A program made the translations under genes and the position numbers. 64,000 nucleotides of DNA from Utricularia gibba (lineage: Eukaryota; Plantae; Magnoliophyta), in the NCBI GenBank assembly GCA_002189035.1, contig NEEC01000023.1:868001-932000 (forward strand), in the 5' to 3' direction. Below, piece after piece: positions 1 through 64,000 of the stretch. The stretch's first letter is position 1. Each line of letters begins with the position of its first letter. The notes beneath the pieces were generated by a model, which saw only the letters and a list, made by a program, of their open reading frames with translations, had not been told where the DNA came from and searched no databases.

Positions 1-2400
1 GAGGCCATACCTTGAGTAGTCGCGTATAGAGATGGATGACCAGGAGGGTGGTGCTTTGCAGAACAAGATCATCAAAGCATGTATGCATGCATCTTCCTTA
101 TTCTATGGGCATCCGCTCACATTGACGGAGAATGAACTGTTTTTGTACATGGCTAAGAAATACATCACGTTCAAAGCATGCAAATTCTTACGTGGTGGAT
201 GGAGGAGATGCACTAGAAATGTAGTTCATGGCCAAGGTGCCTGCGAGGTACGACGAGTATCTTCGCTATCCCACGAGCGGCAGAAGACATTACAAACATC
301 GAACGAACTTGGCGCTGCTGTTTTCCCGATCATCCACGCCTACTTTTTTAGTGAAGGTCCCCGGTGCAACGTCAGGAAGAGTTCTGCCATCTCAGCAAGC
401 AAGCATGCACCATTTCTGATCCGCATCGCCCTGCTTCGGTCACATGGAGGCAACGAGATTACCGATTTTCCCGCAGTCCTCTCAAGCAGTCTAGCTGCAT
501 ATTCCCTAAACCCTACGAAACATCAATCCTCCCAAGGATGTTGCGCAGTGCACAACATAGTGGAGAGTTTAAGGATCCAGGCGGAATCGAACCGCCATCC
601 TCTCGACGCATTAATGCGACGGAGTGCTCTTCCAATACGAGCTCATGAATCCATCCCTTCGTGGTTCTAGAGTTACCCCATCACCCAACAAAGAAACAGA
701 GCTTCAAACTCAGAAAACAAAATCAACGAGGGATTACGCTTACTGATAAATGGGATAACGTTATAAGAAGTACTTTTACTTGAGGACCATCTAGTGAAGA
801 CTGGGTAAACCCCCACGTGCCACACCGGTGGGTAGACAACATTAGCCGCAACCAAGGCTACCCAAACCTGCTGCATTGGAATAAAATCGAAAAAACACAT
901 CCAGAGCAGTGAACTACCATGGCAACGACTCGAGGCAGCCTTGATCCCTCCAAAGCAGGATCAAATACCACTTACATGCAACGATATGGCGATTGGATTA
1001 AATAACTAGGGTAACAAAATTAAATGCAACAAAACCCAATCAACCTGCACATGTTCGCGCATCCGAGCGTCCAGCAACCCCGGGCAGGCCTCGTGTTAGC
1101 GCGCCGAGCGACCACCACGGAACTCCACGCCGGCAAAACAGACCTCCGAATATATACACGCTTCACGCCTCCATCGGTGCCTCTGGACGCCAACCCTGTT
1201 CCGCAGCCAGCAACCAACCACTAACGACGACAGGGATACTAATACAACCCAACAATGGCAGGAAGGCTTACAATACCCACAACCCTAAACGATGAGGGCC
1301 AAGGAAAATGAAAAGGAACAGCGCATGCGCAACCATGAAGCAACATAATGATGAATAGAAGGAAGAATGTTACGCCGATGTTAAGTCGGGCGATTTCGAG
1401 ATGTTTGATTCGCGCTGCTTTAAGATACAAATTACAAGGGAATCGCAAGTTTAAATACGCAGTACCTTTACTGATGATGCTCCCGACCGGTTGAGATAGA
1501 TTTGTTGATGACTGTTTGAATGGACCTGGATGGATTGTGCAGTCCCTACTTTATTATGTAGGACTTGGCACAGCCCATCCAGGAGCAAACAAATCGATTG
1601 CAGTGAGTTTTCCGTGCGCGGGAAGGTGCAGGATAACGCGACACACGACACAATCGAGGGGAGAGCCGGGCTGAAACCCCGTGCCATCTCCCCACCAAAT
1701 CCAAAAAACAGTTATTTTATTAGACTTTGACCTGCCATGCGAGCGCACCCAACATGGCAAAGGTCTCTGACATCCTCACCACCCACCCGTAAAGACAAGC
1801 AACGATATTCTCTACGAACCCGCAGCAAAGACAACCCAACAAAATGATCAAATACACAACGAGTAATTCCTGAAAGATAACTTCCCTTAAATCCATTCTC
1901 GGTCGGAATAGAGGCGCCTCTGAAGGGACTCCTAGAGTGGCAAGTTCACTGAATCTCGAACCGGATCACCAGCAAAAGCGCTTGGCGCAAATTTAAGAAC
2001 ATCATGACCGCCGCGAATCGTCTACAAATAACATGGATATAATTGGAACCAAGACGAGCATATGCAGTAGTAACTAAAGCTTTTAGCATAATATATCCAC
2101 GTACCTAGGCAACAGGCACATACATATGAACAGATCTGCGAAATCAAGGCGGATCGGTGACGAGTGAAACCATCGGATTCATCTCACCTGTCGGCGCTTC
2201 CGAGGAGGTGGAGAGATACGGGTCAGGCCAAAAAAACCACATCCAAAACGTAGATCTACGAGATAAGTTTTTTGAGACGGGATAGAAAACGGCAGATCTG
2301 GGAAGGAAGAGTAGATCTGAAATTGAGGGGCGGCCGCCTTGTTTTTTTTTTTGGGTTGAGATTGTCAAGGTTTGCGGAGAGAAGAGAGCCTTTTAAGCAC
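1..2400 (-). ncRNA. Putative spliced long non-coding RNA locus, CR20/GUT15-like; runs off the left edge of the window
   Basis: No recognisable CDS in any frame. Minus-strand splice signals: donor CAG|GTGAG at 2187, donor AAG|GTACT at 1465, acceptor CGCAG| at 241, donor C|GTAAG at 191, donor AAG|GTATG at 10. Strong hairpins at 1729-1765 and 1525-1583; tRNA-like fold at 572-652. GGCCCA-type promoter motifs near 2560-2610. The family assignment is recalled, not searched; the 5' boundary is approximate. Confidence 0.5.
572..652 (-). ncRNA. tRNA-like structure (cloverleaf with extended, non-canonical anticodon arm)
   Basis: Minus strand reads GGATTCA TGA GCTC GTATTGGAA GAGC A CTCCGTCGCATTAATGCGTCGAG AGGAT GGCGG TTCGATT CCGCC TGGATCC T. 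It gives a 7-bp acceptor stem (one G-U), a 4-bp D stem with GG in the loop, a perfect 5-bp T stem with TTCGATT loop (B box), and a ~9-bp hairpin in place of the 5-bp/7-nt anticodon arm. Confidence 0.75.
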
Positions 2401-2671
2401 CGGGTGAGAAAAGTGGGCCAAGTCGGCGTATCCAACGATGATGAAGGTTTGCGGATTCGTTACGCAGGATGATCGACGGTTGTTATGAGCCGGCAATAGA
2501 TTCTAGAAGCTCCTATCCGATCCCCGCCAGATTTCGGCTTCTTAGAGGGGAGGAGACCCGGCCCAGAAACCGGAGCCTGATTAACAAGCAGGTTCTTGAG
2601 GCCCAACTAAATGAATGAAAACGTGTGTATGTAAGCGCATATTAGAATGCACCAAGACCGGTGGAGAGGAT

Positions 2672-3190
2672 TGTTAGAATATACAATACTACATCGGAAA
2701 ATGAAAGTGAAATAATCTAATATATAATAAACTACATATCACAAATAATCAGTTGGGCCTAATTTTTTCTAATGCGATTTATGTTTCTTGTGTATTTGGA
2801 CTTCACGTGTATACTCACCCAACCCATCGGATCCTAAATTTCAAAATGGTATCAGAGCGTTTGACTCACGGCACGGCTTGGATGACCAAGATGAGTTTCA
2901 TTCTGATATGAGGTCCGATTAAAAAAAAAAAGGAGATTCATTATATTTAGGCGACAAAAAAATAGATTGACTTATGACCTAAATACTACCTACAATCATT
3001 AAAAAAAAAAGAGGAGCAAGTCATCATCGGATCACAGACCAGTTCGACTTGAGGGCGGGTGCTAAAATACATAATCCCACGTCGAAAAATGAAAATGGAA
3101 TAGTCAAATATATAAAAAAACTATACATCAATAGTAATAAATTGAGCCTAATCTTTTCTAATGTTATCTAGGTTAATTATCACTTGAAGT
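2672..3190 (+). mobile_element. Degenerate TRIM (terminal-repeat retrotransposon in miniature)
   Basis: 5' LTR TGTTAG...TTTCA 2672-2843; tRNA-Met PBS TGGTATCAGAGC 2847-2858; ~200-bp non-coding interior; polypurine tract GAGGGCGGG 3051-3059. The second LTR starts TGCTAA at 3060, aligns by eye with the first over ~120 bp and is 3'-truncated. Confidence 0.8.
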
Positions 3191-5628
3191 CACTCGCTCT
3201 CTTTTCTTGAAAACCTCTTAGACTTACAAGCTTCCAAGTAACAATGGAAATTCACACCGAGTATGCAACAGACTCTCCCTCTAGTGTCAACCGGATAACA
3301 ACCTCTATTTGCGACACTGGACACATGAAGAATTTCGCACATAGAATAAAGATTCTCCCTTCCCCAACTCCTCACACAGAGTTTCCACCCTTTTTTTTCT
3401 TGGCGTTCCCACAGACGTTGCTATATCATTGTAGCAATTGACTTCTCAGCTGTGTTAGTGGCATGATCATTAGGCCCTCTAGGCTAGGGAACAGCATAGG
3501 CTCAACACAGACAGATCCACTTCCAACCTACTACAAGGCACATTATGCAACAACATGTTTGATTTTTAGGTTTTATCTGGTGAATATCTATGTGAGGTGT
3601 TGTCCATTTACACACGAAAAACACTTACCATCTCACCAAAAAAGCCTATCGGGCACTACAGTGCCATCCCACAAGAAGAGATGGTCGGCAGCTGTGGCTA
3701 GGTGGGTTCAGTTATTCCTGATCATTGCATCATCCATCCCGGGAATTATGGCAGCCATCTCCGACGTTAACTCCTGCTAAGCATTGGTAATGATCTCGGG
3801 CGTTGGGCACTTCATGGGACAGCAATGCAACCCTGCGTGTGTTCCAAATGTACCAATGTATCCATCCAGGCGCTTTCTGCCAGCGTGCATGGCACCCACA
3901 ATTCTAACATCCTTTATCTCTCTACAATTCAGTATCATGTGCGGTGGGTGGGTCTCTATTTAAATGAAGCCCCATGCAAGTAACTGGGCCATTCTTTTCA
4001 CGTTGCCTTGCTGTAGAGCAGAGGATGAGTCCAGTCCAGTCCAGTAACTGGGATCCCCAGTCTCTTTTTTTGTTCCTCCGGTGCGCACGTGCAGCTTAAC
4101 TGCGCCAACCAGACAGTCACTTCAATATCGAAAAAGCGAGGCACAGAGGTCTGATGCTGCTGCAAGAAGGGATCTGATTCGAAAATAGTTGGATTTATAG
4201 CAGCAACAACGATCACCCCTTGATAATAATAATAACAAGGGGCTGGAGGGGTGTGTGTGAGCGCGCGCGCGCGAGTGGGGTAATTATTAAAAGATGCGTT
4301 TTTTGGTGGGTGTCGCCATGGGCAGCCACACACGCACATTGCCAGCAGCTCTTTCTTTTTCTTTCCTTTGGTAGTAGTCCCCCACAGGCCGCTCTCTCCC
4401 TCTCTCTCCACCGAAATTCAGCATTTAAGGATCTCAGGACCATCCCCTTGGTCCCCCCTCTCCCTCTCCCTCTCCCTTCTTCAAACATTTTCACCAATCC
4501 CCACTTTGACTGCTTCATCAACACTAAATCACCATTCCTAGTCCTCATTATAACTCCTTCTAACCATTCTTTGTGCACAGATTGCTCACTTCCTCCAACA
4601 ACAAATCACGGTGCCCGGAGGGGTTGAAACCTCCTCCTAGGACTAACCTTTCCATTTTCTACTCTTGCATTTTTGCTGTGTGTGAGTTTTCTCTGCGCCT
4701 AATATTTTAATATTAACCCCTCTACATGTTTCACTTTCTTCACAGGTCTCGGCGCCAGAAGGGAATCCTGAGTGATAACACTACTACATGCCCGTGGCTG
4801 CTTCTGCTTCCCAGGAAATTTGCGTTTCTCTTTTCTTTATGTACACAACTCGGTTTAATCAATATTAGAATCCATACTATCTCGGTGGCAATTATCGAAA
4901 TTTGTCAAAATCAGGCGAACGAGGACAAGCTCGATCCAAATCGCACCACGCTTTCATTGGAATCAATGATCAACGTGATCGTGTGAAAGCTAACATATGA
5001 TGATTAGCATGTTGAAAATTCTACCTTTTCGTCCAACAAAATCTAGGGTTTTATGACACTAATGTGTAACCACCTAACAACGAAGGCAAGTAATCTTCAC
5101 TTAATCTGACTTGGCCTTGAGAATGGTGTGGAAGGACCTTGAAACCGTATGGCATTGCGGGTATTGAGAAAAACAAAAGGATTAAAATGTTTGGAGGTAT
5201 TATTAGTGATTAGTATACCGATGTGCTTGTGTAGTTGTTATAAAAGTAAGAGTTGATTGAAAGTGAAGTGTGGGAAGAGCAAGAGGGGTAGCCTTCCAAC
5301 CTTTTATTTTTATTTTCTCCTCTTCTCTCCTTTGCTTTCATTATCTGCTTCTTTCGTTTGTCTGGTGCAGAGCCCCCCCCGAGATTCCATGAGGCTGCTG
5401 CTACTGCTGCTGCTGTGTTCAGTTTCAGACATAGCATCAAGCACAGACATCTAGACATATGAATGATGATATGAACCTAATTCGGGCAAAATGATCATCA
5501 GATTCATATGTTGAATCTGCTGGTTTCTCCTCTTTTTCTTTTTCACAAGAGGAAGCTTGATGTTCGGGAGGTAGATATCGTGTTTGATCGAGTTTGGAAT
5601 AGGCGGTGCTTCTTTTTTGTTCTTTTCA

Positions 5629-8031
5629 ATGCATAGACAAGGAGAGTGGATCATGAAGGACCCGGGGTTAGATTTGGAGCCACAGGGTTTGGGCGGACAT
5701 CCGGCGGCTTACGAAGGGATGCTGCCGGAGTTTGTATGGCAAAAGGAGGCGGGGGAGGGTCCAAGTACGGCGGATGAGAGTCAGATCCAGCAAAGCTTCC
5801 GTTGGCCGCAAAAACACCACACGCCTGTTGGAGTAAATGGCGTTCCTGAGGAGGTACTTTGCAGTTTCATGCAGCTCAGTGGATCTCTTAATTGATTCAT
5901 TGATAGATTCCTCTTCTTTTTCCCTTGTTTCTTTAATCCCCCCCCCCCCCTCCTCTTGTTTGTTGACAGCTTCGTTATATGAATCAGCATCAGCATCAGC
6001 ATCATCATCATCATCCTCAGATGAAAGATTCTTCATCCTACCTCCACCATCTGATTCAGAACCCAGCAGACCCTCAATTTCAAGGCGGCCATCATCTGAT
6101 TGGCCCGTCAAACTTGGCCGCCGGTCCATCGCAGTTCGTGTGGGCTGCTCCGGCCGACGAAGCTTCCGGCCTGAGAACTGGGAGGGTGCTGGAAGGCCAA
6201 GGCCTTTCCTTATCATTATCGTCGACGAACAAGCTGCAGAAAATGAACATGGAACAAGGTGACTTGTACTTCCGGAGTCAAGGTATTATTGGGCCATCAA
6301 ATTTCTTGAGAAACTCACGCTACTTGAGACCCGCACAAGAACTCCTTCAAGAATTCTGCTGTGTTGGGAGAGGTCAATTCAAGTACCTCAAGCTCAAAAC
6401 CAACTCAGATGACGGAAACCCTAATGCAGCAACGGCAGCGGCTACTTCTTTGCAGACGCCATCTTCCAAGGATCGCCATTCGCTCTCCCCTTCAGAAAGA
6501 ACCGAGTACCAGAGAAGAAAGATCAAGCTTCTCTCGATGCTTGATGAGGTTTTGCTCCTCTTCTCTTCTCCTATTTTTATACTTACTTCCACACATTGAA
6601 TTGGAAGGAATAATAAGGACAACAAAAATAATAATGCGAAGAGAGCTTGGGGGCCGGCCGCAAAGAGCTGCTGCTGACATGAATGTTCCCACCAAACCAT
6701 GGGCCTCAAGTCGTTCAGTTCAGCCGCAAGGGGATTGGATGATTAGTAAAAGGGTTCTTTTCTTTTCTTTTCTAGCTAATGATGATCAACTCTAGGAAAA
6801 AGGAAAACATTTGATCCTCCCCCTGTCAAGTGTCTTGTTTTGGCCGTAGCATAGCATAGGGACTTCCTTAGTCTACACATCAGAGCTACAGTGGTTTCAT
6901 TAATGCAAGCGCTGCTTTTTGGTTTGATAAGGTGGAGGAGAGGTACATGAGATACTGCGAACAGATGCAAGGGCTGGTGAACTGGTTCGACTCAGTGGTC
7001 GGCCGTGGAGCGGCGGCGCCGTACACCGCCTTAGCACAGAAGGCCATGTCACGGCACTTCCGGTGCATGAAGGATGCGATCGCGGCGGAGCTGAAATCCG
7101 CGTGTCAGCTACTTGGTGAAAAGGACGTCGCCGGCAGCAGGGGTCTCACGAAGGGCGAAACCCCACGGCTCAAAGTGCTTGAACAGAGATACCGGCAGCA
7201 GAAATCCCTGCAGCAGATGGCGGTTCTGGACCCGGAATCCTGGCGCCCCCAGCGAGGCCTGCCGGAGCGCAGCATCAACATTCTACGATCCTGGCTATTC
7301 GAACACTTCCTGCATCCGTAGGCCATTTTTGTTAATTATCATCTTCCCACCCACCCACCCACCAACCAGTTTTGAAAGCTTATGATCGATTCCAATGTAG
7401 GTACCCAAGCGAAGCTGACAAGCATCTGCTGTCGAGGCAGACGGGCTTGTCCAAGAATCAGGTAATTATTATTATGTATCCAGACAAAACAGCATATCGC
7501 ATGCATACATATTTGGCCTGCGTGATCACTCACTAATCAGAATGAGCTTGTGGGTGATTAGAAAAATAGATAATTAGTGTGTGTTCAAAGTGCATGGCAT
7601 GAATGCACTGAATGGTGAATGAGGTGAAATTCATTCGCCTACCTACCACTGAATGGCCATAAATCTCCCTGTCCCAGGTATCCAATTGGTTCATTAATGC
7701 TAGGGTTCGGCTTTGGAAGCCCATGGTGGAAGAAATGTACCAGCAGGAACTGCAGGAAGTACACCAGCAAGGAGCAGCCGCTGGGGACGCTGCTGCTGCA
7801 CGCCACCCTTCCCCGAATATCAATGCTGCAACAACAGAAAACGACCTATCGGAGGAGGGGGCTGCATCCGCCGACATCTCGCGGTGCTTCACGCCGGAGA
7901 GAATCCCCGACGCCGTACCCGCCTCCAGGAATCGCCCCGCGGGAGGAGTTTCGCTGACTCTGGAACTCAGGCACTCGGAGAATCTACCCAAGATGAGGCA
8001 CCTCTCCATAAGGGACTTTGAAGCATATTGA
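5629..8031 (+). CDS. BLH: BEL1-like TALE homeodomain protein, BLH2/BLH4 (SAWTOOTH) type
   Basis: Exons 5629-5853, 5970-6548, 6932-7317, 7401-7461, 7678-8031 with GT-AG borders. Motifs: [11 protein letters not shown] box ([21 protein letters not shown]), BELL domain, homeodomain ([11 protein letters not shown]...[15 protein letters not shown]), C-terminal VSLTL box. The start codon is inferred. Confidence 0.93.
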
Positions 8032-8512
8032 TGTCGAACAGCAACGACTGGGACTGGGACTGGGAGCTTCTCCGTTTTGTATATCGCCTCGGCGTGCGTT
8101 GCGTTCACGTGTGGCGGAGGTACTACTACTTTTGGAATGACCGACCGGCTTTTTGTTTTTAGTAACAAGGCCCAGCGTGAAGCTCACGGCCCAACGTAGA
8201 GGCCCACTTGTCCTTAACCCAAAAGATAAGAGAATAGGTAGGTACCAAGGTGGGCGGGCCTGACTGTGTATTGTATTGTACTGGACGAGGATGAGGCTCT
8301 CAAAAGGCATCCATCCCTCATTCCAAGAGGTGTAGGGTGTGCTTTAAGGTGCGAAATGAAATGGTCCTGATTCCAGAGGCGTCATGCAATAGCACGTGCG
8401 GAGGCCTCCATCACATTCATGGATACACCAGTTTGGAGCGGCAGAGACAGAGATGGATCAGGATGCATGCCTTGCCTTCAACAAAAGAGTCGGCCCTAGA
8501 GCCCACTTTTTT

Positions 8513-8704
8513 CTTGTCCGCTCAGGCTCCCTCTAGTAGAGTAGAGTTTTAGAGGTGCTTGGGTTGGGTATGCGATGCGTGCAAGCCTGGGACCTCCTCC
8601 TCCTCCTCCTTGTCCGCTCAGGCTCCCTCTAGTAGAGTAGAGTTTTAGAGGTGCTTGGGTTGGGTATGCGATGCGTGCAAGCCTGGGACCTCCTCCTCCT
8701 CCTC
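8513..8704. repeat. Perfect 96-bp tandem duplication ending in a (CCT)n tract
   Basis: 8513-8608 is repeated exactly at 8609-8704 (CTTGTCCGCTCAGGCTCCCTCTAGTAGAG...GGGACCTCCTCCTCC). Confidence 0.95.
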
Positions 8705-9158
8705 CTCCAGGCATGCACCAACACTGAACACTACTAGACTCCACAAAAAATAAATAAATAAATAAATAAATAAAAAATAAAAAACCATTTTCATTCTAAT
8801 CCCAATCTATCCCCCTATAAAAGGGGCTAAAAGCCCGCTCAGGGTTTTCTGTGGCTATTCAGAATCCGATACAAGTCCCAACTCAGATCGACTAGCTCTT
8901 CCGAACGCGGTCAACTTCACCAGCACACCCACTCCAGCTTCGATTTGTATTTTGCTGGTTCACCAGGTGTTTTTCCTTTTTTTTTTTTTTGGTTTGTAGG
9001 TTTCGTCCCGAAGAATGCTTACTATACCTGCGGCTGAGGGCATCCGCCACTTAATCCCTTCGCTTCTCTTGAGAGTGTGTTTTTCTTATTGGGCTCTTTA
9101 GAAATTGGAGTTGCTTAAATTCCTCTTTGTCTGGGTAGACTATCGAATCGCAAGAGAA

Positions 9159-11095
9159 ATGGGGCTTTCAAGAACTGTGCGTCCTCTGGCGAGGGCGGGG
9201 TTGTGTCATTGGCTGGGACGTTGTAGACAATTCCAGACCTCGGCCTCCGTTAATCATCACGGCAAGTTTATACGAGATCTTTTTTTCAGAATGATATTTC
9301 AATGAGACTGCTTGCACGGAACTTTGACCTTGAATGATGGAAGTGCCCTGTAAAATAGTTTAGCCTTTTTTATGTATGTACCTTTCGCCCTTTCTTGAGT
9401 TATTATACCGGTTTCTGGAAGAACGCTGGCTTTTAGCGTTTCTGAATGAGTCATACTTCATGGGGTTCTGCCGCAGTTGTAGTTGAGAGACTCATTTTAT
9501 CCCATGGTTCGAAGATGCAGTGGCGCCTTAAGTCCTATGCTACCGCTTCTCCATCTGCTTCTGTCAAAGATGGGAAGCCTCGAGGAAGAGTCTCAAGGAA
9601 TGAGCGCCGGGCTATGGTGGAAAATTATGTCAAAGAGTATGACTTTCTTTTTTTTATGTATTCCAAAATTGCATTACATCACTTTTTGTTTCAGCAGTTT
9701 TGTGAACCATAGTATGAGCTTACCTTTCGCCTTTAAATAAAGGTTTATTGCTTTTTTTTTTTGCTATAGGCACATTGTTAATTTGGATATAAAAATTACT
9801 CTTTTACTACTTTGAACATTTATAATTAACAACAAAATGAAGGCTTATACCTGTGAAAGCCAATGGCTAAATTTAGCATGAATGTGATCCTTATGACTTT
9901 GTCTTCAGACATTGTGTAAGGGTTTGGATTTGTAATAGGTATAGGGAAATGAATGGAATGTTTCCAAGTGCTTCTCTTGCCAAAAAAGAAGTGGGTGGGT
10001 GTTATTATGTTGTTCGAGCGATAATACAGGAGCTGAAATACAAATGTAGCATATCTTCATTGGAGACCACTGATCCCAACATCGGGAGCATCTCCAAGCA
10101 AGAGTTTCCGACACATATTTTTTCTTCAATTCCGAAGGAAAACAGTAGGCAGTTCAGATGCATAGGTTCTCATTTGAAGGTAGGTTCGCGCAGCATTTCA
10201 ATAGCTTTTGAATGATTCTGATAATGTGCATAAAACGTTGGTTTACCTTCATATATGGTGCCCCTTGAGCCCTTTGATTTATCTGCTGATTTTTACACAA
10301 GCACAGGATTCATTCTGCCCCTTGGTATTTTTATTTTAAATGTTGAATAAACTTGTGCAATAATAGCCATTTGTTACGTTTTCCTTGTTTTTCTTCGCAA
10401 GCATGATAATTCGAAAGGTGCTGGGACTCAACCTTGTTGTCTGAAGGATGAAACTACTGTAGGTGGATCTATGTTAACACCTCAAGAAGGTCAGGCTCAA
10501 TCCAAGTCAAATATGGCACATGTATCAGGGATGTCTGAAAGGTAGTGACTAGCACTAGTGTATGCAGCGATTGTGTGTTTTCGTGATGACACTACTGGCA
10601 TCTTGATGAGCCTGCTGCTCTGTAGGGAAATGCACCAACTGGAGGTTCAAACTAACTCAGTTTCACAGATCGGACGTGTTGGGACTCAACCTGGATGCCT
10701 GGATGATGAGCCTTCAGTGAGCTTGGCTTCTGAAAACAACGCCATTCAGAAGACTGTAAGCGACGCTAAGTTGACATCACAAGAGGAACACCGTAAATCC
10801 AGGACAGATGAGTCGTCAGATGAATCAGGGATGGCTGAAAGGTAGTGACTTTTTCTTCCATATGGGTCACACGCGCGCGCATACACACACACACACACCG
10901 ACATGTTCTAGTGTGCGTACGCTGTATGTGTGTTTGTGTGATCATGCCGTCGGCATGCTGATGAACCATTTTGTCTTTAGGAGGAACTTGCACCAACCGC
11001 CTGGTGAAGATTCGGAGACACAAAATAAATCCTCAGTTTGGCAGAGTCTAAGATCATTTGCAAATGGGATTTTAGGCATATGGAAGAGATTCTGA
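9159..11095 (+). CDS. AT3G52170/AT5G58210-like helix-turn-helix protein, probably organelle-targeted
   Basis: Exons 9159-9261, 9477-9636, 9939-10179, 10402-10541, 10626-10841, 10981-11095 splice in frame. Conserved RVSRNERRAMVENYVKEYREMNGMFPSASLAKKEVGGCYYVVRAIIQEL and C-terminal VWQSLRSFANGILGIWKRF. Confidence 0.8.
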
Positions 11096-11519
11096 TCTGC
11101 GTGCGTGGTTGGGGAATGAGCATGGTTGCTACATACATCGTCTTCTTGAGGAGATCATGAAGTTACACTCCTGTCCTCTGGAATTAAGCAAGAGGGCCCC
11201 TTCCAATTGTGCTCGCATATTTTGATTGTTCGTCATGTTCACTTTCATGGTTGCTTCTAAATAGGTGATACGGGCATCATCCAAAGGCACAGTCGCCGTG
11301 AGTTTGGGTGGTCGGGGGCTGCAGGGCAGTTGCCGTCCAGATCCCCAGGCGGGTACATAGGTACTTGACTTATGAGGTTTATTTTTAGACACTCCGCGAA
11401 CAAACATAGGTGGAGATGAGAAGAGGCAGGGTCAGCCAAGGCAACCTCCACAAATCTCCATTTTATTTCCGGAGAATGGTTTAACGACTCGCCACCGCCG
11501 AGTGAGAATGTAAGGTAAA

Positions 11520-12052
11520 CTACTTGCGAAGCGGCTCCCCCGCACCGTCTCCAGTTCCCGATCCGCGCCATGCCCCATGGCTGGGGGAGTTCCCCATCGG
11601 CGTAGTGCCCGCGGCGGCGACCCTCTCCAAGGACTGAACTTGGTTCTTGAGAAACTTAACGTAATGAATGGCCTCGTCGAGCATGGAGGCGGTGTCCATC
11701 CTACTCCCGCCTGGGACGAGTCGCTGCAGAATCCGAATCCTGTGGCTGATCCTCTCCCGACGGTGGCGCGCCGCCACGCTCTGCGGGTCGGTGGAGATCT
11801 TGACGTTCCTCCTCTTGGGGGCCTCAGGGAGTCAGGGTCGATGTCAACGGGCTGCATAGCCGCGATTCTGAATATCATTTCCCTCATCGCCGAGAACTGG
11901 GCGGCAGTTTCTTGGGGCCCTGAGGAAGAAGAGGGCGGAGAAGGACGGTAAAGGTGTGAGAGCTGAGGGACGTTGTCCATTTGCATGAGCAGCAGCATCA
12001 TCTCCATCTGGTGTTCATCGCTTGGGGGTGACGTGAACAAGTCAACATCCAT
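11520..12052 (-). CDS. HEC: HECATE-like bHLH transcription factor, single exon, one apparent frameshift at G5 11817-11821
   Basis: HEC domain [25 protein letters not shown] lies in one frame; b[49 protein letters not shown] lies in another. One extra base restores [20 protein letters not shown]. Confidence 0.9.
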
Positions 12053-13227
12053 GGAATGGGCAAGCCGTGCAGAAGAGTGAGAGAGATAGAAGCAGAGTGT
12101 GAATGAACCCTACCCACACACACACCCCCTACATATAGGCAGACAGGCAGACAAGACAAAGGGACTGACTCGTGGAGGAGTAACTCCATGACTTTCTCAA
12201 ATGGGGGTGGGGGTGGGGTGGTGGAGGAGGAGAGGAGAGGAGAGGGGAGCGTCTGATGAATGAATTGATAGGTAAGTTGAAGCAGGGGGGGATTGGCTGG
12301 CAGACCGACCAATGAGAGGGAGGGTCGGTCGTGGAAGATAGATGTAAGAAAGAAACAAGCCCAAGCCAAGCCAAGCCCTGTGCGGAGCGGAGCGGAGCGG
12401 AGACATGCCTCTTTTTCTTCAAATCCCAGTCCCAGCTCACTACTAGTTTTACCAGAGGTAAGGCTCCCCTCGCACCTGCCCCGTCCAGTCCAGATCAGCC
12501 CTGCCCTGCCCTGAAAGGCTGGAAGTGACCAAAATGGCCTGAGCGAGGAAAAGAACACAGGGATGAGCCCCACCCACATGCCCGGCTTCAGAAGAAAGCT
12601 GTGGGATTGGATTTCTCCTCCGCTTTGAAAAAATGGAACACAATCCCCCATGGCGCCCTTAAAATATTCATTCCGCACGCAACCCCAGCCACTCGATTGG
12701 GCTGGGGCTGGGGCTGCTCAGTAAAAAATGGTGGCTCCACCAATCAAATCAAATCCTCTCTCCCTCTTTTTTTGGTGATCCAGATCAACTAACTCTACTT
12801 ACGAGGAAAGACAGATAGACGAACCCACCCTCGTGTCGGGGAGTGCAGGAGTCCAGGAGAAGAGCTTGTCATTTTATTCACTAGACTACGTATCCGCGCC
12901 ATGCTCTGCCTTGTACATATGTCGTCGGCATTTCTAGATACTAAGAGCCTTCCATCATCGGGCAGTGACAGACGCTGGGAGAGGAAGTGGTCCTCGTTCG
13001 TGCCCCTGAAACTTCCTTGTTGCATGGACCAAAACAAGCAAGCTTCCCAGTTTGGAATGAATGTCATGGAATTGGAATTTGTGGAGGAAAAGAGACCCAG
13101 AGAAAGTGTTGTGCCCGCTGCTCAACTTTATGAGGTAACACACGATGAATATCTTGTTTATGTTGTGTTGTTCTCTTTTCTTCTGTTTCTGTGTCGTGCT
13201 CACAGCGCTGCGTTTGGATCGACGCTT

Positions 13228-16200
13228 TCAGCTGTCGGGTTGCCCTGCTAAAAGGCTCACTGAAGGGGATGAGGTGTATTTTGGTCGGATGTTGTACAGC
13301 AACGGAATGTTGGCTGGGCTGGCACCGAGTTCGGCCTCCCGAAAGGTTACCTCGAACATCAGCGGCTCGTATAGGCATACCTCATCTTCCTTGCAGTAGT
13401 ACACCTGAACATGATGATACTTTTACTACTCGTGTTTGTGTCGCATGATTTGCTTGGAAATGATGTTACCTTGCAGTAGATCATGCCCTTGGAAGAGGAA
13501 GGGGAGGACCTTGCGAACTTAACTATGGCGGATCCTCCAGCCCCAATATTTCCTTCTGATGGGTCAACTACAGCTGCATCTTCTGGCTCAAACTCCACAG
13601 AGAATTTACTCTGTGCTTCCTGGTACATCACCAACAAGTATACACATGATGAAGACGTTTGGTCCTAACATGCACATTTGTCTGTGAAGCAGATGCATGT
13701 CTTAATAGGGGGCTGGCTAACCTTGGAAAAATGGTAGCCCTCGGGTAGACTGATCGCAAGATGAAGTTTCCCCTCGTTTGACGAGCCACCATCCACCAAT
13801 ATTGTTCTCGTCTCAGCAGACGACCTCCTTCTAAGGCGTCTTAAAGTCTTGGTTTTGGGTGCTGGAGGTGATACGCCTCTGAACTCCAGCGTAGCAAGGA
13901 CTGGTTTCTCGTGGTTCAGGTCCAGAATTCTTATTAAGCTGTTGTTTGTGTCGGCAATGAATAATCTTCCTGCATGATGACACTCTGGGGATCAACCATC
14001 CATATGCATAGTTGCCTCCAGGGAGAAATTACCTTTTCCATCTTCCACCAGCCCCGATGGTTCCGAAAGCTACGGAATGCAAGAAAAAAACATCTTAGTA
14101 ACAAGCCAAGCCACACTACCGCCACTCCGTGCTATCAGCAGAACAGCATCTCTCTGTTTCTAGTTTCAGACCTCTCTCTTTCACACACTCCGTAAAAATT
14201 TTTAACTGAGGATGGTTATTTTTTTCACACATTGCCTACATTTGTAATGCACAGTTGAAGAGATTACAAATGGCGGAGAAAAAGAGGTGCATTTTAACCT
14301 GCGCTTCTGAAGCCAATCCATCCTTGAAACCAGCCTTCCCAGTACCAGCTAACGTGCTCACTCTCCTGCTAGCTAAATCCAGCTTCTTAACCTAACAAAA
14401 AAACAAAATGTGGAGGCCAGTTTTACGACCCCGACATTCACCAGCTCATTTGACTTGCAGGAGGCAACAATTTACCTTGTGATTGTAAGAATCTGTGATA
14501 TATACTTGGCCTTGGTTCCCACAGAAAACTCCTAAGGGATGCTGGAGAAGTACTTCCGACCCTGCCCCATCATGGTCCCCAAACTGCAAACCCAGTACGA
14601 CCAAGTTTATCAGACCTGCAGTTACCATGTCAGCGCGAAGTTTGATGGCGGACTGACCTTGAATAAGTTGTCGGAGAACATGGGGTCCCCGCCAGCTAGT
14701 AGTCTAGACCCCCAGTTCCTAGATCAAGTGCTCGGATGGAGCTACTCTCACTGTCAGCAATGTAGGCTTCGCTCAAATCTGCTGGAGTAACCAGCCTTTA
14801 GACATCTTAATAGCAATGCATCTCGTGGCCTACAGAATCGAACGACCGTAAGCAGTCATTTTGTTACATACCGGGAGACAGGGAGATCCCAGAAGGCTGA
14901 GCAAACGATGTGCTCCTCGAACTGTAGGGGAAGTTCACACAAAATATGGGTGTCTTGATTAAGCAAGAGGGCGGTCACAGTTGCAGCTTGAGGTAGAGTT
15001 AATAACCTGCTGCCATTCAAATTTCTTTCGAAGCCGTCGCCACTGAGCGCTCTAGTTGTTCCATCTTTTGTACTGTGTTTCCAAATCTGGTGCTGACCGG
15101 CCATTGCAATGTACACAGCATCATTTTTACCATCAAAGCAGACATCCCATGGGGAATTCAGGAGCTGAAAGCATAGTTCAAAAAATAATAATGCAAAGAC
15201 ACTTTTCAGCTGCCTCAAAATAAGTAATTTTCACATGGAAATGCGTTTTCTTGTATTTTCCAAGGAAGAAAAGCTCATGCCTGTGATTTTCCAGATCCTC
15301 CTCCCTGGTAGTCAGAGCCTTTCGTCCCATTTCCAGCAAGTGTGCGCACACTCTCGTTGACAAAGTCAATCACCCTGCAGCAGAAGAAAATCAATGTAAA
15401 AGGGAATACAACCGGGCTGCATCTCATGAAATACACTGAACCAGCAACCCTTCCAATGAATTTTCCCGTTTCCAGAACATATCTACCTTAGAGCATGATT
15501 CTCGGTGTCAGCTACGTATAGGACGTTTTTTTTGTTATTGTAAGCAAGTCCCTGAGCAGCAGAGTTGGCACTGTTACTTAGAAGATAAAGAGTAGGACGA
15601 CGAAGGTACTCAAATGTCATTACCTGAGGGCGTCTGAACATGGCATCCTCAAAATTCCCATCAAGAAAGCCCTCTTCCCCACTGCTTCCTATTTGCATTT
15701 TAAAGTTGCCCTCCAGATCAGTGACAACCTGCATCCATCCTCATCAATGTATTACAATCCAAAAAAAAAAAAAAATCAGAACAAATTCCGTTACACAAAG
15801 AAGAAAAGATTGTTCCATGTTAGTTCCATCCTGTTGGAAGATCATTTCGAGAAACCAAGTAAGCATAAACAGTAACTCACTATGCGGTTGTGATTGCTGT
15901 CAGAAATGAATAATCTGTCATTGATGACATCAACTTCCAGCTTTCCAGGAAACTTGAAAGGAGAGCTCAAATATCTGGCGTCCTTGTCCTTCTCCAAACT
16001 TAGAGGAATGCGGGTGTCAACCAATACTTTCTTTCCACCATAATATGTTAAGGCTGCTTCAACCAGGTCATCCAGGTCCTACAAAGGGATGGATTCAAGG
16101 GATATAGCGATCCATTGATGGTCCAATTGATTATACTCACACACCGAAAAAAGGTAACCACAGATAAGCATAAAAGCGGAACGCATGACCACTAGCCATT

Positions 16201-19200
16201 TTGGCGGCAAACACCTTACGATGGCCTTCACCAGATACTTGTGCTATGACCTTTCCATCGGGTGCAACCATCACAAATGTGGGCCATGAGCTTATCCCCA
16301 GTTCTCTCCATAAATGCATATCACCATCATTAACGACCTGAGAATCAACTCCCAGGTATTACAATATATAAATTGCTGTCCGATGCATTGGCCAAAGTAA
16401 AATAGAAATCGAAATGAACATTCAAGATTACAGCAACAACTCACTGGATGAGTGACACCATAACGTAAAACTGCATTTCGAATGGCCTCCAGGTCTTTTT
16501 CATTGTCGAACTTGGCTGAATGTACTCCCACAACAACAAACTACAAAAAAGAAAAAAAAAAGATAGTGCAGTATTAAAACAATGACCCTGAAGGCAATTT
16601 GGAAGTTCCAACATGGTAACTATGGACACAGGTAATGGTGTTTCTCAGGGTAAGCAAAGTAGATCTTCGTCCTAATTCTTTCTGTATTAATGGAATCTTC
16701 TTGTGCAAAAAAGCATGAGCTCACACACACATTAAAAATTGTGTACATATATCGATGGAAAAGAATGATGAGCGAAGACAAGCTTGCCAGACAAATCTAC
16801 AGGCTATTTGAAACCTAACTGGAGAATCCTTGAACTTCTTCTCGAGGAACTCCAAGTCTGGCAACACATGCATGCAATTTATACAGCAATAAGTCCAGAA
16901 ATCAAGAAGGACTACTTTTCCCTTCAAATCCTGTCAAGCCAGAACATAATCATATGATCAGTTTTTCTTCTGAGAATCCATGCGGAAAGTCAAAAGGCCA
17001 TGGCATCGCACTGCATCACGGGAAGATGAGCATGTGTGCATAAAAAGATTTATCCAAACAGATACTTACTCCATCAAGCTTGCATGGGAAATTTGCAAAT
17101 TTATCAAGCATCCAACAAATATTGTGTGTAAAATCTTAAATCTGTAGATGTTGAGGTATTTGCTACTTCGTCAATCAATCTAAATGCTAACAAATGCGAA
17201 AATCCTACTATCAGGATAAAAACAGCATGTATTCAAAGTATAAAAATATGATGAATATATGGATTGATGATTGGGTATGCAGCTTCAAACAAAGTAGAAA
17301 AGTAGCAAGCCTAATTCACAATGTGAGAGGGTGAAAGAGAAATCCAATGATTCAAGTGTAGCGATTGTGATTTACCCTCCGTAACTGAAGAGGAGCAGCA
17401 TTTAGCCAGTCAAGATTAGAAGGAAATTCAGGAAGAGTTGTTGCAGTACCCCTAGAAAATGGTGTGAAACTAAGATACATAAAAAGATTACAATAATAAA
17501 ACAAGAGCAGCAGAATATTTCATACGACAACTAAAAATTTCAACATGAAGCTGCACTTGATCAGAGCTTGACACCTATTTAAAATGAGTAACTTCTTACC
17601 TCTTATCTAAATCTGACATGTAGTTTACGAACTGTTGGACTCTCTCATAACGAGATTCTTCTGAAACCATCAAATGCCAGAGCATGATTAAGTTTACTTT
17701 TTATTGACCATGAAAAGATTATGATACACATCTTCACGTACAATGAGATGTATACCAGTTTACATAACATTTTATGCCATAAAGCTCCATTAAGAGAACA
17801 GAAATTTAGACCAAAATATAAATTTAAACGTCAAAGTATGTACCTCTTGATCCAAGGGGAGGGATGTTTGGTGGGAAGAACAAGTTCCATATTGCTTTCG
17901 GTGATGCATATTGCAGAGCCTAAAATGTTAGAAAATCTTCCAAATGAACATCCAAATCTAAGATAAAGTACATGAACTGGAGTTAATTTCTTGTCACACA
18001 AAAAAAGGCATACTTGCTTGTTGGTGACGGTGAAGAGAAGGCAAGAAACTGCAACTGCTAAACTTCCATATCTTATAAACTCCCTTCGAGAGCCCTGAAA
18101 CCTGTGCCCAGATCAAGTTTTCAACTTGGATTTCCTTTTTTGAGGGTTAGAACTTGCAAGAAAACAGTAAGACAGGAAAATGGATTCAGGATTATTCAAC
18201 TGAATAATTACTAGAAAATCACTTGCACCTTCCAATTGAGAATACAGAATCTTCCATTGAAACGCCATCTAGAGATGACTGAAGTTCTCTTCCAGATGCT
18301 TTTGGTACGCTTTGGGTTGAAACAATGCCAGGCTGGGAAGGCTGTTTCTCTTGATCTGCAATGTTCATTATCAGATACTACCTAAATACCAATCCCATCA
18401 TACGCAACCGCAAACACTGTTGCAGAAAGGAGAATTAACTCGGGTTCTTTTTTTAAAAAAAATGCTTGTGGAATTAGAATGTAGTTTACAACATAGTTAG
18501 CTTTCATTCAACTTTAGATCCATTACAGGATACACTCTTTCAAGATAAAGATAAGTAATGACAAAACTTAATTCGTAACTCTAGTTCCCAGCTACATACT
18601 ATGGTAACCAGAACAACCATTCAGAATATCCTGCAGAGTAATATCTCCAATGCTCCTTCGGATAAGGGATGGGCCAGCTCCCTTCAAGTTATCTTCTTCC
18701 AAAGTTGTTGTCACGGCAATGCACCTGAAGCACAAGAAATGCGGGAAAAACCTCGAAATTTTCAAACAGAGAAGCCAGGCTATGGTATCAGCAGTTAAAA
18801 AGAACAGAGAGAAGAAAAGGAAAGAACTCCAGCAGAAGAGTAACCACCATCAGAAAGTCGTACATAAAAGGGTGGCAAGAAAATAAAAGAAGAAAAAGGA
18901 AGCTAAGAGCCCAGTAAGAAAATGGATTAAAGACCATCCCCCACTCCATCCCCGACAAAAATAAAGAAACAAAACAAAAGAGTCTTAAATAGTAATCAAC
19001 ACATGATGGATTGGAAACATGTGCCAGGTACCTCATCCCAGCTGACTTGGCAGCTTGGACTCCTGCTAGAGCATCTTCTATGACTATACACTGCATGGCA
19101 TTAAAAAGCCAAAGTTTGGTTACTACTTTAACGCTTCAAAACTTACTCTATTGAATTCCTAAAAAGTTTCAGAAAACAAACATCAAATAATTACCTCATT

Positions 19201-20386
19201 TATTGGTACATCTAACCTCTTTGATGCGTTTAAAAAAATGTCAGGTGCCGGTTTTAAGTTTTCAAATGAATCAGCTGAGACAATAGCATCAAACCTGTTA
19301 AATAATTAATCAAATTCCAAGTGGAGGAACTATCAAAAATAAAAATTATTAAACACTACATGTCGGCAATGAAAAAGGATTCAGATGAACATCGCTTCAT
19401 GCTATAAAACGCACATAGACTAGTCAAAGTCGCATAAGCGTAGCTTACAATGTCAGTGGCAAACCGGCAGCTTCCAAATTTGCATTAACCTTGATGCGAT
19501 CAGCACTAGATGCAACAGCAACTTTAAGCCCCTTTTCTTTACACTGGGTGTATGGAACAATAATGTCTAGTGACAAATGATTACGGAAAGCAAAAATAGT
19601 TGTCAGAGGATAATACCTGAACAATTAGCTCATAGGCACCCGGGAAACCAATACCAGTATTAGGCTTCGCATACTGAAGCAAGTCAAATGTTTGCAGCCA
19701 ATTGAGTGCATACTACGGCAAGTGAAGACAGCTATAACTTCAAAGGTATAAAATCCTTAATCACCTTTTCCAGATATATGTCAAAAAATCTTTTCTTTGC
19801 TGTCATAGGATCAAACCCTTCCACACCCTTTGCTAAAGCAACACCACCCAAAAAATTTGCCTCGCCTATCCCGTATATGTTACAATATGGAAGTTCAGGA
19901 AATTAAGGATCGATGAAGAAAATAATGCATTTAGATTATAGCGAAGCGGATATGAAACAGAATTCCAGACGCAATTAAAGGGAAGGTCCAGGCTTTTACG
20001 CCCGAACCATAATAAGGTCAACCTGTGCCCATGAAAGGAATAAAATCTTGAGGCGTGACTTGGACACCCATTTCCGCAAAGACATCAACTGCAGCCAGCC
20101 GTGACAGTTCTTCACTGTTGCATAGCACTCCGTCCATATCAAACAGCACAGCCGAAACCTTTCCCCATTCTTTCCCAGTTTCCAGTACATTCTTCTCACC
20201 CAACGTCATGCGAGCTGACAAGTTTTTTCCTGCAAATCTTCTCCTACCAACAAGGAACAGCATTTCATCTTGCCGATGCCAGTGGTGCTCGATAGTTCTT
20301 GCTTTTGGGTTAAAAAACAACAGGCCCCTGAAATGGGTCGTCGAAAGGTTAGCAGAAAAAGGCGATGAGACAAGCCTCAAGGCCAT
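13228..20386 (-). CDS. SOQ1: SUPPRESSOR OF QUENCHING 1 (HAD phosphatase + transmembrane + thioredoxin-like + NHL repeats), chloroplast
   Basis: More than 20 exons: transit peptide, [16 protein letters not shown] motif, [12 protein letters not shown] Trx-like motif, NHL repeats ([23 protein letters not shown]), C-terminal [11 protein letters not shown]. Apparent 1-nt deletions at 14709-14713 and 19529-19536; GC-AG intron 15165-15280. Confidence 0.95.
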
Positions 20387-21187
20387 TCTCGAGCTCGAGC
20401 CGGAGGGAAAAAAAAAAAAAAAAACCACTCTTTCAATTATCTACAAATTCCTTCTTTGGTCAGCAGCGGTTATGGATAATTATGGCTCCCTCGTCGCACT
20501 TCATCCATTGATTTTTTTTTTCATTTTTTCTTTTTTAAAAAACCATACATGCTTTAGCATCGGATTCGCCCCAGGTAAGTTTTTGCGCGGGATAAGGTGG
20601 CGCACGCAGCGGCGCATTTTAGCACCCCTTTCCAGTGCAAGATAAGCTTCTTTGGCCCATAAACACACACGTTAGCGGTCAATGTTGGCATGTACTTCAG
20701 CGCAAGTTAACCAAGAGATTTAGCACGGCCTGAATTCTCACACAGATCGATATTTTCTAAATCCCCAAAATTACCGGTGCATTTCAAAATTACTTCAATT
20801 GCACATTTAAAGTTGTCGACCAGTCTCCCATTACATTACATCGTTTGGCAGAGACGAGGTGTACGATAGTGGTGCAATTTAGTGAACGCAATTGCGGCAT
20901 AAGACCGCGGCGCATTTCAGCTTGAGTTGGCGTACGCTAGCGGCTCATTTTTATTTTAGCTGTGAATTCTAGCATTATTTATGTATTGCGGCACAAGGTA
21001 GCAGCGCATGTTTATTCCATTTGCTGCTAAGGTGCGCATTTTAGCATCCATTTTCATTGTGCGCCGCGAGCGTTGCAGACGGAGGCGCATTTTAGAATCG
21101 TGGAGTAAACCGCAATCCAGTGGGGGGCGAGGGAAGAATACTCGAATCCGCACCGATCTGCCACTGCAAAACCAGAATAGCGAAGAA

Positions 21188-21573
21188 ATGATAAGGAAGA
21201 AGTTGGGCAAGAAAGTTATTCTGAAATACGACAATGATGCCGTTTTCTGGGGTTGGTTTCTTATGATAGCTGGTTCTTCTTCCCTAGCGATTTTTGTCTA
21301 CGCCGCCATGGTCTCGAAGCTTCTGCCTTCATCCCCCAGTCCTCTAATCCGCGCCATACAGAACGACTGGTATATCTCACCCTCTTGGGATACGACAGCA
21401 TCAGCATCCTCTTCATACACAAAAGAATTTGTGGTGTGTCTATCCCGGAGAGCGTGACTGTGGGATCGTGATTTTGCAGGTATTATTGCTTCCTGGTGCC
21501 TTTGACGATCCCAATCATCACAGTTGCTGTGTACTTTCACTGGCTGAGCATGAAGTTGTTCAAGCATGCCTGA
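21188..21573 (+). CDS. PIG-Y: Phosphatidylinositol N-acetylglucosaminyltransferase subunit Y (GPI anchor synthesis), 91 aa
   Basis: Exons 21188-21369 and 21480-21573. Two hydrophobic segments and the conserved plant C-terminus AIQNDWYYCFLVPLTIPIITVAVYFHWLSMKLFKHA. Confidence 0.88.
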
Positions 21574-21811
21574 AACAATCCCAGATGCCAAAGATAGATG
21601 AAGCAGCAGAACAGATTCATCATCTCCCTTTAAGATCCACCCATTCGTCACCGAGTTAGTCAATACACGAGGTACTTCATTGGTCAAAAACAAGTACAAA
21701 AGGGTAACAAGGCAATTGTGAGCAACCTTCGTGTGCTATTGATGCTGTAGCTTTGTTAGTGCAATGTGGAACCTTTTTTTGGTATCAATGCAGAGTGCAA
21801 GGTGTTGTTGC

Positions 21812-22870
21812 CTATTTTCCGTCTTCATCTGCGAGAAGAGCGTCTTCCTTCTCACTGGGAGTAGTAGCTATCGCGGGGCTGGTGTTGGTTTTCTTGCTGG
21901 TCGACTGCTGGTACAGAATCCCACCTCCCAAACAGATGAGGAGTCCCACAGTTCCAATGAACCTGGAGTGCTTGTCCCAAACTGACAGGTTTATAATAAC
22001 TGTCAGAAGCTTGTTAACGACCCCGAGAACGGTGAATCCGGTGGCTGAAATGCTTCTCCGGCAAGAGAATCCAAAGAAGGAGATGGATAAACCGAAGAGG
22101 CATGAAAGTGCAACAGGTAAGACCACGGAGAACGAAAAGAAGTCGGGCTTATCTAGAACTTCATGCCCCATGGTTCCCAGCTCCCCGGTTATGAGCAACT
22201 CTACAGGAAACAGCAGCAAGGCCTCGAGGTTGTTGTACAACACGAGCCCCCATGTGCTCAACCCAATGGTCATCACGATATGCTTTATGTAAACAAAATC
22301 TATGGATACGGTCACCAAGTAAGCTACAGCCCAGCTGTAAGCTGTGAGAGTGAACTGATAATCGGTTAGGACATAGATCACACTACCAGCAAGTATGATG
22401 GAAAGGGAGGCCCATGTCTGCAACGTTGGCCACGGCTGCTGCAAGAAGATGGATTCTCCAATAGCAACAAATATGGGAACCGCCGACCGGAAAACAATGA
22501 AAGTGTCCACGTTCGCATGAATCAGTAACTCACTATTGGTAAAGATTGTCATATAGAACATTGCAGCAGCAGGTAAAAATCTCCACATGGTAACAAGTTG
22601 GAGCTTATCGTGCTCGATTAGCTTAAGCCTCCCACCTACTAAGACACCAAACACACTGGTGAAGTACTGCAAGGCTGTGAGAGTTCCCGGGTAGGGAAAT
22701 CTCATCACTGCCCATTTGTTTATGATAGCCAGCAAGGAACCAGAAAGGCAGTAACCAATAGCAATCACATATATAGCAGCTTGTTGGGTCAGTCCGATGT
22801 ACCAAGAGTGTACATTTTCAGCGACAGAAGAGGGTTTTTCATCTTTAGGACTCTCAACATCGCTCGACAT
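21812..22870 (-). CDS. GONST3: Golgi GDP-sugar transporter, GONST3/GGLT1 type
   Basis: 352-aa intronless CDS with GYCLSGSLLAIINKWAVMRFPYPG, HANVDTFIVFRS, GLVLYNN and TGFTVLGVVNKLLTV. An acceptor-like TTCAG directly precedes the ATG, suggesting a 5' UTR intron. Confidence 0.92.
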   Translation of the reverse strand: MSSDVESPKDEKPSSVAENVHSWYIGLTQQAAIYVIAIGYCLSGSLLAIINKWAVMRFPYPGTLTALQYFTSVFGVLVGGRLKLIEHDKLQLVTMWRFLPAAAMFYMTIFTNSELLIHANVDTFIVFRSAVPIFVAIGESIFLQQPWPTLQTWASLSIILAGSVIYVLTDYQFTLTAYSWAVAYLVTVSIDFVYIKHIVMTIGLSTWGLVLYNNLEALLLFPVELLITGELGTMGHEVLDKPDFFSFSVVLPVALSCLFGLSISFFGFSCRRSISATGFTVLGVVNKLLTVIINLSVWDKHSRFIGTVGLLICLGGGILYQQSTSKKTNTSPAIATTPSEKEDALLADEDGK

Positions 22871-24039
22871 CTGAACTGAAGAACAACATACACATGAATA
22901 ATGAATGCAATATCACAGCAGGAAGCCGAAAATCAAATCTCACGGATTTGCAGCAGCAGAATGGCAGGCACCGAGTTCCCAGATGGAGTCCGGCCATGTT
23001 GTTGCAATGCTTATATAGACCAAATTGTCAACCATCGATTCTCCAATAAATTAAACAATAAATAAAAGACGTAGATATGGGGATTAGCCTGCGGCCGATG
23101 CCATAAGTTGAATTCTTGTATATACCTATACAACACCTATACACGTTCAGAGAGAAAGTTCAAACGGAGACTCGGGGGCACCTCCCCTCTTCTTCTTCCT
23201 GAAGGCATCAATAAACAATAAAAACCCATTAATGTGCTATGCTGGTTGGCCTAATTATATACCGCCATGTGTACATTGCAATGTTTTTTTTCCAGACTCT
23301 ACCAATATCTTGTCTTAGCCATCCTCTGCGAGCCCGCCAAGTTAAGGCAGAAATATTTATTGCTACGGCACGCGTTGGAAGAATTCCGAGTTTCTGTCGG
23401 AACTCCACTGTCGTACTCACCATAACTCGCAGAGCAACAAGGATACCACCGCCCAACACCATTTTTGTGAATAGCAATGTCAAATGAACCTGGTTCTGGT
23501 GTGCCTCTGCCTCCCGATCACCAAAAAAAAAAAAAAAAAAAAAAAACAAGGGAGACATTGATGTATATATATATTAAGGAGGGATGCTATACAAATTGCA
23601 CTTCAACCTCATCGATGCCTACCATCGTCTTCAGCCTAGAAAAAGGCAAGGCCTTCATTAGAGCACATGTGCAATTCGAAACAAAACCCGCAATTGCTTA
23701 TCTTACATCAGAACCGGCTGGTCATCCTTCAATTCCCGAAGATTTCTTCTGTCAAGAGCAATGCCCAAGGAGAAGAATGAATAGTTCCACGTGAACCCAA
23801 CTGGGCACACCTTGACCATGAAGTGAGTACACCTCTATGCACTTTGCAACCATGATTTTTCCGGGATTCGATGATCGACTCTGTTTCCGTGTTTCTCGTC
23901 CTTTTGGTTGTTGTGGTTCTGAATTATCGTTGGTCTGTTTCTTGCTATAAACTTGGTGTTGTGTACTCCCGTTAACAACACAAACCTCTACATTAGTGCT
24001 GTTATTGATTGATCCACTACAAGATTTGTTCTTTCAATC

Positions 24040-25450
24040 GGGTATCAGAGCTTCGTTACGACCAAAACTCTTTTTTTTTTTTTTTTTTTGTCCTCTTCGT
24101 AATTGTGGATGCAACTGCCTCCTGTGCTGTCCGGAAGTTTGATGGAGCAGACTAGGGCTCTCCGCATGAAAGCATGTCTTGGAGCCCCAAAACTGTGGGA
24201 CGCCATATGAAGACGTTTTATCCCGAAAAGAAGCAGCGATTGCGGCGATGGCCTGCAAAACTGCAAAGGAGATTTGGACAAAATTACAGCTGGAGTAATT
24301 TTGCCAAAAGGACTTCACATTCTGAGGATTAGTGCTGGAAAAGGCCAGATGCAGTGCGCAAAATCTGTAAGCAAACCGGCCACGTTGATCGCGTATGCCC
24401 TTCAAAAAAATTGGGCACTACACACCAAGCCTCCCCGTCCATTGTTGTAGCTGACTCAGAGAAAACTTTTTCCTGCTGGTAGGACTGACTTTCTCTTCAT
24501 GACGACCAGTAACACTGGCTCACAACAAGAGGAAAGGTGAACAGCCACTTTCAATACGGGTGGCTAATTGACTCTGGCTGTTCATCACATACGGTTTATG
24601 ATTTCACTACTTTGCACTCCATAGACCTCTCGTCTCAGCACACTCCATAGACCTCTCGTCTCAGCAGAAGTGAAGATTGGAAATGGATCAATTATTGAGG
24701 CGAAAGGAAAAGGTATAGTTCAAATCTCCACTCCTTGTGGCCTGAAATTTAGCAATGATGTTCTTTGAGTTCCGTCCCTTAGTATGAAGCTACTTAGTGT
24801 GATTCAGTTTGGTTGTAGAGGGATATAAATTGGCCTTCATTAGCAACCACTGCTATATTACAGACTCCTTTGGTAACTGATAGCATTTAGCTGAAGCCTT
24901 CAATGGTCTTTACTTGTTGAATTGGCCTCTTATTCGTGTTGAAGCCGAAGCCAGTCAAGTTGTCAAAGGCCTTCCATCAAAGATGAAGAAGGAAAGAAAG
25001 CAGTGTGATATGTGTGCAAGGAGGAAACTTTCGCAGAAGACTTTTTCCTGGTATCACTTCTTTCAGACTATCCTTCAAGCTTCAACTAGTGATGTCTGCG
25101 GTCCTTTGACTGCAGCATCCTCGGCCTCGGGTGGAAGTAAGTAGTTTCTCATCTTTATAGATCACTTCACCAGGTTCTGCTGGGTTTACTTTAAAAGTCA
25201 AGTCATCCGTATGGCATTCCATTGGAATGTTCAAGGCCCTGCAACAATTCAAGTCTTACTTGTCGAACTGGGTGTTGTGCACCAGATGGGTGTAGTGTAT
25301 TCACCTCCAGGAAATGGAGTTGCTAGAACAGGTCCATCTTGAATATGACAAGATGCTTGTTGATCGACAAGACTCTCCCCCAAATTTGTCTGGGCTGAAG
25401 CAGTTGCCACCTCTGTCTATATTCAAAACAGATTGCCGAGGCAGTCTAAA
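24040..25450 (+). mobile_element. Decayed Ty1/copia retrotransposon fragment
   Basis: PBS-like GGGTATCAGAGC at 24040-24051 after ...TTCA. Interrupted pol fragments: AKGKGIVQIST...DVL*VPSLSMKLLSV (protease region), DVCGP, FIDHFTRFCWVYF, NGVA, and WAEAVATSVYIQNRLP (integrase). Internal 26-bp tandem duplication 24615-24666. No matching 3' LTR seen. Confidence 0.8.
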
Positions 25451-26350
25451 GTAAACTTGATGCAAAAGCAGAAACAGGAGTTTTTTGTTGGGCAAAGCTT
25501 CACTTTATGATTCTAATTCCTGATCTTGTCAATGACCCCATCGAATCATGCATCTGCATCTGCATCATAGGAGTCTGCTAGAGGAGGAGGTGTAGTCGGG
25601 GTCGCATCCAAAAACGGAGTCATCAAATACATCCCATCGAAACGCTCTTCCTCGCGGCATAACCGCTAAACAACAGACAGAACTGGACGCCGAAGATGAG
25701 CGAAGTTGTATCATGCATGGTGTTGGTGCCAGTAGTCATTTGCATAATTTGTTAGCTGGGTAGGTAGGATGTGAGTGTTTCAAAGCTGCTTACAACCTAT
25801 AGGAGATTTATCCACAAAAATTGGGGTGCATCCTCACATGACTTTACTTTCAGGTTTATATAAAAGCCGCGTCTCCTCAGCCTCAGGTGGGAGGGACGAG
25901 GAAAGTAGGGAGTTTTGCGGCTCTTGCTGACCTCCGTGGGAAGAAGGCTTGGCTTGGCTTGTCAGTCCCAACAGGGGACTACAATGTTTTTTTATCCACG
26001 GCTACAAAGGTAGATTCCAGTTAGAGAGAGACACCTGATCGATCAGCAGTTAACTAATCAACATTCAGCAATAGCATTCACTTGAGGACCTTAAGCACTG
26101 CTCAAGTTGTTGCCTCGTCTGATTCCCAACCTTGGGGCAGCTCCTGCAAGTCCATTTGATTGCTGACTCACTTCTTCTTTGTAGAGCAGCCCCTCCGGGC
26201 TTGAATTGCCTTTTGTTTTTCTAATTGATCTCCATTGAAGAAACGTAGAGAATCGATAATATACAACAACAACAACAACCCAACAGAGTACACGAAATCC
26301 CCAACAACTCCGACCCTCCTAAAATTAGACACCCAACTCTTCTAACACTT

Positions 26351-27073
26351 CTATGCGCCAACCGCCGCTGTTACAGCCTGCTTCACTTTGGGCGGCCTTC
26401 CACGTTTTCGTGGCGGGCCACTAGGGTCGCCGCCAGACGGAGCAACCACGGGGACCCCCACTGTCCCCGCAGCTTTCGGTGGCCGGCCACGTTTTCGCCC
26501 CGAAACGTTTGAAGCGCTCACGGGTTTGGGCTTAGGTGGCGGTGGATGCGATTCGGTTAGATCTCGGTTTTTAGGCGGCCGGCCTCGAGGGCGAGAAGGA
26601 GGATCAACTCCCGTGGGTATGGGTGACTTGGGCTTCGGCGGACGTCCACGGCCACGACGGGGCGGCGCGTTTGGATCAGGCTTCAGGTAATTGTTCTTGA
26701 GGAAAACCAGCTCGCCCGTGGATTTCATCCTGTTGAGATGGTGGCTGAGAAGTGCCGAGTGTGCGGATGGGAGATTCCCATACGTAGATTCGATGTGCTT
26801 AGAGATGGCAGACTTGTTGGAACCGTTCTTTTCGTTTAACGTTTCAATTGCCCTCAAAATCATCTGCAGAAAGCAAGATCAGCTGCCCATGGACACCGCG
26901 ACATAAACTTGGAAAACAATTCGACTCAATTGAATCAGGTCACGTAATGCAGTACCACCAGCAAACCAACAAAAATTGCTTACCTCCGGATACTGTGGTA
27001 TGGTTACTGCCGCCGGCGGCGGAGGCTGAGACACATTCGGAAGACCCGTGCCGCCACCATGTTCAGCTGCCAT
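26351..27073 (-). CDS. HMGA: HMGA / HMG-I(Y) protein (GH1 domain + AT-hooks)
   Basis: Exons 26984-27073 and 26351-26863. GH1 domain (PQYPEMILRAIETLNEKNGSNKSAISKHIE) and four RGRP AT-hooks. Confidence 0.94.
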
Positions 27074-27862
27074 GCTCAGAAAACCAACCCTCCTCCGCAA
27101 GAGAAGGAAAAAAAAAACCTAGAAAAATGGGAATCTGAAAGGAAAGAGCACCAAGGATGGGTTCTCCGGCAACCGGCGCAAAAATGAAATTAAAATGTGA
27201 ACAGCAATTGGGAGCCGATGGGGGGTTTTAAAACAGATTAGAAGAAGCAGATCTGGAAAAAAAAAATATATTTATATTTATAAATGCATATAAAAAGCAT
27301 GGGATTGCAGGTAAAGAAGGGAGGATAAGTGTTGAAGTGACCGCATCTACGGCTGGGCGTTTCTGCTTTACCTTTAATCCAACGGCCCAGCCGTCCCTAC
27401 CCAGGATCGATGACGTGTCTGTGCTATTTAGGATGTATTTTTGGAGCCGGTATACTGAAATTACCATTCCCCCCCTGCCTTGGTTCTTATCCACTTTTGG
27501 TTTTACATTTCTATTGTTCGGTTCCTCACCCGCGACACTGGATCTCGTAGTAGTAGTAGTACCCCGGAGATGGGGATTCGATGGGGATTGGGGGATCCCC
27601 TTCTCCTAAAGAAACCGGGTTCGTTCTCCCAAATTGGGCTGGGCCCATTCCAAGGATCCAATGCAAACAACACATCCAGATAGGTAGCTGGCCTGCTACA
27701 CAGACCCAAATTCTCCTAAAAACGAAGAAACCAAACTAGAGGTAGAGCGATCCACCAAGACTCACAGGATTGGTGCTTGCTTGATGGATGAATGGGACTG
27801 GGAGGAGGGTGACCTTCGCCAACCACTCGAGTGATTGATGATGCAAAGGAGGGGGAGGGGGG

Positions 27863-30737
27863 TCATGGGTGGGCCGAAAAGTAGGCCAGTAGTCCAACCA
27901 GGGGAGCGTTTATGTATGTAGTAGGCTCTGACTCCTGGAAGAAGGGCCTGGAGTCAGGAAATGCGTCGGAGGCATTGGGTCCACCCACGACTGCTCCCAC
28001 CAATAAGTTGGGGTTTGGATCCTGGGTCAAGTAGTAACTCGTTCCATCTTTGCATCCTATAGGAGCCGGGTGGGCTGCCACGGACGGCAACGAGCTCCCC
28101 CGGTGGTGGATCCGGCGAGGGAACCTCGTCCCGTACCCCACCATGTACGACATCCTCATCGGGTTGTCCCCCAGGATATAGTCCACCTGATGGATGCCCA
28201 TGCCGCCACACAAAACAAAACAAAACAAAGCAAAATCAACCCCCATCCTTCTTTCCTGTTGCACAAACATTAAGTAGTACCTGGCGGCGAGCCAAGGATT
28301 TGAGGATGGAGGAGGTAGCCGGGGTGCGCCCACAAGGGACGCGGTGATTGGCATGGCTGAGATAATTGGAGTAGGCGAGCATCAGAAACGACAGCGACGT
28401 AACGTGCTGCATGTTACTCCCCCCTGCCTTGAACATCAGTCCTCCTGCGCGCCACCCCACACAACAATAATTAATTCAAATAATAGCACCACCATTCAGT
28501 TCCCTACTCCAAATTACACTACTGTCTGTGGATTTATGAGCCGAACCGAGCCGACCCGAGCCACCCACAAATTCAATTACTACATGATACCGATGCGGCA
28601 TACAACACCTTGGTTGGTTGCCCAACACCTCCCTACGGTCGAAGGCATTCATGAAGCGACTCACCTCTATCCCCCCCACAGTACACAGTACTTGTGAAAG
28701 CCACGACCTCTCTAAGGTGCATTTTGGAATGTGCATTTTTTTATTGGATAATCAATGCAATGGAACTTTACTCTTCTTTCAAGACTGACTGATTCAATGC
28801 AAGAAAACCTTTTGCAGTGGGTCACCAAGGCAATGATGCTCATATTAACTAGATGAACTGAAACGATGACGATACCTAGGGAGTATTGAACTTGAGGAGT
28901 ATGGAAGTTTCCAGGCAGCAAGGAACAGATGAAGCTATCTGCATTCAGCTGGAAAGATCTCAAATCCTCAGCTCTGCCCATCAGGACCTCCTGTGAGGAG
29001 TGTACATAAATGTATTACAGATCAGTCTTCTTAATCAGCAATTAATGGATGATTAGGACGCACGCCCCATCAGTGTTAGTAGTTAATAAGACAAGACTGA
29101 ATGAGCTTGACAAGATTAGAGAATCATACATATTCCCCCGCCCCACCCCCCTCCCCAAACGGGCTGCAGGAATTCATTGATTACACATGGGATTAGAACA
29201 GAAAAAACGCCCAGCGGCACATGAAATCTGCCAATGAACATGGCCATAACAAGCAAGGAGAGGGAAGAGAATGAATGAATTCACACTTGTAACACACACA
29301 TTATGTACCTTGGAAAGGAGGACATTAATGCCTGCGTGTTTGTTGTCCCAACCGAACTCATTAATTGTATCTCCAGCTCTCAGAACAACCTCATTTCCGA
29401 CTATATACTCCCTGTATTCTCGCCTCATAGTCGCCTTATGCAGCCATGCCGCCGCCCACAGTAGCTCATCCTGCAAATCCGGTTTCGGATAGAGTCAAAT
29501 GCATCTTTTTTAGTTCTCCGACTTGCGATGTGGGATTAGGATAGTACCTGGTAGCCATTCACGTCGCAGTAAAAAGGGCAAACAGCTTCACTTAAGCTGG
29601 AGCTGTAGGCACCCCGGTGTCTATCAGCGAAGTCGAACACCTTTTCTCCATCAACAAAATGCAGTGTAAAACCGTGAAATGCGTTTTTTCTTAACTGTCA
29701 TTAATGAAACAGAAACACACAACCAAAGGACAACAAAAAAAAAAAAAAATGAAAGGTGTGGAAGATGCAAGTATCGTTTTCAGAAAAATGTAACACCACG
29801 CGGCAATGGGCGCCGATATCAATGAAAAACGATGGGCTGTACGCGAAAGCAGTGCTAGAGATCTTTTCGAGATACTGCTAAAAGCTGAGAAGCGGGAGAG
29901 GAAACAGACCAAGCATAGTGTGGAATCATAAAGTTGTCTGCCTCTTCCCATAAATCACGTGAAAGGTATATACCATAACCATACCAAGAAGTCTAAGCAA
30001 CTAAAGTAACAAAAAGAAAAAGAAAAACTCCTTAGAATATGGTGAGCTTACTTTAACGGCACGGCTGAGTAGGAGTTTTGAGTAAGCCGGATTTCGTGAC
30101 CGGAAAACGATGGAGGCGGCGGCAAGGGCGGCAGCAGTCTCCCCTGCGACGTCGGACCCGGGGTTTTCGCGGTCAATCTTGTAGACGGTTCTTAATGTGT
30201 CCATGTCTTCAGGCCTCTCCCAACAGCTGTGGTCAGACAATGGATCCCCAACTTGCACGTAGATAACGCCATCGTGTGCGGTGGCTTTGAGCAAGTAATC
30301 GGTAGCCCATTTTACTGCTCTCACTGCATTCCCGAGTTCACCACCCATGTTTCTCCCAAAGTCTATTATGCTCCACGACAACAATGTGGCGGTGAACGCC
30401 ATTGGGAAACCGAATTTCACGTTGTCCCCAGCGTCGTAGTAACCTCCGGTCAAATCCACCTGAAACCGCGGAAAAGGTCAGCCAGTGGACAATTGAACCG
30501 GAAGAAAGAAACAAGAAGAAAAAGGAATGAAACGAAAAGGGGTACGCCGTGGGAGGCTCCGTCGTGCAAGGCGGAGTCTCGTCGCCAGCGTATGCGCTGG
30601 TCCGGAGGGAGCCTCCCAGAGCGCTGGCCTTCGAAGAAGAGAATGCTCTTGCGCAGGGCATCGTGGTAGTCATGGCGGGAGGCGGCGGCGCTTCCGGCGA
30701 GGATTAGGATAGCGAGGGCCAAGGGGAGGGAGGCCAT
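27863..30737 (-). CDS. Secreted GH9 class B endo-1,4-beta-glucanase
   Basis: Signal peptide, [71 protein letters not shown]. No CBM49 tail; exons splice in frame. Confidence 0.94.
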
Positions 30738-31337
30738 TTCAGTGGAGACGGAGGGGCGGGGTTTTAGGGGGGGGGGGGGGCGGTAAAATATAGCAGAGGG
30801 GAGGGGGGGAGGGGCTGCCGGGAGCCGTCCATGTGGACGCATGGGATTCGTTTTGGCAGTTTACGTTGACGGAAAAAGATTGGCATGTGAGGGGCCAACT
30901 CCAACTGAGGGCGATCACGTGCCCCTGGAGAGCCTGAAATCAGATACGTAGTTATGGCATGCCCGATTGGCCGTGCCCTGCCGTGCCACTGGAGGGAGCT
31001 TCTCCCCGTTAATTAGTAGGACTTAGGAGCTTGCTGGCTTCAGAAGTCTAGTTTACCCTTTATTAGCATTTTTTATTACCAATTTAACTTAATTTTTTTA
31101 CCTTGGTAAAAAAAGTTGGCCATTGTGGGGACGACCACTCTTCGTCTTGCTCAATGACTGACAGTGGCGCTGGATGAGTGGCTCCAGGCGGTTGAAGCTT
31201 TACTAACAACATGATTTTCTGCCTCCTTTTTTCAAGAAGCAACAGTGCTGGTAGCAGCAGAAACAACAGAAGAAACATCATCCAATCCGACAGAAAAGGC
31301 GGAATCCATCCCATCCCATCCCATCCCATCCTAGTTG

Positions 31338-34300
31338 TTAATTTCTCATATTCCGTCTGAGTGTAATAAAGGGCGTAGACCCCAGATTCTCTAGCATGTC
31401 AGCAGCAGGATATCCATCCAAGCTAGTTTTATTCGTAGCATTTGCATTCGCATTTGCGTTTGATCTGCCAATCTTGTTCTCCAACGGTGTGAATGGTGTA
31501 TGTGTAGGGCCTGTAATGCTGCTGCTGCTGATGTTCGTAGGACGCAAACAGGCCAGATACCCCCGTTGTTGCTTGTTGCAGATGGGAAGATCGCTGCTTT
31601 TCATGCAAGGTTCCTTGTCCTTGGGCAGAGGACAACCACAAGGATCCTGCACCTCCCACACATTATATTAAGTTAACAACACAGTGAAGATGAAAATCCA
31701 CAACGGAAGAGTAGTGAAGGTCAGTATGGGTACCCCGAGGCCAAGAAATGTGAAAGCTTGCTGGTCGCCATCAAGATGGATATCGATCAGCTTCCGCAAA
31801 TCAGCCAGACTCGAATGCTTAGCAATACTCAATGAAGTAATAAACTTTCCAGGATTCTCCTTTGATGCTTCCCATTTCACGTGCACGTTATCTTCACAAC
31901 CTTCTTCCAGCGGTTTCTGACTCTCCTCTAGATTCTTCGTCATAACAGCAGATTCGCTCAGGTTGCCAAATTCCTGCACCCCTGCTCCTTTGCTATCATT
32001 CGTAGTAGGATTTTCTGTGAGAAGAGGGTATTTGGAGATTTGGGAATCTCCCAATTCTTCTTTACAAGTTTTCATGGGATCATGCAATGAATCGTCGTTC
32101 TCCGTCCGAGTTCCTCCTGTTGGTGCATGATCAATAGCATTGTGCTGCGACTGGGAGAGTTCTCTGTAGTTTCCACACAAATTGAAGATATTTTGAATCC
32201 TGAGTTCACGAGAGGCGGCATCATTTTCATTCCCCGAGGATACTGAGATGACTGAAGAGGTGTAACTATCACCCTTTTCTCCTCAATCACCTCCTTCTGC
32301 ACTTCCTCATCAGAAGCATTCTCCTTGTCATCATCGTTTTCATACTCTTCCTCCTCGTACACAGTGGTCAAACAAGTTCTTGGCGGTGTGGTTCCTTCGT
32401 AGGGATAAGAATGACCTGATGGGGTACCGCCTCCAAGAATTTCAGCTTTGAAAATCACATTTGTTTCCATGTCAATGGATTTAGACAAATCCATTGACTT
32501 CACCATGTCCGAATCCTCCGAATAAACCTCCATTAATCTCTTCATAAATGCCCCACCTTCTTTCTCAATTGAATTATGGACGCCACTTGACAGCCGAAGC
32601 TCGGATTCAATATCCTCTAACCGCTGGCGGAGCTTCTCAAGCTCTTGCTGCTGCTGGGAAATCCTCTCTTCCATCTTCTGCCTTTCTGTATCAACAAACT
32701 CATTGGCCATCACCTGACATTCTTGTATCTTTCTCTCTAATTCAGCTTTCAGCATCAGAGTCCTCTCATTCACTTTTAGATTTATCTTGTGTTCGCTCGC
32801 CTGCACTCCTCGCTCTTCCGCTACTGCAAGTTTAGCCCTCAGCATAGAAATTTCCTCTTCTTTCCTCTGTAGTTCTTTATGAGCTTCATTTCTCTCCTTC
32901 TCCTTTAGTTTGTTCTCCATTTGTAATTTGCAGATGAACTGATCCAGAGCAGCAATCCTCGAGCCGAGAATGACCGCTGATGAAGAATCTTCACCTCCTT
33001 TCTCCCTTTCTGGTGTGTGAGGACCCCTAACTATACACTTTGCTTTAGCTCCATATTCAAATGTTGCAATAGTTTTATGCAACTCCTTTGGATCAGGACT
33101 AGCACAGAGTATCATCAGGATTTTCGACTTGTCATCCTCGAAAGAATCCTGTTTAAATATTTGAGGTAAACGTGTAAACGAATGGATAAAGTGAATGATC
33201 GACCACACTGCAGAAAAAAACTTGATCTGTTAAAAGGAAAACAGCAACAAAAAAATAGCACGCACACACACACACATTCACTAACAGCAGCTAAAAGCTA
33301 AATCTTTCCAACGTTTCTCATGCTCCTCTCAAGTGTCCCATTCAATAGAAGTTGAACCAAAACTGACCAAGAACAAGTTTCCTGTTATATAGGCCTTTGG
33401 ATGACCACTCATCATGATTAAACATACCTGTAGAAGCATGGTTAACTTGCTGTCTCTGAACGGCACATGTGAATCACCATTGGCTATTGATTCCACCACT
33501 CTTTTCAGTGCTATATTACCTTGATTGATCTTTGCTGTCTGCAGTTTGCAACAAAAAAAAAAAAAAGAAGGTTGATGACCTTCTATTCCTCTCCAACTTC
33601 ATCAGTCTATCTTGCTACATGTACCTGCATTTTGGCTTCCAGACCACTCTGACCGGCTTGCTCGATATTCTCCGATCCAGCCATGTCGACTAGCATCAGC
33701 CTTCCCCCGACAGTGGGGACATCAACAATTATCTGCAGAATGGAGCACGGAAGCATTGTCAAAAGTGATCAGTAGATAACAAGAGGTGATATGTAAACAC
33801 ACGTTATACCAGGCAATGACTTCTTGAACTTCTTTCATTGCAACGCGTGCTTTTAACTATTCTTCTCTTCTCTACATTTTGTATCTCCTTCATTATCTTT
33901 CCAGCTTCATTCCCAGAAATGGATGATGCATTTTTCGCCTTCTTTCCCATCACCTCCAGCTTCACCTAATTTATGTTCAGGAATCAATCAATTAACAGGA
34001 GAAAGAAACGGAGTAAGAACCAGAATATAGTTTACTCAATCTAAATGCTAGAATCACCTTAGAGCTAGAGCCAAAGCCATTTTTGGGCCACCCAAGAGTG
34101 AAACCAGGAGCGGTGCTTGATGATGACAAAAGATCATAAATTTCCTCGTTATAAATCTCTAAAACTGTGACCTGAACAAACGTCCCAAACCCCATTATTT
34201 TGTCTCCATTTTCCTCCGTGGCTTCACACAAAATATCCTTCAACGCGTTGTACACAATCCCGGGCTGCTTAGAGCACCCAAACATGGTGTGACTCTTGCC

Positions 34301-34714
34301 AGATCCTGTTGGCCCATACATCATAATCGTGCATTTCTGACCGAGCTTAACACCATTAATCCTCGACTCGACATATTTACGGTAAAACCCATCAAGATCT
34401 TGGTCTTCCGAAAGAGAAATCCCATCAAGACTAAAATCACGATAGCCGATGTCCGTCTTCACCCTCATAGCCTTCCCATCAGGGTCGATCTGAATAGCCG
34501 AGAAATTGGTGTTGGGCTTGCCTCTCTGTTCAGGATGATCACGGATTCTTCCGATGACTTCCACGGGATGTTCCGGTGCGGCTGCGGCTCCTCCAGTTTC
34601 TTTGGTGAAATTAAGACGCTGTTTGGACACAGGAGTCTTGGATTGGTAGTGTGGCAAACCTAGTTTCGCTGAAGGCGTGGGAAGATTGGATTTTGAAGAT
34701 GGAGTAGGCGCCAT
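31338..34714 (-). CDS. KIN10A: Kinesin-10 (PAKRP2/KIN10A-like), one apparent frameshift near 32272-32278
   Basis: P-loop YGPTGSGKSHT, NERSSRSHC, LVDMAGSE, HVPFRDSKLT and a coiled coil. The conserved RELRIQNIFNLCGN and C-terminal GYLACLRP/PLENK lie in a shifted frame within one exon. Confidence 0.92.
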
Positions 34715-36058
34715 TGGGCACAAATCAGAGATAAGGATCTTTTCTTCTTCCTCTACACGAATCCAAGCAGAGAATGGAAGCGAACTGAAGGATGTGGAGT
34801 CGAATCGACCGAGAGAGAGGTGTGAACTTCGAATTGAAAAAGTAGCCGTTACATAGAGAGAGAGAGAGCATTTGTAAGAAGGAGAGAATTTGACCGTTGA
34901 GTGCTTGCTCGTGTTTTTAGATTTAAAAACCAGGCTTTTATAGTTCCTGTGTGTTCCTGTACCGCAGACCTCTCTCGGAAAGGCAAAGTAACCAACGGGT
35001 TTTTGTATCAGTTATTTGTAGCGATCATGTGTCTTACGAATTTCACCTACCGTAGAAGAAGAGAAGAGTGGCCCTTCTGATGGTGCGACACCGCCAACGA
35101 ACCTAACGGCGGCCATCCAACAGGTAGGATGCTGAGCAGAAGCGAGACCGATCCTGAGGCTGCCAACGCCGGCCATGTTATGCTTGGACTGAATCATGCA
35201 TGATTTTGGAGGATTCATTTCATCATGATTCATAGCCGTTTACATATTCCTCTGAGTCTGGGCAACAACACTAGTCCTCGTTTTCATCTGCAACCACCGC
35301 GCCAGTTGGGTCGGGGTCACAATTCCCGGAACCTGAGTAAGCTCGCCGGCTTCGCCTTCGATTTTGACTTCGACTTCACAGGCAATCAGCGACCCCGTGG
35401 TGAAATACTCATATGCCAGGTACCCGGCTAGGAGCCGGTTCGAGGACGGCGAGCATAATACGCCCGCGCCTCCACGGCAACGGACGCTTGTGACATCCCC
35501 TCCCGTTTACGCGAGGCCCTGCGCGTTCTCGTGGCCGTGGGATTCTGGTGTTTCCACACCTCCATGCCACCTCAGACGAGAGGGGAGACGGAAGTTGGGT
35601 ACAAACTTCCGTGCGGATGCACCAACGACGTGTACGAAGAAGACCTGGTGCTCGTATTTTGGGTGTTGTAGATCAATGATTCGTTTAACACTTGTGTTGT
35701 ACTTGTGATAGTGAAATTTCATATTTGCTTAGAAGTTTTCAAGGTTATCAACGATTATGGATTTTACCCGATAAATTCTTCCATTGCATATCTTATTAAC
35801 ACGTTTTGAGCATCACGTCAGCCACTAGGGTGTAAGTTAGTTGATTTGGGTCTTCTTCATCTCCATATTTCCAACAACAACAACAGGAGTAGTCATTCCT
35901 CAACATTCAAGGTTTCCCCTGTCTTATTAGGAGTAGATTTTATACAGAAGCTGGTTCGATGCACGCAGGGTGGAAGTTGTGTATAAACGCGCATACACCA
36001 TACACAAACAACACTGTCACTATTCAGGATCACTTTAGCAATATCATGAACTGAGATC

Positions 36059-37239
36059 CTAGTTCGTCAGCTTAGACAACAGCGCACCAGCTCTCGAGTC
36101 GTGGCGCTGGGATAGAAGAGGCTGCTGCTGCTGCTGGTTATGGCTCTCAAAGTACAGTGAGGGGGACTGCGAGGAAGCCATGAATCTGTTGTCCAAATTA
36201 CCATACGGCACTTGGCCAGCTGCAGCCTTTAGTCGTTGTACTTCGCTCCTCAGTGCTTCATTCAGAGCTAAAACTCACACGGGAAATTAAAGTCAATGTC
36301 AAAAACTACTCTGTTTCAGTAATGTAACATATCACAAGGTTTTGCAAATACCATCCCTGAGGTGCGCTTGCTGCTCAAGAGCCTGTAACTTGAGTTTGAG
36401 CTCCTTGTTCTCTGCTGTCAGTCCATTAGTATCCCGCTGAAGCAGCAATAAAGACGCACCGATGATAACTAGCTTTCTTACAATCAGCCAAAGAGTAAAC
36501 AAATCACTGAACCAAGGAAGCGAACGACTAAAACTGAAAGGTATATCAAACTGGAACTGGAATCAAGGATAGCAGCAGAAAAGGCCTAATTTTTTTGGGG
36601 GTGTTCACTGGTGGTAAGTTAGTAAAGAACACCTGCAAGAGAGTGATCTGAGCCGTCAATCTGGTAGCTTCAGCCTGAAGAGTGTGCACTTTCCTCTCCA
36701 GCTCACCAGTGTAACGAAGTTTCCGCTCTTTTGATCGCGCAGCAGATTGCCTATTTGCAAGAATTCTGGCGAATAGAGGAATAATGAAAGAATTGCGATT
36801 TCCTTTCAAGGAGCAGCAGTAAGGTGCTGGGGTGCATCAAAACCTACCGTTTGGCTTTCTTGGGATCGACTAAGGCGAGTTCAGCCAATCTGTCGGCTGG
36901 CATGGCCTTGTTACTCAGAGAATCCCCTTCAAAAAAGGTATATCCGTCCATGGAATTGGTATGCCTGTGCCTGGGCCGTGCAGGAGCGTCGGCGGCGGTG
37001 TCCCGAGACGGTGTTCCGAGCGTCGGTGGAGGCGGCCAATCAATGACCGGGAGATCATCGAGAAGCAAGTCGTCAAGGCGGTCAGGGAAGCGAAAGGAAG
37101 ACTCGGAATGGGCTCGGCGGTGTTGCGAGCGGCGCGTGGGAGAATGATGGGGCATCTGCTCTTGCTCCTGCTCCTGCTCCTGCTCCAGATCCAGCACCAG
37201 CTCCAACTCCAACTCCAACTCTGCCATTAAAGATTGCAT
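36059..37239 (-). CDS. Group I bZIP transcription factor (VIP1/RF2-like)
   Basis: Four exons. HRRAHSE and HRHTNSMDG motifs, [32 protein letters not shown] basic region, zipper, and [22 protein letters not shown]. The start codon is uncertain (37239, 37227 or 37155). Confidence 0.9.
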
Positions 37240-38036
37240 TTTTGGTGGGATGGGATGGTGTTTCAGCTTTGAAGCGAGGAGTGGAATGATTAAGCGATGA
37301 GTTGGTGTGGCATGTCTTGCAGCCCGCAGTGCAGGGCAGGGCAAGTACTGGACTCCACGTATGAGGAATAATAATGATTACCATCAAGATGGAAAGCTAT
37401 GGAAAGAAAAGAAAGGATCTCCTCCCCTGGGCGGAGGCCTATCTTTCTGCTTGTGACTCACTCCCCTCCCGGTCAACCAAACCAAAATCTTCTCCCCTTC
37501 CATCACCGATGGGCTAGGAAGGACGGCCGGCCGGCACCGCCCCCACCTCCGACGGGGTAGGCCCCTGCCCCTTGACTAACCAGTCTTCCTGTGCGTATTT
37601 ATTATTATTTTATGCCATGGACCAACAATGAATCTAATTCTTGATTTCCTTCAAATGTTAAAAACATTTGCATTTCATTTCGGAAACATTTCACCTTTAT
37701 TTAGGGGAGAATCTACCCCTCTTCCTCACTCTCTCGAGAACATTCGGCGCGTTGTCCGCCGCACGCCGCTGCTGCCTCACTAACTTTTTCTCATCCAGCA
37801 GTTGCGAGCTGGAGTCTGAGTCTTGGTCATTAAGATCTCGCGATTGCTGGCGGTTTGGTTGCTGCTTCAAGTAATTTCGTTTTCTTCCTTTTGTGTTACT
37901 GGGAGTATGAACAGATTCGTGTGGGTTGTAGTCTAGAGCAAAACTTGAATCTCCATCTCTTATTCTCTTCCTGAAACAGGCGTATTCACTTTTTTTTGTG
38001 GAATTAATTTCTTACCTCTACAGAATCTGAATCGAG

Positions 38037-39540
<1,504 letters not shown>

Positions 39541-39895
39541 AAAGGGTATCGTCATGTCCAACTGTTTGTTGTGAATCTGGCGCACTGCAATTGATTGGCT
39601 GACCTATTAGTATTTTATTTTTTTCAGGCGTATTGTTGCTGGATAGCCGGAGCGCGTGTTGATGCATCATCATTGTGTAATATGAGTTGGCTTGCTGCGT
39701 ATTCGCACGATGAGGAAAGTGCCTTCAGTTTCATTCTCTGTCTGAGGTGTGATGGATGGCGCGGTGCTTTTCTGTGCTTTGAAAACTTAAATATTGGTGT
39801 AGCGTCTTTGTCACTACTCATTCAATCTGTTTGTTGATGCTGCTGCTCTGTTGGTCTACTCGGCCCAGGGAGTTAATTAAAATGTGTAGTAAGTA

Positions 39896-39943
<48 letters not shown>
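39896..39943. repeat. (CCGAGA)n hexanucleotide microsatellite, about 8 units
   Basis: Direct reading of the sequence. Confidence 0.9.
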
Positions 39944-39944
<1 letters not shown>

Positions 39945-40520
39945 TAGACCTAGCCGTGCATCTGGAAACTGAACCACAGCCCACAGAAACGAGACGCCAG
40001 TCAGTAAATTACCTCGTCCGTAGGGTTCGGCGGCTAATCCTGGAAATCCTAGTATGTATCAAATTAGCTTTGGTCGATGCATAGGCGGCTGGGAATGATG
40101 CTCGTTTTCCAATCAAATGGTGCCTGCAGTTTGGAGCCAGGGGATTCAAGGTGGAGGTGGACCTCCAAGTCCAAGTGGGGGACATTTAATGGAGACAGGG
40201 CGGCGATGGAGGGGAGGGGAGGGCAGCCACAGCCAATTATTTGTATTTAGATGGGGATGGGGGTTATGACAAGCAACCTGAAAGCCAAAACCCCAGCGAT
40301 GAAACGAAACCAACGTCTTTGTTTGGTTGTGTGTGGTTTACTTTTCCCTGTCTCATTCCTTCCCAACTCATGTTTCCCAGTACGCATTTCGATGTCGTGT
40401 CTACAACACCCCCCATTTGCTTCTGCTTATCCTTTCTTTTTCGAGTGCATAACACAAGGAGCTTCCTCGTAATTCTAAGGACTAAACTTGTCCTCAAAAC
40501 CAGCTTATCTTTTCTTTGTA

Positions 40521-43251
40521 ATGGCCGGGGATGGAGAGCAGCAGTCTTTCGAGTGTTTCTTTGAGAGCTCTGACGAGGATGACGTCAACAACTCTAAGAC
40601 GTTTGAGGGCTTTGGCGCTGGAACTGCAACTCGAAGCATTGATGAAGACCATGCTACTGCTGCTGCTGCTGAAGATGATAATGATAGGGGGAGGAAGAGG
40701 AAGAGGAGGAGGAGGAGGAACACGATAAACCACCCTCATTCACTTCACGCCAATGGCCTCAAAGTTACAAGCACGTCCCCTGCCCACACTTTTCACTTCG
40801 CTTTCTAAATCTAAGCGAACAATTGTTTTTTTTTTTATTATTTTGACCTCCGCGTTGTAATCTTGAAACAGGGAGACTACGGATTCATACACAATTTCAG
40901 TATCCCCAGCCTTTGGGATCTTGAGACATCGTCTTAGCTATGGATACTCTTTTTCTGAAATTGCCAAAGATGATACTGATCCAAAAGCAAGCTTTCTCTC
41001 AAAACAAAGTTATGATGTCGAAAAGAACGCTTCCACCAGTATCTTGCTATCCTGGTCCGAAAAAGCTTCAATGCATGAACAGCTACTTGGTGCTCCTGAA
41101 CCTCCAATTGCTCGTGGATGTAGCTTTTTCCAGACAGTATTCAATGGTACGTATGTCGTCCTTCAAAAAATAGAATTATTACTAACATTCATTCGTGGAT
41201 GTAGCTTCTTCAACTAGTATCTTTGAAGTTGGAAAATGATGAATTTTTTTGCAGCTGTGAATGTTATGGCTGGTGTTGGGTTGCTTTCTACGCCAGTTAC
41301 AATAAAAGAAGCAGGCTGGTGTAGCTTGGCAATTTTATTACTCTTTGCAGTCATCTGTTTTTACACTGGTTTCCTCATGAAACAATGCTTTGAGAGCAGG
41401 GAAGGCATCATTACCTATCCTGATATTGGGGAAGCCGCCTTTGGGAAGTATGGACGACTTTTAATATCGGTAATATGCATTCCTCGCATGCCTCACAAGT
41501 TTTCCCTTTTGTATCTCTACTATTATTTATGGTAAAGATGTAAGCTAAATGAGTTGACCAATAGTCTCTGGATGTTTTTGCAGATTATTCTTTATGCTGA
41601 ATTATATGTAAGTCGATCAACTGCCCTGTGTCCAAATTCATCAGTAACTTCAAAAATTGTGCTCCTAATGTTGTTCTTTCTAGTGCAGTCCTATTGTGTG
41701 GAGTTCATAATCTTGGAAGGAGATAATCTTACATCGTTATTCCCCATTCAGGGGTTTGGTTGGGCAGGACTTAAGCTTGATTCCGTCCATTTTTATAGTA
41801 TTATTACTGCAATTGTAGTCCTCCCAACCGTTCTACTGAGGGATCTTCGGGTTATATCTTATCTTTCAGGTGCTAAAATTGTGTCTTCGTTAACTTCCGT
41901 TTCATTGTCAGATTGCCTGATTTTTTTTTCTTTTTTATCTCATGTTCTGTTTTCCAGCCGGTGGAGTTGTTGCAACTCTAGTTATTATTGTTTGCTTAGT
42001 GTTACTGTCGACAGTAGATGGTGTTGGTTTGAATCAGGCTGGACAGCTTGTCAGATGGAACGGTATTCCATTCGCTATTGGTGTATATGGATTCTGTTTT
42101 TCGGGACATGCTGTATTTCCGAACATTTATCAGTCAATGGCTGATAAAACACAGTTCACCAAAGCACTGTTCTTGTGGTAATATGGTCTTTTGTCCTGAG
42201 CTGTGTATCATCACCAAACGAAAATTTCCTCGTTTCATCTGATTATTCTGATTTTTCAATGCAGCTTCATTTTGTGCTTTCTTATGTATGGAGGCGTTGC
42301 AGTAATTGGGTTTCTCATGTTTGGACAAAACACTCTGTCTCAGATCACTCTCAACATGCCAGCCAATTCTGTTGTTTCTAAAGTAGCAGTGTGGACAACC
42401 GTAATATGCAGTACTTGTTCTGTTTCTCTGTAATTTCTTCATTGGTCAATCCAGATGCAAATGCTTTCTTTTTTGTTCATGCAGGTCATTAATCCGTTCA
42501 CCAAATATCCTTTTGATTCCAACATTTTGAGCTTTTCTTGATTCCTTTTTTTTTTTATCCCTTTGCTTCCTTAATTCTACGCACATATGCTTTACTCATG
42601 AACCCACTAGCAAGGAGCATAGAGGAGCTCGTGCCCCCACGATTTCCTCTAGTTTCTGGTTTTATTTACTTCTGAGATTGATGCTTGTGGCCTCTACCGT
42701 CTGCATTGCATTTGTTTTACCTTTCTTTGGTACTTATATTTCAGAAGTTTCTTCGTCTAAATCATTGAAATTATGCTTAGTTTCATGATGATGAGTTGAA
42801 CGTGGCATAACAAGCATTTTTGTATGTGCTTTCTCTTGTTGTCAGGTCTTGTGATGGCTTTGATTGGCTCGTTTCTCAGTATACTTGTGGTAATCCCATT
42901 TATAAAAACTCAGGCTTATGAAATTTCATGTGAAGTTCATGAAATGAGCTTCCTTGATGCATCAGCATGTGTGGCGCATCTGGAGTATCATCTGCTGATG
43001 GGATTTCAAAAACACTGTTTGTCTTTTCAGGCAGTTATAATGCCAGCATTGTGTTTCTTGAAGATCGCGGGAAAGAAAGCGATGAGAAGTCAGGTACCAT
43101 TTTTTTCATATCTCCATAATTAAGAGAACATATACTAATGAGCTTCCTGATCATCCAGGTAATCATTAGCAACACAATAGTCGCGGTGGGAATTGTGAGT
43201 GCGGGTTTCGGGACGTATTCATCTCTGTCAAAACTTGCTAATGAGCAGTGA
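40521..43251 (+). CDS. AVT1: AVT1-family vacuolar amino acid transporter, two apparent frameshifts
   Basis: [89 protein letters not shown] intron 40771-40871; U12 AT-AC intron 42505-42584; 1-nt deletions at G5 40687-40691 and C5 42634-42638. Confidence 0.92.
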
Positions 43252-44016
43252 AGACCCCCACTCTGGGAGGGAGCAAGCAACACATGGTCCGCTGCCGCCA
43301 TGATGAGTTTCTTTGATTTGCATTGCTTGTTTATTCATCACCTATCAGTCAGTCAACTAGGGTGTCCTGCTTTCCCGATCGACTTCCTATAGACACTCGG
43401 ACAGAGATCGCCTCTTTCATCATCTGTGATCAATTTCTTTGGTTTCTGGTTTGATGGCTTCTCCCTTCATTTCAATAAAGATGATTCATGCACGTGGAGG
43501 AGATCCATCACTGTGATGGACCTTTTTTTTGTTGTTAAAAACAGTGGCATAAACACAGAAATCGAATTTTCTAGGCTCTTGTTAACCGGCTTATTCCAAC
43601 TCTACTGTTATATTCTTGCTTTCGTTAAATTCTCAAAACTATGCCCGCGATTGCTGTAAGCCATGGCTTCCCTTGTCTGCCACCGGCTGGGGCTCCTCCC
43701 AATGCTCAGTTGGTCCGGAAGGCAAATCTGAGTCTGCTGGACTGGTCTACACAAGTGAAATGCAACTGGAAAGAGTTGCTTTTGATAAGAGCCACTACAA
43801 ATGCAAATGGATGACCGATTATGGTTTTCTTATTTGCTGAACTTGTGCAAAAAATGGTCACGGCATTCTCACCCACACATAATGCTTGCTCTGATTTGCT
43901 TCAAGTAGACCACTGATTTGCTTACTTTCCAGATGATACTTCGCTGTCTTTCCGAGGTCACATCAATAATTTCAATCCCAGTTGCTGAGTTTGTTTGAAT
44001 CACAGGCCGAGACTTT

Positions 44017-45417
44017 CTACAAATTATCATGTTCTATAACTTGGGCTCCTCTCCATTCTTCACCAGGATTCACAGATTTTGGTACGAGCAACGCTGCAGG
44101 GCCTGCGCATATGAAATAGTCCTTGCCATACTGCTCTGCGTATGATCCTGGGGCTGACAAGAACATCTCCTCAAACCCCATTCTTATGACACGGAAGAAA
44201 AGTTCACGTCCCTGAACAAATGATGGATCATCAACACGAAGCAACATTGAAGCAGCTAGACACAGGGATGTTCATTAGTCATTTATACCTGATCCAACGT
44301 TTCAAACTTGGACGGTGTTGTCCTATGATACTCCTTTGATCTCTCTTCCGGTGGTGCAGCATAAAGTCTACTGAGTTTATGCCTCAAAACGGTGATAGGA
44401 GCATCTTGTACACTCCACTCACCTGGCTTTTTTTCAGGCTCCCAACCAAAAGAGAAGAGGCCCGGATCCTCAGATTTCATGGCTTCTGATGGAGATAGAA
44501 ATTCAAAAGAGGAAGAGGGAGGAGGATGCACACAATAGGAGCATCCATTGAATCCTTGAATTCCAGCACCGCTTCTTTTCTTGAACTTGAAATGACTAAG
44601 TATGGCGCTGGTTATATTTACGGGCTTGCTTCCATTGTTCTTCACGACGACCGCTGTGGCCATACACAAGGGATATAGTGAGACGACATAAGTTAGCTCC
44701 AAATCCCCTTCGGTGCAACCCATCTCAACCTAAAGAAACAGTATCATGGTAGCTATTTCACACAAAATTCAGGGGAAACATATAAGCAGCTACAACATAC
44801 ATGCAAGTCATACAAAAAGAATGACACCATCTGAAGTGCCTTTATTAAATAAAGGAAGGATGCACATGCATCAGTTGCTTACAGACAAACCACAGTAAAG
44901 TAAGATCAACAGCATCCTAGCAAGGTCATCCCATCATAGGGTGTATAGAGTGTAGACAGTGTTTACCCTAAAGCTATCCTTGTCGCAGAGAATCTACCTG
45001 AAGCGCATCGATCGAATCAGAATCAGTGTCCCTCACACTCCAGTTCCTCTGACTAGAAGCCTTGTTCTTGGAGAGAGCCCTTGGTTCCGGAATTTCATCT
45101 AGTACCAAGCCAATACCTCCTCTGGAACCAAGACAATGAAGAACCTCCTCGAACCCATCATCCCTCCAGTACACCTTGGGCTTGTAAGACGTGACACGGC
45201 CGGTGGGTATATGGAGCTTTAGTGAACTTCCATTTCTGACGGTCAGTTCAACCGTCGCGGAATCGCTGAATTTAATGCCTTTCCGCCCGAACTGCTGCTC
45301 TAGAGTGGTGTGATCTGGAGAAGTGACGGCGGGGATGGTTGGGATTGAAGCAGAAGAAGAAGAAGAAACTCTGGGTGCCGAAGCTTTCAGGATAGAGAAG
45401 GAGAGGACAGAAGCCAT
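44017..45417 (-). CDS. PnsB2: Photosynthetic NDH subcomplex B subunit 2 (NDF2), chloroplast
   Basis: Three exons. Transit peptide, [34 protein letters not shown] and C-terminal [12 protein letters not shown]. Confidence 0.93.
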
Positions 45418-45776
45418 TGATCTCGGATTCCGGGTGCGGAAGCCTTCAGGATATATATTTAACGGCCGTATCCTTGCTGCAAATTTCGTTACCATCTTTT
45501 TACAAAAATAAATAAATCCTGGAATCGGAGAAAAACGTATTTTATTTAATTTTTTACTGCTTTGAGAGGCACCCCACCCCGCACCTCATCAATCATACTT
45601 TCGCATTCAAGTCGAGTGATGAATATGCATCGGCTACCATAAAACCAAACAGTTGCACACTGTCTGAGACACGCTGGCTTCCTCCATCATTCGATACCAC
45701 ATGTTTTAGGGCCTTCAGGATCACAGTTTCATAAACAAACCGTGACACAAAAATCATGCTTCAGAATGCACCGAGC

Positions 45777-47161
45777 TTAGGAACTCATGACAGAGCCGGA
45801 ATTCCTGCGACACTCGGCCAACATATCCATGTAGAACTGACACCTGCTGATTTCGTTGCCATAGCTGTTCAAGCACTGCAAAGAAATCGCAATAGTGTCA
45901 ACTTATCATTGAGTAATGCTTAATCAACCGCAGCGACACTTAATTTCCTATTAATCTCCACTGCAACAGCCATATCTGACTCTACTGCTGTCCTGCCGCT
46001 AGGGGGTCAGCTTCAACCATCAAAAGTGATAAAATTGTCGTACAAAAAGGTCATAGAGAGCTTACGTCCTGAAAAGCCTTTGAATGCACCATGCAGGCAT
46101 CACTTCCCATGCTTCCAGCACCTGGTGACTGAACTCCAGTGGCTTCAGACACCACTGTCTCGTGTTGAATGGTTCGAGGGCCCATAACCGCATCCACTGC
46201 CCGGTGCGCAACAGCACTACCAGTGCCAAAAGCCATCCCTAAAGAATGCATAGAGGTCCAGCAGTTAGAATGCATAACATAACCCAACTCTGATCACAAT
46301 TACTTGTAACATAAAATCCATCGTGTAGTTTCCAGATATAACATCCGATCTAAACTTCACATACCTTGAGCTATGGTTGCACGGATTCCTCCAAGCAATG
46401 ACCCACCAGAACCACTTTGAACGGGAGCTGGCGGAGGAGCATGATTCACTACACGCATGAAAAGATAGGACGTGAGAAGGAATGAAGCATCTTCATACTG
46501 ATCGGTTAGAAATGTGACAAAAGATGCAAAGTCTGCCGCTATTCCACCCTGTAAATATCAAGGCAGTGTTAAACAAATGAAAAATCTGAACCTGGATGAG
46601 GTGGCGGGCTACGGACAGCAGCAGGACGAGGGGCATGGCTCGCAGACCTTCCTAAACTCCAATCCAACACAATTTTCATAAATTAATAAAGGACAGCAAT
46701 CGTATCCAAGGTGCTCACAAAACTAGCAAAAGCCAGGTTTTCCATACATTTTCGCTTTCTGTGCAAATGAATGCTTTTTTTTTTTTTTTCTATCTCCTTG
46801 ATAAACCTTAGCTTCCGAGGCATTTGAGCTTTGAGAAGGATTTTAAGTTATAGCCGAGCCAAGAAAAAAAAAAGTGCATAAACCCAGTTCCAAGGAAACA
46901 TTTATGAAGGCCTCATCAAATCAATTTCACAAAACCATATGCACATATTGGTTGCGAATTCGAGAAAATTATTCACTAATCGTGACCCCGTTTAAGAAAA
47001 AACGAATCCAAAAACATCATCGTGCAAAAGTTTTCCCTTTTTTTCGCTGCAATACTTCAGAGGGAAATTCGAATTGCATTTCTCAGCCGCCTGATAGAAA
47101 CACCACAAATTCAATGAACGCGGGGACGGAGCAACTCACCACCAGAGCTACGGCGAGGCAT
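45777..47161 (-). CDS. Mitochondrial CHCH (twin CX9C) protein, CHCHD2/Mic17-like
   Basis: Five exons starting MPRRSSGG (47140-47161). GATIAQGMAFGTGSAVAHRAVDAVMGPR-type motif and CMVHSKAFQDC...CQFYMDMLAEC. Confidence 0.9.
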
Positions 47162-47585
47162 TGTTGGGTTAGAGAATCGGCACACAGCAACAAATGAACC
47201 GGTGAGGAGGATCTACGGGATCCGTGGCTGCTTTTGAAATCGTCAATGGGAAGCAGAAGCCCCAACCATCAGGGGACACGATTGGACCGGGCCTCTGTTG
47301 TATGTTAATTTTAGGAAAAAGGTGAGCAGGCCCATGTGGCGCTACATGTTGGCCCAGTAAGGATTGGAGCTTCGTAATCGAATTACAACGCGAGGCTGCG
47401 ATGGCATCGATCAATCAATCAGTTCAAAAAGGGATACAACAGAGCAAAATCTACTGCATTAACTACAACTAGATCTTCCAACCCAAGCTTGCTTGCGCCT
47501 ATGACGAAGGAGACTCATTGGCCCTCTCGGGTCGGGTCTCCATGAATCTGAATTCATTGCTTCACCTGCTGTGGCCGGCCACGAT

Positions 47586-49855
47586 TCAGAGCCCCAGTAG
47601 GATGTAATACACTAGGGTGATTGGGAGGGCTATCAACATTCCAAATATCACCCTGGGACACAAGGCAAGGCAATGCAATGCAATACAAAGCTCACTTTTG
47701 TGTACTCTAGTGCAAACAAGTGTAAATGCTCATGGAAAAAAGGTGTACCCACCCAGTGCTAAGGATCTTGGGATGCACATTGTACTCCTTGGCAAACACG
47801 AAAGGGACTATTCCTTGCGGAAGAGCAGCCTGGAATTGGAACATTTTTCATTCACCACAAAAAAACATAAAACCAATGCTGCATGTTGGCTCACCTGCAC
47901 AATCGCCACACGTAGGAGCACGCCCCTTAGTCCTACCGCAACGGAAGCTGCAGCCATGACTGCCGGTCCAGTAAGAAAGCGAACCGCCATGGAAAAGGCC
48001 GCCACGGAGTTACCACAGGCAATGATTTTAGGCTGCAGCGCCATGAACAGTCCTGTAGCTCGGTGGGCACATCAAACCAACAAATTAATCGCTGTCGCAT
48101 GAAAAAGCATGATTTCCAAACAGCAACAGAGATTTGTTTACACAAACTAACTGATTCTTCTTACCAAGACTAAACATAGCCATTCCTAGACCAGCGTCTG
48201 ACAGGATGGAAATAGATTTTGCAACTATGGCCGGCATCTCAAGATGCCACCTACAATGGAAGAGTAACCTCACAGAAATCAATCCCACCACATCAGGTAT
48301 GCAAGATCACACAAGCACGTTCATTACCTGAATGAGACCAAGGACCAAGTGAGGCCAATGAGGCTGGAGTATGTGTTGGGATTTCTGATCAGCTTCCGCC
48401 ACACCATGATCAGAATCAGTCTCGTCATCACACTTGTGGGTGGCATGGCCGCCGGTTTCGTGTCGTCGTTTCCACTTTTTGTCCGGAGCTCAGCCTTGGA
48501 GCTTGATCCCAGCTTCAGTGGATCAGCACCTTGTTTGTTCCCGAAGCTGAAGTCATCTCGCCCAAACTCATCGTATTCTGCAAGCACGGAATAAAGGGTT
48601 CAAATAACTTGTATCCAGAAAAGAACCCTTACAATTTGCTTTAGCTCGCAACTTAAAACAATATGGGAACAAGGAATTCCCCATCGGTTAGTCCTATGCG
48701 CGACGACAACTACACTGCACTTGTGTGAATCCTAGAAAAAAAATGTTTTTTTTGAATACCTTTAGGATGAGGTCCCACGTTAAGCTCATTCCCATATTCA
48801 CCTCCTCGGAAGACATGAATCCCTCGTTCGGAAACTGGAGAAGCACTCGAACTCCAGACAAACATGTGAAGATCCTTGCTGCTTTCGTGACCGTTCGCCT
48901 TCTTTTTCGCAGCAGGAGAGAATATTCCGGTGGTTGCAGGAGGAGCATATCCACCTCCTGCGTTAGTGTTAACTCGTGATTGGTTCTCCTCATCTAATCC
49001 AGGGTTCGCATAACTCGATTGCCTTGGACTGTGACTGATAGCGTTTTTCCCGTTCACCATCGTATAGAAATCAGCGTGGTTGAAACTGGAGCCTCTTGGG
49101 GTAGGATTTCTCGACGATTGAAGTGAGTAAATCTCGGCATTGGTTAAGTTAGACGGACGAGGAGTCAAGGAGAGTCCCGACTTCGGACCATGCGATCCTC
49201 TTGAGAAGATTTCAGATCTCGAGCTGGCTGATTTTCGAACAGTCACGTGAATCTTGCCGTCTTCACCAACCTCCGTCTCCGTCTGGAGAGGATCTCTCCC
49301 GTCCAACGAAATAATGTCTGAATCAACCCTGAAAGAAATGATGTCGCCCGCAGTATCTGGGAACTGTTCAGCAATAAGCATCCTCGCTCCTCTGAACTCA
49401 AACAAGAACAGCATCAATGTGTACCAAATGATGCACTGGAGAACAACGATCTGGACCATTAAACTCCCGGAGAAGTCGCCGTACATCCCTTTCAAGAGAG
49501 GAATGCCCATGACAAGTGTATTCGGTAGTGTGGACAAGGAAAAGAGAGTAATGGACCATTCAAGGGAACCTCTGGAGCTCAGCCTGGACCAGACTGCGAG
49601 AACTGCAAGAACTATGAGTTTCTGCAAAGTGTCAGCGGCTATGAAACGGTAGTTCATGGCATAGGGATTGTTGGTGGAGATGAAATGGAAAGAGAGCAAT
49701 GGAACGGCAAAAAGGGCGACAAATCTGTTGATGCCGGAGCATTGGTCCGGGGTGAAGATCTTCCACCACTTCACCGAGCCATAAGCCAAAATCATGGCCA
49801 CGTAGAGAGGAACCACCGCGGTCAGGACATGATAGAGGTCTGTGAGGGAGATCAT
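47586..49855 (-). CDS. PIN1: PIN auxin efflux carrier, PIN1/SoPIN1 type
   Basis: Six exons. [74 protein letters not shown], and C-terminal [22 protein letters not shown]. Confidence 0.96.
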
Positions 49856-52311
49856 TTTCTTCTCAAGAAACGCAGATTTTTAACAAGGAGATGGGACTGC
49901 AAGACTGCAACTATGAATACCCCCCAGTTGCTGTTATGTCATCCAGAGAGGAGATTGAAAAAAAGAAAAAAAAAAGATCAAGAGACAGCGAGCTCAAGAG
50001 TGCTTTATAACGGAGTTGTGGGGCGCTTGGATTCACATGAACAAAGAGAGAACCATGGCGGAGGAGGAGCAAAAAATGAACTGAAGAAGAGTAAGGACGG
50101 TGGGAAGGAAGGCAAGGGTTTTAGAAGGAAGAGCCTGACTGTGTGCTCTTGGGTTTGCTGCTATGAGATTTGGAAGAGACATATAGGTGTGAATGAAGCG
50201 ATACGTTGTGATGACTTATGGCAGACAAGAGAAATAAAGGCAAGAGCTTTTTTACAGTGAGGATGTTGGGAAAGAGAATTAAAAGGGGTTAGGAGCGCCA
50301 CTTGTGCAGGGACATTTATGCAGCATGCACTAGTGTGTGCTGATAGCATGTCTCATGGTTCATGGGAACTCCCCTCATTTTTTGTTTTCCTGTCTCTCTC
50401 TCTCTCTCGAAAACAAATCCATTCAATTCTGCAACAATTTTGCACTAAAAAAGAAGACGAATATGGATGTGGATGTGGATGTGGATGTGGGCGTAGCGTG
50501 GGAGGGGCACCCGAGTGTAATTAAACACAAACATGAGAGAATATTCTGAAACAAACAACGCATAAAGGAAGGAAAGGCTGCGTGTGTGCCTCCTTTTTCC
50601 TCCCTAGAGGCAAAGCCAAGCCAAAGGTCTCAAAGCACAGATTTATTGCAAACAGCAGGCAGACAGAGTAGAGCTCCACTCTTTAGTTTCCCTCTCTCTC
50701 ACGCCTTTGTATCAGGATTGGATTAAGAGTGCAATAAATGTTTTTGGTATGCTTTGGACGCATAGGATAGCATATTTAATGTGTGTTATATGATCTGAGA
50801 GTTGGTGGTGGCCCCAGTTGTCTCACCAGTTTGTCACTTTCTATTATCTTAACCCCCGTCCCGGTCCCTCTTCTACTCTTCTTGTTTGGCGGCGAAGAGA
50901 AGGGGCATAAATTGAGGAAGAGCCTCAGAGTCCATCAATGCTGCTGCTTTGTTTCCTCACTCTTTTTTTTTTTATTTCATCCTGTTGGTTATTTATTTTG
51001 TAGTGAACGGATGTCGCTATACGACTTGAAGTGAAGTTGCACCACTCCGTTTGGTTTGAAAACCAGAAGATTTTGGTGAATCTCCTGGACTTGAACAACA
51101 CAACATGCGCAAAGAAGCGGAAGGGTCTCTGTGTATGTGAAGAGAGAAATGAGGTGGATGATGGTGTTAGAATATACAACATCACATAGAAAAATAAAAT
51201 TGTAATAATCAAGTATATAATAAATTGTGAATCATTAATAATTGATTGGATCTAATTTTTTATTTAATGTGATTTATGTTTATTGTGTACTTGGACTTTA
51301 AGTGTATGCTAACCCAATCCATCTAATACTATATGCATCGCGGGAACTGTATCTTGTACCAATCAAACTAGGAGAGGGGAGGATGTATCTTTTTATTATG
51401 GAAACAAGCAGTACATGAACGACCCATCCCCCTCCTCGAAGCCATACATACTTTCGAAGTATGGAAGGCGGGGAAAGCAACAGCTGAGGCTGAGCACGAG
51501 GGAAGGATAAAATGATGATGACTGCATTGCACGCATGACTAGAGGATCCGAGAATTGATACCTAACCTACTTCTAGCAATCGAACAACCTTTTTTCTAGT
51601 TAACAGAAATTCCACAGGTCTCCAGTACCAGCACAAGTGCTAAAAATGCGGCCCATTGGTGTCCACTCCACACACACCTCTCTTTCTCTATGTGTTCCTT
51701 CATTCCACATTCATGGCAAGGTAACACCCCACCCCCACAGGAGGAGTAGTAGCAGGCAGGCAGGCAGGCACGCGTGCTGCTGCTCTTTACACGAGACGAG
51801 AGGAGCCAAAAAGTAGCAACACCATTATTTGCATTTCAGTTCAACACTTGCCCACCGGGACAACAAAAAGGAGCTTGGGACAAGCCCCCATATTAACTTT
51901 GACTAGCGTGGGTTGGATTGTGGCTTGCTATTTGTTTCTTTGTGCATCCAACCGAGCACAACTTCCGAGGCCGGCCGGATCTTTTGTTGTAGTGGCCCGT
52001 GGCCAGTGGCCTAAATCAAAACGTTATAGGAGGGCCTTGAAATCGAGCAATGCGATGGATCATGGCTTTTAATTTCTGATCCATAGACTTGAGCCGGCCC
52101 TCCTAATCCAAGACAGCAACTGTCGCGTGGATGCGTCTTGCACTGGGGCTTTGCTCTCGGCCCAATGAGAAAGTACTTTGCAAGGCCCAATATATCGACC
52201 AGATAAAAATTATATTATTATTGTATTGAAATTGGGATGTGTATCATTCTCAATCTCATCCCCAGATCCAGCGCCGCGCCCTGCCCTGCCCTGTGTCGTT
52301 GATTTGGTGGT

Positions 52312-52515
52312 ATGGATCCCGACGCGGCACGAACTGCACGAGCTTCCCTTGATCTGGCGTTTCAGATATCCAACATTCTGGACACGGGACTCGATCGCCT
52401 CACACTGTCGATTCTAATTGGCCTATGTGAAATGGGAGTGAGCCCGGAGTCCCTTGCTGCCGTTGTAAGAGAGCTGAGGAGGGCGGAAGAAACAAAACCG
52501 ACTTCTGATGTGTAG
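52312..52515 (+). CDS. GIP1: Mitotic-spindle organizing protein 1 (GCP3-interacting protein)
   Basis: 67-aa ORF MDPDAARTARASLDLAFQISNILDTGLDRLTLSILIGLCEMGVSPESLAAVVRELRR matching MZT1/GIP. Confidence 0.92.
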   Translation: MDPDAARTARASLDLAFQISNILDTGLDRLTLSILIGLCEMGVSPESLAAVVRELRRAEETKPTSDV

Positions 52516-53382
52516 TAATTGGTTTGCTGGGGTAAGGGCGAGTCATGTAATTTCAAGGAAGATTCTGAATGCTTTTGGTCTGGTTAGGTTGTGTTGCGGG
52601 TGTCTGAAACTGTTCAGCATCCAACTAGTTTTCAAGTTGTGTTGCTGTGGGTTTGTGAAATTGTTTAGCGCCGCGCCCATAATCGTGAATGGTCCCATCC
52701 AAAATTTCGAAAGCGTGTTGCTATGAATTCGTTGTGTTTTTTTATATATATTGTGGACGTGGACTGGGTAAGCCGGCCAGGCCACACGACTCTTCCTTCT
52801 CACCTCAGTTTAGAGGAAGAGGATTAGGATTGGGATGGGGATGGATAATCCTCCACCTCCAACTCCTCCTCCACCTCCGCCTCCGCCTCCTCCTCCTCCT
52901 CTACTTTATGCATCCTATTTCTACACGACTCTCCTCGGTCCAGTTCCATTTGTGGGTCGGAAACTGAGAGCGAGGAAGATTCCAAGTCAAACCAATCTCA
53001 ATTACCCACCCACCCCTGGTGGATGGATGTATACTAAAACCGAGTCAGAGCTGGAGGCTAGCAACAGTGTAATTTCTAAGAAAAAAGCAGCAGCACATTG
53101 GTTGAGGGATTCTAGAGCTGAACTGACTCGATCACATCACACCGTGACATTCATCTATAATCTGATCACGGGGATGGATGATTCGAATCATCTACAAGTG
53201 CAGATGGGTGGGGAAGCGATATCCCCGCCCTTGCTTGCTTCTACTAGTAATTTAATCGGCCCACGGGCGTGCATCCCAGCCACAGTGAGGACGGACACAT
53301 AACACATACCGCTGCTACTACACAGACAAGAAAAAAACACACACACACACAGAGACTAAGTAATCTGCTCATCTCGGGTCGG

Positions 53383-53771
53383 CTAGAGGTTGCAGTTGCA
53401 GGGCGTGGACTTGGACTTATCCAGCATGGACCACATCACCTGGACATCCTCGTAACCACAGTTCATCACCTCGCCGTGAAGATCTACGACACCGTCTTCA
53501 CTTTCTGGAAAAAGCACAAATGTTACCAACTGGTCAACACACATATTAACAATAATAAATCATAAACAGGGACAGGACACAAGAGGAGACATGAGCCTGA
53601 GAATGGACCAAAGCAAGTGAGGAAAAGGATTAATTAGTTTAGGGGGAGCTTACCATGTTGGGATGACTTCTTGTCCTTGCTGGGGTTCAGCAAAGTACGA
53701 GCTTTCTTGAAGGGGGTCTTGATGGTTCGAACCCAGTTGGATCCTCCTGCCGCTGCAGCTGTTCCACTCAT
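53383..53771 (-). CDS. 79-aa conserved plant protein of unknown function (xGYEDVQVMWxxL family)
   Basis: Exons 53654-53771 and 53383-53504 with GT-AG borders encode MSGTAAAAGGSNWVRTIKTPFKKARTLLNPSKDKKSSQHESEDGVVDLHGEVMNCGYEDVQVMWSMLDKSKSTPCNCNL. It is absent from the ORF track. Confidence 0.8.
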
Positions 53772-55851
53772 CCTTGGGGTTGGATTGGATATAACAAGGA
53801 ACAACAAATGGAATGAAGGAGGATCAGGAGAATTGCTGCAGGTGCTGGTGTTGTACCAACAGGAGCCAAGTGCTCACATCTATAAATACACACAGAGGGG
53901 GGTTGCTGGGGGAGAGAGGCGAGCGGTGAGGGGGACATATGAGTGGGTGCGTAAATGTGCCGACCGCAGAGAAGCACATGGAGAATGAAGGTTGGTTGCC
54001 ACTACAATTGCAATGGGCCAGGACCATGTGAAGTGTCGCTGCAGCCTCCTACTCCTGATGAATCAAAGAAATGAAATACGAAATGAATGCATTTCGTTAC
54101 TAGCAGTAGCAGTAGAGAGGAGTTTTGTCAAGTGGTTAACTATGGTGGACAAACGCCGACCGACCCAATGAATAGAATTCTAATAAATTCGCATTCATTG
54201 ACAACATAACTACAGGGAAGAGGAAGGTGCAGCCTCCATCTCCCCGTCCTTGTCCTCTCTTTCAATCAATAAGTAAGCGCATCTTCCTTGGTGATTGTGG
54301 TTATGAACAAAATATCTTTGATTCAGTGGCTGGCGTGGGTTTGTGACCACTGACTGACCAGTATGCGTATGATATGGGTAGGCGGTAGCACTCGCACTCG
54401 CACTCGCACTAGCAGATGATATTCTTATCCCATTATGCTTCGTGCCACAGGGCCCATGCCCTAACACTACACTACAGTACACCAACCCCTCAACTTCGAA
54501 TTCATGACGACGTGGACCCACTTTGGTCCACAATATTTAAAATGTTGACTCTTGCCATCACCGCAATCGGACGGGACGGGAGCCTGACCTGACGGCCTCC
54601 CTGGACCTCTAACACCCATATTAACTACAACAACAACAACTACTATTAATCCCCTCCGCGTACTCTACTAGTTACCAGGTTAGACAAGACCAGAGACTAG
54701 TAACGTCTCCTCTCCATGGGCATGGGAGTCAATGTCTCTCCGCATCTTCTACGACTTGTTTCTTCAATTGCTTTCCCAAAGTATACAATACTGCATGTTG
54801 ACAACACATGCTTGCACGCGGCTCTCTGATTCTCATGTTTATCCTAATAATACTCGTTACTCTCTACTCTCAAGACCATCCCATGACCTCCAGCAATGCT
54901 CCTTCCCAAACCCCACTGCTCACGCATTCCGCTAGATTGCAATCTTGTGTTGACGCCATTTTTTTTTTCCACAGCTCCTGTCGCACCCTTCCACGCGTCA
55001 CCCCTTCAACTGAATTGTGAGAAATTAGGATGATGAGGTTTATTATCATCCTCTTAATCTTCAATTCATCTCAACTTGATTGGGTCTGCATGACTCCAAG
55101 AAAAATGTGTCCCCTACGTACTATGGGGAACGTCTGGTGATCCGGGTTCTCTTGCTTGGGGTTGGATCACTTAATTCTTGAAAAAAACAACATCAAATGG
55201 GGCTGCAAACTGCCAAACCGAATATTTTATTTCCTGGGAACAGAGGAGCAACTAGCAAGACCGTTGATACTATATTTGTGTTCCGACTCCCGGAAAAACT
55301 TTGATCAGAATTATCTCACAGTTAGAGACTGAGTCTGTTAGCTTGCCTGACAATAACGACCAAAGGCAAAGGAGAAGCTATGTTTGTTGTTGGAAAATTA
55401 CCGGAGCCTGCATCAGTGACTGAAATTGTAAAAGCATGGGGAGATTGTGCAGGGGTCTCCAGACCAAAAAGGAGGAGGCAGCTTCAATTCTAGATTTGGG
55501 AGATGGGGCTATGCTATCTATAGCTGGGAAGGTTCTTCACTTGTTTCAGAATAACTGTAGTTACTGTATCCCGAATCTAGCATTTCATTCTTCTTACTTG
55601 AATTTCAATCCTTCTTTGTTACATGGAAGCCTGATGTTTTCAGCAGTCCAGATTCTGGCACGTATGATAGGTCACATCTTCAAGCAGAATTTCTTGGGTG
55701 GTGTGAACTGAAGGTAAAACATACACCAAAGCCAAGTATAGAAATGCAAATGTTAATTTGAGCATGATTATAAACGCAAGAGCAAATAAGAAATTGATGG
55801 ATACACAACACTCAGACGACAAACAGGATGCTTCAGCCCACTATGTGTGAC

Positions 55852-56620
55852 TTAACATTGAAATGGCCAGTGAGAATATTCAGTGAATTCGGGCTCCTCC
55901 AGTGCTGTATTAGTACCAGAAGCAGAGCGAGATGAGCGAAACGGCCACAAGAATGACCACCTTCTCCTGCGCCTGTTTTTCTCCCTCCAGTTTTGTGTAT
56001 CGTAGCCATTTATTAGGTGCTGGTCTGCTAGTTCATGGCGGCAAATTGGGCAAGATCTGCGCCGCTCCAGCCAAGGCACTATGCAATCTGGATGGTATAA
56101 ATGCTTACAGGGGAGCTTTCTAAATTGAGACCCCAGCTCAAAGAGGTCCTTACAAATAGCACACATTGTGTTAGCACGAATGTGCTTCTTAGAAATTTCG
56201 ATGGTGGGCAATGCCTCAATCGTGGGTCTCGAGGCAGGGGGTGCCACATGCTGATCACTGCTTGTTATATGCTCAAAAAATTCTTCCACCCCAGGTCCAA
56301 TAAAGTAATCTCCAGCATTATTTCGTCTGAATCCAAGGCTTTCATTGAGAAAGAATCCCAGAAGTTATCGTTTTGTTCAGATATTCTACCGACATCAGAG
56401 ATTGCATTCCTAACAGCCATATGCTGCCTGAGAAAATCAGACACAGTTTGCATGAACCTCGGACTTTGGTTCAGCGCTTCGGCACCATCCATGCTAAATG
56501 CATGGTCTAGTTCTTGAAAAAGCCTCCTCCACAGTTTGAGCACTCTGCCATATGTCGGAGAGTTACGGACTCCCCACAGCTGTAGCACCAATGAGTGGCA
56601 CCTCCTCTGCTGCAAGACAT
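55852..56620 (-). CDS. RZF1: RZF1-like zinc-ribbon + RING-H2 E3 ubiquitin ligase, two apparent frameshifts
   Basis: N-terminal THWCYSCGESV...CSNCGGGF, GDYFIGPGVEEFFE, RING-H2 CAICKDLF...CKHLYHPDCIVPWL...SCPIC, and WPFRSS/WPF tail. Pieces lie in three frames, joined by single-base additions at A5 56517-56521 and near C3 56357-56359. Confidence 0.85.
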
Positions 56621-58139
56621 CAAAGATCCCCTAATTCTAATCAATAGATAGCAGAATGTTCTTCAAGCATGATATCTGAATTTTGTCATTGCGGAAGGTA
56701 TCCTATTGGTTGTTTGAACAAGTCAGTGACAAAGATCAAGCCTTGGTAGCTCTAGATTTTCATTTCGCAATTTTTCATGCTCAGAGAAACGTAAAAAGTC
56801 CAAAATCCCATATGCCATTCATAGTACTCATTGCAAATCCGCAGCAACAGAGAGAATCATATAATGTCATGGAACAATCACCTAGAACATTATGCTACAC
56901 TGTAAATCTTCTAGACCAGAAAAATTAAGAAGGTTGATTGGAAAATCAACGGAAAACGAACAAAAAAAGAAACATAAGAGGTCAGCCCATATTATATGTA
57001 AATCAAGGTAGAAAAGAGAAAACTTGATCACATTTGGATGAATAGGCCAGACCAAGGAACGACATCGTATTCTCCGCAAAATTCTAACAAGGCCCAAAAT
57101 TTAATAGCATTGCAAAAAAAAAAAAGAACGACAATCATCATTCATTGTAGATTAATCCACGAGGCGAAATGCGGCAAAAGATCCAGCAAGAAGGAAATGG
57201 CAAGGAAATCAGGGCATGAATGGGAAAAAAAATAAGAGCAAGAAAGTTGATACCTTTGCTTTGATCCATCGGTGCGGAAGAAAAGCCCGGATGGGTGATA
57301 AAGAGAATGGCGATTGAGCAGAGCAGTAGTGTATATAAAGCAAGCGTAACAAGGGAAAGCAGGCATCCTGTTAAGAGTGAAGAGGATATTGGGGCCATTG
57401 GAGTCGAAGTGGGTGCTCCGGATACGCATTAGTTGTAACTAGTGACGGAGCTGGGAGCCAGCACAAGTACAACGTGAGGCTAAAGTAAACTAGTGCGGTG
57501 CCAACCTGTCACTTGAGCTGTGGGATTGGGCTCCATTTAATGGGCTTCGACTGGAACCCATCCGTATGACCTTGGTTCCTGCAGGAAACAATAGCATGGG
57601 ACTCCGCGGATGAATCGTTTCCTGTTTCAGTCCAGCAGGATAACGGTCAAGTTTTCTACAAAAGTCTTCAAACATTTTGAAATTTGGATGAAAACCATTA
57701 TCTGACCCTCTCCAGTAGAAACTTTCCTGTCAAATATGATCTGCCATTAAATCCATTTCATCAGCCTCACTTAGCCGCCTTCTGTCTCGTTAGCCTCACT
57801 TAATCTAATCCTAATATATAAGCTAGCTAGAATGAAGTTCCTACAACGGTGTAAAGCTTGCCCAACTCTTTGGGCGGTTTCATAATGTCCCTGGCCCGTC
57901 ATATGGGTGCCGAAACACGCTAACGACTACAGAATGTTCAGTGGGTCTGCAGCCCAGAGCAAAGAAAAACGGATACATTTACTAGCAGGATTAACATGCA
58001 TTGCGTTCAGAGAAGAAAAAGAAATAGCAGAAACCTCAGCGGAATAATGTATGATAAAACCTCATTAAGTAGCAACAGTTCAGAAACAAAAAACAAAGCA
58101 ATGAAATCACCTTCACACTCCCATATAAGATTGTAGTGG

Positions 58140-59447
58140 TTACTCATGGCCAAGAAACGATGGATAAATAGCTGGAGCAGACATACCACTACTTAAACCC
58201 CTTGACCCTGCAACCCCGGAAGGCTGTCCAACTTGCGCATTTTGGAAGATCCCCATACCTTGCAGAGCTGCTTGCGCTCCATAGCTTCCCATCATACTTG
58301 GGTTGTAGCTATTTACACCGGTATCACTACTCATCCTGTTAACTGGTGTACTTGCCACAAATCCCAGTGGATTATACGCCAAGGCCAGGGCCGGATTCCC
58401 CATCAATCCAATACCCTGATTCTGAGGTATTACAATACCTCTTGCATCCAGAGCGTTGCTCAAAATCCCACCGTTCAATCCCAAACAAGCATCTGAAATA
58501 CTTACAGCAGCAGAGTTCATGTTTCCAGAACTTGTTTTCGCAGAAACATTGTTCTTATTTTGGTTCTCTATAAACTTTTTGCAGTGTAACTGACAATTCT
58601 CCAGCACCTTGATGGGCTCCTCCATTGCCTTCTTATAACCATCTACAGACTTGAAAGTTAGAACAGCATAACCCTTGAATTTTTTTGTCACGGGGTCAAA
58701 CCCAAGAGGCCCTTCCTCAATCTCACCGAACACTGCGAAGAATGAGTATAGCTTCTCAGCGGTCAAATGGGGCCCCACGTTCCCGATGTAGATCTTCCGG
58801 GTGCCCACATCGGCAGCAGGCCCTTGGCCGAATGCTGCTAACTGGCACGAAGCCATCCTATTTCCAATCTTTTTTTGAGGAATCTTGAGAGCTTTCTTTG
58901 CAGCAGCTCGAGCTTTGAATAGCACAAAGGCGTAACCCTTGCACCGGCCGGTGTTTTTGTCTGTAATCAGCTTGCACTCCTCGAGTTCGCCGAAGGGCTT
59001 GAAAGCTTGGAGGAGCTGGTCGTAAGTCACGTCCCAGCCGAGGCCGAAAACGAATAACTTCCGATGTGCTGGATCGGAATCCGCGGCACGAATGATTTCA
59101 GGGAGGATCTTTTGATCCTCGGCGGCTGCCCGTTTCAGAATGTCGATTATTTGGGATTTCCCGAACGGCTCCAACAACTCGCGAAGGGTTCCTCGCTTAG
59201 ATTCCTCTTCATCTGCCCCGTCATCCGAATCTACTTCATCCGTATCACTATGTTCTTGGTTGCTTTCTTCCTCGGACGATTCTTCCTTCAATTCGTCGTC
59301 TTCTTCTTCTTCTCCCTCAGACGACTCAGACTCCGATTCCTCCTCCGTAGATTCCTCACCCTCGGCTTCTTCATCTGAGTCCTCATCGCGAATTGGTTCA
59401 GAGTCGGGTTCCAGCGTAGGAGAAGGCACTTTTCGTTTCTTCGCCAT
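58140..59447 (-). CDS. UBA2: UBP1-associated protein 2 type hnRNP (acidic N-terminus, two RRMs)
   Basis: 435-aa intronless ORF with DPAHRKLFVFGLGWD, KGYAFVLFK and RKIYIGNV...FGEIEEGPLGFD. Confidence 0.88.
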   Translation of the reverse strand: MAKKRKVPSPTLEPDSEPIRDEDSDEEAEGEESTEEESESESSEGEEEEDDELKEESSEEESNQEHSDTDEVDSDDGADEEESKRGTLRELLEPFGKSQIIDILKRAAAEDQKILPEIIRAADSDPAHRKLFVFGLGWDVTYDQLLQAFKPFGELEECKLITDKNTGRCKGYAFVLFKARAAAKKALKIPQKKIGNRMASCQLAAFGQGPAADVGTRKIYIGNVGPHLTAEKLYSFFAVFGEIEEGPLGFDPVTKKFKGYAVLTFKSVDGYKKAMEEPIKVLENCQLHCKKFIENQNKNNVSAKTSSGNMNSAAVSISDACLGLNGGILSNALDARGIVIPQNQGIGLMGNPALALAYNPLGFVASTPVNRMSSDTGVNSYNPSMMGSYGAQAALQGMGIFQNAQVGQPSGVAGSRGLSSGMSAPAIYPSFLGHE

Positions 59448-60033
59448 TGAAGCGAAATCCCGAGGCTCAAAATTTAGGGCTTAGGGGGGATAGTTTTCGG
59501 GATAATGAGCGCCAAATGAAACGTTTGAGAGCCCGCAAACGAACGAATTTGGACTTCAGAGTCGCTTTACCAACAACTTCGACTTTTTACGGATTCAGAA
59601 GTGCCGATTGCAAATCCTCCTCTGTGTCATATTTTATAATAAAATAAAAGATGCTTGATTTTATTCTATTTTAAAATAAAAAAAGAAAATGAAAAATTAA
59701 TATATAATTTAAATAGACAATATACTATTTACTCTCTTTTTTTTTATATAAATGTTATTTAAACTAGTTTTAAATTAAAATACACTTTGAAATCATCATT
59801 GAATTATCTACCAAATTTGAAGTTTTGTCTTTTGGAGAGAAGGTTTGGCGGGGCCTTACGTCCCTGGGGTCCATAAACTATGGTGGACGGATCTCGATGC
59901 AAAAGATCCACAATTGTTCCCTGTGAAGGTTAAGATACTTGAAACGTGTGAAATTCCTTGTTGCTGTGCTTTTACGATGGCGGTATATCTGTAACTCCAT
60001 ACAATGGAACTGAAATAATGAAAAATGGTGACA

Positions 60034-62522
60034 TCAGGACGTCATGTTCTCCCGAACCCTGTGAGCAAGCCTTTTCAAAGCTCGATCATCATAGGAATCG
60101 TCTCTTTCTTTGATTCGTGCCACAAAATCCATGGCATCTCTGTACCTTCTGAATTTACAGTATCCATCCACAACCGTGTTGTAGGTCAGCTCATTAGGTC
60201 GGCACTTGTTCTCAAACATGTAATCAATCAGTTCATCCACCTCTTGAAAGAAACCGCGCCCAGAGAAGCCGGCAATCAGTGTGTTGTACGTGACAATGCA
60301 AGGCCTTATATCTCTCCGTGTCATCTCCGTCAAAGTCCCTAGAGCCTCCTTCATTAGGCCTTGCCTGCAGAATGCTTTGATCACTGTGTTATAAGAAACG
60401 AGGTCTGGCTTCCCCCCTTCTTTAAGGAGTACATTGAGGACTTCTTGAGCCTTCCAACATTCCCCAGTTCGAGCATACATGTCCATGAGGCTGTTGTAGG
60501 TGATGAGATCAGGCTCAAGGCCACTCTCATGAATGAGAGCGAGCATTCGATGAGCTTGCTTATACATTATGTTCCTAGCATATATGGAGATCATGGAGTT
60601 GAGCAAGACCAAGTCGGGCTTGTAACCATTTTTCACAAATTCTTGGAATGCTCTCTCCATGCCTGGGAGTGATCTGCATTTAAAGTTCGCTAGAATAAGA
60701 GTTCTTGAAAGCATCCAACTTGGGAATATTTGCCCATCATAGATTTCTTTGGCGATCCTCTCAATTCCTCGAAGGTTCCCTCCTCTTGAGTAGCAGTGAA
60801 GCATCATAGAGTATGTTGTTTCATTAGGCTTGAAACCCTTGTCTCTCATGCCTTGAACAAGAACCTCGGCAGCTTTCCAGTCTCCACTGCGAGCCAGAGC
60901 GTTCAGAAGGGCATTGTATGTCGTGATGCATGCTGAAAACCCTGCTTTTACCATCTCATCATGTATCCTGCCAGCATCAATTTCTGATCCACACCTTCCA
61001 TAAGCACTTATTAGGGTATTAAAGGTGTCCCTGTCAGGCTCAAAACCGCTCTTCTTCATCTCATGGAATACACGGTTGACATACTTGTGCATCCCTTTGT
61101 TGCCGCACATAGCAAGTATCGTATTCCAAGTGACACGATTTGGAGAACAACCAGTGGATTTCATGTCAGATATTATCCCCATCATCTCTTCGACCCTTGA
61201 CTTCTTCCCCAGCATCCCGAGAATTGAGTTATACGTACAAACATTAGGAACACAACCAGACTCCTTCATGTGAGCAAACATACTCAAAGCTTTTTCCTCC
61301 CTTCCTGCTTTTCCAAAGGCATCAATCACAGTTGTGTAAGTAACTGCATTGGGCAATATACCCTTATCTGTCATAGTGCCAATCAAAGCCGCCCCTTCAT
61401 CATGGAAGCCTGCACGAACATATGCAGCAATAAGTTCATTGTAAGTCACCAAGTCGGGGAGCAATCATTTTCCTCCATTTCCTTTAAAACACTCAAGGCT
61501 TCATTGTAAGCACCAGCTTTCCCAAAGACTTGGAGCAAAGCATTATATGTTACGGTTCCAGGGACATATCCTCTTAATTTGAGCTTCCGGAAAAAACTCT
61601 TTGCTTCTTCCAACAAACCTTCTCTCCCACAAGCAGAAATCACAGTGCTGCACGTGAACTCGTCAAAATCTAGCCCTAAACTTGTCATCTCATCGAGAAG
61701 ACTTAAAATCTTATCCCAGGAGCGGCCCTTTTTGCCATAGACATCCAGCATCACATTATAAGTGACCAATGTTGGAGATAAACCTCTATTTTTAATGAAG
61801 TCAAAAAATGTGATGGCCCTGTCATACTTACCGCTTCGTGAATAGGCATGCAATATTATGGTCCAAGCTCGAATATCCATTGTGAAATCCTCAAAGTGAA
61901 TCACATCAAACAATGTAGAAGTAATTGAATGTTGAGATTCCCTACCAAGGATCTTGACCATTAACTCAATCATCTGGTTTTCCAATTTATCACTATCCGA
62001 ATTCAGAACGACCCATTCAAACAGCAAAATTGCTTTTTCAGTGTTACCAAAGAAGTCCAAGGCTTTCAAGAGACTATATTGATCTACTTCTTCAAGGAGC
62101 TCAACCTTCATAGAGTTGAAAAAGGACTGCAAGCTGGAAACTGGGCACTCCAGAATCAAATTAATGATGCACTTACAGTTTTCCGGAAGAAAATCAAGCA
62201 ACCATTCATCATTCCGTAGACCGGTTATTGAAGTGCCGCCTTCTTTCCTGAAATGGGAAGAGAAAGAGCCTCGGCTATCTGATGGCATAACGCGGGGAGA
62301 GGGAAGATAGGAATTCAGTGGCGAGGAAATATGGAGGTGCTGAAGGAGGGAATCAAGGGGAAACGAGTGGGAGGACGAGGAAGATTGCTGTTGCGGATGC
62401 TGTTGGGGAAGCAAATGGGGCAGAGACAGAGTAGAAGAGTTGAATTTCAAGTTCGGACTCGAAATTGGCTTCGTGGGTTGGAGGGGAAGTGCAGGTTTGT
62501 TGGCAAAAAAAGTCCCTTCCAT
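60034..62522 (-). CDS. PPR10: Chloroplast P-type PPR protein, PPR10 (At2g18940) ortholog, one apparent frameshift at G4 61456-61459
   Basis: N-terminal SFPLDSLLQHL, LGRESQHSITSTLFD and tandem PPR motifs split over two ORFs. Adding one base gives EMEENDCSPDLVTYNELIAAY. Confidence 0.88.
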
Positions 62523-62529
62523 AAGGAAT

Positions 62530-62940
62530 ACAGAGAGAGCACCAAAGCCGGAAACAGAAAGCTTCGAAAGTTGAGTGGTTTACATATGACAACAGTGGCC
62601 TTGGGAGTTAAGAAGAGATAAAATAGGAAGAAATCGGATTATACGGTTCACTTGAAATTTCGAGACAGAAGCAACTGCCAGTGCTGGCTGATCTCTTATG
62701 CTATCCTGTTTGTGTGGGAGGGAAGGGGGGTGGTGGATGGCCGGGGATGAAAAGTGTGGGTTTCCATTTCCACGGGCCATCCATGCAATCCAAAATAGTA
62801 GGCCCTTTCCTTTTGTAACCCAAACCTATGGGCCATGAAGGGTAGGCTCCTTACTCTTGAAACCCAAAACATTAAGGCCCATTCATTTTTAACCTACTCA
62901 AAACCCAGTTCCTACTAAGCAGATTTGGAGGTAGCTCCGT
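62530..62940. promoter_or_regulatory. Probable bidirectional promoter between PPR10 and SNRNP27
   Basis: Start codons are head-to-head 420 bp apart, with several GGCCC(A)/TGGGCC site II-like motifs (~62775, 62810, 62830, 62877). Confidence 0.5.
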
Positions 62941-62941
62941 C

Positions 62942-63583
62942 ATGGGCGACCGCCGTGACCGGGACCGAGGCCGCCGAGACGTCGAGCGGGATAGCTATAA
63001 GGTCAGATATCGTGACCGAGATCGGAAGAGATATCGAGAAGACTATGAACTGCACAGAGACCGAGACCGAGATCGAGACCGAGACCGAGACCGTAGCAGG
63101 CGATCTCGCTCCCGAACCCCAGACCGAACTCGATCTCACTTTGCTCGGTCCCGGACTCGCTCTCCGGAAGAAAGAGATCTGGAACGCTACAGGGTCAGAC
63201 GCCAAAGTAACCATCCGTCGCGCTCACCCTCGCCTTCCCGCGTGACTCAATCGCCTCCAAGGAAGCGACACAAGGACAATGAAAACGTTGTTTCTAAAGA
63301 CAAGGAAAAGCACAAGGATGGTGCCCTTTCGAAGAGCAAGAAACCAGCTGAAATGTCTGGGGACATTGCGGCCAACAGAACAGATGAAGGCGAGATAGAT
63401 GAGGATGAGATGGAGCTGATGAAGAAATTGGGGATTCCAATGGGATTCGATTCCACCAAGGGGAAGCCCGTCCCTGGGAATGATGTCGGCGCCGTCAGGA
63501 AGGTTACAAAGCGGCAGCCACGGCAGTACATGAACCGCCGTGGGGGTTTCAACCGCCCCTTACCTGCTGAGCGGAATCGTTGA
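62942..63583 (+). CDS. SNRNP27: U4/U6.U5 tri-snRNP 27 kDa protein
   Basis: RD/RS-rich N-terminus and conserved C-terminal LGIPMGFDSTKGKPV...RQPRQYMNRRGGFNRPL. Confidence 0.93.
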   Translation: MGDRRDRDRGRRDVERDSYKVRYRDRDRKRYREDYELHRDRDRDRDRDRDRSRRSRSRTPDRTRSHFARSRTRSPEERDLERYRVRRQSNHPSRSPSPSRVTQSPPRKRHKDNENVVSKDKEKHKDGALSKSKKPAEMSGDIAANRTDEGEIDEDEMELMKKLGIPMGFDSTKGKPVPGNDVGAVRKVTKRQPRQYMNRRGGFNRPLPAERNR

Positions 63584-64000
63584 AAAGGAACTTAGTTTAA
63601 CTTTTTCTTGGCTTATAAATTCGTCGGGATGAATCTGGGTGTTTGGACTGTATTCTGTTGTGAACGTGCTTTTGATTTCTGAATTCTTATCCTCAGCGAA
63701 TTCTTCACCTGAACTTGACGAAGGTAGCACCTTTTACGCACTATTGTCATGAAATCTTAGTTACCTTGCTCGTATTGATGCACTGTTGGCTACCATGGTG
63801 TTCAGGATTTCCAATCAGAAGGTGTAGTGAGTAGTAAAGCGTGTTAATTATGGTTCCTACGGTGATGGATTGATGAGATATAACTTCAAAATGGAGATGC
63901 CCCTTTTAACCTACTCGAGACATTTTCTTTTGTGGCTAGCTCGACATAGATGATAGGGATGACATTAGTGTAGGTGCAGTCTTACTGTGGACCTGTGGTA

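Follow-up and report, generated by a model that had tools for sequence, protein, structure and literature searches.

In the Plewka 2018 paper (PMC6152437), the tRNA-like RNA of Arabidopsis GUT15 (At2g18440) is described as having standard acceptor, D and T arms and a well-conserved T loop. Three unpaired bases separate its acceptor and D stems, its A box contains two extra nucleotides, and the usual anticodon arm of 5 bp and 7 nt is missing. According to the same paper, the CCA of this RNA is added and not encoded, the RNA accumulates stably, and the element sits in the final intron of its host gene, an intron whose splicing it inhibits. The copy in the related gene CR20-1 lies in exon 2 and is 12 nt shorter, and no stable RNA from it was detected in Arabidopsis (PMC6152437). 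The abstract of that paper adds that the Arabidopsis element is not transcribed autonomously by Pol III. GUT15/CR20 is among the oldest known plant lncRNA families, and a 2023 review reports CR20/GUT15 as conserved across angiosperms (PMC10226578), so that the host family is expected in a Lamiales plant.

We analyzed a 64-kb stretch of DNA from such a plant (the window, meaning the whole stretch at its full length), in which a tRNA-like element lies on the minus strand of a lncRNA locus. Our results show that the element is a non-decoding tRNA mimic in a Pol II-type, that is spliced and polyadenylated, non-coding transcript. We are confident, short of certainty, that it is the counterpart of the Arabidopsis GUT15/CR20-1 tRNA-like RNA and that its host is a gene of the GUT15/CR20 lncRNA family. 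Coordinates are collected in Table 1.

Table 1. Features of the tRNA-like element, the conserved core and the host transcript, in window coordinates.
Feature	Position	Strand	Size	Description or basis
GUT15-type tRNA-like element	572..652	minus	81 nt	MFE cloverleaf and gapless alignment
Acceptor stem of the element	652-646 / 579-573	minus	7 bp	one G-U
Acceptor/D junction of the element	645-643	minus	3 nt	UGA
D arm of the element	642-626	minus		4-bp stem, 9-nt D loop with GG
Hairpin in the anticodon-arm place	624-600	minus		UUAA loop 614-611
T arm of the element	596-580	minus		GGCGG-UUCGAUU-CCGCC
Discriminator of the element	572	minus		U
GUT15/CR20 core	1640..1765	minus		blastn to Arabidopsis GUT15 and CR20-1 loci
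Core hairpin 1	1765-1728	minus	38 nt	nearly invariant, GACCUUUGCCAUG...CAUGGCAGGUCA
Core hairpin 2	1693-1658	minus		G/C-rich, after A-rich linker, before GT-rich (GU-rich) tail
Exon 1 of host RNA	2105..2366	minus		contigs X9, X2, X13; ends ~2363-2366
Sole intron seen	2022..2104	minus	83 nt	GT..AG; junction 2021/2105 in X2, X9, X13
Terminal exon, polyadenylated isoforms	842..2021	minus		poly(A) ends ~972 and ~842
Read-through region	1..841	minus		past poly(A) sites, carries the element; X2 contig

Folding of the element with RNAfold returned the cloverleaf as both the minimum-free-energy and the centroid structure, at -33 kcal/mol (z -2.7; 2 of 200 shuffles were equally good). Read on the minus strand, the 5' part is GGAUUCA UGA GCUC GUAUUGGAA GAGC A; the hairpin CUCCGUCGCA UUAA UGCGUCGAGAG follows in the place of the anticodon arm, and the 3' part is GAU GGCGG UUCGAUU CCGCC UGGAUCC U. 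The acceptor, D and T stems (7, 4 and 5 bp) have standard tRNA sizes and the T arm is perfect. A canonical 5-bp anticodon stem with a 7-nt loop is absent from the element, and the 25-nt domain in its place forms a hairpin whose 9 Watson-Crick pairs are interrupted by a U-U mismatch and a bulged A. The element has a perfect B box (GGTTCGATTCC), an A box disrupted by two extra bases, and no encoded CCA at its 3' end. The 17-nt T arm has a single exact occurrence in the 64-kb window, where 0 are expected by chance. An initial annotation of this DNA had described a cloverleaf with a 7-bp acceptor stem, a 4-bp D stem and a perfect T arm, a TTAA-capped hairpin of about 9 bp replacing the anticodon arm, a degenerate A box with 3 nt before the D stem, and no encoded CCA, and had proposed RNAfold as the check. 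Since the cloverleaf is recovered as the minimum-free-energy structure, the T arm is single and no tRNA is called at this site (see below), that description of the fold is correct.

To obtain the Arabidopsis sequences, public metagenome contigs were scanned with a pattern common to the window element and to the published primer D02, probe C02 and 3' end of the RT primer. The scan returned 51 loci, mostly ordinary, chiefly bacterial, tRNAs, and two groups among them were plant. The five contigs of the first group (L008, L013, L016, L027 and L036) contain the exact primer D02 and the complement of probe C02, and their 3' end (...TTCTG) fits the stem-loop RT primer as given in PMC6152437. The longest of them, L027, adjoins an ORF for a FAD-binding protein of the succinate-dehydrogenase type. 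We interpret this ORF as SDH, the gene next to GUT15 in the Arabidopsis genome, and the group is AtGUT15. The second group (L001, L009, L015, L020 and L025) has a copy shorter by 12 nt, which PMC6152437 assigns to CR20-1.

The window and AtGUT15 elements are both 81 nt long and align without a gap, with all segment lengths identical and the same base at 52 of the 81 positions. Identity is about 90% in the D and T arms and 3 of 7 positions in each acceptor strand, and the 100-nt flanks of the two elements resemble each other at the level of random, unrelated sequence. The acceptor/D junction reads UGA in the window and UAA in both Arabidopsis copies, the spacing being equal. We then examined the pairing in an alignment of the window element, AtGUT15 and AtCR20-1. 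Four stems (acceptor, D, T and the base of the anticodon domain) together have 19 pairs, and 98.2% of their cells are paired. Four of these pairs, three of them from the acceptor stem and the fourth from the T stem, have changed on both sides and still pair. When the 3' partners were slid by 1-3 columns as a control, 26-54% were paired and no compensatory pair was seen. With so few sequences (three, of which two are paralogues of the same species), this covariation lends support but does not amount to a formal test. The acceptor stem is conserved in its pairing and not in its sequence; the discriminator is unconserved, and so is the sequence in the interior of the anticodon-domain hairpin. Every distinctive sequence-level feature reported in PMC6152437 is present in the window element. 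The likeness to GUT15 had been proposed on inspection, together with an alignment to GUT15/CR20 for compensatory changes; with 81 gapless columns and four compensatory pairs it proved stronger than claimed, and the element is better called a homologue than a mere analogue.

Evidence for the family of the host comes from a second conserved part. The core in Table 1 matches the cores of AtGUT15 and AtCR20-1 by blastn with E values of 1e-12 to 1e-15, and its consensus fold consists of two hairpins with 30 pairs; no Rfam family covers the GUT15/CR20 core. Measured between the first bases of hairpin 1 and of the tRNA-like element, the distance is 1113 nt in the window; the AtGUT15 value is 1144 nt and that of AtCR20-1 is 1177 nt. 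The core match, together with the presence of both conserved parts in the same order, on the same strand and at the same spacing, identifies the locus as a member of the GUT15/CR20 family. Translated comparison with the Arabidopsis core scored equally well for every frame and either strand, a pattern pointing to conservation of the RNA. A 58-aa ORF overlaps the invariant hairpin; searching the protein collection with it returned no candidate homologues. In the same species, a more abundant paralogous transcript matches only 1656-1765 of the window, with 11 differences and 2 gaps.

A BEL1-like homeobox gene neighbours the lncRNA locus. Three loci reached through this neighbour in Handroanthus, Castilleja and Sesamum contained neither the core nor the element; they are probably the loci of other BLH paralogues. 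The window also holds an intronless gene for an RRM protein, whose best named relatives, at 55-65% identity, are from Sesamum, Handroanthus, Rehmannia, Penstemon, Buddleja and Salvia. After these Lamiales, its relatives are from other asterids, then from rosids and monocots. This order places the genome in a fast-evolving member of Lamiales.

The host transcript was reconstructed from RNA contigs on positions 1-3000, which came from two runs of the same species (X2 and X9) and from runs of two relatives, the latter taken as RNA from their spliced contigs. These data are assembled contigs, in which rare isoforms can be missed. The 5' end of the host RNA is likely at about 2363-2366. Besides the intron listed in Table 1 (2104-2022), X17 contigs show a 95-nt variant of it. 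In X9, loose ends of 22-23 T on the + strand stand before 972 and before 842, and since the genomic sequence at these two places is not A-rich, the T runs are added, non-templated poly(A) tails. The X9 depth is zero over 501-800, and the contigs of the relatives stop at about 1008-1052, short of the element, which starts 190 nt past the distal poly(A) site. X2, a run from another study than X9, provides one contig of 2339 nt, spliced at 2021/2105, which runs through the element to position 1 and has 196 nt beyond; the evidence for read-through comes from a single study, with one such contig for each run, and an assembler might in principle join RNA and contaminating DNA. Taken together, the contigs and the poly(A) ends indicate that the main RNAs end upstream of the element and that read-through RNA carries it.

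From its 5' end to the distal poly(A) site, the spliced RNA is 1442 nt long and its longest ATG ORF has 78 aa, in agreement with the earlier statement that the locus has no CDS. The host is thus spliced, polyadenylated and without a long ORF, as an mRNA-like non-coding transcript should be. The initial annotation had further placed the element in an intron with a donor at 1465 and an acceptor at 241. GT at 1465-1464 and AG at 242-241 do exist as motifs, but no junction from 1465 to 241 was seen in the contigs of any run (same species and two relatives), and the poly(A) ends at 972 and 842 fall inside the supposed intron. Its main proposal, a non-decoding mimic hosted by a Pol II lncRNA, therefore stands on the spliced and polyadenylated host and on the read-through contig, and its intronic setting is unsupported. 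As far as the contigs show, the window element differs in position from AtGUT15, with its copy in the final intron, and from CR20-1, with its copy in exon 2. The final-intron position is not a strict criterion of the family, given that the CR20-1 copy is exonic.

The location of the element past both poly(A) sites, where read-through RNA alone reaches it, would also suit a purely cis-acting signal that ends or destabilises read-through Pol II transcripts or modulates splicing, the released RNA being a functionless by-product. We regard this reading as unlikely but credible. It would accord with the inhibition of host-intron splicing by the Arabidopsis element described in PMC6152437, and with an acceptor stem and discriminator in which pairing alone is conserved; the D-loop GG and the T loop, however, are conserved too, which matters for an RNA folded into an L shape, and according to the same paper a stable CCA-bearing RNA accumulates in Arabidopsis. 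We see the element as the putative source of a released tRNA-like RNA, homologous to that of GUT15. To judge from the Arabidopsis work and from tRNA biology, its fold or its cleavage probably also acts in cis on how the host transcript is spliced, terminated or given its 3' end.

The ends of the host RNA bear on another possible role. In plant mRNAs, tRNA-like structures have been proposed as mobility signals, and the fold could in principle serve the movement of the host RNA between cells or through the phloem. Here the element is missing from the main polyadenylated isoforms, which end upstream of it, and we consider such a role very improbable.

Could the element instead be a tRNA gene or pseudogene, for example of tRNA-Cys, with an insert at the intron site and its own Pol III transcription? 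The perfect B box would be in keeping with this, and a GCA triplet does occur within the hairpin. However, ARAGORN at default settings found 0 tRNAs in the 64-kb window and, with introns allowed, called nothing at this site, and an Rfam scan at gathering thresholds, RF00005 included, gave no match to the element. A match to a standard tRNA, which the initial annotation had named among the results that would speak against it, was thus found by neither program at its thresholds. A permissive Rfam scan gave sub-threshold matches of T-arm fragments to tmRNA models alone. At a relaxed threshold ARAGORN does force a call on the element, "Met CAT", by turning half of the hairpin into a variable arm, but on the AtGUT15 element it forces "Lys CTT". 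The disagreement of the forced anticodons between homologues, and the context of the GCA triplet, which has neither U33 nor a purine at 37, argue against a tRNA-Cys with an insert. The two extra bases in the A box point the same way, and no TTTT occurs in the 571 nt downstream of the element. The missing TTTT and the disrupted A box fit what the abstract of PMC6152437 says of the Arabidopsis element, namely that it has no autonomous Pol III transcription, which itself weighs against a tRNA gene. We therefore reject this explanation as hardly tenable.

A covariance model built from the window element, AtGUT15 and AtCR20-1 scored 97 bits at 572-652 and 13.9 bits at its second-best match in the window. 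The tRNA relationship and the intact B box of the element might suggest a tRNA-derived SINE or another dispersed repeat, inserted by chance in the vicinity of a lncRNA. We reject this origin as next to impossible, in view of the single copy in 64 kb, of the lack of a poly(A) tail or A-rich 3' end after it (the dispersed copies with tails that the initial annotation had listed as adverse were thus not found within the 64 kb), and of its link to the core hairpins, which both Arabidopsis genes keep in the same order, on the same strand and at a spacing of about 1.1 kb.

For the favoured reading, a homologue of the GUT15 element that would give rise to a small RNA, the course of events is partly observed and partly proposed. 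Transcription of the gene begins near 2366 on the minus strand, one intron is removed, and most of the RNA is polyadenylated at about 972 or 842; some transcripts read through and so carry the cloverleaf. By analogy with Arabidopsis and with tRNAs in general, PRORP and tRNase Z may recognise the 12-bp stack of acceptor and T stems (7+5 bp) together with the elbow of D-loop GG and T-loop UUCGA, with a predicted RNase P (PRORP) cut at 652/653 and a predicted tRNase Z cut after the discriminator at 572. If CCA is then added as in Arabidopsis, a stable RNA of about 84 nt would result. Such an RNA could not decode, as it would have no anticodon loop.

A bolder proposal, which we put forward as speculation and hold to be quite doubtful, would make the double hairpin of the core and the tRNA-like element a single ancient two-part module, its order, strand and spacing of about 1.1 kb kept since the split of rosids and asterids. 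Its tRNA-like part might then act as a second, RNase P/Z-dependent device for 3'-end formation or termination of transcripts that escape polyadenylation. If this were true, the locus would parallel, in plants, the MALAT1-mascRNA arrangement, and the released CCA-tailed RNA might act in trans in its own right. The mature 3' end of MALAT1 arises by RNase P cleavage beside a triple helix.

In the literature searched, GUT15 papers since 2018 included, the tRNA-like part was not found outside Arabidopsis. The suggestion of the initial annotation that such a mimic may be undescribed in this lineage carries less weight, since Lamiales fall within the angiosperm range of the CR20/GUT15 lncRNA family (PMC10226578) and the novelty is accordingly small. 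The element is a conserved but already known kind and does not found a new category. What is new is the evidence that the tRNA-like module has been conserved in rosids and asterids alike, its stems showing compensatory changes and its spacing to the core being kept. Selection acts on the structure of the tRNA-like part, and this is seen in a fast-evolving Lamiales genome. The elbow and the stems of the element matter, the anticodon domain is free to vary, and an intronic position is not required. The conserved geometry narrows the possible mechanisms and offers a basis for a covariance model with which to trace the module across plants.

Compared with the canonical nuclear tRNA genes found in plant introns, the element has the acceptor, D and T arms and the B box in common. 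It differs from them in having no anticodon loop or terminator, extra bases in the A box and a 3-nt junction, and in being called by neither ARAGORN nor Rfam. With mascRNA and menRNA of vertebrates, it shares a non-decoding tRNA-like fold within a Pol II lncRNA; there is no sequence relationship and no Rfam match. In MALAT1 and NEAT1 these RNAs are cut out by RNase P and RNase Z and receive a CCA, as noted in the discussion of PMC6152437. The window lncRNA has ordinary poly(A) ends 190-320 nt upstream of the element. Membership in the mascRNA-menRNA family was considered and rejected on the absence of an Rfam match and on the position of the element 190 nt past the distal poly(A) site. AtCR20-1 is of the same family as the window gene and has the same D and T arms and the same order and spacing to the core; its copy, however, is 69 nt long and lacks 12 nt of the anticodon domain, whereas the window element has the full 81-nt GUT15 geometry.

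AtGUT15 is thus the closest of these systems. Unlike the Arabidopsis element, which is in the final intron, the window element is past the main poly(A) sites, and its discriminator is U instead of G. Five of the 7 acceptor pairs differ, three of them by changes on both sides; of the others, one goes from C-G to U-G, and a U-U mismatch of Arabidopsis is U-A in the window. In the anticodon domain, the window has a tight hairpin of 10 positions with a UUAA loop, and AtGUT15 a looser, interrupted stem with a small loop. In both, an anticodon stem-loop, an encoded CCA and a Pol III terminator are absent. The 81-nt geometry, the 3-nt junction, the A box with two extra bases and the canonical T arm are common to the two, and in both the element follows the core hairpins at about 1.1 kb, the two parts sharing one strand of a Pol II-type non-coding RNA.

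RNA contigs assembled from runs X2, X9 and X17 contain a second transcript of the same species, which shares with the lncRNA only a 110-nt core (window 1656-1765, minus strand). Over this core, the paralogous transcript shows 11 differences and 2 gaps relative to the window, and its contig word depth in run X2 is several-fold higher (562 versus 80 for the lncRNA). It probably derives from a second GUT15/CR20-like locus located elsewhere in the genome. Across the lncRNA transcript, the related species organism C is about 95% identical to the window. RNA contigs from a 2024 study carry a 27-nt deletion at window 1125 (1125-1151) together with several substitutions, which suggests accession-level polymorphism in the terminal exon of the lncRNA.

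Two short ATG ORFs flank or overlap the conserved core (table below), and the 58-aa ORF ends within hairpin 1. Translated comparison of the core showed that conservation was equal in all frames, and no relatives turned up when the 58-aa ORF was searched against the protein collection. The sizes of these ORFs recall those of 75-78 aa that were reportedly once proposed for GUT15.

Downstream of the tRNA-like element, low-depth RNA contigs were found at window 1-95 or 1-129, running off the window start, and at 295-451. No contig covered positions 96-294 in X9, the run showing poly(A) ends. The contigs at 1-129 and 295-451 do not fit the splice acceptor that the initial annotation had proposed at position 241; another gene could end here, or the contigs could stem from a minor exon or from a product of cleavage lying downstream. 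The opposite strand of the element (window 571-652, plus strand) matches the Rfam family Plastid-ycf2 5'UTR weakly and below threshold (22 bits versus 65.7 required), and the tRNA-like helices are the most likely cause of this match.

Among the public metagenome contigs retrieved by pattern scan, L006, L031 and L050 hold GC-rich tRNA-shaped sequences with an odd anticodon region. The first two have inserts of 57-62 nt within the matched span, while L050 presents a CUCGU/ACGAG stem with a 5-nt loop. The plant GUT15/CR20 core hairpins are absent from all three. Dense arrays of tRNA-like matches to model R1 were observed in contigs L004, L023, L026, L035 and L043 and look like phage- or bacterial-type tRNA gene clusters.

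Short ORFs, other genes in the window and odd tRNA-shaped sequences
Feature	Location	Strand	Remark
58-aa ATG ORF	window 1720-1896	-	at conserved core
78-aa ATG ORF	window about 1450-1687	-	at conserved core
BEL1-like homeodomain gene	window 5979-7321	+	POX domain split across two ORFs
Pair of adjacent ORFs with a slight overlap (358 and 476 aa)	window 60034-62522	-	both full of PPR repeats
tRNA-shaped sequence	L006:1567-1628	-	metagenome contig
tRNA-shaped sequence	L031:3842-3898	-	metagenome contig
tRNA-shaped sequence	L050:6287-6325	-	metagenome contig

The PPR ORF pair looks like a single long PPR gene that a frame change or sequencing error has broken in two. The BEL1-like gene and the lncRNA are divergently transcribed, and the two ORFs sharing the POX domain presumably correspond to two exons of the former. 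Neighbours differ at both Arabidopsis loci: GUT15 lies beside a FAD-binding ORF, which we interpret as the SDH gene adjacent to it, and CR20-1 is accompanied by TFIIB-like and sugar transporter genes.
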